Shown: piece by piece, positions 1 to 60,211 of the stretch
Numbering within the stretch: position 1 is the first letter of the stretch
Layout: each line of letters begins with the position of its first letter
DNA from: Marine Group I thaumarchaeote
GTDB lineage: Archaea; Thermoproteota; Nitrososphaeria; Nitrososphaerales; Nitrosopumilaceae
NCBI GenBank assembly: GCA_044358425.1
Contig: CP054849.1
Span: 416,073 to 476,283, forward strand
Reading direction: 5' to 3'
Length of the DNA: 60,211 nucleotides
Notes under the pieces: model-generated
Database searches by the model: none
Told to the model about the DNA's origin: nothing
What the model saw: the letters and a program-made list of their open reading frames with translations, nothing else
Program-made: the position numbers and the translations under genes

Positions 1-106
1 AATGAACTTTATGAAGGTTTAAAGTGTTACCTGAGCCGAATACTGTATTTTTTTAAAATAATCTCTACACCTTTCAATTTATAACATTGACTTTTCGATA
101 TTTGTT

Positions 107-343
107 ATGAGATACATTGAACCAACTCGAGTTAAGGTTCTGATGATAATGTTTTTCACAACAGGTCTTGTTGGTATTCTAATTGGATTATCAGCTATCA
201 CTCCTCCAAATCTCAAAATGATGATTACTTTTATGGGCTTGATTAATGTTGGATTAGGTGCATTTTTTACGTTCATTTTTCTTACTCAAATTAAGTCTGA
301 ACCTGACAAACGTAAGAAAAAGAAAAAATCCAAATCAGATTAG
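107..343 (+). CDS. Small membrane protein (2 TM helices, basic C-terminal tail), hypothetical
   Basis: 78-aa ORF with two hydrophobic segments and a KRKKKKK tail. Confidence 0.7.
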   Translation: MRYIEPTRVKVLMIMFFTTGLVGILIGLSAITPPNLKMMITFMGLINVGLGAFFTFIFLTQIKSEPDKRKKKKKSKSD

Positions 344-400
344 TAATTTTGATCTTTAGAATTAAAGTATAAATAATAATTCTCTATCAGGAATTCAGAA

Positions 401-952
401 ATGTTAGATTTAGTTGCCAAAGAATTGTTTCTTACAAAAGGTAAAGGTGTTCATGAAGATAGACTCACTAGTTTTGAATATGCTTTAAGGGATGCTGGTA
501 TTGCTGGAACTAATCTTGTATTGATTTCAAGCATTTTCCCTCCTCATGCAAAACTAATTAGTCGTAAAGAAGGTTTGAAAAAAATCAAAGCCGGGCAGAT
601 TTTGTTTACCATTTATTCAAAAAATCAAACAAAAGAACCTCATAGAGTTTGTTCTGCTTCAGTTGGAATTGCACAACCAAAAGATAACGAAAGATATGGT
701 TATCTTTCTGAGTATGAATCCTTTGGTCAAAATGAAATTCAGGCAGGTGATTATGCAGAAGATATAGCAGCTCAAATGTTGGCCTCTTCATTAGGCATTC
801 CTTTTGATGCGGATAAGGATTGGGATGAAAAAAGACAACAATGGTCTATTTCTGGTGAGATTTACAATACTCATAATGTTACTCAATCTACAAAAGGTGA
901 TAAGGATGGAAAATGGACCACTGTTTTTGCAGCTGCAGTTCTTTTGGTTTAA
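401..952 (+). CDS. pdaD: Pyruvoyl-dependent arginine decarboxylase
   Basis: SFEYALRDAGIAGTNLVLISSIFPP with the Ser-Ser self-cleavage site; YGYLSEY; C-terminal WTTVFAAAV. Confidence 0.9.
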   Translation: MLDLVAKELFLTKGKGVHEDRLTSFEYALRDAGIAGTNLVLISSIFPPHAKLISRKEGLKKIKAGQILFTIYSKNQTKEPHRVCSASVGIAQPKDNERYGYLSEYESFGQNEIQAGDYAEDIAAQMLASSLGIPFDADKDWDEKRQQWSISGEIYNTHNVTQSTKGDKDGKWTTVFAAAVLLV

Positions 953-2146
953 TTATTTTTTGTATCCTTTAAGATAAAAAATTGCTGCACCGATGGAGAC
1001 TATTGCAATAATGCCTACTACTACAATTGATTCATCTGTTTCTGGTTCTTCATATTTTATATTGTCTCCGCCCAGTGAAAATTGTAATTCCTCTTCATTA
1101 ATTGAATTACGTTCTCCAAAAATAAATTTACCTTGAATTTGTTCTCCTATACTTGGATCAAAAATCCATCCTTCTGTTGTAAATTCTGTTGGCATTTCTA
1201 TTCCATCAATATTTTGGGTAGGTATGATGTTTCCTTTAATGTCTGATACCTTATTTTCTTCATCTGATAATATGATTATTTGAAATAAAGAATTTAATGG
1301 ATAATTTCCATCAGAAAAATAATTTGATCTAGTAATTTCATTAATGTTAAAAAATTCTAATGGGTTAATTTTTGTGCCTGATTCTATTGGTTTTTCAATT
1401 GGACTAGTTGTTGATACTCTTAATTGTAAAAGAGATTTTGATTCTGTTGGAATCATGGAAAATGTCATCTTAGCATTTTCATCGGTTGACAAATTTCTTG
1501 CAATATTGTAAAATCCTCCATTTTCTCTAATTTGACTTGAAATTAGCATTGATGATAATTTTTCATACATTGAATATGTGTCCTCCATTGGCATCGTAAA
1601 CACTGCTGAAATTGTACCTGTACCTGAAACAATACCTGATGTATCTAAAGCATCATTTGTTTCTGCATTTGTATGGATGTATACTTGAAAAAATTCTGCA
1701 TTTGTATCAAAAACATGATTAATTTCATCAATAAGTGATTCACCTACTTCTCTTGTTGAGCTTTGTATTGCATTAATTCCTTTATCTTCTGGATTTCTTT
1801 CAATGTTTATCAAAATACATGATTGATCCGTGACTCCTAAAACACAATTATTTTCATTTGTAATTATTATTGCTTGAATTCTTCCATGTTCTCTAATTTT
1901 TAATTCTAATTCCGCAGGAAATATTATTTCTTGAATGTTGGTACTAAGTAGAGTAATTGATACAATATTTGTTTGAGAAATCTTTTCATCAATAATCAAC
2001 TGGGCTGATTCTTGAAAAGTCGATAATCCAATTTCTTGTGAATATGCTTGATCAATTGAAATACCTGAAAATATAATTAATAATGCGAGAAAAATTATCT
2101 TTTGCACATTTTCAATTTTTGAATATGAGATATTAAATTTACTCAT
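953..2146 (-). CDS. Secreted, C-terminally membrane-anchored hypothetical protein
   Basis: Signal-like N-terminus (IIFLALLIIFSG...AYSQE) and a C-terminal TM helix followed by KGYKK; start may be a few codons downstream. Confidence 0.75.
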   Translation of the reverse strand: MSKFNISYSKIENVQKIIFLALLIIFSGISIDQAYSQEIGLSTFQESAQLIIDEKISQTNIVSITLLSTNIQEIIFPAELELKIREHGRIQAIIITNENNCVLGVTDQSCILINIERNPEDKGINAIQSSTREVGESLIDEINHVFDTNAEFFQVYIHTNAETNDALDTSGIVSGTGTISAVFTMPMEDTYSMYEKLSSMLISSQIRENGGFYNIARNLSTDENAKMTFSMIPTESKSLLQLRVSTTSPIEKPIESGTKINPLEFFNINEITRSNYFSDGNYPLNSLFQIIILSDEENKVSDIKGNIIPTQNIDGIEMPTEFTTEGWIFDPSIGEQIQGKFIFGERNSINEEELQFSLGGDNIKYEEPETDESIVVVGIIAIVSIGAAIFYLKGYKK

Positions 2147-2192
2147 TTTTTGTATTTTGTTTTTTCAAACATTTTGATAAGAAACCCATATT

Positions 2193-2789
2193 TTGCTGTC
2201 TATTCTTTTCAAATTAATGGCTTTAATTCCAATAGTTGCCGAATATCTCAATGATCCTTTTATTCAATTAATTGTAATTTTGAGTACATTTGCAATTGGA
2301 TTATCTCAAGGAATTTTTTTAGGTAGAGCAATTCTTTTAAGATTCCCACGACTGCAAAATCATCTTAAAACAGTATCTGTGTCTTTATTTGTTCTATTTT
2401 TAATTAATACTGTTCTTAGTGTACCTAGATTTCAGTCTCCTGAAAAAATTGATCTTACAAATTTGACTGTTACAAATCCTAATGAGTTAATTTCAACTGT
2501 TTTTTTGATTTTTGGAATGAATACTGGATTTTTGACTATTCTTGCTTTTTCAATTATGGTAATGACTTTTGTAATTTTAAAATTTACCAATTTACACGGA
2601 ATTGTAAAAGGATTTGTTTTCTTTTTTAGTAGTTTATTACTAATTTTTACTGCCCTTAGTCGATTCACTGATCTTACTCCTAGTTCTTTTGAAGTTTTAT
2701 TGTATTTTCTTTATCAGCTAGGTGTGACTATTGGAATTCTTTTTGGTACTATCAGGAAAATTAAACCTCCTAAATTGGATTTGAAATAA
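2193..2789 (+). CDS. Multi-pass membrane protein, hypothetical
   Basis: About 5 hydrophobic segments; likely start is the ATG at 2217. Confidence 0.7.
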   Translation: MLSILFKLMALIPIVAEYLNDPFIQLIVILSTFAIGLSQGIFLGRAILLRFPRLQNHLKTVSVSLFVLFLINTVLSVPRFQSPEKIDLTNLTVTNPNELISTVFLIFGMNTGFLTILAFSIMVMTFVILKFTNLHGIVKGFVFFFSSLLLIFTALSRFTDLTPSSFEVLLYFLYQLGVTIGILFGTIRKIKPPKLDLK

Positions 2790-2827
2790 TCTCAAAGGTT
2801 TAAATGATATATTTTTAAATAATTTTT

Positions 2828-2890
2828 GACATCGAATTCAAACCGTTCGGGGAACAAGCCGGCAGTCCATGCGTTGGACTGCCGGCCCCA
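2828..2890 (+). ncRNA. Candidate small structured RNA (GC-rich hairpin)
   Basis: Perfect 12-bp stem GCCGGCAGTCCA (2858-2869)/TGGACTGCCGGC (2875-2886) with a 5-nt loop, in an AT-rich intergenic gap; TTTAAA box at about 2798-2803 and T-rich tract downstream. Strand is inferred. Confidence 0.4.
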
Positions 2891-2955
2891 TTATTCTAAA
2901 ATTTTAATTTATTTCTTGGAAATACTTTATACGTAAAATAATTCTAATTCTGATT

Positions 2956-3414
2956 ATGAATAAATTTATCACAATTGGTGATGAAAAAGTCAGTATTACT
3001 GAAATTGAAAATGCAAAAACTATTCCTGAGTTATTGCAAACTAGAGTTCAGTATGCCATTTTAGATCAATTAAACGACATGGTTGGAAGATCTGGAATGG
3101 GAAATCCTGATGAGGTAAAAAAATTAGTGCTTAGAGATATTGCATTTAGTAGGGGTGGGTATTCTTCTTCTTTTACTTTCCAAATGGCCAATCAGGCTGT
3201 GAATATTACAGAAGCTGATTTTACTAGTGAAAAAAGTATTTCTGAATTATTAGTTTTACGTATTGAACATGCAATAATGGATCAATTGAATTATTTAATT
3301 TCACAATCTGATAATCCTGAGAATTCTTTAAAAAAAATTAAAGATACTCTTATTGTTGATATCGAAAAAATAATTAGTGCTTATAATTTACCTGAAAAAA
3401 ATGATGCTGATTAA
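2956..3414 (+). CDS. Hypothetical protein made of a tandemly duplicated domain of about 70 aa
   Basis: ITE..KTIPELLQTRVQYAILDQLN versus ITE..KSISELLVLRIEHAIMDQLN; TATA-like ctttata about 25 nt upstream. Confidence 0.75.
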   Translation: MNKFITIGDEKVSITEIENAKTIPELLQTRVQYAILDQLNDMVGRSGMGNPDEVKKLVLRDIAFSRGGYSSSFTFQMANQAVNITEADFTSEKSISELLVLRIEHAIMDQLNYLISQSDNPENSLKKIKDTLIVDIEKIISAYNLPEKNDAD

Positions 3415-3441
3415 TTCTATTACGAATAGTCTCTTTTTGAA

Positions 3442-5232
3442 TTAATTTAATGATGATAGGGTTTTAACTTGCTGATTGACATAATCAAAACCTTCTTGCC
3501 AAAACTTTGGTGATCTAATATCAAATCCATGTTCTGATAATAATTTTTCAGGTTTTTTTGATCCACCTGCAGATAAAATATCGATATATGATTTCACAAA
3601 ATCATTTCCTTCTTTTTTATATCTTTGAAACAGTGACAATGCTAACAAATTTCCAAATGAATATGCATAGCAGTAAAATGGTGTGTGATAAAAATGAGGG
3701 ATACAACTCCATTCAATACCAAAATCATCTGAAAGATTAACTGAATTCCCAAACTGTTCTTTTAAATTCTGTAAATACGTTTTTGATATTTCATCTATTG
3801 TTGTGCCTTTACTGATTAAATTGTGTGCATCAACCTCAAAAATTGTAAAAAATGATTGTCTGAGAATTGTTGCATACAAATCATCAATTTTTTCAGCTAA
3901 CATTACCTTTTTTTGGTCATCAGAAATTTTATCTGATAAATTATCATAAAGTAATAATTCTGAAAATGTAGATGCTGTTTCAGCTAATGGTAATGGGGCA
4001 TCCTGAACTAATATGGATCTATCTTGTGCTGCCTGACTGTGAACTGCATGACCTAATTCATGTGCTAAAGTAAAGACGTCTCTGGATTTACCTGTAAAAT
4101 TAACTAAAACATAGGGTGTAATTTTTGGAGTTAGTGTGCTACAAAATGCTCCGTCTCTTTTTCCTGGTCTGACAGATGAGTCAATATGATTTTCATTGAA
4201 TACTTTTCTGGCAAATTCTTCTAATGTACTGCTAAATTTTCCAAGTGATTCAAACACTAGCTTAACTGATTGATTATATGAATAATTTTTTTCTTTAATT
4301 TTTGCAGCAGCAGGTGCATACAGATCATATCTTTCCAATTTTTTCATATCTAACATTTTTGCTTTTTGAAGAAAGAATTTTTGAAACACTGATGAATTTT
4401 TTCGACAAATTGTGAGAAGTGATTCTATAGTTTTATCATCTACATCATTGCCGATATTTCTCATAGAAATTGGACTTTTGTATCCTCTGATTTCTATTCC
4501 TTCATTTTTCCAATTAAGAACAATGTTCTGATATATTTCTCCGATTACCCCTTTGTTTTCAGTATATTTTGTAAGAATTGTTTTATAAGCTGTTTCTCTA
4601 ATTTTTGGATTTGTACTTCTGACATAATTTGTTAACTCTTCTCTTGTCATCACTTTTGTTTTGTTACCAATTTTCATTTTATATTCAAAAGCGTTAGTAA
4701 TTTTATCATATAGTTTCACAAGTGCAGAAATTCCTGTAACGTCTAATGTGTTAATTATTTTTTCTTCAGATTCACTTAGTGCATATTTTGCAAACAATCT
4801 TTTGTATGTCAGATATTCTTTCAATTCTCCTGTTTCTTTCATTAGTCTGGTTGCATTTTTTTCATCTACTTGCGTTTTCCACCATAAATCAAAAAATAAA
4901 ATTTTGTTTGAAATCTCTGAACCTAATTTTGACATTTGAGTCATTAGTGAAGTTGCTTCGTCTGATTGGGTGTTTGATGAATATGCTAATGATGCATACC
5001 CTCCAATCTTACTCATTTTATGCGAAATTTCTTCAACTTGTTCTAAAATCATTTTAAACTGTTTTGATGACATTTTTGGATTTAATTTTGATTTTATTTT
5101 TTCAAATTTTTTTGCTTGATTTTCTAAATCTTTAATTTGTTTTTGAAATGCAGAACTTTTTGGATTTTTTGCTAATTCTGATAAATCCCACTCTCCTAGT
5201 TCATACTGTTTCATATTTTTTCTATTTGACAA
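3442..5232 (-). CDS. pepF: Oligoendopeptidase F (peptidase M3)
   Basis: WDLSEL N-terminus, GKRDGAFC, zinc motif HELGH, AETASTFSE, IPHFYHTPFYCYAY. Confidence 0.9.
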   Translation of the reverse strand: MSNRKNMKQYELGEWDLSELAKNPKSSAFQKQIKDLENQAKKFEKIKSKLNPKMSSKQFKMILEQVEEISHKMSKIGGYASLAYSSNTQSDEATSLMTQMSKLGSEISNKILFFDLWWKTQVDEKNATRLMKETGELKEYLTYKRLFAKYALSESEEKIINTLDVTGISALVKLYDKITNAFEYKMKIGNKTKVMTREELTNYVRSTNPKIRETAYKTILTKYTENKGVIGEIYQNIVLNWKNEGIEIRGYKSPISMRNIGNDVDDKTIESLLTICRKNSSVFQKFFLQKAKMLDMKKLERYDLYAPAAAKIKEKNYSYNQSVKLVFESLGKFSSTLEEFARKVFNENHIDSSVRPGKRDGAFCSTLTPKITPYVLVNFTGKSRDVFTLAHELGHAVHSQAAQDRSILVQDAPLPLAETASTFSELLLYDNLSDKISDDQKKVMLAEKIDDLYATILRQSFFTIFEVDAHNLISKGTTIDEISKTYLQNLKEQFGNSVNLSDDFGIEWSCIPHFYHTPFYCYAYSFGNLLALSLFQRYKKEGNDFVKSYIDILSAGGSKKPEKLLSEHGFDIRSPKFWQEGFDYVNQQVKTLSSLN

Positions 5233-5261
5233 CTATTAAAAAATGAATAGATTTTGTGATT

Positions 5262-5792
5262 CTATTTTGATTCTTGCTCTTTGATTATGTTTAATGTCAT
5301 ACTGGTTTTGAGATTTGGTAATCCTCTGATTGCTCTAGTAATGACATCTTGTAATACTTCTTCACTTGATGATTCTACTCTACATATTACATCATAATAT
5401 CCAAAAACTACATCTGCTTCTTTAATTTCTGGTATCTTGCAAAGATTTTTCAATGTTGGATATTCGTGTCCTTTTTCACAATGAAAAACAACATAAGCTT
5501 GACTAGAGTTTTGACCAAGCATTGCTCCGACAAGTTTTTCTGCAATTTGAAATAATTGTCCTGACTCTGAACTAGTTAATGTCATACTGGAATGAATTTT
5601 TGGTATTTTTCTAATTTGTTTAGTTACAATTTCTTGAATTTTCTCATCTGTTGTACATTCTATCTGTGCAACAATATCGTATAGCCCTAACGTTCCGTGA
5701 GCTTCTTTAATTCCTACAATTTCTTGTAATGATTGTATTACTTCTTTTTCTTCTCCTAAATCACAATTCATCATAATGTATGCTTTTGCCAT
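5262..5792 (-). CDS. Tandem Lrp/AsnC ligand-binding (RAM) domain protein lacking an HTH
   Basis: Two copies of the fold: AYIMMNC..HGTLGLYDIVAQIE and AYVVFHC..VVFGYYDVICRVE. Confidence 0.85.
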   Translation of the reverse strand: MAKAYIMMNCDLGEEKEVIQSLQEIVGIKEAHGTLGLYDIVAQIECTTDEKIQEIVTKQIRKIPKIHSSMTLTSSESGQLFQIAEKLVGAMLGQNSSQAYVVFHCEKGHEYPTLKNLCKIPEIKEADVVFGYYDVICRVESSSEEVLQDVITRAIRGLPNLKTSMTLNIIKEQESK

Positions 5793-5902
5793 TAAAGATG
5801 AACTCCTGTTGAGATATTGTTTTTGTTAATCATCCAAAAGTTTATGCGTTTTTAGCATAAAAGTTTTCATAAGTTATTTTTTGATTTATTTCACAATAAT
5901 CA

Positions 5903-6160
5903 CTAAAAATACTCTTCATGTATGTAACACCATTTCCAAATATCTTCTGGAATTGCTTTCATTACTGGATGTCCTGTATCTTTGAAATGTTTTGTAGCGT
6001 GTTTTCCAATTGATGAATCACAACATCCCACATGTCCACATGTAAGACACATTCGAAGTGCAACTGTTGGCAAGTGTTCTTTTTCACATTCTTCACATTT
6101 TACAGTATTTGGAGAAATGTTTTCTTTTTTTTGCAAAAAATGCTCACATTCTTTTTGCAT
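5903..6160 (-). CDS. UBP-type zinc finger protein
   Basis: CEH..CEEC..LRMCLTCGHVGCCDSS..HATKHF..WKWCY. Confidence 0.88.
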   Translation of the reverse strand: MQKECEHFLQKKENISPNTVKCEECEKEHLPTVALRMCLTCGHVGCCDSSIGKHATKHFKDTGHPVMKAIPEDIWKWCYIHEEYF

Positions 6161-6164
6161 TTTC

Positions 6165-6704
6165 TTAATATTTTTTTAATGTCTCTTTGTATCTCTTAAT
6201 TGATTCAATAATTACTGACTTTGCATCTTTTGCTGACTTCCATCCAATTATTTCCACTTTTTTACCTTCTAGTTCTTTGTACACTTGGAAGAAGTGTGCA
6301 ATTTCTGAGCGATGATGATCCTCTATATTTTCAATATCTGTTGTGTGTAGGTATCTTGGATCATTTGTTGAAACACAAATAATTTTGTCATCTGGTTCTC
6401 CATCATCTTTCATTTGTAGTAGTCCAATTGGTCTTGATTCAATCAAAATACCTGGAAATGTTGGATTAGTTACAAGAACTAATGCATCCAATGGATCGCC
6501 ATCTTCAGATAATGTCTGTGGGATTAATCCATAGTCTCCTGGATAGTGAAATGGGGAAAACAATACTCTGTCTAATTTAATTAAATTATTTTTTTTATCG
6601 TATTCATATTTGTTCATAGATCCTTTTGGAATTTCTACTATTGCATTAATTATTTCTGGAACATCTGTTCCTGTCTCTATATCGTGCCAAAAATTTTTAC
6701 TCAT
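6165..6704 (-). CDS. ppa: Inorganic pyrophosphatase (family I)
   Basis: EIPKGS, KYEYDK, DGDPLD motif, YKELEGK. Confidence 0.95.
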   Translation of the reverse strand: MSKNFWHDIETGTDVPEIINAIVEIPKGSMNKYEYDKKNNLIKLDRVLFSPFHYPGDYGLIPQTLSEDGDPLDALVLVTNPTFPGILIESRPIGLLQMKDDGEPDDKIICVSTNDPRYLHTTDIENIEDHHRSEIAHFFQVYKELEGKKVEIIGWKSAKDAKSVIIESIKRYKETLKKY

Positions 6705-6755
6705 TTTACAGCTGTTCTGATAAATACTTAGTATATGATTCTATGGGATTTATTT

Positions 6756-7178
6756 TTAGACTACTTGATTTGTGTTAGGAATAACTTTGAATATCTTTAC
6801 GGTATATTCTCCTTGAAATATATCTGTAAATTGACCCGTTTGTGTGTCTAGATTTCTAACTCTGAATTTATACTCGTATGAGCCGTCTCCTTTGGTATCA
6901 ATTTGTGCAACGTGTACTGCCTCATCTCCTTTGTAGAACTGAATAATTACTGGATATCTTTCAGCAACATCTGATGCTGATCCGTAAACTGTTCCCCATG
7001 GTAAAGTGTTATTTTCAGGGACTGTTAGTGTTGTAATTGTAGTTTCTAAACTAACTTTTTCATTAATTGGTGTAACTGTAATTTCATTTGTTATTGCAGA
7101 TGCGGTATTTGGAATAATCATTATTGCTAATAATGCAATAATTGACGTCATTGCAAGTAAGCTGATACTTTTATTCAT
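6756..7178 (-). CDS. Secreted hypothetical protein (beta-rich)
   Basis: Signal peptide ending TASA; DGSYEYKFRV..GEYTVK pattern typical of thaumarchaeal exported proteins. Confidence 0.7.
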   Translation of the reverse strand: MNKSISLLAMTSIIALLAIMIIPNTASAITNEITVTPINEKVSLETTITTLTVPENNTLPWGTVYGSASDVAERYPVIIQFYKGDEAVHVAQIDTKGDGSYEYKFRVRNLDTQTGQFTDIFQGEYTVKIFKVIPNTNQVV

Positions 7179-7240
7179 TCTGTAGTTTGTACTTCTAATG
7201 TTCTTTAAATAATTTATTATTAATTTCTACTAGGTTGTTC

Positions 7241-7906
7241 TTATTCTAAAACATCGTAATATTGATTGAGACGTTGAGTCAACAAATCTTTATAATCTTC
7301 AGTTTTTTTCAAAAATTCCATTCTTGAATTTTTTTCACTACTTACTAAGATAACTACTTGTTTAATTTCGATTCCTGTTAACTCTTTAAACATCTCTGAA
7401 TAGGCTGTTCCTTGAATAAAGTGATCTGTCATCCATTCTTCTTTTTGATTACTTCGTTTTGTTTTATAATCGATTATTGATAATTCTCCATCATAATTTG
7501 CAATACAATCTGATGTTCCTGCAAGTTTCATTTTGTTGCTGTATAGTCTTAATTCAGTTCCATGAACATCATTAATTTTTTGTAAAAATGGTATAAGGTT
7601 GTTAAAATGTGCCACTGAAAGCAATCTTACTTCATCTGTTTGTTTTACTTCATTAATGTGATTTTCAATTAATTTGTGAGTTTCTGTGCCTATTATTGCT
7701 GCTTCTTGTGTGATATACTCTGCAGCAATTTCTTGCTCTTTCCAATTTTCTAAACCTTCTTTTTTTTCTAAGGACATTGTTTGATGTAGGATTGTTGTTA
7801 TTGATGGATAGATTTCACCCGATGGCGTTTGATAATAATGACCATCATCTCTTTCAATTAATTCTGCTTGTTTAAAATTAATTGGGATATGATTGTAAAA
7901 TGACAC
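7241..7906 (-). CDS. PD-(D/E)XK exonuclease (RecB-C/MGME1/phage exonuclease-like)
   Basis: YPSITTIL, GTETH, E..LYS..LAGTSDCI, IIDYKT, Q..AY motifs. Confidence 0.8.
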   Translation of the reverse strand: MSFYNHIPINFKQAELIERDDGHYYQTPSGEIYPSITTILHQTMSLEKKEGLENWKEQEIAAEYITQEAAIIGTETHKLIENHINEVKQTDEVRLLSVAHFNNLIPFLQKINDVHGTELRLYSNKMKLAGTSDCIANYDGELSIIDYKTKRSNQKEEWMTDHFIQGTAYSEMFKELTGIEIKQVVILVSSEKNSRMEFLKKTEDYKDLLTQRLNQYYDVLE

Positions 7907-7986
7907 TTTTTTTAATATTAAATTATGACATATAGTTATTTTGAATTTACTTTTGTAGAAATTCTACAAAAATTAATTTTAATTAA

Positions 7987-8080
7987 TGGACCGGATGGGA
8001 TTTGAACCCACGACCCTTGCGGGAATTTCTTCCTTACGCAGTGTGAGTGCGTCATCCAAACCAAACTAGACGACCAGTCC
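7987..8080 (-). tRNA. tRNA-Val(CAC) with a 19-nt non-canonical intron at position 44/45 (intron 8016-8034)
   Basis: Reverse complement folds as acceptor GGACTGG/CCGGTCC-A, anticodon arm ACGCA-CTCACAC-TGCGT and T arm GTGGG-TTCAAAT-CCCAT; removing the BHB-flanked insert restores the variable loop AGGTC. Confidence 0.92.
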
Positions 8081-8158
8081 AAATTATTTATGAAATAGTT
8101 GGTTTTCTATCTTTACTTTGTTGATATTTTGTAATTACCTAACCTTTTTGTATCGAAT

Positions 8159-8422
8159 ATGAAAATATTTTTTATAACTTTAAAAGAATTTGACACTTTA
8201 ATTGATAGGATGACTTTGGCATTGGATTCTGCTAATAATCTAGGTCAATTTACAACTTCAGTTAAAATTTTATTTCAAATGAATGAGGAATTGCCAGATG
8301 ATTTGCAACTGTCCTTTGAAGAAATAGATGACCCTGATGATGCAAAATCATTTGTCAAAAATAATGAATCCTCTTTAAAATTTGCAATTCGAGAGTATCG
8401 AGAAAGATTGATGTTATCTTAA
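8159..8422 (+). CDS. Hypothetical protein
   Basis: 87-aa ORF with plausible composition. Confidence 0.6.
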   Translation: MKIFFITLKEFDTLIDRMTLALDSANNLGQFTTSVKILFQMNEELPDDLQLSFEEIDDPDDAKSFVKNNESSLKFAIREYRERLMLS

Positions 8423-8424
8423 TC

Positions 8425-8592
8425 CTATTTCTTAACGCCGAGATTTCTATTCTTTAATCTCAAGTATGGATTTCTACATTTTCTGCATCTTGTTGCCCCT
8501 ACGTCATTTCTACATCCACATTTGAAGCAGATTCTCATAACTAATCGTGCTTGTTGTGCAATTCTTTTCTTTTCAGGGTCTGTAATTGGCAT
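8425..8592 (-). CDS. rpl40e: 50S ribosomal protein L40e (not in the ORF track)
   Basis: Manual translation MPITDPEKKRIAQQARLVMRICFKCGCRNDVGATRCRKCRNPYLRLKNRNLGVKK; purine-rich AGGAGAG upstream. Confidence 0.93.
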   Translation of the reverse strand: MPITDPEKKRIAQQARLVMRICFKCGCRNDVGATRCRKCRNPYLRLKNRNLGVKK

Positions 8593-8628
8593 TTAATTCT
8601 CTCCTTAATCTCTTCCTTTTAATTTAAT

Positions 8629-9540
8629 CTATTTTTCCATTTTCCCTGCAAGTAAAACTGGTACTTCAGCTGGTCTTTTTGCTACTGGGATATTTGCTTT
8701 GTTAAACATAGATACTTTAGATTCTGCTGATCCATAGGTTCCCATTACAATTGCACCTGCATGTCCCATTCGTTTTTCCTTTGGTGCTGCTCTTCCTGCA
8801 ATATATGCTACTGATGGTTTGTTGAACCCTGAATCAATAATTTTTTGGGCTAACATTTCTTCTGAATCTCCACCTATTTCTCCAACTATTACTAATCCTT
8901 CCAAATCTGGGATATCTTTGACCATTTCAAACGCATCAATTAATCTAGTACCATTAACTGGATCTCCTCCAATTCCAATTGTAATTGATTGACCAAATCC
9001 TGCATTAGTTAATGCATCTGAAATTTCATAAAGTAAAGTTCCACTTTTTGATAATACCGCAATCTTTCCTGCTTTGAAAGGCATTGGTGGCATAATTCCA
9101 ATTTTAATTAATTCTGGAATCATTATTCCTGGAGTATTTGGTCCAATTATTACTGCCCCTTTTTCTTTTGCTAATTGTAATGCTTCCATGGTGTCTCTAA
9201 TTGGTACGTGTTCTGGAATTGCAACTAGTAATTTAATTCCGGAATTTAATGCATCTTTTGCAGCTGATAAGAAGAATTTTGCTGGAACATAAATGATTGA
9301 AATTTTTGCATTTGTTTCATCTACTGCTTCCTGCATTGTATTGTATATTGGAACTGTTTCTTCAAATTTTTGACCTCCTTTACCTGGAGTTACTCCTGCA
9401 ACAACATTTGTGCCATATGCTATCATTTGTTTTGCATGGATTGAGCCATATGAGCCTGTAATTCCTTGAACTATTACTCCTTTTTTCTCATAATCTGAAT
9501 CTTCTGGGTTTCCTTTAAGTAACTCAAAAATATTTGTCAT
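8629..9540 (-). CDS. sucD: Succinyl-CoA synthetase alpha subunit
   Basis: [27 protein letters not shown], phospho-His motif RMGHAGA. Confidence 0.95.
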
Positions 9541-10643
9541 TTTTTTACCCCCATTACTGCTGCATTAATTGCTTCTTCAATTGAATCAAACATATTGGTT
9601 CTAGAACCTTGTAGCATTTCTTTTGCTTTTTCTGATTCAGTACCTTTTAGTCTTGAAAATACTGGTATGTCGATTAGATTATTTTCGTATGCTTTAAGAA
9701 ATGCTTCTGCAACAACTGTTGTTTTTACAATTCCACCATAGAGATTAACTAAAATTCCTTTTACTCTATCTAATTTACTGATCAAAGTTAATGCTTCATA
9801 TACTGATTCTGTAGTTGCACCGCCACCAACATCTAAGAAACATGCTGGTTTTCCTCCGTTATCTGATAACATATCTAATGTTGACATTACAAGTCCTGCA
9901 CCATTTCCTACTACTGCAATATCTCCATCTAATTCAACTAATGAAAATCCACTTTTTTCTGCTTGTTTTTCTATTTCTGATTTTTCTTGATACTTTAGTA
10001 ATTCATCATGTCTGAAATTTGCATTGTCATCAGTTACAAATTTTCCATCTAATGCCATCACTGTGTCATCTTGCATAATTGCAAGTGGGTTGATTTCTAC
10101 CAACTCAGCTTCTTTTTCGATTGTTAATTTTGATAATTTTTTTAGTGTATCTGCAACTCCTTTTGCTGTGATCCCTTCTAATCCCATTTCTTTTGCAACT
10201 TCATTTGCAATTTCATCTGATACATCTCCTAATCCTATTTCTTTGATGATTTGATTTTTAACTGATTCAATTTCCACTCCTCCTTCTGCAGATGCAATGA
10301 TTGTATAGCATCTTTTTGAACGATTTAGAAATATGGATAAGTATAATTCTTTTTTAATATCTGCCATTTTTTCTAATAAAATTGCTCTTGCTTTTTCACC
10401 TTTAATTTCTAAATCCATAACTTGTGGATATTTTATGTCGAATTCATCGTCATTTTGACATTTTTGGATACCTCCTGCTTTACCTCTACCCCCAACAGGA
10501 ACTTGAATTTTAATTACAAATGGGTATCCTAATTCTTTTGCATGTTTTCTTCCTTCTTCGATATTAGTTGAGGATATGCTATCTAATAGACTAATTCCAT
10601 ATTCTCTGAAAAGCTCTTTTGCTTGAAATTCTAATAGTTGCAT
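9537..10643 (-). CDS. sucC: Succinyl-CoA synthetase beta subunit
   Basis: LLEFQAKELF, GGRGKAGG, EINPL, GNGAGLVM, FLDVGGGA. Confidence 0.95.
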   Translation of the reverse strand: MQLLEFQAKELFREYGISLLDSISSTNIEEGRKHAKELGYPFVIKIQVPVGGRGKAGGIQKCQNDDEFDIKYPQVMDLEIKGEKARAILLEKMADIKKELYLSIFLNRSKRCYTIIASAEGGVEIESVKNQIIKEIGLGDVSDEIANEVAKEMGLEGITAKGVADTLKKLSKLTIEKEAELVEINPLAIMQDDTVMALDGKFVTDDNANFRHDELLKYQEKSEIEKQAEKSGFSLVELDGDIAVVGNGAGLVMSTLDMLSDNGGKPACFLDVGGGATTESVYEALTLISKLDRVKGILVNLYGGIVKTTVVAEAFLKAYENNLIDIPVFSRLKGTESEKAKEMLQGSRTNMFDSIEEAINAAVMGVKK

Positions 10644-10684
10644 GCAAGAGTGATGGATTTTACGGTCTTTATATACTTATGAGG

Positions 10685-11014
10685 CTATTTTAATTGCTCT
10701 TGAAGAAAATCAATCATTTCTAAAAAGCGATCTTTACTTTTTCTTAACAATTCTTGTGGATATTCTTCAATTCTGAAAACAAATTGTTGATGAAAACTTG
10801 GAACAAGGATTCCTCCTGATGTAACCATTTGTTCAATTACATATCCTTTGGTTAAACTGCAGACAATTTCTTCATATGATTCATCTTCTTCATCTAGTGT
10901 CTGCCTGTACAAAATAATTGGTTTGTTTGTTTTTGCAACAATATCTGATCCTTTTTTTAATAGATCTACTAACTGTTGAATTTGCCAAGCATCAAGACTA
11001 ATCTGCTTTACCAT
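10685..11014 (-). CDS. Conserved hypothetical protein
   Basis: 109-aa ORF with genome-typical codon usage. Confidence 0.65.
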   Translation of the reverse strand: MVKQISLDAWQIQQLVDLLKKGSDIVAKTNKPIILYRQTLDEEDESYEEIVCSLTKGYVIEQMVTSGGILVPSFHQQFVFRIEEYPQELLRKSKDRFLEMIDFLQEQLK

Positions 11015-11123
11015 GATTATCTTGGGTGATTTTTCTATTTAACCGTGATAAAACAAATCATGTTAACTCTTTGTCTTTAATTAAATCACAAATTTTTAAT
11101 AAAGAAAGAAAATGATTTGGCAT

Positions 11124-11732
11124 TTATGCCATATCTAATGCTCTAGAATGTTTTCCTGTGTGAGGTCTTTCCCCCGAATACTTTCTTCTCATGTGCCCTG
11201 ATGGTCTTCCATAGATTAACTCTAAGAACCATGACTCATGTTCAATTTCTTCAGCAAGAATGTCTTTTGCTATGTCGTATGTTACCGGATCTTTTCCAAA
11301 TGTCATTTGACAAATTTTATTCCAATTAACAATTGCACCTTGTTCTGCTTTTAGACATTTTTCTAGAATTGCTTTATGATCTGTTGGATTTGGTGGAAGT
11401 TGTAAGAATTCACAACCTGAAATTTTGATAAATTCTGTTGCATCGTTTGGAAGTATTCCTCCTAATTGATAGATTCTTTCTAGACATGATTCAAAGTGAC
11501 TGAGGTCTTCTAGTCTTGCATCCTCGATTATTCCTTTGAGTCCTTCTCCTTCCATGCCTGTACAATGTGCTCTGAGATTAGTAAAGTAATAGTATGCTGT
11601 AAATTCTACTGCAGCATTTGTGATTAACTCCTTTACTAATTCATCAACATCTAAGCCGTTTTGTTTTAAAACGTTAATTCCAACAACATGTGGGTTTGAA
11701 TCAGACATTCCTTTTGATAATAAGTAATTCAC
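11124..11732 (-). CDS. DPS-like (DPSL) ferritin-superfamily antioxidant protein
   Basis: VVG..LKQNGLDV, EFTAYYYFT, EDARLEDLSHFE, EEIEHESWFLELIYGRPSGH; likely start MSDSNPH at 11708. Confidence 0.9.
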   Translation of the reverse strand: MNYLLSKGMSDSNPHVVGINVLKQNGLDVDELVKELITNAAVEFTAYYYFTNLRAHCTGMEGEGLKGIIEDARLEDLSHFESCLERIYQLGGILPNDATEFIKISGCEFLQLPPNPTDHKAILEKCLKAEQGAIVNWNKICQMTFGKDPVTYDIAKDILAEEIEHESWFLELIYGRPSGHMRRKYSGERPHTGKHSRALDMA

Positions 11733-11753
11733 ATAAAAATATTACATTAAATC

Positions 11754-14700
11754 CTATTCTACAGATATTTTGATTTTTTGGCCATCAATATCATCGTCCT
11801 TGTATTCTTCACATGATTTTTCAAAATTCACTTTTTTTACTCGTACTAGAAATGCCAATTCTTCATTTCTTTCTTTAATCATTTCTAATGATTCTTCATC
11901 TAATTCTAAAATTGATGCCACTTCTAAAACATCTGTTGGGTTGTACCCTCTTTCTTTTCGAAGAGTTTGTAATCTTCTTGCGATATCTTTCACCAATCCT
12001 TTTGCCATCATTTCCTTGTTTCTTGAAGTTGAAATGAATACTACGAATCCATCTCTTTTTGATACAGCAAAATCATCTTTTGAATCAAAATCTACTATGA
12101 AGTCCTCTTTATCTAGTGAAATGATTTCATCATCAATTTTAAAATCATATTTTCCATCTTTTTGTATGGATGAAATAATTTCATCAGGGTTTGTTTCTGA
12201 AAATGTACTTACTAATTTTCCCATATGCTGTTTTGCTTTTGGTCCAATTTTCTTTCTTTCTAATTCTAATGTTGATTTAACTGGTAAACCTAATTTTTTT
12301 AATTCTGATAACTGTTCTAAACCACTTTCTTTTTCTGTTTCAACAATACTGAATTTTTCAACATTAAGTTGTGATTTTAATAAATTCGATAATGATTCTA
12401 GTTTTACTTTTTGATTTTTCTTAACACAGATTTGTGCTTCATTTAACGGCCATCTTCTTTTTAATTTTCCTTTCATTCTTGCTGCTGCTGAAATTGATAC
12501 TGTGTCTTTCATAATGTCAAATGATTCTTCAATATCTTCATTTACCAATGATTCTTTGTATTGTGGCCATTTGTCAAGTAGGATACTTTGTTTTCCTTCA
12601 AAAACAGTTTGGTAAAGATGTTCACTCGTAAATGGACAAAATGGATGAATCAAAATATCTAGTGTCTTGAGAACTTCGCTAAGTACTGCATAAATTGCAA
12701 GACGTCTATTCTTTTTTTCTTCTGATTCATCCCACAATTCTCCTCTGGTTATTGGAATGTAAATTTGACTTAGATTATTGATAATGAAATCATCTATTGC
12801 TTTTGCTCCTTCGTGGAATTTACACGTTTCATTTTTTTCTGTAATTTTTTGAATTAATTTCTGAAGTTTTGACAGTAACCAAATATCTGGTGATGTTAGT
12901 GAGTCCTTGTTTTTGGCCCATTCAATTGTATTTGTAGTGTTAAAATTATCATATTGACTATTTTGCTTAAAGTAAAGGTGAAGATTGAATAATGTATTGA
13001 TTACCTGATATGGTCTAGACATTAATTCATCTGTACTGAAACTAAGTGGCTCAATTGGACTTGCTTTCCACATGAAATAAAATCGTATCAAATCTACTGG
13101 ATATTTTTCTAATAATTCTGCCCCTTCCAAAACATTTCCTTTACTTTTACTCATTTTTCCTCCTTTCTCATCTAGTACATGTCCTTGAAACAAAAATGAC
13201 TTGTATGGTGGTGTTGCACTATTGTTTAGAATGACATTTTCAATTAGTAATGTGTATGCCCAACCTCTTGTTTGATCTATTCCTTCTGTAAAAAATGGTG
13301 CTGGAATTTCTTTCTCATATTCTTCATTTGTTAATGATGAAAATGGTGCAGAGCCACTGTTATGCCATGTATCTAAAACATATTCTTCTCTTTTTGTTTT
13401 TACACTATTACATTTTTTACATTTGATTGTGATGTTGTCAATCCATGGCCTATGTAATTCAAAGTTTGGTCCATCTGGTAATTTGTCTGCTGATTCTACA
13501 ATTTCTTTTCTTGTAAACAACCAATTTTTTTCACCACAATCTTCACAACTCCATACAGGTAATGGACAACCCCATATTCTTTCTCGTGAAATGCACCACG
13601 GATGTCTCTCTTTAATAATTCCTAAAAATCTATTTTTTGGCTGTTCAAAAAAATATTCTACACTTTCTGCAGCATCTATTGCTTTGTTTTCTAATCTATC
13701 TAATTTGTAAAACCATCCTCTTCTTGCAAGCCAAACAATTGGATGATGTGATCTCCAACAAAGTGGGTACTTGTGTTTAATTTTTCCAATTTTCACTAAT
13801 GCATTATGTTCTTTCAGATCTTCAACAATGGGTCTATCTGCATCCCTAACAAACATTCCTTCATATTTTCCTGCCTGATTTGTAAATTTCACTTCATCGT
13901 TTATTGGACTAAAAATTTTCACTTTTCTTTTATTTGCAATTTTGATATCTTCTTCACCATTTGCTGGTGATAGATGTACCAATCCACTACCTGTACTTGC
14001 ATCAACAAATGATTCTGAAACTGCAACATGATAATTATCTAATTTTGAATATTCATTTAATTCTGGAATTAAATCTAATAATGGATGGATGTATTTTTTT
14101 CCCTCAAATTCTGAACCTTTGATAGTTTTTTGAATTTCATGTTTCTCAATTTTCGCCTCTGACATGAATTCTTCTAATCTTGTTTTTCCTACAATCCATG
14201 TTTCATTTTCTACTTTTACATATGCATAATCTTCATCTGGATTCAATCCTACCATTGCATCTGTAACAAGTGTAAATGGCATTGTAGTCCATACAATCAA
14301 GAATGCATCTTCATCTACTAACTTCACTTTGTAGTATAGTGATGGATCCTTGACTTCCTCATATCCTTGATTTACTTCTGCATGACTAAGTGATGTCTGA
14401 CAACTAGGACAATATGCAATTACCGTAAAATCTTCTTCTAAAATTTTATTTTCATATGCTTTTTTAAGAACTTGCCATTCTCTTTCTATGAATTGATCTT
14501 TGAATGTCCAATATGCTTTTTCATGATTAAATGACATTCCAAGTGCATTATCAACTTCCACCCAAGTCTTGTTGAATTTTTCTACAACTTTTTTACATTC
14601 TGAAACTATTCTTTCTACACCAAATTCTTTGATTGCTTCGGTCTTTCCACCTGAAACTCCTAACTCTTTTTCAACTTGTAATTCAACTGGAAGTCCTTGG

Positions 14701-14951
14701 GTATCCCACCCACCATTAAACTCAATCTTTTTGCCTTGTAATGTGTTAAATCTATACCATAAATCCTTGATTACTCTACCTCTGAGATGGCCTGCATGTG
14801 GAATTCCGTTCATTGTTGGAGGGCCTTCAATGAATCTTATTTTTTCAGGTTTGTCAGATGCAAAAATTAGTTTTTCAATATCTATTGATTTAGTATATTC
14901 TTTAATTTTAGACTCTATTTCTTTTGCATCAAATTTTGAATTTAATTCCAT
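11754..14951 (-). CDS. ileS: Isoleucine--tRNA ligase
   Basis: EGPPTMNG.PHAGH (HIGH-like), GWDTQGLP, VWTTMP, WCISRERIWG, KMSKS. Confidence 0.96.
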   Translation of the reverse strand: MELNSKFDAKEIESKIKEYTKSIDIEKLIFASDKPEKIRFIEGPPTMNGIPHAGHLRGRVIKDLWYRFNTLQGKKIEFNGGWDTQGLPVELQVEKELGVSGGKTEAIKEFGVERIVSECKKVVEKFNKTWVEVDNALGMSFNHEKAYWTFKDQFIEREWQVLKKAYENKILEEDFTVIAYCPSCQTSLSHAEVNQGYEEVKDPSLYYKVKLVDEDAFLIVWTTMPFTLVTDAMVGLNPDEDYAYVKVENETWIVGKTRLEEFMSEAKIEKHEIQKTIKGSEFEGKKYIHPLLDLIPELNEYSKLDNYHVAVSESFVDASTGSGLVHLSPANGEEDIKIANKRKVKIFSPINDEVKFTNQAGKYEGMFVRDADRPIVEDLKEHNALVKIGKIKHKYPLCWRSHHPIVWLARRGWFYKLDRLENKAIDAAESVEYFFEQPKNRFLGIIKERHPWCISRERIWGCPLPVWSCEDCGEKNWLFTRKEIVESADKLPDGPNFELHRPWIDNITIKCKKCNSVKTKREEYVLDTWHNSGSAPFSSLTNEEYEKEIPAPFFTEGIDQTRGWAYTLLIENVILNNSATPPYKSFLFQGHVLDEKGGKMSKSKGNVLEGAELLEKYPVDLIRFYFMWKASPIEPLSFSTDELMSRPYQVINTLFNLHLYFKQNSQYDNFNTTNTIEWAKNKDSLTSPDIWLLSKLQKLIQKITEKNETCKFHEGAKAIDDFIINNLSQIYIPITRGELWDESEEKKNRRLAIYAVLSEVLKTLDILIHPFCPFTSEHLYQTVFEGKQSILLDKWPQYKESLVNEDIEESFDIMKDTVSISAAARMKGKLKRRWPLNEAQICVKKNQKVKLESLSNLLKSQLNVEKFSIVETEKESGLEQLSELKKLGLPVKSTLELERKKIGPKAKQHMGKLVSTFSETNPDEIISSIQKDGKYDFKIDDEIISLDKEDFIVDFDSKDDFAVSKRDGFVVFISTSRNKEMMAKGLVKDIARRLQTLRKERGYNPTDVLEVASILELDEESLEMIKERNEELAFLVRVKKVNFEKSCEEYKDDDIDGQKIKISVE

Positions 14952-15037
14952 CTGGATTTTGATATGTTTGTGGCATTATAAAGATAAACAGATTTTCTGA
15001 GAATTGGATTATATTGTTGGGCTAATGACATTTTTTA

Positions 15038-16300
15038 TTGGTAAATATTCTTGTAGTCGGTTCTGGTGGACGAGAGCATGCATTATCTTGGAAATTATCT
15101 CAAAGTAATCATGTTGAAACCGTTTACACTGCTCCCGGAAATGGTGGTACTGAGAACAATGTTGCAATTGATGTCAATGATTTAGATGGATTAGCTGAAT
15201 TTGCACAAAAAAATAATTGTTTTACTGTAGTTGGTCCTGAAGATCCATTAGCTTCTGGAATTGTAGATAAATTCAATAAATTAAACCTGAAAGTTTTTGG
15301 TCCTTCTCAAGCAGCTGCACAACTTGAATCAAGTAAAATTTGGGCAAAAAATTTCATGAAGAGAAATAATATTCCTACTGCACGGTTTGAAATATTTGAT
15401 GATGCTCAAAAAGCCATTGAATATGTTCAATCTATTGATTTCAATGTTGTAGTCAAAGCCGATGGATTAGCTGCTGGAAAAGGTGTGATTGTATGTAATA
15501 GTGACGCTGAAGCTATTTCTGCTATTGAAACAATTTTAGTGAAAAAAACATTTGGTGATGCTGGAAATAAAATAATTGTTGAAGAAAGAATTGACGGAAT
15601 TGAGGCTTCATACATTGCTCTATCTGATGGAAATGTAGCACTTCCGATGGCATCTAGTCAAGATCATAAACGGGTTTTTGATAATGATAAGGGTCCTAAT
15701 ACAGGTGGAATGGGTGCATATTCTCCAACTCCTATTGTGACTGATGATTTAGCAAAAAAAATTCAAGAAGAAGTGATTGAAAAAACTATTCATGCGATGA
15801 AAAATGAGGGAATTTCGTTTAAGGGATTTTTGTATGCTGGAATAATGATCAAAGATAACACACCATATGTTTTGGAATACAATGTCCGTATGGGTGATCC
15901 TGAATGTCAACCAATTACAATGAGAATGGATTTTGATTTGTATGATTATTTTTCTGCAAGTGTTGATGGAACTTTATCTTCAATGCCTTCACTGTCTTGG
16001 AAAGATCAATTTGCTGTATGTGTGGTTTTAGCATCTGAAGGTTACCCTGGTTCATATTCTACAAATGATGAAATTACTGGATTTGAAAATATTTCAAATA
16101 GTACTAGTGTTTTTCATGCTGGAACAAAAAAATTGGATGGAAAAATTTTATCTACTGGTGGACGTGTTTTGGGTGTCACTTCATTAGGTGATTCTTTAGA
16201 ATCTGCAATTAATACTGCATATTCTGAAATTGAAAAAATCAATTGGTCTAACAAATTTTGTAGAAATGATATTGGAAAAAAGGGTTTATCTTATTTTTGA
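15038..16300 (+). CDS. purD: Phosphoribosylamine--glycine ligase
   Basis: GSGGREHAL, KADGLAAGKGV, QDHKR..GPNTGGMGAYSP, EYNVRMGDPE. Confidence 0.96.
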   Translation: MVNILVVGSGGREHALSWKLSQSNHVETVYTAPGNGGTENNVAIDVNDLDGLAEFAQKNNCFTVVGPEDPLASGIVDKFNKLNLKVFGPSQAAAQLESSKIWAKNFMKRNNIPTARFEIFDDAQKAIEYVQSIDFNVVVKADGLAAGKGVIVCNSDAEAISAIETILVKKTFGDAGNKIIVEERIDGIEASYIALSDGNVALPMASSQDHKRVFDNDKGPNTGGMGAYSPTPIVTDDLAKKIQEEVIEKTIHAMKNEGISFKGFLYAGIMIKDNTPYVLEYNVRMGDPECQPITMRMDFDLYDYFSASVDGTLSSMPSLSWKDQFAVCVVLASEGYPGSYSTNDEITGFENISNSTSVFHAGTKKLDGKILSTGGRVLGVTSLGDSLESAINTAYSEIEKINWSNKFCRNDIGKKGLSYF

Positions 16301-16851
16301 GTTTGAAACATTCTATCTTCTGTGATAATCCAGTCCATGTTTATATCGTGATCTGATTTTGGAATATTCTTAATGATTTGTTTCTCTAATACTAGAGAAA
16401 TCGTTACGGTGTTTTTTCCTTCTAAAAATTTATCATAAAATCCATGACCATATCCCAATCTAACTCCTGATGGTGAAATTCCTACTGTTGGGACAACTAT
16501 GATGTCTAATTCGTCACTCACTTGACAATTATCTTTGGGCTCCATAATGTCAAATTTTCCCATTTCTAGACTTCCAAAATCTTCAATTTTTCTAAACTCC
16601 ATGTTTTTTCCAATTACTTTAGGTAAAAACACTTCTTTTCCTTTACTGATTAATTCTTGAATGATGTCTTGAGTGAGAATTTCACTTCCAATTGGATAAT
16701 AGAGTCCAATTTTTTGAGCATCTTTGAAAGCATATACTTTGTTAATTCTTTTTTGCATTTTCTTACTTGCAATTTTTAGTAAATCAAAGGATGTGTTGTC
16801 TCTTCTTTCTAAAAGAAGTTCCCTCAGTGATTTTTTGTTATTGTCTTCCAA
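16291..16851 (-). CDS. 5-formyltetrahydrofolate cyclo-ligase
   Basis: K..LR..LL.RR, VFLPKV, IIVVPTVG, RLGYGHGFYDK, DWIITE; start taken at the TTG at 16851 (track gives 16863). Confidence 0.9.
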   Translation of the reverse strand: MEDNNKKSLRELLLERRDNTSFDLLKIASKKMQKRINKVYAFKDAQKIGLYYPIGSEILTQDIIQELISKGKEVFLPKVIGKNMEFRKIEDFGSLEMGKFDIMEPKDNCQVSDELDIIVVPTVGISPSGVRLGYGHGFYDKFLEGKNTVTISLVLEKQIIKNIPKSDHDINMDWIITEDRMFQTQK

Positions 16852-17710
16852 TTTGAGTTCCAAGTGATGCCGCAGTAATTGTATTTTTTAATAGCATTGC
16901 AACTGTCATTGGACCTACTCCTCCTGGAACTGGAGTGGCAAATGATGCCTTTTCAATAATTTTCTCATAATCACAATCCCCCACTAATTTATCTTGAAAT
17001 CTTGAAATTGCTACATCAATAACAATTGATTTTTCTTTAATCATTTCTGGAGAGAGAATGAATTTTGTTCTATCCCCTACTGCAGTGATAATAATGTCAG
17101 CTGCTTGACAAAATTTTTCAATATCTTTTGTTCTAGAATGACATGTGATCACTGTGGCATTTTTTTGTAACAATAAATGATATAGTGGTTTTCCTACTAG
17201 ATTACTTCTGTTAATTAGAACTATATTTTTTCCTTGTAACTCAATATTGTGATAGTCAAACATTTCCATTACTCCTGATGGAGTGCACGCTACAAGTGCT
17301 GCTTTTCCCATTGATAATAATCCTGCATTATGTGGTGTAAGACCATCTACATCCTTCAATGGTGAAATACGTGATGTTGTTGCAAATTCACTCAAATGTT
17401 TTGGTAATGGTAATTGAACTAAAATTCCATGAACTGTTGAATCTGTATTCAATTCATCAATTATACTGCTAAGTTGTTGTTGTGTTGTATTCTCATCTAA
17501 TTTGTGGTCTTTAGTGATTATTCCCACTTCTTCACATGCTTTGTGCTTATTTCTTACATATGTGGCTGAAGCTGTATTGTTTCCTACCAGAACTGTAGCT
17601 AAACATGGATTGATCCCTTCTTTTTTTAATTCTGATGTTGATTTTTTGACTCTATCTTTTACTGTTTGAGCAATTATTTTCCCATCAATCTTGGTTCCCG
17701 TCATGACCAT
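16838..17710 (-). CDS. folD: Bifunctional methylenetetrahydrofolate dehydrogenase/cyclohydrolase
   Basis: IDGK, YVRNK, HGILVQLPLP, KDVDG, CTPSG, TPVPGGVGPMTVAML. Confidence 0.96.
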   Translation of the reverse strand: MVMTGTKIDGKIIAQTVKDRVKKSTSELKKEGINPCLATVLVGNNTASATYVRNKHKACEEVGIITKDHKLDENTTQQQLSSIIDELNTDSTVHGILVQLPLPKHLSEFATTSRISPLKDVDGLTPHNAGLLSMGKAALVACTPSGVMEMFDYHNIELQGKNIVLINRSNLVGKPLYHLLLQKNATVITCHSRTKDIEKFCQAADIIITAVGDRTKFILSPEMIKEKSIVIDVAISRFQDKLVGDCDYEKIIEKASFATPVPGGVGPMTVAMLLKNTITAASLGTQIGRQ

Positions 17711-17794
17711 TTTACAATTTGTTGATATTTAATTCTTGGAATTGTTGTCAAGAATTTGAGAAAGAAAATTAAGTGGGCTCCTTAAAACATCAAT

Positions 17795-18079
17795 ATGTTT
17801 ATCATGATGGCTGATGTGCAACTCAAAGAAGGTGCTGAAAATGATTTCAAAACTCTATTTTCTGAATCAAATAAAGTCTTATCCTCTTTTCCTGGATTTG
17901 TATCCCGAAGATTTCTAAAATCTCCTGATGGCAGCTATCGAATAATCGTTGAGCATGAAACTCAGGAAACTTTTATGACTATGATTCAAAGTCCTGAACA
18001 TCAACAATTTCATCCAAAATTACATTCTTTTATGAGTACGGAACCTGTGAAAAAAATGTTTAATTCATCTGTTGAATAA
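17795..18079 (+). CDS. Antibiotic biosynthesis monooxygenase (ABM) domain protein
   Basis: ..LKEGAENDF..FPGFVSRRFL..F..M.QSPEH dimeric alpha/beta barrel pattern. Confidence 0.75.
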   Translation: MFIMMADVQLKEGAENDFKTLFSESNKVLSSFPGFVSRRFLKSPDGSYRIIVEHETQETFMTMIQSPEHQQFHPKLHSFMSTEPVKKMFNSSVE

Positions 18080-18401
18080 ATTGAAATTAGAATTTAATTT
18101 AAAAGATAATTTAGACAAAATTAAAAAAAGTGATTCATATTTTCACACTTTTATAAATAAAGATAATCTTGCTACTGGAATTTTGATATTAAAACCCGGA
18201 GAAGAAGATACTCAAGAACCTCATGAAAGTGATGAAGTATATTTTATAATCTCTGGAAATGGATTTCTTAAAATTAAAAATAAAGACTACAAAATTTCAA
18301 AAGATAAATTATTTTTTGTGGGTAAAAATATGCCTCATTATTTTCATTCTAATACAAAGGAACTCAAAGCTTTGTATTTTTTTGGTGGGCCTGATTCTTA
18401 A
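18072..18401 (+). CDS. Cupin domain protein
   Basis: DTQEPHESDEVYFIISGNG..FV..NMPHYF cupin motifs. Confidence 0.85.
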   Translation: MNKLKLEFNLKDNLDKIKKSDSYFHTFINKDNLATGILILKPGEEDTQEPHESDEVYFIISGNGFLKIKNKDYKISKDKLFFVGKNMPHYFHSNTKELKALYFFGGPDS

Positions 18402-19015
18402 GAAATATGGGTTTTTCTTCCTACGATTCTGATTTTTTTTCTGGCAATTAGATTGACTGCTTCAGAGTATATTTTGTGTTCTTCTTTTAGAATTTTTTTA
18501 GATAATGATTTTTCTGTATCTTTTTCTTTAATTTCTACTACTGATTGAATAATCACAGGACCTGTGTCCATTCCTGCATCTACAAAATGAACTGTACAAC
18601 CTGTATATTTTGCACCATAGTCCAATGCTTGTTTTTGTGAATTTAAACCTGGAAATGATGGTAATAATGCTGGATGTATGTTGATAATTTTATTTTTGTA
18701 TTTTTTTACAAATCCTGGACTAATAATTCTCATAAATCCTGCAAGGCAAACAAGTCCGTTTCTTGGAGTAACTCCGTAACTTGTTAATACGTTCATTATT
18801 TTTTTATCATAATCTGTTCTACTGCCTTTGAAGTTTTTACTTTCAATTATTTCTACATTCACTCCCATTTTTCTTGCTATTGCCAAACCTTTTGCATCTG
18901 ATTTGTTTGAAATTACAACTGCTGGATTTATTGGAATTTTTTTAGTTTTAATTGATTTTAAAATGGATTCCATATTGCTTCCACGTCCTGAGATTAGAAT
19001 TCCGAGATTTAGCAA
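18398..19015 (-). CDS. purN: Phosphoribosylglycinamide formyltransferase
   Basis: LISGRGSNM, LAGFMRI, INIHPALLPSFPG, GCTVHFVD.GMDTGPVI. Confidence 0.96.
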   Translation of the reverse strand: MLNLGILISGRGSNMESILKSIKTKKIPINPAVVISNKSDAKGLAIARKMGVNVEIIESKNFKGSRTDYDKKIMNVLTSYGVTPRNGLVCLAGFMRIISPGFVKKYKNKIINIHPALLPSFPGLNSQKQALDYGAKYTGCTVHFVDAGMDTGPVIIQSVVEIKEKDTEKSLSKKILKEEHKIYSEAVNLIARKKIRIVGRKTHIS

Positions 19016-19073
19016 CTAGTCAATAGTGGATCAAACCTGCAATTTATATCAAATCCAATAATTTTTCTTTTTA

Positions 19074-20054
19074 TTGCCTAGTAAAGTCAGGATGACAAAA
19101 AATGGAATTCTGTGTGAGACTGATATTGGAACAGTTTACTTGGATCCCAAAAAAACTGATTTGGATGGGATTAATTTTGTCTCTCATGCTCATTCTGATC
19201 ATCTGCCATCCAAAAATGGGGGTACTATTTTGTCTTCAATTGAAACAAATGAAATTTCAGGACTTCGTGGATTTACAATGAAAAATCATGTTCAATCAAT
19301 TGATGGTTTTTCTTTAATTGATAGTGGACATGTATTAGGGTCTAAGGGATTGTTATTTGATGATCTTTTCTATACTGGCGATATATGTACCCGTGATAGG
19401 GGATTTCTAAAGGCTGCAAAAATACCTAAATGTAAAACATTAATCACTGAATGTACTTTTGGGTTACCTGAATTTACATTTCCTGAAATGGATGAAATTC
19501 AAAATCAGGTTAATCAATTAATTGCTGATCTTTATGCAAAGGGAATTCCTGTGATCTTGATGGGATATCAGCTTGGAAAGGCTCAAACTTTAACACAAAT
19601 GTTTGGTCATTGGGATCCTCTATATTTGCATGATTCAATTAAAGAAATGAATATTTTACATCAAAAATTTGGAATTTCTTTAAAGGATTGTCTTGGTCAT
19701 TCTGAAGCTCAAAAAAATGGTCTATTAGAAAAAAAACCTTGGGTGATGATTACTCCTGTTTTATCTGCAAAAAATAAATTCCTTCAAGAAATGAAATCAA
19801 AATACGGTGCAGTAACAATAGGGTTTAGTGGTTGGGCACAATCTAAGAAATTTTCTTTTGGTCGTCGTGCTGATTATTCAGTTACTATGAGTGATCATTG
19901 TGATTTTAATGAACTTGTAGATATGGTAGTAAAATCTGGTGCAGAACAAGTTTACACTATACATGGCTTTGTTGAAGAATTTGCAACACATTTGAAAACA
20001 TTGGGAATTAGTGCACAACCTTTAGTGAGAAACTCTCTGGATAATTGGTCTTAA
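19074..20054 (+). CDS. Metallo-beta-lactamase/beta-CASP fold nuclease
   Basis: SHAHSDH, GHVLGS, YTGD, ECTFG, SDHCDF, HGF motifs. Confidence 0.85.
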   Translation: MPSKVRMTKNGILCETDIGTVYLDPKKTDLDGINFVSHAHSDHLPSKNGGTILSSIETNEISGLRGFTMKNHVQSIDGFSLIDSGHVLGSKGLLFDDLFYTGDICTRDRGFLKAAKIPKCKTLITECTFGLPEFTFPEMDEIQNQVNQLIADLYAKGIPVILMGYQLGKAQTLTQMFGHWDPLYLHDSIKEMNILHQKFGISLKDCLGHSEAQKNGLLEKKPWVMITPVLSAKNKFLQEMKSKYGAVTIGFSGWAQSKKFSFGRRADYSVTMSDHCDFNELVDMVVKSGAEQVYTIHGFVEEFATHLKTLGISAQPLVRNSLDNWS

Positions 20055-20148
20055 CATTACACTTTTGTTTTTTAAAAAATTATTCTGATTTTTAAAAATA
20101 ATTAAAGATGCTAACAGATCAACCTTTTATTTTGTAATAGTCTATTTC

Positions 20149-20241
20149 ATGTATGAGCCAACACAATATCCATTGTCACAAATTCCCCATCGTGTTACTG
20201 GTGTAAGCCTACCTGCTACATTACGTAAAGGATGTGATTAG
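20149..20241 (+). CDS. Candidate 30-aa microprotein MYEPTQYPLSQIPHRVTGVSLPATLRKGCD
   Basis: Manual translation; locally GC-richer than its flanks; ttttat box about 25 nt upstream (leaderless pattern); T-rich tail after the stop. Confidence 0.45.
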   Translation: MYEPTQYPLSQIPHRVTGVSLPATLRKGCD

Positions 20242-20744
20242 TTGGCTTTAATTTTTGTTTTGTTAGAAATTCTAAGAAAGAATGAATGAATTTTAATTTT
20301 AATTTAGAAATAATTTTAATACAATTATTGACAAGTAATAATTTGAAAACTTCAGATGGGTAATGAGAATTGAATAAGAATTCCACATTAATCAATTCAA
20401 ATTATCTATCTAATGACGGTTTAAAATCATATTTTGTTTAAAATCCAAATTAAATATTTGTGAAGAATTTTTTAATATTTTGAACAAAAATGAGGAAAAG
20501 AAACAGGACTAGTTAAATGTGATTTTGAGTAGAATTGTCTTGTCTATCAATCCATTATTTGTTAGGACACTTGAATGGTGAAGGACAATACAACTATGGG
20601 AAACGTGGAAATATAGAAATTTAAAGAAAGGCTACGTTTTCCACTTTTTTATCATCATTTTTTTAATATTTTAGAAAAAATTAAACATTTGAAAAGAAAA
20701 TTTTAAGAGAATTTGAAATATTATCATTATGAATATTGTGTATT

Positions 20745-20837
20745 ATGTTTCAAATTCAAGAATCATGTAAAGAAAAAAAATGTGACTGTAAAGATCATGA
20801 AAACCAGAAAATTAGGCGTGGAAATAGGCGAAAATGA
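20745..20837 (+). CDS. Candidate 30-aa Cys-containing microprotein MFQIQESCKEKKCDCKDHENQKIRRGNRRK
   Basis: Manual translation; stop codon abuts the TTG of the next Cys-rich ORF. Confidence 0.35.
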   Translation: MFQIQESCKEKKCDCKDHENQKIRRGNRRK

Positions 20838-21074
20838 TTGCTTGAAAAACAATTTAATCCAAATTTAGTCTATAATGGAATAGTTCATTTTTACATGGAT
20901 AAAAAGGGATATTCAAAAAAAAAGGCCAATGAAATTGCTCAAGCAATTGTAAAAAGAGAAATTCAAAGAAGAATTTGTAAAAATGAATCATGTAAACATT
21001 TTTCGTATGATCATATTAGAAATGGAGAAACTTGTTTAGTAGCCGATTGTAAATGTAGGGAATTTACTAGATGA
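20838..21074 (+). CDS. Small hypothetical protein with a C-terminal Cys/His metal-binding knot
   Basis: CKNESCKH..H..CLVADCKC. Confidence 0.65.
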   Translation: MLEKQFNPNLVYNGIVHFYMDKKGYSKKKANEIAQAIVKREIQRRICKNESCKHFSYDHIRNGETCLVADCKCREFTR

Positions 21075-21106
21075 AATTATAAAAAAATTATTTCTAAATA
21101 TACTTT

Positions 21107-21238
21107 TTAAAATGGATTATCTTCATACTGTTTTCTTTTATCTTTAATCATGGAACTCATTACATAAACAGCAAGTAATTCAATTGATGCTGTTGAAATT
21201 ATGCTGACCATGTACATAATTAATGGAGTTGAATCCAT
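21107..21238 (-). CDS. Candidate 43-aa single-TM microprotein
   Basis: Manual translation MDSTPLIMYMVSIISTASIELLAVYVMSSMIKDKRKQYEDNPF (hydrophobic helix plus charged tail). Confidence 0.5.
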   Translation of the reverse strand: MDSTPLIMYMVSIISTASIELLAVYVMSSMIKDKRKQYEDNPF

Positions 21239-21300
21239 ATCCACTTTATTCTAGGTTATTTAATCTAATTATGCACCTAGATGAGTTTTATTATTTGATA

Positions 21301-21540
21301 TTATCCCTGTCCTTCAATTCCCATTAATGTCAATGTTGATCTAATTTTAACAATTTTTCTAATTTTCCAGGTAATTGTCTCTCTCAATTTTTCTACTAAC
21401 TCTGCTTGCACTTTTGCTAGAATATCATATGCTCCAAATGTGCCATGAACTTCAATTACTCCTTCAATTGATTTGAGTTCTGAAATTACAAATTCTTCTG
21501 AACCTAAATCACAATTTATTAGAACATATGCTGTAGACAT
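21301..21540 (-). CDS. Stand-alone Lrp/AsnC ligand-binding domain protein
   Basis: AYVLINC..EVHGTFGAYDILAKV..KIRK..STLTL. Confidence 0.88.
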   Translation of the reverse strand: MSTAYVLINCDLGSEEFVISELKSIEGVIEVHGTFGAYDILAKVQAELVEKLRETITWKIRKIVKIRSTLTLMGIEGQG

Positions 21541-21700
21541 TAAATTTTAACTCCAAACATAACAAATTATTCATTTTAAGATATTTAACTAATTATGATT
21601 TTTAATTTAAATTTTAATAACTATTTTACACATTTTAATGAAATTCATTTGAATTTATACAATATTTTTAAATATTTGTTTGATCTATATATTATCTAAT

Positions 21701-22141
21701 ATGGATGATAAAGATATTGAAATTTTAAAACACCTTTCAGTAGATGGCAGACAATCTGCACGACAATTATCTCATAGATTGGGTGTGTCTACTGTCACAA
21801 TTCTTTCTAGGATTAAAAAACTAGAAGAAGAAAAAATCATCAAGGGATATTCAGTTCGTTTGAATCATGAATTACTTGGATTTGATATTACTGCAATAAT
21901 TGAAATTAAAACTAACAAAGGTAAAATGTTAGATATTGAAAATGAAATTGCAAAAAATGATAGTGTAATTGCAGTTTATGATATTACTGGAGATGCCGAT
22001 ATGGTTGTAATTGCAAAATTCAAAACTCGTAAATTATTAAGTGAATTTATCAAAAAAATCTCTGCAATATCTAATGTTGAAAATACATTGACCCATCTCG
22101 TCTTAAATACAATTAAAGAAGATAACAGGTTGATTGAATAA
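21701..22141 (+). CDS. Lrp/AsnC family transcriptional regulator
   Basis: MDDKDIEIL..DGR.S...LS..LGVS..TI..RIKKLEEEKII HTH plus VYDITGDADM ligand domain; ATG at 21701 preferred over TTG at 21680. Confidence 0.92.
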   Translation: MDDKDIEILKHLSVDGRQSARQLSHRLGVSTVTILSRIKKLEEEKIIKGYSVRLNHELLGFDITAIIEIKTNKGKMLDIENEIAKNDSVIAVYDITGDADMVVIAKFKTRKLLSEFIKKISAISNVENTLTHLVLNTIKEDNRLIE

Positions 22142-22192
22142 TTTTTTTATTTTTTGAGTAACTCTTTTTAAAAAAACTAATCTAGTTTAGAT

Positions 22193-22492
22193 ATGGGTTT
22201 TTTATCCAATTTTAAAAAAGATTTAGATGCTGCCAAACGAAATAAAGCTGCAAACATCAATGGAAAACATCTCAAAAAATTACTTACCAAATTCAAACAA
22301 GAGCGGGATCGTATAGAAACTGAAACAGGTGTTAGGCCTCAAATTGACAGCACCACTCAAATGTTTATGCAAAAAATTCTAAATGTGTGGATTTCTGAAG
22401 GTAAGGAAATCGATGAGGAAAAATTTTGGATAGAGGTTGATTATAATCGTCAATTTGATCATCCTGTTGAGTTTTATGAAAGACAGCGTTGA
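22193..22492 (+). CDS. Conserved hypothetical protein
   Basis: 99-aa ORF with an MGFLSNF N-terminus. Confidence 0.65.
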   Translation: MGFLSNFKKDLDAAKRNKAANINGKHLKKLLTKFKQERDRIETETGVRPQIDSTTQMFMQKILNVWISEGKEIDEEKFWIEVDYNRQFDHPVEFYERQR

Positions 22493-22496
22493 TATT

Positions 22497-23807
22497 TTAT
22501 TTCAAAATTACGCCTATATCCATCAAATTCATGTGTGTATAACCTGTTTTTATGTTGCCTTTTTGTTTTTGAAAAAATCTTGCTGAATCACTATTTTTTA
22601 AAAATTCTTTCATGACATTCAAATCCACTTTAACATTATCTATTATTGCACCTGCAAAATTGGAATTACCATCAATTCCATCGGTCCCCATTGACGCAAT
22701 TGTGATTTTTTTAAATTTCTGTGTATTTTTTAAAATTCTTAATACTAATTCCTGATTTCTACCTCCTTCTCCTTTTCCTAATACTTTGACAGTTGGTTCT
22801 CCTCCAAAAATTAAACAGGTTTTTTGCTCTTCAGAAATATTCTCTAGAATTTTTTTTACAACCTCTTTGATATCTCCATAATTCTGAATTCTTGTCACTT
22901 TGTATCCTTTTGTTTTAGCTATTTTTTCCATTGATTCTAAACAATTGCTATTATTTGCAATTACGAAATTATCAATTTTTGATTCTTTAGGTGTTTCTGG
23001 TTTTTGATCATGCAAGCCATTTCCCAATACTTGTAGTACTTCAATTGGAATTTTTCTTTTTAATCTGTATTTTTCTATAATGTCCATTGCATCTTGATAA
23101 GTTGTATTATCCATGTATGTTGTTCCTGAAGCAATTGAAGATAGATCATCATCTTCGACATCTGACATGATCAAACTTATTCCATCACATTTCATATTTT
23201 GAACTAATTTTCCACCTTTGATTTTTGATAGATGTTTTCTAATACAATTGAATTCTTGAATTGTTGAACCTGATTTTAATAACAAATCTGTAACGTGAAC
23301 TTTATCGCTTAATGTAATTTCATCTGGCATTGCTAGCAATGATGAGCCTCCTCCTGAGACAAGAAAAATAATTAATTCTTTATTTTTTTTATTTTCTACA
23401 AACTTCATAACTTCTTTTGCTGCTTTGACACTTGTTTTGTCAGGTTTAGGGTGATTTGAATTAAAAATTTGAAATTTTTTACCTTTGATTTTTGCTTTTG
23501 AGCCTTTTGGTATTACTATGATGCCACTTTTTATGGAAATTATTGAATTTATTGCTCTGGTCATTGAATCTCCTGCTTTTCCAAAAGCTACTGTGTAAAT
23601 GTTGGAATATTTTGATATATCGATAATTTTTCCATTAATTTTAATTTCATTTGGTGTAATGTAATGTGGTAATATGTTCTGAGGATTTGCTGCTTGAAGA
23701 CCTGCTTCTAAAATTTCCAAACAATCTTTTTTCTTATCAGTTACTGCTAATTCTTCAAAGTTCTGAATTATCATATGATCTACATCACTGTAAGATATAA
23801 TAAACAA
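22497..23807 (-). CDS. Glycerate 2-kinase (DUF4147/MOFRL family)
   Basis: FGKAG, HPKPD, VSGGGSSL, RKHLSKIKGG, SDV, GGE.TV, GGRNQE, GTDGIDG. Confidence 0.9.
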   Translation of the reverse strand: MFIISYSDVDHMIIQNFEELAVTDKKKDCLEILEAGLQAANPQNILPHYITPNEIKINGKIIDISKYSNIYTVAFGKAGDSMTRAINSIISIKSGIIVIPKGSKAKIKGKKFQIFNSNHPKPDKTSVKAAKEVMKFVENKKNKELIIFLVSGGGSSLLAMPDEITLSDKVHVTDLLLKSGSTIQEFNCIRKHLSKIKGGKLVQNMKCDGISLIMSDVEDDDLSSIASGTTYMDNTTYQDAMDIIEKYRLKRKIPIEVLQVLGNGLHDQKPETPKESKIDNFVIANNSNCLESMEKIAKTKGYKVTRIQNYGDIKEVVKKILENISEEQKTCLIFGGEPTVKVLGKGEGGRNQELVLRILKNTQKFKKITIASMGTDGIDGNSNFAGAIIDNVKVDLNVMKEFLKNSDSARFFQKQKGNIKTGYTHMNLMDIGVILK

Positions 23808-23824
23808 ACCAATGGTGTTTTTTT

Positions 23825-24769
23825 ATGCATACAGTACGCATTCCAAAAGTTATTAATTTTGGAGAAAATGCACTTGGTGAAACAGAATATCCAAAAAATG
23901 CCCTAGTTGTAACAACCGTTCCTCCAGCATTGTCTGACAAATGGTTAGCAAAAATGGGAATTCAGGATTATATGTTGTATGACCAAGTAAAACCTGAACC
24001 ATCAATTGATGATGTCAATACTGTCATTTCTCAATTCAAAGACAAAAACCCTTCAGTTCTAATCGGATTGGGTGGTGGAAGTTCTATGGATGTAGTAAAA
24101 TACGCTGCACCTGAAATGAATAAAGAAAAAATTCTAATTCCAACAACATTTGGAACTGGAGCTGAAATGACAACTTATTGTGTTCTAAAATTTGATGGAA
24201 AAAAGAAATTGTTACGTGAAGACAGATTCTTAGCTGACATGGCTGTAGTTGATTCCTACTTTATGGATGGAACTCCAGAACAAGTCATCAAAAATTCTGT
24301 CTGTGATGCATGTGCTCAAGCTACTGAAGGTTACGATAGTAAACTTGGTAATGACTTGACTAGAACTCTTTGTAAACAAGCATTTGAGATTCTTTATGAT
24401 GCAATCATGAATGACAAACCAGAAAATTATCCATATGGATCAATGTTATCTGGAATGGGATTCGGAAATTGTTCAACAACATTGGGACATGCTTTGTCTT
24501 ATGTTTTCTCAAATGAAGGAGTACCTCATGGTTATTCCTTGTCTTCTTGTACTACAGTTGCACACAAACATAACAAATCAATCTTCTATGATAGATTCAA
24601 AGAAGCAATGGATAAACTTGGTTTTGATAAATTAGAACTCAAAACTGATGTTTCTGAAGCTGCTGATACGGTCATGACTGATAAAGGACATTTGGATCCA
24701 AATCCAATTCCAATATCAAAAGATGATGTCGTAAAATGTCTGGAAGATATCAAGGCAGGTAATCTCTAA
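23825..24769 (+). CDS. Iron-containing alcohol dehydrogenase, probable malonic semialdehyde reductase of the 3HP/4HB cycle
   Basis: GLGGGSSMD, IPTTFGTGAE, GHALS..PHG motifs; sequence and neighbourhood match my recollection of N. maritimus Nmar_1110 (family certain, specificity from memory). Confidence 0.75.
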   Translation: MHTVRIPKVINFGENALGETEYPKNALVVTTVPPALSDKWLAKMGIQDYMLYDQVKPEPSIDDVNTVISQFKDKNPSVLIGLGGGSSMDVVKYAAPEMNKEKILIPTTFGTGAEMTTYCVLKFDGKKKLLREDRFLADMAVVDSYFMDGTPEQVIKNSVCDACAQATEGYDSKLGNDLTRTLCKQAFEILYDAIMNDKPENYPYGSMLSGMGFGNCSTTLGHALSYVFSNEGVPHGYSLSSCTTVAHKHNKSIFYDRFKEAMDKLGFDKLELKTDVSEAADTVMTDKGHLDPNPIPISKDDVVKCLEDIKAGNL

Positions 24770-24848
24770 AAATTTCTTTTTTACTTCTTTTTCTTTTATT
24801 TACAAACTGCGAAATTGGCAGCTTTCTCAAACTTTTTATTATAATGAT

Positions 24849-25973
24849 TTGAAATCATATCAATTGGCACATAAAAATCTCAAGTTTGGTATTCAAAATG
24901 GACTAAATGTTGCTAGAGCTGGATATACTGAAGATCAAATTCTCACAGCATGTATGCTTGCTGATAAAACTGGATATGATTCAATTTTCTATATGGACCA
25001 TACAAACGTCCCACAATGGAAAAATGCAACCGTTTTAGATCCTTGGGTTATGTTATCTGCAATTGCTGCAGTTACAAATAATGTTGAATTAGGAACATGT
25101 GTTACCGACGCAATTAGAAGACACCCATCAAATATTGCCTTGGCTGCAATTACTTTGGATAGAGTATCTAAAGGAAGAGCTATTCTTGGTATTGGTGCAG
25201 GTGAAGCACAAAATCTAAAAGAATTTTGTATTCCATTTGAAAAACCAGTTTCAAAATGGGCTGAACAAATTGAAGTAATTAAAACACTTTATCATTCTGA
25301 TCCTGATAACACTGTAGATTATGAGGGAAAATACTATAGATTAGAAAAAGCATGTTTACAAGCACCTCCAATTAGAAAACCACATCCACCTACTTACATG
25401 GCATCTGGTGGAAAACGAACATTAGATTTAACTGGAAAACTTGGTGAAGGTTGGTTACCTATTGGTTATACTCCAGAATTATTTGAAGATCATCGAATAC
25501 AAATTGAAACTGCTATGGACAAATATGGCAGAAGTCAAGAAGATAAAGATAATTTTGAGATGGCATTGGACATTGATGTTTACTTTTCAGAAGATGCAGA
25601 AGCTTCATGGGCAAAAATGAAAGAAGCCGTCAAAGTTAGTTTGTTTAAACCAGAAATTTTGAGAGTTCATGGATTAAAAGAAATTGAAGGATTTGATTTC
25701 GTCAAATACTTTACAGAATATTCTATGTCTGACCAAAGTTGGATTGTCAAAATGCGAGAGGCTGCAACTAAAATTCCAGATCCTATTGCCCGTTCATCAA
25801 CTGCAGTCGGAACTCCTGAAGATATCATTCCTGTATTTGAGAGATTCATGGAGGCTGGTGTTAACCACTTTGTTATTAGATTCTGGGGTAAGAATTACTT
25901 TGGTTCAATTGATAAATTTGCAAGTCATGTTATGCCTGCACTACGTCAGAAAAACAAAGAAAAATTCGGTTAA
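24849..25973 (+). CDS. Luciferase-like (LLM) flavin/F420-dependent oxidoreductase
   Basis: GYDSIFYMDH, DPW..LSAIA..T..VELGT.VT, LD.VSKGRAILGIGAG, GTPEDII. Confidence 0.9.
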   Translation: MKSYQLAHKNLKFGIQNGLNVARAGYTEDQILTACMLADKTGYDSIFYMDHTNVPQWKNATVLDPWVMLSAIAAVTNNVELGTCVTDAIRRHPSNIALAAITLDRVSKGRAILGIGAGEAQNLKEFCIPFEKPVSKWAEQIEVIKTLYHSDPDNTVDYEGKYYRLEKACLQAPPIRKPHPPTYMASGGKRTLDLTGKLGEGWLPIGYTPELFEDHRIQIETAMDKYGRSQEDKDNFEMALDIDVYFSEDAEASWAKMKEAVKVSLFKPEILRVHGLKEIEGFDFVKYFTEYSMSDQSWIVKMREAATKIPDPIARSSTAVGTPEDIIPVFERFMEAGVNHFVIRFWGKNYFGSIDKFASHVMPALRQKNKEKFG

Positions 25974-26000
25974 TCCTAAACTGTTATAACACAATTTATT

Positions 26001-26249
26001 GTGAAAATTTTACGTATTATTATGAATGATGATTTACCAGATACTGTAAAAAAATGTCTTGATATTTTAGATGAAAATTTAGAAATTCTGTCTAATATTG
26101 AAATAGATTTGAATGATGAAAAAAATGATGAATTAGTTCCTGAAATGAAATTACATCATCTATATGATATGAGTGAAGATGTTGCAGAATCAGAAAAAAT
26201 TAAACGTGCTGAATCAAAATTCATGAGACGACAATCTGAAGATTTTTAG
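26001..26249 (+). CDS. Small acidic hypothetical protein
   Basis: ORF; probable start at MNDDLP. Confidence 0.5.
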   Translation: MKILRIIMNDDLPDTVKKCLDILDENLEILSNIEIDLNDEKNDELVPEMKLHHLYDMSEDVAESEKIKRAESKFMRRQSEDF

Positions 26250-26665
26250 CGATTTCGTGAATTGTGCTGATTTTTATTTTTTGCAGATTGTTTTAATTTT
26301 CTTTTAGTAGCCTGTTTCAGTAATCTTTTTCTTGTTCGTTCTGTGGAATTTGTTGAACCCTGAATTATCTTTGTTTTACTTCCATCTCTTAACATGATCT
26401 CCTTTCCTTTGAATCTAAATTCAACATCTCGACATTTTATGTAATATCTTCTAAGACAAAAAAATATTCTATTATTGGTCCCATGCATTTCTTTGATTTC
26501 TCTAGATTTTTTTAATTCATTGATTATATTACGAAGTAATCCTTTATCGATATCCGTAATTCTATGTAATTCTCTAAACCAGATAAATTTTGATTGTGAG
26601 CCCCATTCTTCTAAAATGTTGATTACTTGATTTGTTGCTTCTTCCCTTTCTTCATCAAAATCCAT
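26246..26665 (-). CDS. Hypothetical protein with a winged-helix-like N-terminus and a basic tail
   Basis: IWFRELHRITDIDKGLLRNIINELKKSREI..NRIFFCL resembles a wHTH. Confidence 0.6.
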   Translation of the reverse strand: MDFDEEREEATNQVINILEEWGSQSKFIWFRELHRITDIDKGLLRNIINELKKSREIKEMHGTNNRIFFCLRRYYIKCRDVEFRFKGKEIMLRDGSKTKIIQGSTNSTERTRKRLLKQATKRKLKQSAKNKNQHNSRNR

Positions 26666-26780
26666 CAGTTTTAATCAAATTAGTCTTAAATTTAGCAATT
26701 TACATTAATGAAAAGTTTGAATCAATAAAGTCAATTTTTAGAATGTTCTGTATTTTTGATTATTTTTGTAATTAGTTAGT

Positions 26781-26870
26781 ATGACTAAAGAAATAAAGAT
26801 TGAATGTAATGAATTTGGATGCAAAATATTACAAATTAAAGAATTATCCAAAGATTTAGATTCTGAATAA
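26781..26870 (+). CDS. Candidate 29-aa microprotein MTKEIKIECNEFGCKILQIKELSKDLDSE
   Basis: Manual translation; fills the gap and its stop lies 2 nt from the convergent gene; Cx4C. Confidence 0.35.
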   Translation: MTKEIKIECNEFGCKILQIKELSKDLDSE

Positions 26871-26872
26871 TT

Positions 26873-27097
26873 CTATCTTTTTGATTTTTTCTTTCTTTCT
26901 TTCAATCTTGATTTTGTTACTTTCACTGACTGTTTTTGATTATTTTCCATTTTTTTTGCAGTTGAATCAATTTGTTTGATAATTTTTTCCTGTTCTTCTA
27001 TTGAACTTGTTTTGAGAAGTTTCTTTTTTAATTTTTTTAATTGGTTTGAATAACTGTTGAATTCTCCTCTTAAATCATTCAAATATGGATCATCCAT
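26873..27097 (-). CDS. Small basic coiled-coil hypothetical protein
   Basis: 74-aa Lys-rich helical ORF. Confidence 0.65.
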   Translation of the reverse strand: MDDPYLNDLRGEFNSYSNQLKKLKKKLLKTSSIEEQEKIIKQIDSTAKKMENNQKQSVKVTKSRLKERKKKSKR

Positions 27098-27183
27098 GTG
27101 AACTCTGAATCTTTCTTGTATTTTAGGTATTTTTTTACAGGGATTTGATCTTCATTTATAAAATAATTTTAAACAATTAATTC

Positions 27184-27816
27184 ATGCAACTTGTTGGTAT
27201 TCTAGAAATAAAATCTTATGAAAAAATTAAAGAATTTCTTAATGATGAACATGTTGGTAGAATTTCTAGTATTGATGTAAACGGATTTCCTCAAATAATT
27301 CCTATGAATTTTGTTTTTCTAAATGATGCCATTTACATGCATTCACATGTAAAAGGTGAAAAATTAGATAATATTTCTAATAATGATAAAGTTGGATTTG
27401 AATCTGACCGTGAATTAGAATTTTTACCTTCATATTTTGAAGATCCTCATAATGCTTCTTTAGCTGATACATTGTACATTAGTGTTGTAATCAAAGGAAT
27501 TGCATCTTTTGTATCTGACAGGTCTGAAAAAACTTTAGCTCTTAATGGATTGATGAAAAAATATCAGCCTGAGGGAAATTATGATCCTTTGGAATCCAAA
27601 ATGCGTGTTTTGGATGCTGTATCTGTCATAAAAGTAACTCCAAAATCATTACATGGAAAATACAAGATTGGACAGCATATGAGTTCTAATGATAGAATGG
27701 TTTTAGCTAAAAAGATACTTGAAAGAAATTCTCCAACTGCACAAACTACTCTGAAGATAATGGGATTTGAAGTGATTGATGGTGGTTTACGAATGGTTGA
27801 TGAGCCCAAGTGGTAA
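27184..27816 (+). CDS. Pyridoxamine 5'-phosphate oxidase-like flavin-nucleotide-binding protein
   Basis: GRISSID..PQIIPMNF..IYMHS..GEKLDNI..VGFE..Y.SVVIKG..GKYKIGQ. Confidence 0.85.
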   Translation: MQLVGILEIKSYEKIKEFLNDEHVGRISSIDVNGFPQIIPMNFVFLNDAIYMHSHVKGEKLDNISNNDKVGFESDRELEFLPSYFEDPHNASLADTLYISVVIKGIASFVSDRSEKTLALNGLMKKYQPEGNYDPLESKMRVLDAVSVIKVTPKSLHGKYKIGQHMSSNDRMVLAKKILERNSPTAQTTLKIMGFEVIDGGLRMVDEPKW

Positions 27817-27864
27817 TTATCCCGATATCACCATTGCTTTAAATTCAGTTTTTAGTGATTGTGA

Positions 27865-29817
27865 ATGTTGAAACAAATTTCTAAATTTGACTTAGTATCT
27901 GAATATGCTCCTACTGGTGATCAACCTGAAGCCATTGATGCTTTAGTTGATGGTGTAGAAAAAAAATCTGTTCAAACCTTACTTGGTGTTACAGGAAGTG
28001 GCAAGACTTTTTCAGTTGCGAATGTCATTGCTAGAACTGGTAAAAATACACTTGTAATTTCTCATAACAAAACACTTGCTGCTCAATTATATGCTGAATT
28101 GAAACAATTCTTTCCTAAAAATAATGTTGGTTATTTTGTTTCATACTATGATTACTACCAACCTGAAAGCTATTTGCCCCAAACTGATACTTACATTGAA
28201 AAGGATACTCAAATTAATGAAAAAATTGAAAAATTACGATTAGAAGCAACTGCAATGTTGCTATCTGGAGAGCCTACAATCATTGTCTCTACTGTTTCTT
28301 GCATCTACTCTTTAGGTAATCCTCAAGAATGGAAAGATTCTTCAATTTTAGTTGGCACTGGAGATGAAATCAAAAGAACTGATTTAATTCGAAAATTAGT
28401 TGATGCTCGATATGAGAGAAATGATCTTGAAGTATCTCCTGGAAACTTTAGAGTAAAGGGGGATACTATTGATATTACTCCCGCATATTCTGAAGATATA
28501 ATTAGAATTTCCATGTTTGGCGATGAAATTGAAAAGATTACTCTGCTTGATCATGTCTCTCTAAAAGAAAAAAAGAAAATAAATCAAATGACTATTTTTC
28601 CTGCAAAACATTATTTGATTGCTAAGGATGTTACAAAAAGAGCTGTAAAATCTATCAGGGCTGAACTAAAACAACATTTACCAAAATTGAACGAACTTGA
28701 AAAGCAGCGACTTGAAATGAGAACAAATTATGATTTAGAAATGATTGAAGAATTAGGTTATTGTTCTGGTATTGAAAATTATTCAAGACATTTTGACGGA
28801 CGTAATGAAGGAGATAAAGCATATTGTCTAATGGATTTTTTTGGAGATGATTATCTTTTGGTAATTGATGAATCTCATGTAACTTTACCGCAACTACATG
28901 GAATGTACAAAGGTGATTATTCTAGAAAAGACAAGCTTGTCACATATGGTTTTAGATTGCCTAGTGCATATGATAATCGACCATTAAAATTTGAAGAATT
29001 TGAAGAATATATTCAAAATACTATTTTTGTTTCTGCTACTCCGTCTGAATATGAAAAAAAAATATCTGCAAAAATTGTTGAACAATTAGTTAGACCTACA
29101 GGATTGCTTGACCCACAAATTGAGATTAGGCCAACTAAAGACCAAATGGATAATTTGATTTCTGAAATTAATGAAAGAACTAAAAATTCTGAACGAGTTT
29201 TAGTTACTACCTTAACTAAAAGAATGGCTGAGGATTTAGCTGAATATCTATCAAAAAAAGATGTTAAAGTTCGATATATGCATTCAGAAATTGATGGATT
29301 ACAAAGAACTGAAATTATTCGTCAATTGCGTTTAGGAGAATTTGACGTTTTAGTGGGAATTAATCTTCTACGTGAGGGCTTGGATATTCCTGAAGTTTCA
29401 CTTGTTGCAATTCTTGATGCTGATAAAGAAGGCTTTTTACGGAATTTTACTAGTTTGATACAAACTTGTGGTAGAGCTGCAAGAAATGCAACTGGTACTG
29501 TGATAATGTATGCTGACACAAATACTAAATCCATGAAAAATACAATTGATGAAACTTCTCGTCGTAGGCAAAAACAAATTTTATACAATGAAGAACATGG
29601 AATAGTCCCAAAAACAATTATGAAATCTGTTCCTGAACAAGAAATTGTGTTAGATGAATCAAAACTAAAATCCATACATGATCTTAGAAATGATGTAATT
29701 GACTTAGATGCTCAAATGAAAAAATATTCTGAAGAGTTAGACTTTGAACAAGCAATTTCTTGTCGTGATAGAATTAAAAGATTAGAAAAGGAGATTGAAT
29801 ACAGAAATGATAGATAA
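27865..29817 (+). CDS. uvrB: Excinuclease ABC subunit B
   Basis: GDQPEAI, GVTGSGKT, YYDYYQPE, DESH, GINLLREGLD, C-terminal UVR domain. Confidence 0.97.
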   Translation: MLKQISKFDLVSEYAPTGDQPEAIDALVDGVEKKSVQTLLGVTGSGKTFSVANVIARTGKNTLVISHNKTLAAQLYAELKQFFPKNNVGYFVSYYDYYQPESYLPQTDTYIEKDTQINEKIEKLRLEATAMLLSGEPTIIVSTVSCIYSLGNPQEWKDSSILVGTGDEIKRTDLIRKLVDARYERNDLEVSPGNFRVKGDTIDITPAYSEDIIRISMFGDEIEKITLLDHVSLKEKKKINQMTIFPAKHYLIAKDVTKRAVKSIRAELKQHLPKLNELEKQRLEMRTNYDLEMIEELGYCSGIENYSRHFDGRNEGDKAYCLMDFFGDDYLLVIDESHVTLPQLHGMYKGDYSRKDKLVTYGFRLPSAYDNRPLKFEEFEEYIQNTIFVSATPSEYEKKISAKIVEQLVRPTGLLDPQIEIRPTKDQMDNLISEINERTKNSERVLVTTLTKRMAEDLAEYLSKKDVKVRYMHSEIDGLQRTEIIRQLRLGEFDVLVGINLLREGLDIPEVSLVAILDADKEGFLRNFTSLIQTCGRAARNATGTVIMYADTNTKSMKNTIDETSRRRQKQILYNEEHGIVPKTIMKSVPEQEIVLDESKLKSIHDLRNDVIDLDAQMKKYSEELDFEQAISCRDRIKRLEKEIEYRNDR

Positions 29818-32626
29818 TAAATTAAAAATTAGAGGAGCTCGTCATCATAATTTAAAAAATATTGATGTAGATATTCCTAAAAATCAATTGGTAGTAATTA
29901 GTGGTTTATCTGGATCAGGAAAATCCACTTTGGCATTTGATACCATTTATGCTGAAGGACAACGAAGATATGTTGAATCACTTTCCTCTTATGCTCGTCA
30001 ATTTTTGGAAATGATGGATAAACCTGATGTTGATTCAATTGAAGGATTGTCTCCTGCAATTGCAATTCAACAAAAAACTACTAGTAAAAATCCACGTTCA
30101 ACTGTTGGCACTACTACTGAAATTTATGATTATATGCGTCTACTTTTTGCTAGAATTGGAATCCCTCATTGTACAAATTGTAATAGAAAAATTTCTACAC
30201 AATCTGTTGAACGAATTTGTGATTCTGTACTCAAAGATTTTTTGGGACAAAAAATATTGATTTTATCTCCTCTTATCCAAAGAAAAAAAGGTACCTATGA
30301 GAAACTCTTTGAACAAATCAAAAAAGATGGATATTCTAGAATACGACTAAACGGCGAAATTTTGAGCCTAGATGATGGTATACCTCCATTAGATCGCCAA
30401 AAATGGCATAATATTGAAATTGTTGTAGATAGAATTTCAACAAGTAAATCTGAAAGATCTAGAATTTTTGAGGCTATTCAAACTGCAATTAAAGCTTCAA
30501 AAGGTGATGTAATGATTTCATCAGATAAATCTGAAAAAATCTTTTCTCAAAATAATGCTTGTCCGCATTGTGGATTAACAATTGGTGATCTTGAACCTAG
30601 AAATTTTTCATTTAACTCTCCATTTGGATTATGTAAAACATGCAATGGTTTGGGAGTTAAAATGGAATTTGATGCTGATTTAGTGATTCCTGATAAATCT
30701 AAATCCATTTTAGATGGTGCAATTGTTCCTTGGAGTGGAAGATTTTCTGCATTCCGGAGACAAGCATTAAGAACAGTTGGTCAAAAATTTGGATTTGATC
30801 TTATGACTCCAATTGAAAAAATAAAACCAAAACATCTACAAATTATTTTAAATGGAACATCTGATTTAATTGATTTTCAATATAATTCAAAATCTGGAGA
30901 TTCTTCATGGAAGTACACTAATGCATTTGAAGGTGTACTGGTAAATCTTCAACGAGTTTTTCTAGAAACTGATTCTGAATCAAAACGTGAATGGCTTAAG
31001 CAGTTTATGCGTGATACTCATTGTACTGCATGTAATGGTAAAAAACTAAAACCAGAATCTCTTGCAGTTACAATAAATGATTTAGGAATAATGGATGTGT
31101 GTGATTTATCTATCACTAATTGTTTTGATTTCTTTTCTAATCTGAAATTGACTGATACAGAACAGCATATTGGAAGAGATATTCTTAAAGAAATTAAAGA
31201 ACGCTTAGAATTTTTAATTAATGTTGGATTAAATTATCTCACTTTAAATCGTCTTAGTTCCACATTGTCTGGTGGAGAATCTCAGAGAATTAGATTGGCT
31301 ACTCAAATTGGTTCTAATCTCACGGGTGTTTTGTATGTGCTTGATGAACCTACAATTGGATTGCATCAACGTGATAATGCTAGACTAATTAAAACGCTAA
31401 ATAAGCTACGAAATCTTGGTAATACAATCATTGTTGTAGAGCATGACGAAGAAGTAATACGAAATTCAGATTGGATTATTGATTTAGGTCCTGGTGCCGG
31501 GGTACATGGCGGTAATATTGTTTTTGAAGGGACAATTAAAAAGATCTTACAGTCAAGCACATCTGTAACTGGAACTTATCTTAAAGATGATTCTTTAATT
31601 CTTTTAGAAAATAAAATTCGTAAACCTGAGGGTTCCTTAATTATTAAAAATGCATCTGAAAATAATTTGAAGAATCTTGATGTTGAAATTCCTTTGGGAC
31701 TCTTTGTATCTGTAACTGGGGTTTCTGGATCTGGAAAATCTACGCTGATAAATGATATTTTACTTAAAAGTTTAGAAAATCATTTTTCTAAAACACATAT
31801 CAGTTCTGGTGCTCATAAAGAAATTTCTGGTATAGATAATATTGATAAAGTAATTGCTATTGATCAATCCCCCATAGGTAGAACCCCTCGTTCAAATCCT
31901 GCAACATACATTGGTGCTTTTACTCCTATCCGAGAATTGTACTCTAATACTGCATTATCAAAAGAACGTGGATATGCTCCAGGACAATTTTCTTTTAATG
32001 TTGCTGACGGAAGATGTTTTGCATGTGAGGGAGATGGTGTTAAGCAAATTGAAATGCAGTTCCTATCTGATGTCTATGTAAAATGTGATGAATGTAAAGG
32101 AAAACGATATAATTCTGAAACATTATCCGTATTGTATAAAGGAAAGAATATTTCTGACGTTCTAGAAATGACCGTTTATGAGGCATTAAATTTCTTTGAA
32201 AATGTTCCATCTATTCAAAGAAAATTACAAACTGTTAATGATGTTGGTTTGGGATATATCAAACTTGGACAATCTTCTACCACTTTATCTGGTGGTGAGG
32301 CTCAAAGAGTTAAACTAGCTTCAGAATTATCAAAACGTGGTACTGGCAAAACTCTTTACATTTTAGATGAGCCTACAACTGGTTTACATTTTGCAGACGT
32401 TCAAAAATTACTAGATGTTTTAAACAGATTAGTTAATTTGGGAAATACTGTAGTGGTAATTGAACATAATATGGACATCATTAAAAATTCAGATTGGTTA
32501 ATTGATCTAGGTCCTGAAGGTGGAGATGAAGGCGGTAGAATTGTAACTTCTGGTACTCCTCTTGATGTTTCTAAATCTCCTGGTAGTTACACTGGAAAAT
32601 ATTTGAAAAAATTAATGAAAAAATGA
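29807..32626 (+). CDS. uvrA: Excinuclease ABC subunit A
   Basis: Two ABC domains (GLSGSGKS, GVSGSGKS, two LSGGE) and zinc fingers; ATG at 29807 preferred. Confidence 0.97.
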   Translation: MIDNKLKIRGARHHNLKNIDVDIPKNQLVVISGLSGSGKSTLAFDTIYAEGQRRYVESLSSYARQFLEMMDKPDVDSIEGLSPAIAIQQKTTSKNPRSTVGTTTEIYDYMRLLFARIGIPHCTNCNRKISTQSVERICDSVLKDFLGQKILILSPLIQRKKGTYEKLFEQIKKDGYSRIRLNGEILSLDDGIPPLDRQKWHNIEIVVDRISTSKSERSRIFEAIQTAIKASKGDVMISSDKSEKIFSQNNACPHCGLTIGDLEPRNFSFNSPFGLCKTCNGLGVKMEFDADLVIPDKSKSILDGAIVPWSGRFSAFRRQALRTVGQKFGFDLMTPIEKIKPKHLQIILNGTSDLIDFQYNSKSGDSSWKYTNAFEGVLVNLQRVFLETDSESKREWLKQFMRDTHCTACNGKKLKPESLAVTINDLGIMDVCDLSITNCFDFFSNLKLTDTEQHIGRDILKEIKERLEFLINVGLNYLTLNRLSSTLSGGESQRIRLATQIGSNLTGVLYVLDEPTIGLHQRDNARLIKTLNKLRNLGNTIIVVEHDEEVIRNSDWIIDLGPGAGVHGGNIVFEGTIKKILQSSTSVTGTYLKDDSLILLENKIRKPEGSLIIKNASENNLKNLDVEIPLGLFVSVTGVSGSGKSTLINDILLKSLENHFSKTHISSGAHKEISGIDNIDKVIAIDQSPIGRTPRSNPATYIGAFTPIRELYSNTALSKERGYAPGQFSFNVADGRCFACEGDGVKQIEMQFLSDVYVKCDECKGKRYNSETLSVLYKGKNISDVLEMTVYEALNFFENVPSIQRKLQTVNDVGLGYIKLGQSSTTLSGGEAQRVKLASELSKRGTGKTLYILDEPTTGLHFADVQKLLDVLNRLVNLGNTVVVIEHNMDIIKNSDWLIDLGPEGGDEGGRIVTSGTPLDVSKSPGSYTGKYLKKLMKK

Positions 32627-34209
32627 CTTTTGATATTTCTAAAATTACCATTCCAACTAATCCTGGTATTTATTTGATGAAAGATTCTGATGAAAAAATC
32701 ATTTACATTGGAAAAGCAAAAAATCTCAAAAATCGTGTACGTTCTTATTTTAATAAAAATCAAAATTATAAAACTCAAAAATTAGTTGAAAATATTTTTG
32801 ATATTGAATTTGTTTTAACTGATAATGAAAGTGAGGCTTTTCTTTTAGAATCAAATATGATTAAGAAATATCGTCCACGATTTAATATTGAATTAAAGGA
32901 TCAGCAACGCTATACATACTTGAGAGTTTCTGATGAAAAATATCCTAGATTATTAGTTGCTAGAAGAACTAGGGATGGTAAATTTTTAGGCAAGGGAAAA
33001 TTTTATGGTCCTTTTACTCAAGGTAGCTCTAAGTTACTTACCATTGGTACTTTGAGAAAAGCATTTCAAATTCGAATTTGCAAAACTTTACCAAAAAAAG
33101 TTTGTTTGGAATATCATTTAGGTAATTGTGAAGGCCCATGTGAATTTAAAGATGCTCAAGAAAAATATCCTGATCATGTTAAAAAATTAGAGGATGTGTT
33201 GAAAGGTAAAAACGATACAAAAATTTTTACAAAAAAATTAGAAGATGAAATGCATCAAGCTGCAGAATCCCAACAATTTGAGCGTGCAAAGGATATTCGT
33301 GATACTTTGATCAGGCTTGGAAGTCTTCAAACAAAACAAAAAATGGAATATGTTGAAAATTCTGATGAAGAGTATTTTGGAATTGGAATTCAAGAGCAAA
33401 CTGCCACAATAATGAATTTTAGAATGATCAATGGGGTGATTCGAGATAGTGACAAGTTCTTTTTTGATTTGGTTGGTGATAATTCCTTTTCAAATTTTCT
33501 TTATCAGTATTATTCAACGCATAAAATTCCTAAATTCATTATCGTTAGTGAAATTCCCGAAAATCAAAAATTACTTGAATCTTTACTATCTGAACAATCA
33601 GGATTTAATGTAAAAATTATGACTCCTACACGTGGTAAAAAAAACGATATAATGAATTTAATATTAAAAAATATTCAACTAATTCATTCTAAAGGTGCCA
33701 ATCCTGCACTGGTTGAATTACAAGAATTCTTGAATTTACCTGTACTGCCAAATAACATTGAATGTTTTGATATTTCTAACCATGGTGCTGAATTTGCAGT
33801 TGGATCTATGTCTAGTTTTATTGATGGCACTCCAAACAAATCTGGGTATAGAAAATTTAAAATTAAAACTATTCAAGGTAGAGATGATTTTGCTATGATT
33901 GGTGAAGTCATTAAAAGAAGATATTATCGCTTGTTAGAAGAAAATTCTGATTTACCTGATTTGATTTTAATTGATGGTGGAAAGGGACAACTGAATGCTG
34001 CATTGAAATCTTTAGAATCTCTTGGATTGAAATTACCTTGTGTTTCTTTAGCAAAAGAAAATGAAGAAGTCTATCTTCCAAAAATTAGCAAACCTGTTAT
34101 AATCCCCAAAAATAAAAAGTCATTACAAATTTTACAACATGCTCGGGATGAAACTCATAGATTTGGTGTGGCGTATAATAGAACTATTAGGAAAAATAAA
34201 ATAAAATAG
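32623..34209 (+). CDS. uvrC: Excinuclease ABC subunit C (no C-terminal HhH domain)
   Basis: GIY..YIGKAKNL GIY-YIG domain, UVR domain, RNase H-like ECFDIS..DGGKGQ..RDETHRF. Confidence 0.95.
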   Translation: MTFDISKITIPTNPGIYLMKDSDEKIIYIGKAKNLKNRVRSYFNKNQNYKTQKLVENIFDIEFVLTDNESEAFLLESNMIKKYRPRFNIELKDQQRYTYLRVSDEKYPRLLVARRTRDGKFLGKGKFYGPFTQGSSKLLTIGTLRKAFQIRICKTLPKKVCLEYHLGNCEGPCEFKDAQEKYPDHVKKLEDVLKGKNDTKIFTKKLEDEMHQAAESQQFERAKDIRDTLIRLGSLQTKQKMEYVENSDEEYFGIGIQEQTATIMNFRMINGVIRDSDKFFFDLVGDNSFSNFLYQYYSTHKIPKFIIVSEIPENQKLLESLLSEQSGFNVKIMTPTRGKKNDIMNLILKNIQLIHSKGANPALVELQEFLNLPVLPNNIECFDISNHGAEFAVGSMSSFIDGTPNKSGYRKFKIKTIQGRDDFAMIGEVIKRRYYRLLEENSDLPDLILIDGGKGQLNAALKSLESLGLKLPCVSLAKENEEVYLPKISKPVIIPKNKKSLQILQHARDETHRFGVAYNRTIRKNKIK

Positions 34210-34228
34210 AAAAAAGGAAAATTTTTGG

Positions 34229-34864
34229 TTAGTTAACTGTAACACTACCAATCATCCAAGGATGAACCATACAGAAGTAATCGTAGTAACCTGCATCATC
34301 AAATGTATGTGAGAATACACCTTTTGCCATAAGTAGACTGCTGTCAAATACTCCAGATGGACCATTTGCTGGGCTACCACCTGTTACAGTATGTGCTGCA
34401 TTGTCTACATTATCCCAAGTTACTGTGTCTCCAGCATTAATGGTGATGTCTTGTGGTAAGTAACATGCATTAGATGTTTCACATCCTGGTGCACCACTTC
34501 CCATTGCAGTTTCAACGATATGTGTTTCTGGACCTGCTGCTGCGGCTGCTGCTGCGGCTGCTGCTTTTTCTGCTGCTGCGGCTGCTGCTGCTTTAGCTGC
34601 TGCTGCTTCAGCTCTTTCTGCTGCTGCTGCATCTGCTGCTGCGGCTCTTTCTGCTGCTTTAGCTGCTGCCTCTTCTGCTGCTGCTGCTTTAGCTGCTGCT
34701 GCTTCTGCGGCTTTTTCAGCTGCATCTGTATTTGTTGCAGAACTCATTTGTTGAGTAGGTGCTGCTGGTGAGTTATCCATTGATCCTCCCATTGCTGCAA
34801 TTCCGACACCAACTAATGTGATTGCAATTGAAAATACAATTGCTGCTTTGTCTATGCTTGCCAT
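34229..34864 (-). CDS. Membrane-anchored blue (type 1) copper protein, plastocyanin/azurin family, with an Ala-rich stalk
   Basis: N-terminal TM helix; cupredoxin ligands HTVT and YFCMVHPWM; GCETSNAC disulfide-type motif. Confidence 0.92.
   Translation of the reverse strand: MASIDKAAIVFSIAITLVGVGIAAMGGSMDNSPAAPTQQMSSATNTDAAEKAAEAAAAKAAAAEEAAAKAAERAAAADAAAAERAEAAAAKAAAAAAAEKAAAAAAAAAAGPETHIVETAMGSGAPGCETSNACYLPQDITINAGDTVTWDNVDNAAHTVTGGSPANGPSGVFDSSLLMAKGVFSHTFDDAGYYDYFCMVHPWMIGSVTVN
34535..34723 (-). repeat. Low-complexity GCA/GCT codon tract encoding a 63-aa Ala/Glu/Lys linker
   Basis: 47 of 63 residues are Ala, in EAAAK-like units. Confidence 0.9.
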
Positions 34865-35111
34865 AATTGATCCATGTCTAGGTGTATAGTAAATAAATCT
34901 AATCTTTATTTTCTAACTAATACTAAAAAATGTCGTAAAATCTGTTTCTTAATTTCTAATTTCTGAAAATTGTTGAAAATATTTCATAATTTATTATAAT
35001 CTATTGAAAATTCTATATGATCGCTCTAATTATTGTCTGAGTGTTGTTAATGTTGTTCAACAATTATTTGTTTTATTGCTTATCTCCTAAATCAATAATG
35101 TAATTACAATT

Positions 35112-35156
35112 AAGAGATCTCACCGAGTAACTCTCCGTTTTCGGTCTTAATCTCTT
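35112..35156. terminator. Intergenic stem-loop (possible terminator or small RNA)
   Basis: AAGAGAT/ATCTCTT outer stem and ACCGA/TCGGT inner stem immediately after the stop of 35157..35540. Confidence 0.3.
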
Positions 35157-35540
35157 TTATTTTAAAAATTTATTCGATAAATTATTTTTCGTATTGATTT
35201 TTTCAAAATATACTCTTAATTTTCTCTGTTTAATGAAACTTTGAATGAATTTTATTTTATTTTCAATAAATTCATCATTACTTTTTGTTTTTGAATTTAA
35301 TTGATCAAACATAATTTCTTCGTCTAATTTGATTTTTACATTGTCTTCATTTTTTATCTTAAACGTGCCAATTCCCCAAAATAATGCAATATGTAATGCC
35401 ACATATTTTGATTGAATTTTAGTAATTTTGTCCTTGTATTTTTCAACATGCACTCTACTTTGAGTGACTTCTTGACTTTCAGTAAGGATTACCCATGAAA
35501 TTTTCTTCAAATTACCATCAAAATATAAAATATGTTCCAA
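35157..35540 (-). CDS. RNase H-like fold protein (probably degenerate)
   Basis: ILYFDG N-terminus, KYVALHIAL, V.IKLD...M..QL, F..I..KNNLS resemble RNase HI; the catalytic set looks incomplete. Confidence 0.55.
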   Translation of the reverse strand: MEHILYFDGNLKKISWVILTESQEVTQSRVHVEKYKDKITKIQSKYVALHIALFWGIGTFKIKNEDNVKIKLDEEIMFDQLNSKTKSNDEFIENKIKFIQSFIKQRKLRVYFEKINTKNNLSNKFLK

Positions 35541-35616
35541 TTGTCAATCAAAAAATGGTTTTTTGTCTATATATTTAGAATAGTTCCTTTATGATCATAG
35601 TTCGAAAGTTGAACAT

Positions 35617-35823
35617 ATGATCGAATCACAGGCATTCTTTTCAAAAATGGTTGATGAGTTAGTGGAATTCTCTGAATTTGATCCAGAATTATCTGACGGA
35701 ATTAAATGGCTAGATGATCAGGCTCAGAAAAAAGGTATCACGTTTTATGATATGGTTTTTGAAGTTTTGTACAAACATGATGTAAATTCAAAAGCAAAAG
35801 AATGGCTTGATACAAGAAATTAA
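35617..35823 (+). CDS. Conserved small hypothetical protein
   Basis: 68-aa ORF, convergent with citrate synthase. Confidence 0.65.
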   Translation: MIESQAFFSKMVDELVEFSEFDPELSDGIKWLDDQAQKKGITFYDMVFEVLYKHDVNSKAKEWLDTRN

Positions 35824-35825
35824 AA

Positions 35826-37010
35826 TTATTTTCTTAAATCTAGTGTTTTGTATTCGCATCCTTGAGGACCACAATATTTTCCTACATACACTGCCTTAGG
35901 TCTATACAATGCTGTTTTAGGTGCTGCTTCTGCAAACTTTTCTTCAATGATGTGTGCTGCCCAACCTGCAACTCTGGAAATTGCAAATATTGGTGTATTT
36001 AGATCAACTGGAATTTTTAGCATATAGTAAATTGATGCACTGTACAAATCCACATTTGGATAGATGTCTTTACCTTTTTGGGATTTCATTTCTGAAATTG
36101 TTGCGGTTTCAATTTTTTCTGTCATGTCAAACCATTTCTCTTTACTTTTAGCTGCAAGTTTTCTTGATAGCTCTTTTAAGACTTGGGCTCGTGGGTCGTA
36201 TGTTTTGTATACTGCATGACCCATCCCCATAACTTTTTCACCTTGGGATAGTTTTTCTTTTATCCATGGCTCTACTTTATCAATATCTGAAATCTCCAAT
36301 AACATTTTCATTACTTCTGTATTTGCACCTCCATGTAATTCTCCACTTAGTGCACCAATAGCTGCACTAGATGCTGAGTACATATGTGCACGTGTTGATG
36401 CAACTTGTCTTGCAGTAAATGTTGATGCATTAAATGTATGATCAGCATGTAAAATTAAACAAACATCAAAAATCCTTTCTACTTCTGAATCTGGTTTTTC
36501 TCCTGACATCATGTATAGGAAATTTGCAGCATGACTTAGCGATGCATCTGGATCAACAATCTCTAAACCATTTCTGATTCTTTGCCAACTTGCGATAATA
36601 GTTGGAACTTTTGCAATTAAGTTGATTGCTTTTTCATAACTTGCATCTTTGTTGGCAAATTCTTCATCATAATATCCTGCAAGTGCTGAAACAAATGCTT
36701 GAAGCATATCCATAGGATCTGCATCCCCCCGCCAATTTTCCATATTTTTTTGCATTTGTTTTGGAATGTATCTAGCTTCCACTAATTTTGTATTAAATTC
36801 ATTTAATTCTTGTTTAGTTGGTAATTTGTCATATAACAGAAGATATGCTGTTTCTTCAAAAGTTGAATTTTTTGTAAGATCTAAAATATCAAATCCTCTA
36901 TAGATTAATTTTCCTTTTCCACCGTCGATATTGGATATTTTGGTATCAGCTACTTCTATGCCTCGAAGTCCAATGTTTTTTGTTTCCATAATGTGCCTAT
37001 CAAAATTCAT
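35826..37010 (-). CDS. gltA: Citrate synthase
   Basis: GLRG, LIYRG, HADHTFNAST, LHGGAN, MGMGHAVYK, YPNVD; likely start METKN at 36989. Confidence 0.95.
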   Translation of the reverse strand: MNFDRHIMETKNIGLRGIEVADTKISNIDGGKGKLIYRGFDILDLTKNSTFEETAYLLLYDKLPTKQELNEFNTKLVEARYIPKQMQKNMENWRGDADPMDMLQAFVSALAGYYDEEFANKDASYEKAINLIAKVPTIIASWQRIRNGLEIVDPDASLSHAANFLYMMSGEKPDSEVERIFDVCLILHADHTFNASTFTARQVASTRAHMYSASSAAIGALSGELHGGANTEVMKMLLEISDIDKVEPWIKEKLSQGEKVMGMGHAVYKTYDPRAQVLKELSRKLAAKSKEKWFDMTEKIETATISEMKSQKGKDIYPNVDLYSASIYYMLKIPVDLNTPIFAISRVAGWAAHIIEEKFAEAAPKTALYRPKAVYVGKYCGPQGCEYKTLDLRK

Positions 37011-37105
37011 CTATTATATTTTCTCTAAAATTGTGATAGTAAATTTAGTAATTTGTCTAATATGACAACTTTTGCTCCTAAATCAAAATTTCCAATCAAA
37101 AATTA

Positions 37106-37297
37106 ATGAATATTGAAGAGAGGAAAAATTTGCAGCATTTAGACGAATTAATTTTGAATGCTTCTGATGAAGAACTAGAAAAAATCCAAGAAATTGATTA
37201 TCAGACTCAATTAGACGGTGAATCTTTTTACCATATTTATGTAAATTCTGATTCCTTGATTCCACCTAGTATCAAAAAATCTTTTAGAAAATCTTAA
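37106..37297 (+). CDS. Small hypothetical protein
   Basis: 63-aa ORF on the expected strand. Confidence 0.55.
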   Translation: MNIEERKNLQHLDELILNASDEELEKIQEIDYQTQLDGESFYHIYVNSDSLIPPSIKKSFRKS

Positions 37298-37344
37298 TCT
37301 ATTTTTCTTCATTTAAATGAGGGTTTGTAGAATTTTACCATATA

Positions 37345-38448
37345 TTGGCAGTAACAAAAAAAGTAACAAAAAAAGTAACAAAAAAAACTGCAGCTAAAAA
37401 AGTAACAAAAAAAGTAACAAAAAAAGTTACAGCCAAAAAAACAGTAGCAAAAAAAGTACCAACTAAATCTAAAAAAACTAAAGTAATTTGTATTTCACAT
37501 AAAGAAGATTGTGATGGAATAAGTTCTGCAGCCCTTATTCGACAAGCTTTTGGCGGTGATGCAATACTTGTAGATTACCCTGGTCAAATGGAAGCATTAA
37601 ACCAAGTTGTGTTGGATGAAAAATTAAAGTCATTATTTATTTGTGATTTGGGATTGAGTAAAAAAACTCAGGATGAATTTATTGATATTATGACAAGATT
37701 GAGAAAAAATAAAGTTTCAGTTACTTACATTGACCATCATGACATTGATCCAACTGTTGTTACTGCTTTGGAAAAAATCAAAGTTAAAGTTATTCATGAT
37801 ATCAATGAATGTACCACTGTTCAAGTTTACAATGCATACAAATCAAAATTAAATGATCATGCTTCTTTTGTTGCAACATGTGCTGCTATTACGGACTATA
37901 TGGAAGATAGACCTCTAGGTTCTAAATTACTTCAAATCTATGATAGGCAGTTTGCACTGATTAGCGCTACTGTGATGACTTACAATATTGTTGGACATCA
38001 AAGGGAACCAGATTATTTACAATATCTAGTTGAGGAATTAGCTGATTCAAAATTCCCTCATGATATTCCAAATACTTATGAATTTGCACAGATTCAGGTA
38101 GAGAAATTATCTCAAATGATTGCTAAAGTCAAAAAAGGTATGAAAACAATGACTAATCTTGGTCATATGGAAATTTTAGATTCTGGTGCCAGTGGTGCTG
38201 TTAATTTCGTCATGGGATTATCTGGAAAAGATGTTGGTGTTGCATACAAAGAACGAGTTGATCATGGGATTTATGCTGTTTCTGTAAGAGGTTCTAAAAA
38301 CTGTAAAGTTCATTTGGGAAAAATTGTTAATCTTTTGGCAACTAGTCTTGGTGGTTCTGGTGGTGGACATGATAAGGCATGTGGAGCTGTAGTTCCAAAA
38401 CCAAAAATTAAAAAATTCATAACTGAATTGAATAAAAAAGTAAAATAA
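37345..38448 (+). CDS. DHH/DHHA1 family phosphoesterase with a histone-H1-like Lys-rich N-terminus
   Basis: H.EDCDG, DLG, YIDHH, GGSGGGH; N-terminal KKVT repeats. Confidence 0.88.
   Translation: MAVTKKVTKKVTKKTAAKKVTKKVTKKVTAKKTVAKKVPTKSKKTKVICISHKEDCDGISSAALIRQAFGGDAILVDYPGQMEALNQVVLDEKLKSLFICDLGLSKKTQDEFIDIMTRLRKNKVSVTYIDHHDIDPTVVTALEKIKVKVIHDINECTTVQVYNAYKSKLNDHASFVATCAAITDYMEDRPLGSKLLQIYDRQFALISATVMTYNIVGHQREPDYLQYLVEELADSKFPHDIPNTYEFAQIQVEKLSQMIAKVKKGMKTMTNLGHMEILDSGASGAVNFVMGLSGKDVGVAYKERVDHGIYAVSVRGSKNCKVHLGKIVNLLATSLGGSGGGHDKACGAVVPKPKIKKFITELNKKVK
37350..37430 (+). repeat. 12-nt tandem repeats (AGTAACAAAAAA) encoding VTKK
   Basis: Directly visible, about 5-6 copies. Confidence 0.85.
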
Positions 38449-38467
38449 TATTTTAAACTAATTTTTT

Positions 38468-38923
38468 TTATTCTGAAAATTCAATTACTGCATCAATTTC
38501 TGTCATTGAATTTAGTGGTAGACATGCAACACCCATTGCAATTCTTGAATGTTTTCCCTTATCTCCAAAAATTTCAAAAAATAAATCTGAAGCTGCATTA
38601 ATCACTTTTGGGTGTTGATAAAACTCTGGGTCTGAATTTACGAATCCTGATAATCTGACAATTCTTGTCACTCTGTCTAAATTTCCTAACTCTCTTTTCA
38701 TTTGTGCTAATAGGTTTATGGCACACATTCTAGCTGATTTTTGAGCTGTTTCTAAATTGTCGTCAGAAACTTTTCCTGTAAATAGGACTTTGCCATCTTC
38801 CATTGGTATTTGACCTGAAATGAATAGTAAATTTCCTGTTTTAACTGCTGGAATATATGATCCTGCAGGTGTTGGTGGATTTGGTAATGTGATATCTAAT
38901 GATTTAATTTTCTCTTCAATCAA
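38468..38923 (-). CDS. RidA/YjgF family protein
   Basis: P.PAGSY, LLFISGQIP, VINAASDL, GKHSRIA.GV..LP. Confidence 0.9.
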   Translation of the reverse strand: MIEEKIKSLDITLPNPPTPAGSYIPAVKTGNLLFISGQIPMEDGKVLFTGKVSDDNLETAQKSARMCAINLLAQMKRELGNLDRVTRIVRLSGFVNSDPEFYQHPKVINAASDLFFEIFGDKGKHSRIAMGVACLPLNSMTEIDAVIEFSE

Positions 38924-38950
38924 TATTTTAAATGATTTCTGAGCCTGATT

Positions 38951-40111
38951 TTAGTTTTTACTTATTTTGATGTGAACTTTTTCCCCTTTATTGGAATTAT
39001 TTTGATAAACCGTTCTGGTTTTGTATCCTTGTTTTTGCAAATAACTGTCTAAAATTGAAACCCATGGTAATGAGTGTCCGCTATTTAATTTTGAATCTAT
39101 TGTGATATTCTTGGTATTTGCTTCAAAATTAACATGTCCTGAACAAGTAATCTGTATTACTGCATCTATGATCTCAATTACGTCATCTAGTGATTTTGTT
39201 TTTAGATTAATTCCATTTTTTTCTAATAACTTAATCATATCTAATTCTGGCTTTTTTGATAACATTGTAGAATTTAGAATATACGTCAAACCTGATTCAT
39301 TAATAATTTTAATAATTTTATAAATTTCATGAGCTTCTGTTTTTGTCATGTCTGCCACTACTTTGGTTTTAATTGAATTTTTCCAAATATTTGAAAATAC
39401 TTTTTCTTGATTAACTCCTAAAATTTCTGTTGAAGAAAATATTGCACACTTTCCATTGTCATTATTTATCATTAACAATTCCGTTTCATCAAAAATAAAA
39501 CAATTTTGAACAACATCTGATGTTTTAATTTCTACTCCGTCTGGTATTGTTCTATATGCTTCTGAACAAATTTGTGATGATGGTATGATTAATTTTACAT
39601 CTAGGTTTCTTCGAATAACTCCTACTAACTGTTCTTTGCATTCAGATAATAATCCTAACCCTCCTTGATCAGTCATTATTTTTATTGATGATTTTGATCC
39701 TTCAATCATTGTTTGAAGTTGACTTAACACCTTGTTAGCACTAATGTGGACATATCTTTTTTCTTCTGAACCTCTTGATTTTCTACTTTCTTCACTAGTT
39801 TTTTTTAAATTTGATACCAGTGTATTCATTGCATTAACTTTGTTAATTTGTTCATGAATTACATCATCAAAAGCATCTTCTGGAGAAATTGCAGTACACA
39901 TTATTGGTTTACTTTTTGAGATGATGACTAATTTCTTATTTTCTAATTTTAGTAATGTTGGGTAAACTTTAGTTCTGGGAATTTCTGAATAATATGATAA
40001 TTCACTAGCAGATATGGTGCCTTTAGAAATTAATGCTACATATGCCTGAGCTTCGTACTTGCTGAGCCCAAATTCTTCTAAACTGACTGTTAATACTTGC
40101 TCTTTTACCAT
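38951..40111 (-). CDS. TrmB family transcriptional regulator
   Basis: LEEFGLSKYEAQAYVAL..ASELS..SEIPRTKVYPTL..LE TrmB HTH followed by an effector-type domain. Confidence 0.88.
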   Translation of the reverse strand: MVKEQVLTVSLEEFGLSKYEAQAYVALISKGTISASELSYYSEIPRTKVYPTLLKLENKKLVIISKSKPIMCTAISPEDAFDDVIHEQINKVNAMNTLVSNLKKTSEESRKSRGSEEKRYVHISANKVLSQLQTMIEGSKSSIKIMTDQGGLGLLSECKEQLVGVIRRNLDVKLIIPSSQICSEAYRTIPDGVEIKTSDVVQNCFIFDETELLMINNDNGKCAIFSSTEILGVNQEKVFSNIWKNSIKTKVVADMTKTEAHEIYKIIKIINESGLTYILNSTMLSKKPELDMIKLLEKNGINLKTKSLDDVIEIIDAVIQITCSGHVNFEANTKNITIDSKLNSGHSLPWVSILDSYLQKQGYKTRTVYQNNSNKGEKVHIKISKN

Positions 40112-40186
40112 GTTTTTACTAGATTTGTTATTAGGTAAAATTGAGAGCTAAATTCCTTTACACAATTACTCAAAAAAAATCAAAAA

Positions 40187-40217
40187 TGTAACTGCCGATA
40201 GGTGTAACTGTGGTTAC
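40187..40217. promoter_or_regulatory. Candidate operator in the divergent TrmB / cdv intergenic region
   Basis: Direct repeat TGTAACTG at 40187 and 40203; palindrome GTAAC-N4-GTTAC at 40204-40217. Confidence 0.35.
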
Positions 40218-40268
40218 GAAAATTATTGTGACATCGTCCTCAAATACAAAATATCGCTTAACAATAGT

Positions 40269-40832
40269 ATGTTAGTAAATTATAGTCTAGATTCTATGGA
40301 ATCAGAAAATGCTTCTAATTCTGTAACTCTTGTTCCTAGATTGGATTATTCTGTTAATTTACTTACAGGTATTATTGAAACTCTTCAAGAAAAAAGAATT
40401 GAATTAAAAAATCTAAATGAATATCTTGTGACTGATTTTAACGAAAATGAAAAATCTCATATGCAAAGTGTTGAATTGGAACATCTTGTAGTCTATTCTT
40501 TGGAAATATTACTTAAAATTCAAAATCAAATTGGTTCTATATCTGGAATAACTAGTATTCCTGAAATCCTTCCATCTTCAATTCCTATGATACGAACAAT
40601 TAGTGCAAAATTATTTGTTATTTTCCCTACATCCAGTCAAAAATTATCTGAATTATCTGTTCACCTTGGTAGTATTGTTTTAGATGCTGCAACATTAACT
40701 AAAGCCCGTTTTGATTTTAGTAAATCTAATCATACTTCATCCATGTTACTGGATGAAGTAAAATTGATGGCTGACTCTAAATTAAATAAGCAGTATCCTC
40801 TTGTTGATTTTTTTAAATTATTCAATGTTTGA
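40269..40832 (+). CDS. Divergent ESCRT-III (CdvB-like) paralogue
   Basis: Helical; LE.L..IQ..IGSIS.I..I...LP.SIP.IR.IS..L..IFP.SSQ.LSELS..LG.IV matches the CdvB/Snf7 core pattern; two genes upstream of cdvC. Confidence 0.65.
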   Translation: MLVNYSLDSMESENASNSVTLVPRLDYSVNLLTGIIETLQEKRIELKNLNEYLVTDFNENEKSHMQSVELEHLVVYSLEILLKIQNQIGSISGITSIPEILPSSIPMIRTISAKLFVIFPTSSQKLSELSVHLGSIVLDAATLTKARFDFSKSNHTSSMLLDEVKLMADSKLNKQYPLVDFFKLFNV

Positions 40833-41323
40833 TTATGCTTAACACTAAACGTGATTTTTTCAAAGATATTGAACGAATACGTTCTCTTTCTACGGTAATC
40901 GACAAAAAATTATCTGAAGTAAAACCTTCTGATGAGGATAAAATTGATAAATTGACTTTGGAAGAGTTACAGGATTTGGAGAAAATTGCTGGAATTGCAG
41001 ATTTTATGCTCACAAAATATGCTGATAAAAAGGAAATGTGCTCAATTTTAAAGAATTTTACATCTGTAATTACTGAAACTACTGATTCTATGGGTGATTT
41101 GGATGATGAAATTTCTGAATTAATTCTATCAGCTGAAGATTCTATTAGTAAAGTAAAGGATTTACACGCTCATATTGATGATAAATCCAATTTTAAAAAA
41201 AAATATTCTGATGGTCCAGACTATGATCAGGCTCAAACAAGTTCAATTAATTTAACCAATTTTGTGACAGAGATTAACACAGTAGAATACCAACAAAAAT
41301 CTTCAGGACATAACACAAGGTAA
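40829..41323 (+). CDS. Helical, acidic hypothetical protein inside the cdv unit
   Basis: Overlaps the upstream stop and ends 5 nt before cdvC. Confidence 0.75.
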   Translation: MIMLNTKRDFFKDIERIRSLSTVIDKKLSEVKPSDEDKIDKLTLEELQDLEKIAGIADFMLTKYADKKEMCSILKNFTSVITETTDSMGDLDDEISELILSAEDSISKVKDLHAHIDDKSNFKKKYSDGPDYDQAQTSSINLTNFVTEINTVEYQQKSSGHNTR

Positions 41324-41328
41324 ATGAA

Positions 41329-42522
41329 ATGAGTCTCGCACCACAAGAATTAGAAAACACTGCAAGCAAATATGCTTCTGAAGCAATCAAATTTGATTCT
41401 CAGGGTGCACGTGGAATGGCAATTACTCATTACCAACACGCAATAGATTCTCTCGTAAAATTACTGCAATTATATCCTAATAGCAAATTAAATGATATTT
41501 ACAAAGAAAGATGTAATTCTTATCATAACAGAATAACTGCATTACAACAATCTCATGGTGTAGAACCAGCAGTTGACCCAAAGGCTTCTGAATCTGAACA
41601 AAAAGCTTCTGTAAAAAGACAAGAAAATGAAAATGATTTTGAAGACCTTGTAATGAAAGAAAAACCTGATGTTACTTGGGACCAAGTAATTGGATTAGAT
41701 GATGCCAAAAGTGCATTACGTGAATCAATCGTTTATCCTACAAAAAGACCAGATTTGTTTCCTCTTGGTTGGCCAAAAGGAATGTTATTGTATGGTCCAC
41801 CTGGAACTGGAAAAACAATGTTGGCAGCTGCAACTGCAAATGAAATGGATGGATATTTCATTAATGTTGATGCATCATCATTAATGAGTAAGTGGTTAGG
41901 TGAAGCAGAAAAGAATGTTTCAAAATTATTTGTTATGGCCAGACAATATGCTGAAAAAGAAGGCAAACCTGTTATCTTGTTTGTCGACGAAGTAGATTCC
42001 TTACTTGGTGCAAGAAATAGTGAAGTTGGTGGTGAGGTTAGAACAAAAAATCAATTCTTAACTGAAATGGATGGAGTAAATGGAAAAGGTAAGCAATTGA
42101 TGCTTTATGTCATTGGTGCAACTAACAAGCCTTGGAGTCTTGACGCACCATTTTTGAGAAGATTCCAAAAAAGAATTTATGTTAACCTTCCAACACAAGC
42201 AGCTCGAGAAAATCTCTTTGATCAATATACTGCAAAATTAAGTAAAACTTTTGATGTTAAAACTTCTGAATTGGCAAAATTATTTGATGGATATAGTGCA
42301 AGTGATATCAAAGATGTATGTCAAGCAGCACAAATTAAAACAGTTCACGAAATTTTTGACTCCCCTGATTACCATGAACCTATAGAAGGAGAAGAACCTG
42401 TTCAACCTAGGGATCTAAATACAGATGATTTCAAATCCATTATGGCACGAAGAAGACCTAGTGTTTCTGTTGAAATGATACGTGCATATCACAAATGGAG
42501 CGAAGAATTCCAAGCACTTTGA
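41329..42522 (+). CDS. cdvC: Vps4-like AAA+ ATPase CdvC
   Basis: N-terminal MIT domain (A..YA..AIKFD..G...AI..YQ.AI), GPPGTGKT, LMSKWLGEAEK, DEVD, ATNKPW, RRFQKRIYV. Confidence 0.92.
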   Translation: MSLAPQELENTASKYASEAIKFDSQGARGMAITHYQHAIDSLVKLLQLYPNSKLNDIYKERCNSYHNRITALQQSHGVEPAVDPKASESEQKASVKRQENENDFEDLVMKEKPDVTWDQVIGLDDAKSALRESIVYPTKRPDLFPLGWPKGMLLYGPPGTGKTMLAAATANEMDGYFINVDASSLMSKWLGEAEKNVSKLFVMARQYAEKEGKPVILFVDEVDSLLGARNSEVGGEVRTKNQFLTEMDGVNGKGKQLMLYVIGATNKPWSLDAPFLRRFQKRIYVNLPTQAARENLFDQYTAKLSKTFDVKTSELAKLFDGYSASDIKDVCQAAQIKTVHEIFDSPDYHEPIEGEEPVQPRDLNTDDFKSIMARRRPSVSVEMIRAYHKWSEEFQAL

Positions 42523-42613
42523 TTGTTTAAATCTCTATTTGCGATCATTTTTTAGATTTTATTTTTCACAAAAAACTTAAATTCACTTTAGTTCGGACTC
42601 AACGAGGGTCACA

Positions 42614-43765
42614 ATTACTACAAAGAAATCAAGTCACGCAAAAAAGTTTGGAAAGCTAATTTTTGATGATGGTACTGTAATTGACGGTGAAGGATTTGGT
42701 TATTCTACAACAACTTTTGGTGAAATAGTATTCAATACTGGAATGGTTGGATACACGGAAGCTTTGACAGATCCTTCGTATAATGGTCAATTACTCACTT
42801 TGACTTATCCTTTAGTTGGAAATTATGGTATTCCCGATCCTAAAATAACTGATGAAGATGGAATTTCAAAATACTTTGAATCTGACAAAATTCAGATTCG
42901 AGGATTAGTAGTTCATGAATTATCGTTAACTGCAAGTCATTGGAATCTTTCTATGACTTTGGATGAATGGATGTATAATGAAAAAGTTCCAGGTATTTCT
43001 GGAATTGATACACGTGCATTAACCATGAAACTTCGAAATAGTGGAGTAATGATGGCTGCATTAGTTGTGTCTGATTCGGAAATTGATGTTGAAGAAGTAA
43101 AAAATCAACTTGCTTCAGCAACTCATTATGATTCTGAACAATTTATGGATGAGGTATCTACTAAGGAAGAAAAAATCTATGGTGGTGAAGAGCAAACTGT
43201 TGTTATTGTTGACACTGGAGCAAAAAATGCAATTATACGTAACGTTCGTGAAATAGGATATAGAGCAATTTTAGTTCCTTGGAATACTCCTTATGAAAAA
43301 ATAATGTCTTACAATCCTGAAGGTGTTGTTCTAAGTAGTGGTCCTGGTGATCCACAAAAATGTCCTGATACAATTTCTGCAGTAAAAAAATTAATTGAAA
43401 ATAATGTTCCTACATTGGGTATTTGTTTAGGTGCACAAATAATTGGAATTGCTGGTAATACTGATACTTACAAATTAAAATATGGTCATCGAGGTCAAAA
43501 CAAACCTTGCATAAATCTTGATAATAATCAAGTCTATGTTACAAGCCAAAATCATGGATATGGCATAACTCCTGAATCTCTAGAAAAATCTGATTTTGAT
43601 TTATGGTTTAAGAATGCTGATGATAAAACTGTGGAAGGAATTAAACATAAAAACCAAAATTGTATTGCTGTACAATTTCATCCTGAAGCTGCACCTGGTC
43701 CAAACGATTGTAAATTTATTTTTGAGAAACTTAAAACTTTGATGGAGTCTAAAACAAATGCCTAA
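42614..43765 (+). CDS. carA: Carbamoyl-phosphate synthase small subunit (probable ATT start)
   Basis: GKLIFDDGT..G..FG..FGEIVFNTGMVGY.E.LTDPSY, GICLG, QFHPE; conserved N-terminus lies upstream of the track ATG at 42743; start position inferred. Confidence 0.93.
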   Translation: MTTKKSSHAKKFGKLIFDDGTVIDGEGFGYSTTTFGEIVFNTGMVGYTEALTDPSYNGQLLTLTYPLVGNYGIPDPKITDEDGISKYFESDKIQIRGLVVHELSLTASHWNLSMTLDEWMYNEKVPGISGIDTRALTMKLRNSGVMMAALVVSDSEIDVEEVKNQLASATHYDSEQFMDEVSTKEEKIYGGEEQTVVIVDTGAKNAIIRNVREIGYRAILVPWNTPYEKIMSYNPEGVVLSSGPGDPQKCPDTISAVKKLIENNVPTLGICLGAQIIGIAGNTDTYKLKYGHRGQNKPCINLDNNQVYVTSQNHGYGITPESLEKSDFDLWFKNADDKTVEGIKHKNQNCIAVQFHPEAAPGPNDCKFIFEKLKTLMESKTNA

Positions 43766-46700
43766 AAACGAATCCTTGAAAAAAATTCTTGTACTTGGTA
43801 GTGGTGCAATAAAAATTGGTGAAGCTGGAGAATTTGATTATTCTGGAAGTCAATGTCTAAAAGCAATTCGTGAAGATGGACTCAAAAGTGTTTTAATTAA
43901 TCCAAACATTGCAACAATTCAAACTGATACTAGATTTGCAGACCAAGTATATCTATTACCTGTAACTCCCAAGTATGTTGAATCTATTATAGAAAAAGAA
44001 AGACCTGATGGAATCATGTTGGCTTATGGTGGTCAGACTGCACTTAATTGTGGTGTCAATCTTGAAGATGCTGGAATTCTCAAAAAATATGGTGTTAATG
44101 TTCTTGGAACTCAAGTTCAGGGAATTAAAAATACTGAAGACAGACAGCTTTTCAAGGATCAAATGAAGGCTGCAGGAGTTCCTGTGCTCAAAAGTAAGAC
44201 TGTAACAAACTTTGATGATGCAAAAAAGGCTGCAGAAGAACTATGCTATCCTGTGATAATTCGTGTGGCTTACACGCTTGGTGGGCGTGGAGGTGGAATT
44301 GCACATAATGAAATTGAACTTCATGAAATTGTTGAACGTGGTGTTAAGGCCAGTCTTGTTGGCCAGGTATTAATTGAAGAATACATTGGACATTGGAAAC
44401 AAATCGAATATGAAGTCATGCAAGACTATGATGGGAATAATGTAATCGTATGTAATATGGAAAATGTTCTGTCTATGAAAGTTCATACTGGTGATAATAT
44501 TGTAGTTGCTCCTTCACAAACAATTGACAATCATGAATATCATGTGTTGCGTTCTGCAGCATTGCGTGCAACAAAACATGTTGGAATAGTTGGAGAATGT
44601 AACATACAGTATGCATTAGATTCTGATTCTGACAGATATGTTGCAATTGAAATTAATCCACGTCTTTCACGTTCATCAGCTCTTGCAAGTAAAGCAACTG
44701 GTTATCCACTTGCATACATGTCTGCAAAAATTGGATTGGGTTATAATTTATCTGAACTTGTAAATAGAATCACAAAAAGTACTACTGCTTGTTTTGAACC
44801 CTCTCTTGATTATGTTGTATGTAAGCATCCGCGATGGGACTTTTCTAAATTTGAACTTGTAAATCGTAAACTCGGAGTTACGATGAAATCTGTTGGTGAA
44901 GTTATGGCCGTTGGTAGAACCTTTGAGGAATCTTTACAAAAAGCAATCCGAATGCTTGACATTGGAAATGATGGACTTGTATTGAATCGTACAAATGGGA
45001 AAAAATACACTGAAGAGGAAATTGAATACAAACTTTCACACCATGATGATGAAATACTGTATAATGTTGCAATTGCACTAAAAATGGGAATTTCTGTAAA
45101 TAGAATTTACAAATTATCTGCAATTGATCCTTGGTTTATTGAAAAAATACAAAATATTGTAGACACTGAGGCCAAACTCCAAGAATCTGAACTTGATGAA
45201 TCTATGATGTGGGAAGCAAAGAAAATGGGGTTTTCCGACAAACAAATTGCCAAATCCAAGAACAAAGACCCTGATGAAATCCGTCAAACACGCAAGAAAT
45301 TGGGAGTAATTCCATCAGTAAAGCAGATTGATACATTAGCTGCAGAGTGGCCTGCTGTAACAAACTATCTGTACCTCACTTATGGTGGTAATTCTAATGA
45401 CATCTCAGTACCTGTAGATGAGAAAGGAATAATCGTTGTTGGGGCTGGTCCATATAGAATTGGAAGTAGTGTAGAATTTGATTGGGGTACGGTGAATATG
45501 GTATGGGGATTACAAGAAAATGGGGAGAAGCATGTTTCCGTAGTTAATTGTAATCCTGAAACTGTTTCAACAGATTATGATATTTGTACAAGATTGTACT
45601 TTGAAGAACTAACTCAAGAGCGTCTTCTTGATATTACTGAATTTGAAAATCCAAAAGGTGTGATTACTTGTGTTGGTGGGCAAACTGCAAATAATTTAAC
45701 TCCTGGTCTTGCACAACGTGGAATAAACATAATGGGAACTAGTGCAATAGATGTTGATAGAGCAGAAGACCGTTCTAAATTTAGTGCTGAACTTGATAAA
45801 CTGCACATACAACAACCAAAATGGCAAGCATTTTCAAATCTTAGTGAAGCAAAAAGTTTTGCTCAAGAAGTTGAATTCCCAGTAATAGTTAGACCTTCTT
45901 ACGTTTTGTCTGGAGCTGCAATGAAAGTTGTTTGGTCTCAAGATGAACTTAAAACATATGTGAAAGAAGCAACAGATGTTTCCCCTGATCATCCTGTTGT
46001 AATATCAAAATTCATGTTAAATTCACTTGAAGTTGATGTTGATGGAATTAGTAATGGAAAAGAGGTAGTAATTGGTGCAATAGTTGAACACATTGACTCA
46101 GCTGGTGTGCACTCTGGTGATGCAATGATGTGTATTCCTCCATGGAGATTAAACAACAAAATTATTGAAACAATTAATGATTATACTAAAAAAATTGCAT
46201 TAACATTTAATGTACGGGGACCGTTTAACTTGCAATTTTTAATACATGATGATCATGTTTATGTCATTGAACTGAACATCAGAGCTTCAAGGTCTATGCC
46301 ATTTGTCTCAAAACTGGTTAAAACAAACTTGATTTCATTAGCATCTAAGGCTATTTTGGACAAACCTTTGCCTAAAATCCCTGAAAACAAATGGCAAAAA
46401 ATTACTAACTATGGAATCAAAGTACCTCAATTTTCATTTATGCAATTAGATGGTGCAGATATTGCATTAGGTGTTGAAATGCAATCTACTGGTGAAGCTG
46501 CTTGTTTTGGTAATAGTTTCTATGATGCATTGTCAAAAGGTTTGACTTCCGTTGGATATAACCTACCTGACAAAGGAACTGCCCTTGTAACTGTTGGGGG
46601 CGCAACAAATAAAGAAAAACTTCTGCCTAGTATTGCAAAACTCAAACAGTTAGGATTCAAAATTTTAGCAACAGAACATACTGCTGAATTTTTTGAAGAA

Positions 46701-47000
46701 AAACTTGGTGATGTTGAAATTGTACACAAGATTTCAGAACCAGAAAGAAAACCAAACATATCTGATTTACTTTATGAGAAAAAGATAGACTTTATCATAA
46801 ATATTCCAAGTACTCTATCTTTGGAAAAATATGTGGGAATGCTTGATGATGAATATCAGATACGAAGAAAATCTTTGGAGTTGGGAATTCCTGTTTTGAC
46901 AACTCTTGAGTTGGCAGATTCTTTTGTTAAAACTTTGGAATGGCTTAAAGACAACAAACCTACAGTAGATCCAATTGCTCCTTACGACAAGTATGAATAA
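43758..47000 (+). CDS. carB: Carbamoyl-phosphate synthase large subunit
   Basis: LVLGSG.I.IG.AGEFDYSG, EINPRLSRSSALASKATGYP, RPSYVLSG, C-terminal MGS domain. Confidence 0.97.
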   Translation: MPKNESLKKILVLGSGAIKIGEAGEFDYSGSQCLKAIREDGLKSVLINPNIATIQTDTRFADQVYLLPVTPKYVESIIEKERPDGIMLAYGGQTALNCGVNLEDAGILKKYGVNVLGTQVQGIKNTEDRQLFKDQMKAAGVPVLKSKTVTNFDDAKKAAEELCYPVIIRVAYTLGGRGGGIAHNEIELHEIVERGVKASLVGQVLIEEYIGHWKQIEYEVMQDYDGNNVIVCNMENVLSMKVHTGDNIVVAPSQTIDNHEYHVLRSAALRATKHVGIVGECNIQYALDSDSDRYVAIEINPRLSRSSALASKATGYPLAYMSAKIGLGYNLSELVNRITKSTTACFEPSLDYVVCKHPRWDFSKFELVNRKLGVTMKSVGEVMAVGRTFEESLQKAIRMLDIGNDGLVLNRTNGKKYTEEEIEYKLSHHDDEILYNVAIALKMGISVNRIYKLSAIDPWFIEKIQNIVDTEAKLQESELDESMMWEAKKMGFSDKQIAKSKNKDPDEIRQTRKKLGVIPSVKQIDTLAAEWPAVTNYLYLTYGGNSNDISVPVDEKGIIVVGAGPYRIGSSVEFDWGTVNMVWGLQENGEKHVSVVNCNPETVSTDYDICTRLYFEELTQERLLDITEFENPKGVITCVGGQTANNLTPGLAQRGINIMGTSAIDVDRAEDRSKFSAELDKLHIQQPKWQAFSNLSEAKSFAQEVEFPVIVRPSYVLSGAAMKVVWSQDELKTYVKEATDVSPDHPVVISKFMLNSLEVDVDGISNGKEVVIGAIVEHIDSAGVHSGDAMMCIPPWRLNNKIIETINDYTKKIALTFNVRGPFNLQFLIHDDHVYVIELNIRASRSMPFVSKLVKTNLISLASKAILDKPLPKIPENKWQKITNYGIKVPQFSFMQLDGADIALGVEMQSTGEAACFGNSFYDALSKGLTSVGYNLPDKGTALVTVGGATNKEKLLPSIAKLKQLGFKILATEHTAEFFEEKLGDVEIVHKISEPERKPNISDLLYEKKIDFIINIPSTLSLEKYVGMLDDEYQIRRKSLELGIPVLTTLELADSFVKTLEWLKDNKPTVDPIAPYDKYE

Positions 47001-47068
47001 CTTTTTAAAATTTTAAGAAAGTTGTTTTTGAAATTTTTTAAAAGATCAAGGTTATACGAGTGTAACTT

Positions 47069-47383
47069 ATGAATAAATTATTGAATAAAGAACCTGATCG
47101 AATTGAACAATTAGTTTCTGAAAAACGTGTCAAATTACATCTTTTTGAGCCTAGTCAAAGAAAAATTTGGACAGTAGTGGGAAAGACTGAAGAACATTGG
47201 GTTGATCCTGATGGTTGTTTTTGTTCTTGTCCTGGATTTTATTTTGGTTCAATTAATGGTAAGACTTCTTGTTATCATTTGGACTCAATTCAATATGCAA
47301 AAAATCAAAATAAATTTGAAACAATTATTTTTTCTGATGATGAGTTTTCTAGTTTTTTAACTGGTTTGATTTCAGATTTATAA
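47069..47383 (+). CDS. SWIM zinc finger protein
   Basis: CSCPGF..SCYHL (CxC..CxH). Confidence 0.75.
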   Translation: MNKLLNKEPDRIEQLVSEKRVKLHLFEPSQRKIWTVVGKTEEHWVDPDGCFCSCPGFYFGSINGKTSCYHLDSIQYAKNQNKFETIIFSDDEFSSFLTGLISDL

Positions 47384-47422
47384 TTATTTATTATTAGAAT
47401 ATGTTATTAACTAGAAATTTAA

Positions 47423-47683
47423 TTGATTTACATGGATGACAACAAAATTAATTTAGAAATTGAAAAAATTGCAAATCTAATGGTTCATGATGATGTATCT
47501 TCTGATGAACAGGATGTGACAAAATTAGAAAAATATAGAGATCAAATTAAAATTGATTTAAATGTTGATGATGAAGAAGCCATGAAACTTGTTTACGAAA
47601 CGTTAGTTTATAGAAAATTAAAAAGTTCAGATTCCAGTGACATGTTAGAAAAAGGCACTGATTTTGGTGCTGGATTTAGTTGA
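47423..47683 (+). CDS. Hypothetical protein
   Basis: 86-aa ORF. Confidence 0.65.
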   Translation: MIYMDDNKINLEIEKIANLMVHDDVSSDEQDVTKLEKYRDQIKIDLNVDDEEAMKLVYETLVYRKLKSSDSSDMLEKGTDFGAGFS

Positions 47684-47687
47684 CGAA

Positions 47688-47984
47688 TTATAACTGAACT
47701 GTATCAATATCGTCTTTTGAAACTCCTTTCCAAAGTCCCACCATTCCTTCTGGTTCAACTTCATCAACTTTAGTAATTTGTTGAATTTTTATGTGATCCG
47801 GATTTGGTGGCATCCACAACATTGCCATGTAATCACCAACATTTCCAACTTTAGTTGGTAATGCCATGGTGACTTTTTCACTTGTGAATCCTTTTGAGAT
47901 CAGAGCATTCATTGCTTTTTCTTTAAGATCCATTCTTCCGTGTAGGAACAAATAGACATCTTTTTGAGTATCAATTTCTGCCAT
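47688..47984 (-). CDS. Conserved hypothetical protein
   Basis: 98-aa ORF with genome-typical codons. Confidence 0.7.
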   Translation of the reverse strand: MAEIDTQKDVYLFLHGRMDLKEKAMNALISKGFTSEKVTMALPTKVGNVGDYMAMLWMPPNPDHIKIQQITKVDEVEPEGMVGLWKGVSKDDIDTVQL

Positions 47985-48072
47985 AACCAGATTAATTTGC
48001 TAAACTAAATCAATCTTTCCAGATCTATTGTCTTCCAAAAAGGGTTAAATTACAATAAACAAGATTTGAACT

Positions 48073-48366
48073 ATGAAAATATTCACTGTAGGCAGTAAAT
48101 CCTTTGTCACAAGTTTTCAATTGGCAGGCATTCCAGGAATAATTTCTGAAACTCCTGATTCTGCATTAACAGAAATAACAAAATTAACTGATGATTCTGA
48201 TGTGGGACTAGTTTTAGTCAGTGATGATATTACTGAATCTATTAACGATGAATTAACTGCACTTAGAGCACAAAAATCTACTCTTGTCTTTGCATTACCT
48301 GCAACTGGAAGTGAAAAAACTGAGGTTGATTATAGAGTAATGTTGAAAAAGATTCTTGGTGTTTAA
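48073..48366 (+). CDS. atpF: A/V-type ATP synthase subunit F
   Basis: MKI..VG....VT.FQLAGI.G, DVGLVLVS, C-terminal LKKILGV. Confidence 0.88.
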   Translation: MKIFTVGSKSFVTSFQLAGIPGIISETPDSALTEITKLTDDSDVGLVLVSDDITESINDELTALRAQKSTLVFALPATGSEKTEVDYRVMLKKILGV

Positions 48367-48403
48367 TCTAATCTACTTATACTCAATTTCTTAAAGTTAT
48401 ACT

Positions 48404-49432
48404 ATGAAAACCGCATCAGTGAAAGGTCCATCAATTATTTCCGTTGATGAAACTTCAAAACCCCAATTGAATTCTGGTGATATTTTAGTTCAAATGCATG
48501 CATGTGGAATTTGTGGTTCTGATTTGGAAAAAGTATTTGGGCAATATGGTCAACCATCAATGCGATTGGGTCATGAACCTGCAGGAGTTGTTATAGATGT
48601 AGCATCTGATGTTGTAGATTTTAAAAAAGGTGATAGAGTATTCACTCACCATCATGTTTCTTGTTATGATTGTCATTTTTGTAATCATGGAAATGAAACA
48701 ATGTGCAAAAAATATTCTGAAACTAATTTGTCTCCTTGTGGCTTATCTGAAGAATATGTTGTACCTGCTTGGAACGTTTCACATGGTGGTGTTTTAAAAA
48801 TTTCTGATTCTATAAGTTTTGAAGAAGCTGCAATGATTGAACCTTTAGCATGTTGCGTAAGAGCTTGGAAAAAATGTGAGTATAATGAAGGTGACTCAAC
48901 TGCAATTTTTGGAGTTGGTCCAACTGGAATGATGCATGTAATGCTTGCTCAGGCAAAAAAGTTTTCTAAAATATTTTGTTTTGATGTAAATGATTTTAGA
49001 TTAGATTTTGCAAAAAAATTCAACATAACTGAATCTATTTCTTCAATAGATGAAAATAGAAAACAGAAAATTTTAGATCAAACTAACAATTTGGGTGTTG
49101 ATGTAGCAATTGTTGCAACTAGTAGCCTAAAAGCTCTTGAAGATGCAATTGATATGGTTAGAAAAGGAGGTACTGTAATGATGTTTGGTGTTCCTTCTAA
49201 AGGTGCTATGATTGATTTAGATATGAGCAAAGTTTACTCTAAAGAAATTACGCTTGTAACAAGCTATGCTGCATCTGATGATGATACTAAAGCAGCACTT
49301 GAATTAATTGAATCATCTAAAATTGATGTAAAACAATTGATTACTCATACTTATTCTATATCTGATACCCAAAAAGCATTTGACCATGCAAAAACTGGTG
49401 ATAACGCAATGAAGATTATCATTACAAAATAA
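48404..49432 (+). CDS. Zinc-dependent alcohol/polyol dehydrogenase (MDR family)
   Basis: CGICGSD, LGHEPAG, CYDCHFC..C, EPLAC, GVGPTG. Confidence 0.92.
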   Translation: MKTASVKGPSIISVDETSKPQLNSGDILVQMHACGICGSDLEKVFGQYGQPSMRLGHEPAGVVIDVASDVVDFKKGDRVFTHHHVSCYDCHFCNHGNETMCKKYSETNLSPCGLSEEYVVPAWNVSHGGVLKISDSISFEEAAMIEPLACCVRAWKKCEYNEGDSTAIFGVGPTGMMHVMLAQAKKFSKIFCFDVNDFRLDFAKKFNITESISSIDENRKQKILDQTNNLGVDVAIVATSSLKALEDAIDMVRKGGTVMMFGVPSKGAMIDLDMSKVYSKEITLVTSYAASDDDTKAALELIESSKIDVKQLITHTYSISDTQKAFDHAKTGDNAMKIIITK

Positions 49433-49478
49433 GAAAGGCTTAAGAAAGGTATTTTTTTTATTTCAAAATCGAAGAGAA

Positions 49479-50339
49479 ATGGAATGGGGATTACAAAATA
49501 GATTATCTAGAATTATCAAACCTCATAATAATCGTGCATTAATGTTAGCTGTTGATCATGGGTATTTTTTAGGTCCAACTGAAAAACTTGAAAATCCAAA
49601 AAAAGTGATTGCACCTTTACTAAAACACTGTGATTCTTTAATGCTTACAAGAGGAGTTCAAAGAACTTCTGTTGATCCAGCTTCAGAAACTCCAATGGTT
49701 TTGAGAGTTTCTGGCGGTTCTAGTATTATTGGAGATGATTTATCTCAAGAAGATATTACAGTTTCAATTGAAGAAGCACTTCGTTTGAATGCAAGTTGTG
49801 TTGCAATGTCTATCTTTGTTGGTTCAAAATATGAATACCAAACAATTGTAAATTTGGGTAAATTAGTTAATGAGGCCGAAAAATATGGAATGCCTGTTTT
49901 GGCAGTTACTGCTGTTGGTAAAGAATTAGGAAAAGATGCAAGATATCTTTCATTAGCATGTAGAGTTGCTGCAGAGCAAGGTGCACATATTGTTAAAACA
50001 TATTATTGTGATAATTTCGAAAAAGTAGTTGAATCTTGCCCAGTTCCAATAATTGTTGCAGGTGGAAAGAAAATTCCTGAACGAGATGCCTTGCAATTAA
50101 CATACAATGCAATCAAAGCAGGTGCAGTTGGTCTTGATATGGGTCGAAATATCTGGCAATCTGAACATCCTGTTGCAATGATCAAAGCAGCACGCTCAAT
50201 TATTCATGGAAATTCTAATGTTGAACAAGCATATGCTCTTTACAAAAAATTAGCTGCAAATGACAAATCAAAAAAACCAAATCCTAATCAAAAGAAAAAC
50301 AAATCAAAAAAACCAAATCCTAATCAAAACAAAAAATAA
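49479..50339 (+). CDS. lsrF: LsrF-like class I aldolase/thiolase (DhnA family)
   Basis: WG.QNRLSRI, LAVDHGYFLGPT, LRVSGG, VKTYY, AGGKK, DMGRNIWQ. Confidence 0.8.
   Translation: MEWGLQNRLSRIIKPHNNRALMLAVDHGYFLGPTEKLENPKKVIAPLLKHCDSLMLTRGVQRTSVDPASETPMVLRVSGGSSIIGDDLSQEDITVSIEEALRLNASCVAMSIFVGSKYEYQTIVNLGKLVNEAEKYGMPVLAVTAVGKELGKDARYLSLACRVAAEQGAHIVKTYYCDNFEKVVESCPVPIIVAGGKKIPERDALQLTYNAIKAGAVGLDMGRNIWQSEHPVAMIKAARSIIHGNSNVEQAYALYKKLAANDKSKKPNPNQKKNKSKKPNPNQNKK
50263..50329 (+). repeat. 31-bp direct repeat (period 36) encoding KSKKPNPNQ twice
   Basis: ACAAATCAAAAAAACCAAATCCTAATCAAAA at 50263 and 50299. Confidence 0.9.
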
Positions 50340-50346
50340 TTAAAAA

Positions 50347-50760
50347 TTATTGATCAATTTTTGACAAATGAATGTGTGCAATTTTCCATGTTGGTTGCTT
50401 AACTAAAACAAATGTGGCTCGTCCGTTAATTATCATGTGTTCCCCTGTGTATGCTTTATTGTCTACTAGCATTCCTTTTTGCATTAATTCTAAAGCTACA
50501 ATTGCAAAATTTTCAAAAATACTAATTTTTGGATTTTTTATTTCGTAATCATAATCTGAAATACTAATGAATCTTAATTCTTCTAATTCAATTGTAGTTT
50601 GATAGTCTTTTAGATCATAAGGTGGTAAATCACTAAAACTTGAAAATTTTGGATCATCTAAATGAATTTCTCTTAGTTTGCTAAGATCTTTGGTAATTCC
50701 TGATTGAAATAATGTTTCAATTATTTTGATAATTTCTTCGTTATCTGTCAAAATGTTCAT
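50347..50760 (-). CDS. NTF2/SnoaL-like fold protein
   Basis: C-terminal GRATFVLVK..WKIAHIHLS signature. Confidence 0.8.
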   Translation of the reverse strand: MNILTDNEEIIKIIETLFQSGITKDLSKLREIHLDDPKFSSFSDLPPYDLKDYQTTIELEELRFISISDYDYEIKNPKISIFENFAIVALELMQKGMLVDNKAYTGEHMIINGRATFVLVKQPTWKIAHIHLSKIDQ

Positions 50761-50896
50761 TTAAAATCTAAAAATTATCTGTTTAAGTCTATCTGACTAA
50801 AATTATTTTTCATTTTCTTGTTGATTGCCCTTGTTAATGATGCAAATTAGTTAGATTTTTTGGATTTATGCCTAAAATTTTGATACATTTTAAATT

Positions 50897-52609
50897 ATGG
50901 AGAAAAATTTAATCAATATTATGGAAAATATGACTGGTGCAAAAGCCTTGATGACTGCAATGGAAAAAGAAGGTGTCAAAGAGGTATTTGGATTACCTGG
51001 TGGAGCAAACCTTCCAATGTATGATGAATTTTCACGATGTGATATTAGACATATCTTAGTACGTCACGAACAATCTGCATCACACATGGCTGATGGTTTT
51101 GGCCGTGTTAGTAGAAAACCTGGAGTTTGTTTTGCAACTTCTGGACCTGGTGCCACAAATATCTTAACTGGGATAGCAACTGCTCAAGCAGATTCAGCAC
51201 CTATGATTGCAGTAACTGGACAAGTTCCTGTTGCAATGATAGGGAAAGATGCATTTCAAGAAAGTGATATTATTGGAATGGCAAATCCTGTTGTCAAATA
51301 TGCTTTTCAACCTAGAACTCCTGGAGAAGTTCCAGAAGTAGTAAAAAAGGGATTTTACATTGCAGAAACTGGTAGACCTGGACCTGTATTAATTGACGTT
51401 CCAAAAGATGTTCAACAAAATGAAGCTCCAATGAATTTTCCTGATGAGTTTAAAATTCAAGGATATCATCCTTGGACGGATCCTGACATTATTGCTTGTG
51501 AAAAAGCAATTGAAATGTTACTTAATTCTGAAAAACCAATTATTTTAGCTGGTGGTGGAACTATTATTTCATCAGCATTTGCTGAATTACAATCTATTGC
51601 TGAAACCTTAATGCTTCCTGTAGTTACAACTTTCAAAGGTAAAGGTGCATTTCCAGAAAACCATCCATTATCACTAGGTCCAATTGGAATGCATGGTCAT
51701 GCTGAAGCAAATAAAATGATGGCTGAAGCTGATTGTGTTTTGGCAATTGGAACAAGATTTTCTGATAGGTCTGTTGGAACCTTTGAGGCTTTTGAAAAAC
51801 GATTAAAAATTATTCATATGGATGTTGATCCTGCTGAAATTGGTAAAAACCAAACAACCAATTTAGCTGTTGTTGGTGATGTTCGTACTTCACTTAGAAT
51901 TATGGTAAAATTACTTTTGCAAAAACAAATCAAAAAAACTGAAGAATCTGTTTGGTTCAAACATGTTAGAGAAACTAAAGAATATTGGCAAGAAAATTTG
52001 AAACTTCATCCAGGTGAAATGGGTGCAGCAAAAATTCTCAGAAAATTAAGAGAAGTATTGCCAAAAGAATCCATTATCACTACTGAAGTTGGCCAACATC
52101 AAATGTGGGCTTCATTATTTTATGATGTAATTCAACCTGGAACTTTCTTTAGTTCTACAGGACTTGGTACAATGGGTTGGGGTTTTCCTGCATCTATTGG
52201 AGCAAAAGTCGCTAGACCTGATGTTCCAGTTGTTGATATCGCAGGGGATGGAAGTTTTAGTATGACTGAAAATTCTCTTGCAACTGCAGTATTGGAAGAT
52301 ATTCCTGTAATTGTATTTGTTTTGAATAATTCAACATTGGGTATGGTAGCTCAATGGCAAAGAACATTTTATGATAGAAGAATGGTTGGTGTGGATCAAG
52401 GCGGTTGTCCTGATTATGTTAAATTAGCAGAATCTTATGGAGCTCAAGGAATCAGAGCACAATCCATGGATGAATTGGATAAGGCAATTAAATCTGCAAT
52501 TAGCAGTGAAGTAGCTACAGTTATTGATATTCCAATTGACCCTGAAGAAGATGTATTACCATTTGTTGCTCCTGGAACTTCGTTATCGGATATGATTTTA
52601 CCTTCTTAG
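50897..52609 (+). CDS. ilvB: Acetolactate synthase large subunit
   Basis: FGLPGGA, RHEQ, TSGPGATN, DAFQE, GQHQMW, GDGSF TPP motif. Confidence 0.96.
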   Translation: MEKNLINIMENMTGAKALMTAMEKEGVKEVFGLPGGANLPMYDEFSRCDIRHILVRHEQSASHMADGFGRVSRKPGVCFATSGPGATNILTGIATAQADSAPMIAVTGQVPVAMIGKDAFQESDIIGMANPVVKYAFQPRTPGEVPEVVKKGFYIAETGRPGPVLIDVPKDVQQNEAPMNFPDEFKIQGYHPWTDPDIIACEKAIEMLLNSEKPIILAGGGTIISSAFAELQSIAETLMLPVVTTFKGKGAFPENHPLSLGPIGMHGHAEANKMMAEADCVLAIGTRFSDRSVGTFEAFEKRLKIIHMDVDPAEIGKNQTTNLAVVGDVRTSLRIMVKLLLQKQIKKTEESVWFKHVRETKEYWQENLKLHPGEMGAAKILRKLREVLPKESIITTEVGQHQMWASLFYDVIQPGTFFSSTGLGTMGWGFPASIGAKVARPDVPVVDIAGDGSFSMTENSLATAVLEDIPVIVFVLNNSTLGMVAQWQRTFYDRRMVGVDQGGCPDYVKLAESYGAQGIRAQSMDELDKAIKSAISSEVATVIDIPIDPEEDVLPFVAPGTSLSDMILPS

Positions 52610-52617
52610 TGATAATT

Positions 52618-53100
52618 ATGTGGGCTATTCTCTCTGTTTTAGTTGAAAACAAACCAGGTGTGTTGTTTAAGATTACGCATCTTTTTAGATCCAGAAATTT
52701 CAATATTGATAGTATTTCTGTAGGAATAACTGACAATCCAGATTATTCTAGAATGACTATTACCTCATATGGAGATGAAAAACAAATTGAACAAATTGTC
52801 AAGCAACTAGATAAAATGATTGATACTGTTGAGGTAAAACATTTGGATGAGCACAAAACAGTTTTTCGTGAACTATGTATTTTTAAGTTAAAACTAAGTA
52901 ATGCTAATGATAGCATGGAAGTAAACAAATTGGCAAATGCATATGGTGGAAAAGTACATGATGTGAAAAAGGATTCAATTATGGTTGAGATAACTTCTAC
53001 TCCAGATCAAATTAAAGCATTTGAAGAATTAGCAAAACCATTTGGAATAATTGATGTTGCACGAACCGGTGTTACTGCTTTGCAAAGGAGCGGAGCTTGA
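52618..53100 (+). CDS. ilvN: Acetolactate synthase small subunit
   Basis: ACT domain LSVLVENKPGVL..LF..RNFNIDSISVG; ARTG; ATG at 52618. Confidence 0.94.
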   Translation: MWAILSVLVENKPGVLFKITHLFRSRNFNIDSISVGITDNPDYSRMTITSYGDEKQIEQIVKQLDKMIDTVEVKHLDEHKTVFRELCIFKLKLSNANDSMEVNKLANAYGGKVHDVKKDSIMVEITSTPDQIKAFEELAKPFGIIDVARTGVTALQRSGA

Positions 53101-54611
53101 AAGTAAGAATTTTTGATACAACATTAAGAGATGGAGAACAAACTGTTGGCGTTTCTTTATCCCCAGATCAAAAATTATCTATTGCAAAAAAATTAGATGA
53201 ACTTGGAGTTGATGCAATAGAAGCTGGATTTCCAGTAATCTCTGAAGGTGAATCTAAAGCAGTAAAGATGATCACTAGTGAAGGTTTATCTTGTGAAATT
53301 GCAGGATTGACTAGAACCATAAAAGGAGATATTGACGCTGCAGTTGATTCTGGATTAAACTATATCCATACATTCATTGCAACTTCTGATATTCACTTAC
53401 AATACAAACTTCAAATGACAAGAGAACAAGCACTTGAAAAAGCAATTGAAGCAGTTGAATACGGAAAATCTCGTGGATTACAAGTTGAATTTTCAGCTGA
53501 AGATGCAACTAGAACCGATAGGGATTTCTTGAAACAAGTTTTTGGTGATGTTGCAAAAGCTGGAGCTGATAGAATTGATATTCCTGACACTGTTGGATAT
53601 TCTACTCCTGAATATATTGCAGAAATTACAAAAGATGCAATTGCTGCAACACAACTTCCTGTAAGTGTTCATTGTCATAATGACTTTGGATTGGCTGTTG
53701 CAAATGCATTATCTGGAATTCATGTTGGTGCTGCATGTGCACATGTAACAATTAATGGGATTGGAGAACGTGCTGGAAATGCCTCTTTAGAAGAACTTTC
53801 TATGGCATTACAATGTCTTCCACAAGATCAAAAATATGAAACAAATATCAAATCAGAATTAATTTACGATACTTCTCGATATATCTCAAAAATTGTTGGA
53901 ATTAAAGTCCAACCAAACAAGGCCATAGTTGGTGATAATGCATTTGGACACGAATCTGGTATTCATACTCACGGTGTCTTGAATAATCCTCTTACTTACG
54001 AACCAATTAGTCCTGAATTAGTTGGTAGAACAAGACAACTTCGAATCGGAAAACATGCTGGAATTCATGGAATGAATGCTATGCTTGAAGAATTTGGAGT
54101 AAAAACTACTGATGATCAATCCAAACAAATTCTTGAAAAAATTAAAGTGCTTGGTGATCAAGGACAACAAATCACTGATGTTGAATTATTATCAATTGCA
54201 AGTGATGTTTTAGGTGAAAAAGGAATAAAGAAAATTGTTCAACTATCAGCATTTTCCGTTTCAACCGGTATTGGAATAATGCCATATGCATTTGTAAAAT
54301 TAAATATTGATGGGGAAGATTTCATTGGAACTGATTATGGTGTAGGTCCTGTTGATGCTGCATTAAATGCCATTCAAAAAATTACTGGAAAGGTTTCAGA
54401 ATTAAAAATTACCGACTATAGGTTGGCATCTATATCCGGTGGTGCTACCGCATTATGTGAAGTAACAATCACTGTTGAGGATCCTCAAGGAAATTCTGTT
54501 TCAGCAAAATCTATTGGCGAAGATATTGTTACTACAAGTGTAAAAGCTGTTATTGACGGAATCAATAGAATCATGCTTAAAAATATGCTCAAGGAAAAAC
54601 AGTTAAACTGA
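53097..54611 (+). CDS. leuA: 2-isopropylmalate synthase (LeuA/CimA family)
   Basis: DTTLRDGEQ, HCHNDFG, GERAGNA, HESGIH, C-terminal regulatory GPVDA; operon context; citramalate synthase not excluded. Confidence 0.85.
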   Translation: MKVRIFDTTLRDGEQTVGVSLSPDQKLSIAKKLDELGVDAIEAGFPVISEGESKAVKMITSEGLSCEIAGLTRTIKGDIDAAVDSGLNYIHTFIATSDIHLQYKLQMTREQALEKAIEAVEYGKSRGLQVEFSAEDATRTDRDFLKQVFGDVAKAGADRIDIPDTVGYSTPEYIAEITKDAIAATQLPVSVHCHNDFGLAVANALSGIHVGAACAHVTINGIGERAGNASLEELSMALQCLPQDQKYETNIKSELIYDTSRYISKIVGIKVQPNKAIVGDNAFGHESGIHTHGVLNNPLTYEPISPELVGRTRQLRIGKHAGIHGMNAMLEEFGVKTTDDQSKQILEKIKVLGDQGQQITDVELLSIASDVLGEKGIKKIVQLSAFSVSTGIGIMPYAFVKLNIDGEDFIGTDYGVGPVDAALNAIQKITGKVSELKITDYRLASISGGATALCEVTITVEDPQGNSVSAKSIGEDIVTTSVKAVIDGINRIMLKNMLKEKQLN

Positions 54612-54633
54612 ATTTGATTATTGATGTGATGAT

Positions 54634-55647
54634 ATGTATAAGATTTCATTAATTACTGGTGATGGAATAGGTCCTGAACTATCTGATTCTGCAATTTCAG
54701 TATTGAACACAATTCAGGAAAAATATGGAATTGAATTTGAAATTTCTAAATTAGTTGCTGGAGATAAAGCTCTTGAACAAACAGGAAAAGCACTACCTGA
54801 TGATGTAGTTGAAACAATAAAAAATTCTGATGTGTGTCTTAAAGCCCCAGTAGGTGAAAGTGCAGCTGATGTTATTGTTGTTTTAAGAAGAATGCTTGAT
54901 CTTTATGCAAATATTCGACCTTCAAAATCATACCCTCACATGCCTGCATTACGTGATGATATTGATATGGTGATAGTTCGAGAAAATACTGAAGATCTTT
55001 ACACTGGCAAAGAATTTAGTCTAGGGGACTCTGCAGTTGCTTTGAGAATTATTTCTGAAGCTGCGTCAAAAAGAATTGCAAAATATGCATTTGAAACTGC
55101 AAAACAACGTAATTCTATGAAAAAAGTGACATGTGTTCATAAATCTAATGTCATGCGTGTCACTGATGGATTATTTGCAAAGGCATGTATTGAAGTTTCA
55201 AAAGATTATCCTGAAATTAAATTTGAAGAAATGTATGTTGATGCATGTGCAATGAATTTAATTCGTCAACCTGAAAAATTTGATGTTGTAGTAACTACTA
55301 ATCTCTTTGGTGATATTTTGTCTGATGAATCTTCTCAAGTAGTTGGTGGTTTAGGTATGGCACCAGCAGCAAATCTTGGTGATGCTTTTGCATTGTTTGA
55401 ACCTGTTCATGGTGCAGCATTTGATATTGCTGGACAAAATATTGCAAACCCTTCATCATTTTTACTTTCAATTAAAATGATGCTTGATTGGCTTGGTGCA
55501 AAACACAATGATCCAAAGTGTTTTGAAATGGCAAAAAAACTAGAATCTACTATTTTTGATTTAGTAAAAACTGGAATTAAAACAAAAGATATTGGTGGTG
55601 ATAAGACAACTACTGAATTTACAAAACAAATTACTGATAATCTATAA
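54634..55647 (+). CDS. leuB: 3-isopropylmalate dehydrogenase
   Basis: GDGIGPE, YANIRP, RENTEDLY, NLFGDILSD, EPVHGAAFDIAG; operon context. Confidence 0.88.
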   Translation: MYKISLITGDGIGPELSDSAISVLNTIQEKYGIEFEISKLVAGDKALEQTGKALPDDVVETIKNSDVCLKAPVGESAADVIVVLRRMLDLYANIRPSKSYPHMPALRDDIDMVIVRENTEDLYTGKEFSLGDSAVALRIISEAASKRIAKYAFETAKQRNSMKKVTCVHKSNVMRVTDGLFAKACIEVSKDYPEIKFEEMYVDACAMNLIRQPEKFDVVVTTNLFGDILSDESSQVVGGLGMAPAANLGDAFALFEPVHGAAFDIAGQNIANPSSFLLSIKMMLDWLGAKHNDPKCFEMAKKLESTIFDLVKTGIKTKDIGGDKTTTEFTKQITDNL

Positions 55648-55688
55648 ATTTACCAAATTTTATTAATTGCAAATTTTAGTCATTAAAC

Positions 55689-55820
55689 ATGGTAGTTTGC
55701 TGTATTTGTAAAATTGCACCTGGAACTTTAAAGATCAAAGATGGTAATCCAAAGTATAAGGGAAAACCTGTTTGCAAAGAATGTGAAGGTTACCGAAAAC
55801 TTTTGAAAGAAACCAAATAA
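55689..55820 (+). CDS. 43-aa zinc-finger microprotein (not in the ORF track)
   Basis: MVVCCICKIAPGTLKIKDGNPKYKGKPVCKECEGYRKLLKETK; CxxC..CxxC. Confidence 0.7.
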   Translation: MVVCCICKIAPGTLKIKDGNPKYKGKPVCKECEGYRKLLKETK

Positions 55821-55884
55821 TCTGATTTTTTGGACTTTATTAGGCACAATAATGCTTATCTAAACGGACTTGTGATGTTCTATA

Positions 55885-56640
55885 ATGGGATTCTTAGATA
55901 GATTTAGCCATACATTTGACAAACAAGGCTATGATCTTGATGGATATGATAGAGATGGATTTTCTAAAAGTGGATACAACAAAAAAGGATATGACAAAAA
56001 TGGATTTGATAGAAATGGGTATGACAAAAAAGGATATGATAAACGAGGATATGACCGAAAAGGATTTGATAAAAAAGGATATGACAAAAATGGTTTCAAA
56101 GAAGGATATGATGAAGATGGATTTGATTTTAAGGGTTTCAACAAAGATGGATACAACAAAAAAGGATATAACAAAAAAGGATACAACAAAGATGGATATG
56201 ATAATCGAGGTTTCTCGATAGATGGGATACACATTGACACAAAAAACCCTTTTGATACAAATGGTTACAACAAAAAAGGATATGACAAAAATGGTTTCAA
56301 CAAAGATGGTTACAACAAAAATGGTTTCAACAAAGATGGTTACAACAAAAATGGTTTCAACAAAGATGGCTATGACTTAGATGGTTACAACAAAAATGGT
56401 TACAGTATAGATGGTTACGACAAAGATGGATATGATTCAAATGGATTTGATGCAAATGGATATGGTGAAACAGGTTACAACAAAGATGGATATGATTCAA
56501 ATGGATTTGATGAAGATGGATATGATTCAAATGGATTTGATGAAGATGGATATGATCATCTGGGATATGACAAAGATGGTTACAACCAAGAAGGATATAA
56601 CAAATATAATAAAAACAAAAACGAAATGGAAACTGATTAA
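55885..56640 (+). CDS. G[YF][DN]xx pentapeptide-repeat protein (about 44 units)
   Basis: Nearly the whole 251 aa is GYDKN/GFNKD-type units, with one GIHIDTKNPFD insertion. Confidence 0.85.
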   Translation: MGFLDRFSHTFDKQGYDLDGYDRDGFSKSGYNKKGYDKNGFDRNGYDKKGYDKRGYDRKGFDKKGYDKNGFKEGYDEDGFDFKGFNKDGYNKKGYNKKGYNKDGYDNRGFSIDGIHIDTKNPFDTNGYNKKGYDKNGFNKDGYNKNGFNKDGYNKNGFNKDGYDLDGYNKNGYSIDGYDKDGYDSNGFDANGYGETGYNKDGYDSNGFDEDGYDSNGFDEDGYDHLGYDKDGYNQEGYNKYNKNKNEMETD

Positions 56641-56732
56641 AAGATTTTGTGTTTGAATGTACTGAACAAACTTAACCATGAACTATGTTTTCTGTTTGAG
56701 TCATTTACGTCATTAATAATCTCAATTTTTAG

Positions 56733-56751
56733 TTATTAAGCATCTTAATAA
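56733..56751. promoter_or_regulatory. 8-3-8 palindrome upstream of the metal-binding protein gene (candidate metalloregulator box)
   Basis: TTATTAAG-CAT-CTTAATAA; related TTATTAA half-sites nearer the start codon. Confidence 0.3.
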
Positions 56752-56833
56752 TTTTTAATAATTAATTGGTTTTAGTATATATTCTATTATTAACATTTTA
56801 CACATTTATTAATAACATTTTGAGAATTTAGGC

Positions 56834-58132
56834 ATGAAAGGTTCTCAAATTGGAATTATTGGTGGAGGAATTGTAGCTGTTGTGATTATTGCAGCATTGT
56901 TTGTATCTATGGGAACTCAAAATAATGCTACTCCGTTACCTGCTGAAAATGATGTCGTTATTCAATCTGAAGATAAATTGCTAGTTTATACAACATTTTA
57001 TCCATTGTACCAATTTACTCAAGGTGTTGCAGGTGATGCAGCTGATGTCCGAATTTTAATTCCAGCTAATGGAGATCCTCATGCATCCGAATTGGGACCA
57101 AAAACTATAGCTGCATTAACAAAAGCAGATATGGTGATTTTCAATGGTGTAGACTTTGAACCATACATTGATGAAATTATGTCTGCCTCTGATTTTGAAC
57201 ATATTGTATTTGTTGATTCATCAGAAGGCATTGAACTTATGGAAGGTGAATCTCATGATCATAGTTCCCATGGAAGTCATGGTGACGATAAACACGATGA
57301 CCATTCAAAAGAAGATGGACACGATGAACATGCTGAAGACTTTTACAAAGAGATTGAACATGTTATAGAAGAATTTGAAGCAGGTGAAATAACTCAATCA
57401 CAATCTATTGAAGAAATTGAGGAAATACTAAGTGAACACAAAGGAGACGGACATGGACATGAAGGTGAAATTGAAAATATTGAACATTTAATTTACGAAA
57501 TTGAAGATGGACACATTGACGGTGCAGAAGGATTAGAAGAAATCCATCATTTAGTTTCTGGTGAAGATGCACATGATGACCATGGGGGAGAAGGCATCGA
57601 CCATACTTATGACCCACACATTTGGCTTGATCCTATATTAGCAAAAGCTCAGGTAATGACGATTGCAGACCACTTACAAGAATCTGATCCTGTACATGCA
57701 GAAATCTACCATGATAATGCTATTTCATATGCTAACCAATTAGATCAACTGGATCAAGAAATCCGTAGTGATGTATCCTCTTGCGCAAAAGACACGTTTG
57801 TACCATTCCACAATGCATTTTCGTATTTTGCAGAAAGATATGATCTCAACACCTTGGCAGTAATACAGGAGTTTAGCCCTGAAACTCCTGTAACTGCAAA
57901 GGATATTGAAAAACTAATTCACTTTGCTGAAGATAATGACATAAAGTATTTCTTCACTGAAGAAAACAGAAATCCAAAACTAGCTGAAAGATTAGCCGCT
58001 GAATTGGGAGGAGATATCTTGTTGTTTAGTCCATTAGAATCTCTTTCTGAACGTGATGATCCAAGTACAACATACTTTGAAAAAATGAGACAAAATGTTG
58101 ATAACTTGCAAATTGCATTAGAGTGTAATTGA
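56834..58132 (+). CDS. Cluster A-I metal ABC transporter substrate-binding protein (ZnuA/AdcA-like) with a long His/acidic insert
   Basis: N-terminal TM helix, TTFYPLY, DPHA, DPHIWLDP, FHNAFSYF, PLE ligands; His-rich loop. Confidence 0.9.
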   Translation: MKGSQIGIIGGGIVAVVIIAALFVSMGTQNNATPLPAENDVVIQSEDKLLVYTTFYPLYQFTQGVAGDAADVRILIPANGDPHASELGPKTIAALTKADMVIFNGVDFEPYIDEIMSASDFEHIVFVDSSEGIELMEGESHDHSSHGSHGDDKHDDHSKEDGHDEHAEDFYKEIEHVIEEFEAGEITQSQSIEEIEEILSEHKGDGHGHEGEIENIEHLIYEIEDGHIDGAEGLEEIHHLVSGEDAHDDHGGEGIDHTYDPHIWLDPILAKAQVMTIADHLQESDPVHAEIYHDNAISYANQLDQLDQEIRSDVSSCAKDTFVPFHNAFSYFAERYDLNTLAVIQEFSPETPVTAKDIEKLIHFAEDNDIKYFFTEENRNPKLAERLAAELGGDILLFSPLESLSERDDPSTTYFEKMRQNVDNLQIALECN

Positions 58133-58162
58133 CAACATTTGTTCAAAATTTTAAAACATTGA

Positions 58163-58417
58163 TCAGGTAGATTTTTCTTTCTGAGGTTTATTTTGTTTTG
58201 CCCATTCTTCGTACATTTTCATTAATTCATCAACGTCTTTTCCCTCTTCAGAATATGTGACAATTACTCCAAATGTCCCTTTTTTATCGTGACCCCGTGC
58301 AAAATATCCCCAAAATGAGTCAGGTAATTTCTGAAAACTACTTGAATCATGTGAGACTCCTATCAAATTATTGCCAATTACTTCGATGACTTTTTTTGCA
58401 TCTTCTTTTTCTATCAT
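58163..58417 (-). CDS. Hypothetical protein
   Basis: 84-aa ORF. Confidence 0.65.
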   Translation of the reverse strand: MIEKEDAKKVIEVIGNNLIGVSHDSSSFQKLPDSFWGYFARGHDKKGTFGVIVTYSEEGKDVDELMKMYEEWAKQNKPQKEKST

Positions 58418-58526
58418 GATTTATGATTAACTTGTTACAATAAAAAGCTGAATATCTAGGCCTAAATTTTAGTAAATTCTTACTTTTACAAAAAACTTAT
58501 TGCTACCTTTGGCAATTTAGATCAAC

Positions 58527-58628
58527 TTGGATTGTCTTCAATGTGATGGAAAAGGAAAGTTCATGAATGAATTTGGCTTGATGGAAAAATGTACTTTCTG
58601 TAAAAACCCTGATTTGAGTTTTGGATAA
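58527..58628 (+). CDS. 33-aa zinc-finger microprotein with a DnaJ-like CxxCxGxG motif (not in the ORF track)
   Basis: TTG start; MDCLQCDGKGKFMNEFGLMEKCTFCKNPDLSFG. Confidence 0.6.
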   Translation: MDCLQCDGKGKFMNEFGLMEKCTFCKNPDLSFG

Positions 58629-58808
58629 TTTTAAAGACCATTTCAAAACTCTAATTTTTTTACAACAAGAAAGAACTGGAAAACATTGGACATAAATGAA
58701 TCCTAACATGAATTGTTTTCCTTACTCATCACTCTACTACGCAGACATGATGGTTTCTTGTTACCATTAGTACGTCAAAATAATATTTAAAATTGATCTT
58801 TTTTTAAA

Positions 58809-58946
58809 TTATTTTTTACTAACATGACCACATTTTTTACATGCGTATCTGACGTCTCCCTCATGTAATTCATTTTTACGAATAAGAACTGTAACTGGTT
58901 CATGACATTGTTTGCACACGCCATTGGGAAAATTACTATCATCCAT
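58809..58946 (-). CDS. 45-aa zinc-ribbon microprotein (not in the ORF track)
   Basis: MDDSNFPNGVCKQCHEPVTVLIRKNELHEGDVRYACKKCGHVSKK. Confidence 0.7.
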   Translation of the reverse strand: MDDSNFPNGVCKQCHEPVTVLIRKNELHEGDVRYACKKCGHVSKK

Positions 58947-59013
58947 AGTTATTTTTGAAATTTACTGAATATAACTAATACATTTTTGAATTTTTTACAT
59001 TTGTAAAACAAGA

Positions 59014-59316
59014 TTAAGACTTTGCAATATCGTAATCTTCTTTACCGTTACCAAATTTCTGTGTGATAATTTTAACTCTGTATTTCTTACCTTTTTGAAT
59101 ATCTTGGCACAATGTTGTGGGGGTTCCGTTATCATAAAATTTTGCAACTATCATCTTTCTTGACGTGTAGAATTTTTTTACTCCGTCAAATTCTTCTTCA
59201 GTCTCAAGATCTATCTCTAAAATTATTTCTTTTCCTACCTTGCGCTCATTTTTTTGTACATTAACGATGGTGAATACTCCTTTATCATCTAATTTTGAGA
59301 GTGATGCTTCAGCCAT
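59014..59316 (-). CDS. Beta-rich hypothetical protein (possible OB-like fold)
   Basis: 100-aa ORF with alternating hydrophobic strands; the fold guess is weak. Confidence 0.65.
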   Translation of the reverse strand: MAEASLSKLDDKGVFTIVNVQKNERKVGKEIILEIDLETEEEFDGVKKFYTSRKMIVAKFYDNGTPTTLCQDIQKGKKYRVKIITQKFGNGKEDYDIAKS

Positions 59317-59394
59317 TTCAATAATTGATGATTTTTTTAGTGATAAACCTCTTTCTGTTGCCTAATACTGAGTATTTCTTTTAAAAATAAAATA

Positions 59395-59493
59395 TTATGG
59401 GATTAACATCACTGCTGTACCCACAATTACTAGAAATCCTACAAAAAGAACCGAACGCTCTTTTTGGTCTCGTAGAAGTTTCTTTTCAAGCAT
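59395..59493 (-). CDS. Candidate 32-aa single-TM microprotein
   Basis: MLEKKLLRDQKERSVLFVGFLVIVGTAVMLIP. Confidence 0.5.
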   Translation of the reverse strand: MLEKKLLRDQKERSVLFVGFLVIVGTAVMLIP

Positions 59494-59622
59494 ACCTTTT
59501 ATTTTTTAATTAAGATTTTAAACAATGTATTTTATTTTAGAAAATTTATGATATGTACATTCAAATACTAATTTTTGATAGAACCGAATCACTTTTTTTA
59601 GTGGATGGTTTATGAATATTGT

Positions 59623-59715
59623 ATGGCCTTCACTCCTTGTCCTTCATGTCATCAACTAAGATTTGATAAAAAGGCAAATCGTTGTAATGATTGTGGTTAC
59701 CAAATAGGTAATTAG
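59623..59715 (+). CDS. 30-aa zinc-ribbon microprotein (not in the ORF track)
   Basis: MAFTPCPSCHQLRFDKKANRCNDCGYQIGN; stop 2 nt before the next ATG. Confidence 0.7.
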   Translation: MAFTPCPSCHQLRFDKKANRCNDCGYQIGN

Positions 59716-59717
59716 AA

Positions 59718-59912
59718 ATGAATATCAAAATGTGTAATCATATTGACGTATCTGGGGTAAGAATAGAAGTATCTCAATCTGTTTTTGCTTTATGCACTGT
59801 AAATGGAAAACAATTTGTTACTTATTCATGTAAAAATTGTTTTGATGAAATAAAGGAATTAGAGCATCAAATTATTTCTAAGGAAGAATTTGAAAAATAT
59901 TTGAATCAATAA
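59718..59912 (+). CDS. Small Cys/His metal-binding hypothetical protein
   Basis: CNH..C..CKNC in 64 aa. Confidence 0.6.
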   Translation: MNIKMCNHIDVSGVRIEVSQSVFALCTVNGKQFVTYSCKNCFDEIKELEHQIISKEEFEKYLNQ

Positions 59913-59958
59913 TTGTCTATATAGTGTGATTTTTTAATAGTATTTTTAGTAGATTATC

Positions 59959-60189
59959 ATGGGCCTATTGGGAAAAAGTAAAGAAAAATGTGATGCATGC
60001 AACAAACCATTTGAAGATCACGATGAACTTGTAGATCATCAAAAAAGAATTCATCCTCCAACTAAACCTTGTACCAAATGTTCTGGATTAATGGCCTGGG
60101 AAAGACAACATACTCAAGCATATGGAAATCTAATCTATGTTTGTAGAGAATGTGACTTTATTGGTGAAATGTGGCGATACTACCCGTAA
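59959..60189 (+). CDS. C2H2 zinc finger plus zinc ribbon protein
   Basis: CDAC..F....L..HQKRIH, then CTKC..CREC. Confidence 0.8.
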   Translation: MGLLGKSKEKCDACNKPFEDHDELVDHQKRIHPPTKPCTKCSGLMAWERQHTQAYGNLIYVCRECDFIGEMWRYYP

Positions 60190-60211
60190 CTGATTTTCGA
60201 CATTGTGCTAG

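Follow-up and report, generated by a model that had tools for sequence, protein, structure and literature searches.

One-domain C(P)XCG zinc-finger micro-proteins have been described in Haloferax volcanii (PMC6562870, PMC11241148, PMC10716476), and the title of the 2024 paper among these states that several of the predicted ones do not bind zinc. They are stand-alone archaeal proteins of less than about 70 aa with two CxxC-type motifs, forming many unrelated families per genome, most of them without an assigned function. The proteins analyzed here are similar in these features, and zf3 and zf4 each have a CxxCG, zf4 also a CPxC, as in the C(P)XCG type. They differ from the H. volcanii proteins in having no sequence relationship with them, in that only some of their motifs fit the strict C(P)XCG pattern, in the 76 aa and two sites of zf6 and in zinc sites that are putative; moreover they come from a thaumarchaeon, in whose 1.15 Mb a looser criterion picks out about 62 such ORFs.

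The ZnuABC and AztABC cluster A-I importers are the second system of reference. As in these, there is a PF01297 protein, which carries a long loop of His, Asp and Glu, and the genome studied here also encodes an ABC ATPase and a PF00950 permease; unlike in these, the gene of the binding protein is unlinked from those of permease and ATPase, and the regulator encoded beside the latter is NikR-like, not Zur.

Two known domains are also involved. Residues 11-32 of zf6 correspond exactly to the C-x2-C-x3-F-x5-L-x2-H-x4-H of classical (Krueppel/TFIIIA-type) C2H2 fingers (PF00096), and a phmmer search of the PDB retrieves fingers of PRDM9 and ZNF568 (E 4e-7 to 1e-6; PRDM9, E 3.6e-7); in contrast to the classical proteins, zf6 is archaeal, has only one finger, after which comes a C4 ribbon in place of further fingers, and scores 18.7 bits against Pfam zf-C2H2, below the gathering threshold of 25.2. 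By its sequence, zf2 resembles the DnaJ cysteine-rich domain (PF00684), with one CxxCxGxG repeat and a second CxxC, but does not belong to that family: its repeats number one and a half, not four, a J domain is lacking, and the DnaJ_CXXCXGXG profile gives 15.9 bits, below the cut-off of 32.7.

Six families of zinc-finger-type microproteins

The window analyzed is a stretch of 60,211 nucleotides, towards the end of which the first-pass annotation had listed six tiny Cys-motif ORFs, taken as archaeal zinc-finger-type microproteins. All six are present (Table 1), zf3 being on the minus strand. The motifs quoted for them are correct in general, with the exception of C26 in the 64-aa zf5, which is not conserved.

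Table 1. Features of the island (positions in the window), carriers among 61 genomes of the genus and dN/dS
Feature	Position	Strand	Description	Carriers	dN/dS
zf1	55689..55820	+	43 aa, basic, pI 9.4, CxxC-x21-CxxC	57	0.067
GYD-repeat gene	55885..56640	+	251 aa, nearly all G(Y/F)(D/N)K(x) pentapeptide repeats, 15-nt period; in inserted segment
Inverted repeat	56733..56751	.	TTATTAA-N5-TTAATAA, upstream of ZnuA
ATTTATTAATAA	56804..56815	+	palindromic promoter-proximal motif, ~30 nt before ZnuA ATG; putative TATA box and/or operator
ZnuA	56834..58132	+	cluster A-I metal-binding protein family, N-terminal membrane anchor, 128-aa His/Asp/Glu-rich loop
p84	58163..58417	-	84 aa, conserved, ancestral convergent neighbour of zf1		0.07
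zf2	58527..58628	+	33 aa, CxxCxGxG...CxxC, conserved TTG start	41	0.26
Candidate structured ncRNA	58659..58768	-	~110 nt, three helices round a junction, ends approximate; model R1, G000:474731-474840	46 (1-4 copies)
TTAAATAT	58783..58790	-	TATA-like octamer upstream of RNA, putative promoter
zf3	58809..58946	-	45 aa, CxxCH...CxxCG, zinc-ribbon-like, accessory	10 (E<=0.01; 8 strong)	0.16
p100	59014..59316	-	100 aa, conserved		0.08
tm32	59395..59493	-	32 aa, C-terminal hydrophobic stretch, GRAVY 0.79		0.08 (3 sequences only)
zf4	59623..59715	+	30 aa, CPxC...CxxCG zinc-ribbon, accessory	22	0.28
zf5	59718..59912	+	64 aa, conserved CxH...CxxC...H	8 (strong matches)	0.16
zf6	59959..60189	+	76 aa, classical C2H2 finger + C4 ribbon	9 (full-length)	0.14

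Since all six have same-genus relatives in which the metal ligands are kept and median dN/dS is 0.07-0.28, we regard them, on sequence conservation, as real genes. Genome-wide, CxxC..CxxC occurs in 62 of 1632 small intergenic ORFs versus 5.4 +/- 2.2 after residue shuffling, so that Cys motifs in small ORFs exceed chance, as had been supposed from the window itself. That AT-rich spacer DNA produced some of these micro-ORFs by chance could be suspected from their very short length, from the lack of an ATG start in zf2 and from the approximately five motif-bearing ORFs per genome expected by chance. We consider it extremely improbable, because every one of the six has orthologues of conserved length and ligands with dN/dS not above 0.28, and the TTG start of zf2 is itself conserved (26 of 30 distinct CDS); in the window a stop codon is found two codons upstream of it.

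The six proteins are six unrelated families, having in common only CxxC words of 5-6 residues, and their ligand columns vary little or not at all. One of them, zf1, belongs to the single-copy core: it is found in all 46 high-quality genomes of the genus, with the frame open every time, and in 50 of 151 genomes (9 of 27 genera) of the family; C4, C7, C29 and C32 are conserved and C5 is variable. zf2 to zf6 are accessory (8 to 41 of 61 genomes); the carriers counted for all six genes have open-frame orthologues. In zf2, C3, C6, G8, G10, C22 and C25 are invariant among 27 distinct proteins, and in zf3 the same is true of C11, C14, H15, C36 and C39 among eight; zf3 is a frameshifted remnant in the relative G041 and is absent between the RNA and p100 in G060. 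For zf4 a longer start at 59605 is present, while relatives begin at MAFT (59623); the four Cys are all retained in 19 of 20 distinct proteins. The conserved ligands of zf5 are C6, H8, C39, C42 and H51. Those of zf6 are C11, C14, H27 and H32 in the finger and C38, C41, C62 and C65 in the ribbon, all eight being invariant in 10 proteins.

The microproteins most likely act singly, as zinc-stabilised binding modules, with both the zinc and the partners still presumptive. AlphaFold2 (pLDDT 87.7) predicts zinc knuckles and a C-terminal helix in zf1, which would thus have the shape of a basic finger plus helix; zf2, zf3 and zf4 would be minimal knuckles or ribbons, and zf6 would bind nucleic acid via its classical finger. 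The zf5 model, at pLDDT 51, is too low to use.

The ZnuA insertion and the split Znu system

ZnuA is the sole PF01297 match of the genome (E 1e-73), and PF00950 likewise has a single gene there. Of its 27 His, 20 are in the acidic 128-aa loop, and a loop-length variant appears in run X3. The best NCBIfam match is AztC, under its cut-off. Since the protein falls short of every NCBIfam equivalog cut-off and, among non-Zn matches, MntC of the Mn type scores best, zinc is only the presumable metal.

As the first-pass annotation had observed, neither a permease nor an ATPase gene adjoins ZnuA; its description as an orphan is contradicted by a single ZnuB-ZnuC-NikR-like locus, 785 kb away, where a NikR-like regulator and an ATPase accompany the only ABC-3 permease of the genome and a binding protein is lacking. 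ZnuA is therefore not an orphan, and the Znu system is split. In relatives NikR|ZnuA-ZnuC-ZnuB are usually encoded together: among 30 ZnuA-family loci, 19 have ZnuA-ZnuC(-ZnuB) and three have ZnuA beside NikR-ZnuC. ZnuA would then be the extracellular metal-binding subunit of the distant ZnuC/ZnuB ABC importer, and it is probably co-regulated with that locus, by way of a promoter palindrome common to both and of the NikR-family regulator encoded there.

The palindrome in question, the 12-mer ATTTATTAATAA, has two copies in the unmasked genome, one in the ZnuA promoter and one in the NikR/ZnuC spacer. We estimate that two AT-rich spacers share an all-AT 12-mer by chance about once per four such comparisons; therefore the weight of the palindrome comes not from the match itself but from its positional conservation in orthologues. 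All nine His-rich ZnuA orthologues have the core TATTAATA at -27 to -29, and 13 of the 19 upstream regions examined contain it. The inverted repeat TTATTAA-N5-TTAATAA, with only three sites in the unmasked genome, is also retained upstream of the His-rich orthologues examined.

The GYD-repeat gene and ZnuA are a lineage-specific insertion of about 2.3 kb between genes that abut in relatives. The insertion is restricted to four genomes, G000 (this genome), G010, G050 and G060; in 24 of 30 loci of relatives the slot is empty, with zf1 directly abutting p84, an abutment also seen in other genera. GYD-repeat orthologues (62-86% identity) are found at other loci in relatives; the protein has no Pfam or NCBIfam family, and the Atlas returns only hypothetical Nitrososphaerota clusters. 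Additional cargo of the slot includes a His-rich TPR gene in G050, probably a second His-rich protein also in G060, where the gap has the same size, and GYD with a plastocyanin-like gene in G135. With this second His-rich protein in its cargo, the slot does draw in metal-related genes, a point that speaks against the reading favoured below.

These data bear on the proposal, made in the first-pass annotation, of a Zn-responsive module for buffering, sensing or regulation of zinc, made up of the microproteins and the ZnuA-like protein next to them. The proximity of zf genes and ZnuA in the four genomes, the putative Zn sites in all six proteins and the second His-rich protein in the inserted segment of G050 would agree with it, but the synteny is confined to one shallow clade, and five of nine close ZnuA orthologues (>=69% identity) are at other loci, three of these beside NikR-ZnuC. 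Elsewhere, ZnuA orthologues adjoin NikR/ZnuC/ZnuB. G041 and G049 have a 1.6-2.6-kb version of the island, zf1-p84-zf2-zf3-p100-zf6, without ZnuA and GYD; the zf genes of other carriers lie dispersed. Moreover no copy of ATTTATTAATAA with up to one mismatch is present near any zf gene, and structural Zn sites of the zinc-finger type bind too tightly for an obvious buffer role. Because ZnuA landed recently in a gene-shuffling hot spot, the zf genes do not appear to make up a zinc-sensing or zinc-buffering unit, and such a module is very improbable.

Other small proteins and a structured RNA

Alongside the zf genes, the island holds three further genes for small proteins and a candidate gene for a small structured RNA. 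p84, which has no Pfam or NCBIfam match, adjoins zf1 in 24 of 30 loci of relatives and in 9 of 10 of a second locus set with other genera. p100 gives in the Atlas hypothetical clusters and a weak Phi29-SSB lead (0.89). The hydrophobic transmembrane peptide previously noticed, tm32, is indeed present, with 97% identity in G010 and G050 and partial matches in G016, G022 and G135.

The RNA is a candidate for an undescribed small structured RNA gene among the zf genes. In 43 copies, 94.8% of cells pair (81.0% on the opposite strand), compensatory changes are found in 16 of 28 pairs, and none of 500 shuffles equals this; there is no Rfam or tRNA match. Its loci vary. The octamer TTAAATAT is invariant in 27/27 aligned copies from differing genomic contexts, consistent with a promoter role. 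A 24-aa ORF at 58696-58770 was rejected as a gene, as it fails the conservation and dN/dS test; it is better read as the antisense of the RNA gene.

These neighbours could form sub-modules, with zf1+p84 as a conserved convergent pair, p100 and/or the ncRNA as partners of zf2, and the rest as bystanders. Besides the zf1/p84 adjacency, p100 is found within 1.5 kb of zf2 in 10 of 30 zf2 loci, including G008, G001, G017 and G065 outside the close clade, and zf2, RNA and p100 form a contiguous run in G000, G010, G050, G041, G060 and G135. On the other hand p100 is absent from 20 of the 30 zf2 loci, the RNA lies in unrelated contexts in most genomes, and adjacent core genes may just have been inherited that way; we judge this arrangement rather unlikely.

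Organization of the small-gene island

About 15% of the genome is masked, so that counts of motif ORFs are lower bounds. Five strict-motif ORFs in 4.5 kb are the maximum of the unmasked genome. The impression of an unusual cluster holds under uniform placement (P(max>=5) = 8/2000) but not when labels are permuted among small intergenic ORFs (318/2000); clustering thus beats the first null and not the second. The region is a small-gene island.

The explanation that we favour as probable is a flexible small-gene island in which zf microgenes are independent and ZnuA is recent cargo, in line with the hotspot of accumulating microgenes that had been offered as an alternative and that the comparative data bear out. 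In this Nitrosopumilus-like genome the island would fill the 4.5 kb that separate the core genes leuA-leuB from the next genes of larger size, its right edge being read from the relative G010. The six unrelated zf genes would evolve independently: zf1 as a clade-wide core, the other five gained, lost or moved singly, with ZnuA and GYD inserted into the zf1/p84 slot in one shallow lineage. G010 and G050 are the only genomes collinear over all six zf genes, zf4 and zf5 are on other contigs in most carriers, and leuB and zf1 are from 44 to about 1476 nt apart, depending on the locus.

The patchy distribution and changing positions of zf2-zf6, and the neighbouring RNA gene with its 1-4 copies at varying loci, could also be expected if the island derived, as remnant or as cargo, from a mobile element (casposon, provirus, integrative element) carrying zinc-finger microproteins. 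We find this quite improbable: there are no terminal inverted repeats or target-site duplications around insertion or island, and no tRNA gene, integrase, Cas1 or polymerase ORF in the region, the GC content is that of the surroundings, and 10 small proteins (ZnuA not among them) have no PHROG match at E<=0.001, with one weak match at E 0.005.

In three studies, RNA libraries yielded contigs (>=95% identical) that cover every island gene, which indicates presence in RNA libraries only.

Even where ZnuA is absent, the nearest relatives retain zf1, zf2, zf3 and zf6 as a group; shared ancestry explains this equally well, and a functional link among some of them may exist.

Conserved microgenes of the small-gene island

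All six Cys-motif ORFs described in the first-pass annotation (zf1 to zf6) are present in the ORF listing and on direct reading of 55600-60211, with the refinement that zf3 lies on the minus strand. Also present, and on that strand too, is the hydrophobic 32-aa peptide that had been placed among them (tm32). They share the island with a pentapeptide-repeat gene (GYD), a ZnuA-family gene, two further small genes, p84 and p100, and a structured RNA. None of the small proteins of the island reaches a Pfam gathering score, NCBIfam has no match for p84 or p100, and no match to PHROGs at E<=0.001 was obtained for the ten small proteins searched, ZnuA being left out.

Features of the small-gene island, in positions of the window
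Feature	Coordinates	Strand	Remarks
zf1, 43 aa	55689-55820		Cys-motif ORF
GYD repeat protein, 251 aa	55885-56640		15-nt repeat families
ZnuA-family protein	56834-58132		PF01297, E 1.1e-73, 248 bits vs cut-off 29
p84, 84-aa gene	58163-58417	minus
zf2, 33 aa	58527-58628		Cys-motif ORF
structured RNA, ~110 nt	58659-58768	minus
TATA-like box TTAAATAT	58783-58790	minus	upstream of RNA
zf3, 45 aa	58809-58946	minus	Cys-motif ORF
p100, 100-aa gene	59014-59316	minus	between the six Cys-motif ORFs
tm32, hydrophobic peptide, 32 aa	59395-59493	minus
zf4, 30 aa	59623-59715		Cys-motif ORF
zf5, 64 aa	59718-59912		Cys-motif ORF
zf6, 76 aa	59959-60189		Cys-motif ORF

Judged by sequence comparison, the six micro-ORFs are real genes. 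Each protein was searched in six frames against 61 same-genus genomes, that of the window included, at E<=0.01. zf1 is matched in 57 of them and in all 46 of high quality, at 70-100% identity and in single copy, save for one genome whose second copy is a contig-end fragment; at family level a zf1 profile hits 50 of 151 genomes, each with one copy, in 9 of 27 genera, and the database homologues are unnamed or "hypothetical protein" entries in Nitrosopumilus-like records. At the same threshold zf2 is matched in 41 of the 61 genomes and zf4 in 22. zf3 has ten matches, eight strong, one partial (genome G041) and one weak, and zf6 has 28, nine of which are full-length at E<=6e-38, the remainder being weak and involving the C2H2 part. 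Matches to zf5 occur in 13 genomes and are strong in eight; those in the other five, at E 0.002-0.008 and with in-frame stops, were rejected as noise.

The first-pass annotation had proposed Cys conservation and dN/dS in relatives as a check on these genes, and both favour them. Ligand conservation was scored on distinct proteins recovered from fetched loci: zf1 keeps C4, C7, C29 and C32 (30 proteins; C5 varies in database relatives), zf2 keeps C3, C6, G8, G10, C22 and C25 (27 proteins), zf3 keeps C11, C14, H15, C36 and C39 (8 proteins), zf5 keeps C6, H8, C39, C42 and H51 but not C26 (9 proteins), and zf6 keeps all eight ligands (10 proteins), while the four Cys of zf4 are found in 19 of 20 proteins. 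Median dN/dS (pairwise Nei-Gojobori, leaving out pairs with dS<=0.05 or saturated differences) is 0.067, 0.26, 0.16, 0.28, 0.16 and 0.14 for zf1 to zf6, and 0.07, 0.08 and 0.08 for p84, p100 and tm32, the last from three sequences only.

Two start codons could be settled. zf2 begins with TTG at 58527-58529, a stop codon lying two codons upstream in the window, and of 30 distinct coding sequences from orthologues, 26 start with TTG. For zf4 a longer alternative start exists at 59605, but the real start is 59623 because the orthologues begin at MAFT. In the RNA libraries of three studies there are contigs, at 95-100% identity, over every gene of the island. Being assembled, they show presence in RNA libraries and not strand, level or proof of transcription; a bin that one run leaves uncovered cannot be taken as silent, and depths are unfit for ranking genes.

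As regards resemblance, zf1 to zf5 are single-domain proteins of at most 70 aa, as in the C(P)XCG micro-proteins, and zf6, with two sites, falls just outside. Two conserved CxxC pairs are found in zf1 to zf4 and in zf6, and zf5 has the form CxH...CxxC; the strict CPxCG/CxxCG form is partial, being represented by CKKCG in zf3 and by CPSC plus CNDCG in zf4. Compared with each other, the six have in common only CxxC words of 5-6 residues. We expect them to act as independent Zn-stabilised binding modules.

zf6 fits the classical C2H2 finger exactly (C11-x2-C14-x12-H27-x4-H32 with F18 and L24, that is, C-x2-C-x3-F-x5-L-x2-H-x4-H), its four C2H2 ligands are invariant in ten orthologues, and phmmer against PDB retrieves solved eukaryotic fingers (PRDM9, E 3.6e-7; ZNF568, 9e-7). 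Against PF00096 it scores 18.7 bits, under the gathering score of 25.2. It differs from classical eukaryotic C2H2 proteins, whose finger pattern it shares, in that its finger is fused to a ribbon, the conserved C4 ribbon that follows it. zf1 is basic (pI 9.4), and its AlphaFold model (pLDDT 87.7) has two knuckles and a C-terminal helix; Foldseek found nothing in PDB below E 1, the weak top rows being treble-clef fingers (GATA, ZZ, nuclear receptor) at TMq 0.5-0.6. Among the microproteins, nucleic-acid binding would be likeliest for zf6 and zf1. zf2 has one full CxxCxGxG repeat and one CxxC, whereas DnaJ_CXXCXGXG (PF00684) has four repeats, and membership of that family was rejected at 15.9 bits against a cut-off of 32.7. 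zf3 and zf4 are minimal ribbons whose Pfam hits are all sub-threshold, and PDB sequence searches with zf4 and zf2 gave nothing below E 0.1. The AlphaFold2 model of zf5, from nine sequences, is unusable because its pLDDT is 51.

Marine ammonia-oxidising archaea rank with the ocean's most abundant cells. Their genomes are small and streamlined, and a considerable fraction is given over to tiny Cys-rich proteins, which annotation pipelines often skip. Six clean, selection-supported examples come from this locus, among them zf1, core to the whole clade, zf2 with its conserved TTG start, and zf6, a eukaryote-style C2H2 finger with a ribbon. A literature search combining Nitrosopumilus, zinc finger and small proteins found nothing related; going by the titles and abstract openings of the work on one-domain micro-proteins of Haloferax volcanii (PMC6562870, PMC11241148, PMC10716476), archaeal zinc-finger microproteins in a variable island are of a kind already known from haloarchaea.

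An insertion slot and a split Znu system

The first-pass annotation had offered two readings of the locus, a Zn-responsive module around an orphan ZnuA-like protein or simply a hotspot of microgenes. In a DNA search of 40 relatives, one genome, G010 (90% identity), is collinear over the whole 4.6 kb, and most other genomes of the genus have the zf1 and p84 segments side by side. The same arrangement emerges from a synteny map made by tblastn of reference proteins on 198 fetched loci: p84 is the immediate convergent neighbour of zf1 in 24 of 30 zf1 loci, GYD and ZnuA lie between the two in four (the genome of the window, G000, and G010, G050 and G060), and of the remaining loci that of G022 (56% complete) has no p84 there and one stops at a contig edge. 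The pair likewise persists in nine of ten loci of the family-level search, other genera included. The adjacency is therefore ancestral, and the ~2.3-kb GYD and ZnuA segment is an insertion. Conserved as a pair across several genera (loci L031-L060 and L230-L239), zf1 and p84 may be functionally linked. The two are convergent and nearly abutting, with overlaps of a few nucleotides in some genomes.

The zf1/p84 slot exemplifies a place where cargo related to metals collects: across strains it has taken in ZnuA, a cupredoxin and a His-rich TPR protein. In G050 it additionally holds a TPR protein of 353 aa that ends in an HNHEHEH... tail, with a 78-aa ORF beside it; the gap in G060 is equally long, which suggests that both are there too. 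In G135 it holds GYD and a plastocyanin-like gene, and no ZnuA match was found in two loci covering all but ~450 nt of the slot. The very close relatives G041 and G049, whose zf1 is 100% and 91% identical, have the order leuB-zf1-p84-zf2-zf3-p100-zf6, with no ZnuA. The TPR protein of G050 (L171:207-1268, between ZnuA and p84) carries a C-terminal HNHEHEHNHEHEHNHEH tract, and both it and the 78-aa ORF are missing from the window.

The rest of the island is similarly unsettled. zf3 is frameshifted in G041 and missing between the RNA and p100 in G060; zf6 and zf3 adjoin in G016 and G022, yet in convergent instead of divergent orientation; zf4 and zf5 are on other contigs in most carriers; and the spacer between leuB and zf1, the left flank of the island, ranges from 44 to ~1476 nt among loci. 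At the right edge, in G010, zf6 is followed by larger genes. With its families scattered and the content of the slot varying among relatives, the locus bears out the hotspot reading. A mobile element, either a casposon or an integrative element, was considered and is improbable: in 55500-60211 we found no terminal repeats, target duplications, tRNA genes, integrase or casposase, and strong phage-family matches are lacking.

The GYD protein is acidic and very hydrophilic, with ~45 tandem G(Y/F)(D/N)K(x) pentapeptides, and is kept at varied loci across the genus at 62-86% identity; a weak paralogous DNA match lies at ~600.8-601.3 kb of G000. It has no known family, and for it and p100 the Atlas gave hypothetical clusters only.

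The observation that no permease or ATPase adjoins ZnuA holds, but the protein is not an orphan. The island gene is the only PF01297 gene of its genome. The only PF00950 (ABC-3) permease gene lies 785 kb away, at 1.26 Mb; an ABC ATPase gene and a divergently oriented regulator of the NikR family adjoin it, and a binding-protein gene is missing there. ZnuA-family genes occur in 56 of the 61 genus genomes. Among 30 ZnuA loci, 19 have ZnuA followed by ZnuC(-ZnuB), with NikR usually upstream, and three (G045, G062 and G065) have it across from NikR-ZnuC; these three ZnuA are His-rich orthologues with 65-69% identity by tblastn. The others are the four copies of the leuB island, three that stand alone within +/-1.5 kb and one on a contig that is too short. 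ZnuC, ZnuB and NikR of the canonical loci are 80-87% identical to the proteins of the window genome, and the ZnuA of the window is thus a relocated binding subunit of a split Znu (cluster A-I) system; it is recent cargo, with its partners elsewhere. At the distant ZnuB-ZnuC-NikR-like locus (L168, G000:C1:1257999-1261760), an 88-aa ORF of no known family, without an NCBIfam match, occupies the slot of the relatives' ZnuA and overlaps the start of ZnuC.

ZnuA has 27 His, and 20 His together with 43 Asp/Glu lie within one 128-aa loop. Such a His-rich loop is typical for Zn-type binding proteins, and the metal specificity would be predicted from it only; AztC is the NCBIfam model that fits best, but with 182 bits it falls short of the cut-off of 350, and MntC models match too. 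A metatranscriptome contig of run X3 joins 57339 to 57595 with six other letters between, and corresponds to a ZnuA strain variant without 255 nt (~85 residues) of the loop.

The 12-mer ATTTATTAATAA lies ~30 nt before the ZnuA ATG, and its other copy in the unmasked genome is only in the NikR/ZnuC spacer. An AT-only 12-mer common to two AT-rich spacers is expected by chance about once per four comparisons by our estimate, and the motif has weight not because of this match but because its position is conserved in orthologues: in all nine His-rich orthologues the core TATTAATA is found at -27 to -29, and it is present in 13 of 19 upstream regions examined. It may be a TATA box, an operator or both. 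With at most one mismatch, ATTTATTAATAA occurs once in 55600-60211, at ZnuA, with no copy near any zf gene, and five times in the whole window against 4.8 expected. Synteny of ZnuA with the zf genes, which had been proposed as a check, is confined to G000, G010, G050 and G060, and the gene lies elsewhere in G009, G045, G062, G065 and G069. With neither conserved ZnuA synteny nor a common regulatory motif, there is no support for the Zn-responsive module, and a zinc-regulon model would be poorly founded on a locus where ZnuA is recent cargo and its partners are elsewhere.

Clustering of paired CxxC motifs

Paired CxxC motifs in short ORFs had been held to be unlikely by chance, and this was confirmed over the unmasked 1.15 Mb of the genome: of 1632 small ORFs (25-90 aa) that lie outside long ones, 62 carry CxxC-x6-40-CxxC, against 5.4 +/- 2.2 expected from within-ORF residue shuffling. 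Such proteins are therefore common in G000, about one per 19 kb. With five motif ORFs in 4.5 kb the locus is the maximum of the unmasked genome; five or more were reached in 8 of 2000 trials under uniform placement, and in 318 of 2000 when the label was permuted among small intergenic ORFs. Most of the apparent enrichment arises because the place is a small-gene island. Further concentrations of CxxC..CxxC micro-ORFs, three per 4.5 kb each, lie outside the window at ~304.5-312.3 kb and 679-684 kb of G000.

A candidate structured RNA between zf2 and zf3

The stretch ~58653-58799 matched many relatives at 72-88% identity without a listed ORF to explain the match. An alignment of 26 copies gives three helices, and 43 full-length copies were retrieved from fetched loci by a covariance model. 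In these, 94.8% of cells are paired, a figure that drops to 34-57% if the partners are offset by 1-3 columns, and 16 of 28 pairs have compensatory changes, the observed values being reached by none of 500 shuffles. This alignment was fitted to the model and so favours structure; an independent MAFFT alignment gives 95.5% pairing and nine covarying pairs. A plus-strand reading was rejected, with 81.0% pairing and 169 G-U cells against 94.8% on the minus strand. The TATA-like octamer upstream is invariant in 27/27 copies, and most copies have a T-run at the end.

A 24-aa ORF opposite the RNA (58696-58770; dN/dS 0.35 from five close sequences) is unlikely to be a gene: its frame is shifted by a 1-nt indel beyond which the nucleotide sequence stays conserved, and the helices covary. 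C/D-box and H/ACA readings were discarded by eye, since the copies do not keep the box motifs and the internal loop is strongly asymmetric. Against Rfam (cmscan E<=1, both strands) there was only a chance match elsewhere, and ARAGORN found nothing. In the portions seen of the literature on Nitrosopumilus sRNA and non-coding RNA, PMC5069720 included, the RNA was not found. We are fairly confident that it is a real, new ncRNA family. As a well-supported family without an Rfam counterpart, it gives RNA biologists working on Nitrosopumilaceae something new and concrete to study.

By the covariance model, the RNA is present in 46 of the 61 genus genomes (35 of 46 of high quality), in 1-4 copies, and under stricter filters in 15 of 151 family genomes and 5 of 27 genera. 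The island might conceivably be organised around this gene, with the RNA as partner of the neighbouring zinc-finger microproteins in a small RNP, or as a tRNA-like landing site for small-gene cassettes; either role would explain the pile-up of microgenes beside it, and we consider the idea improbable. The RNA lies just after leuB in several genomes and elsewhere in others, and its neighbours, with no transposase among them, vary between clades.
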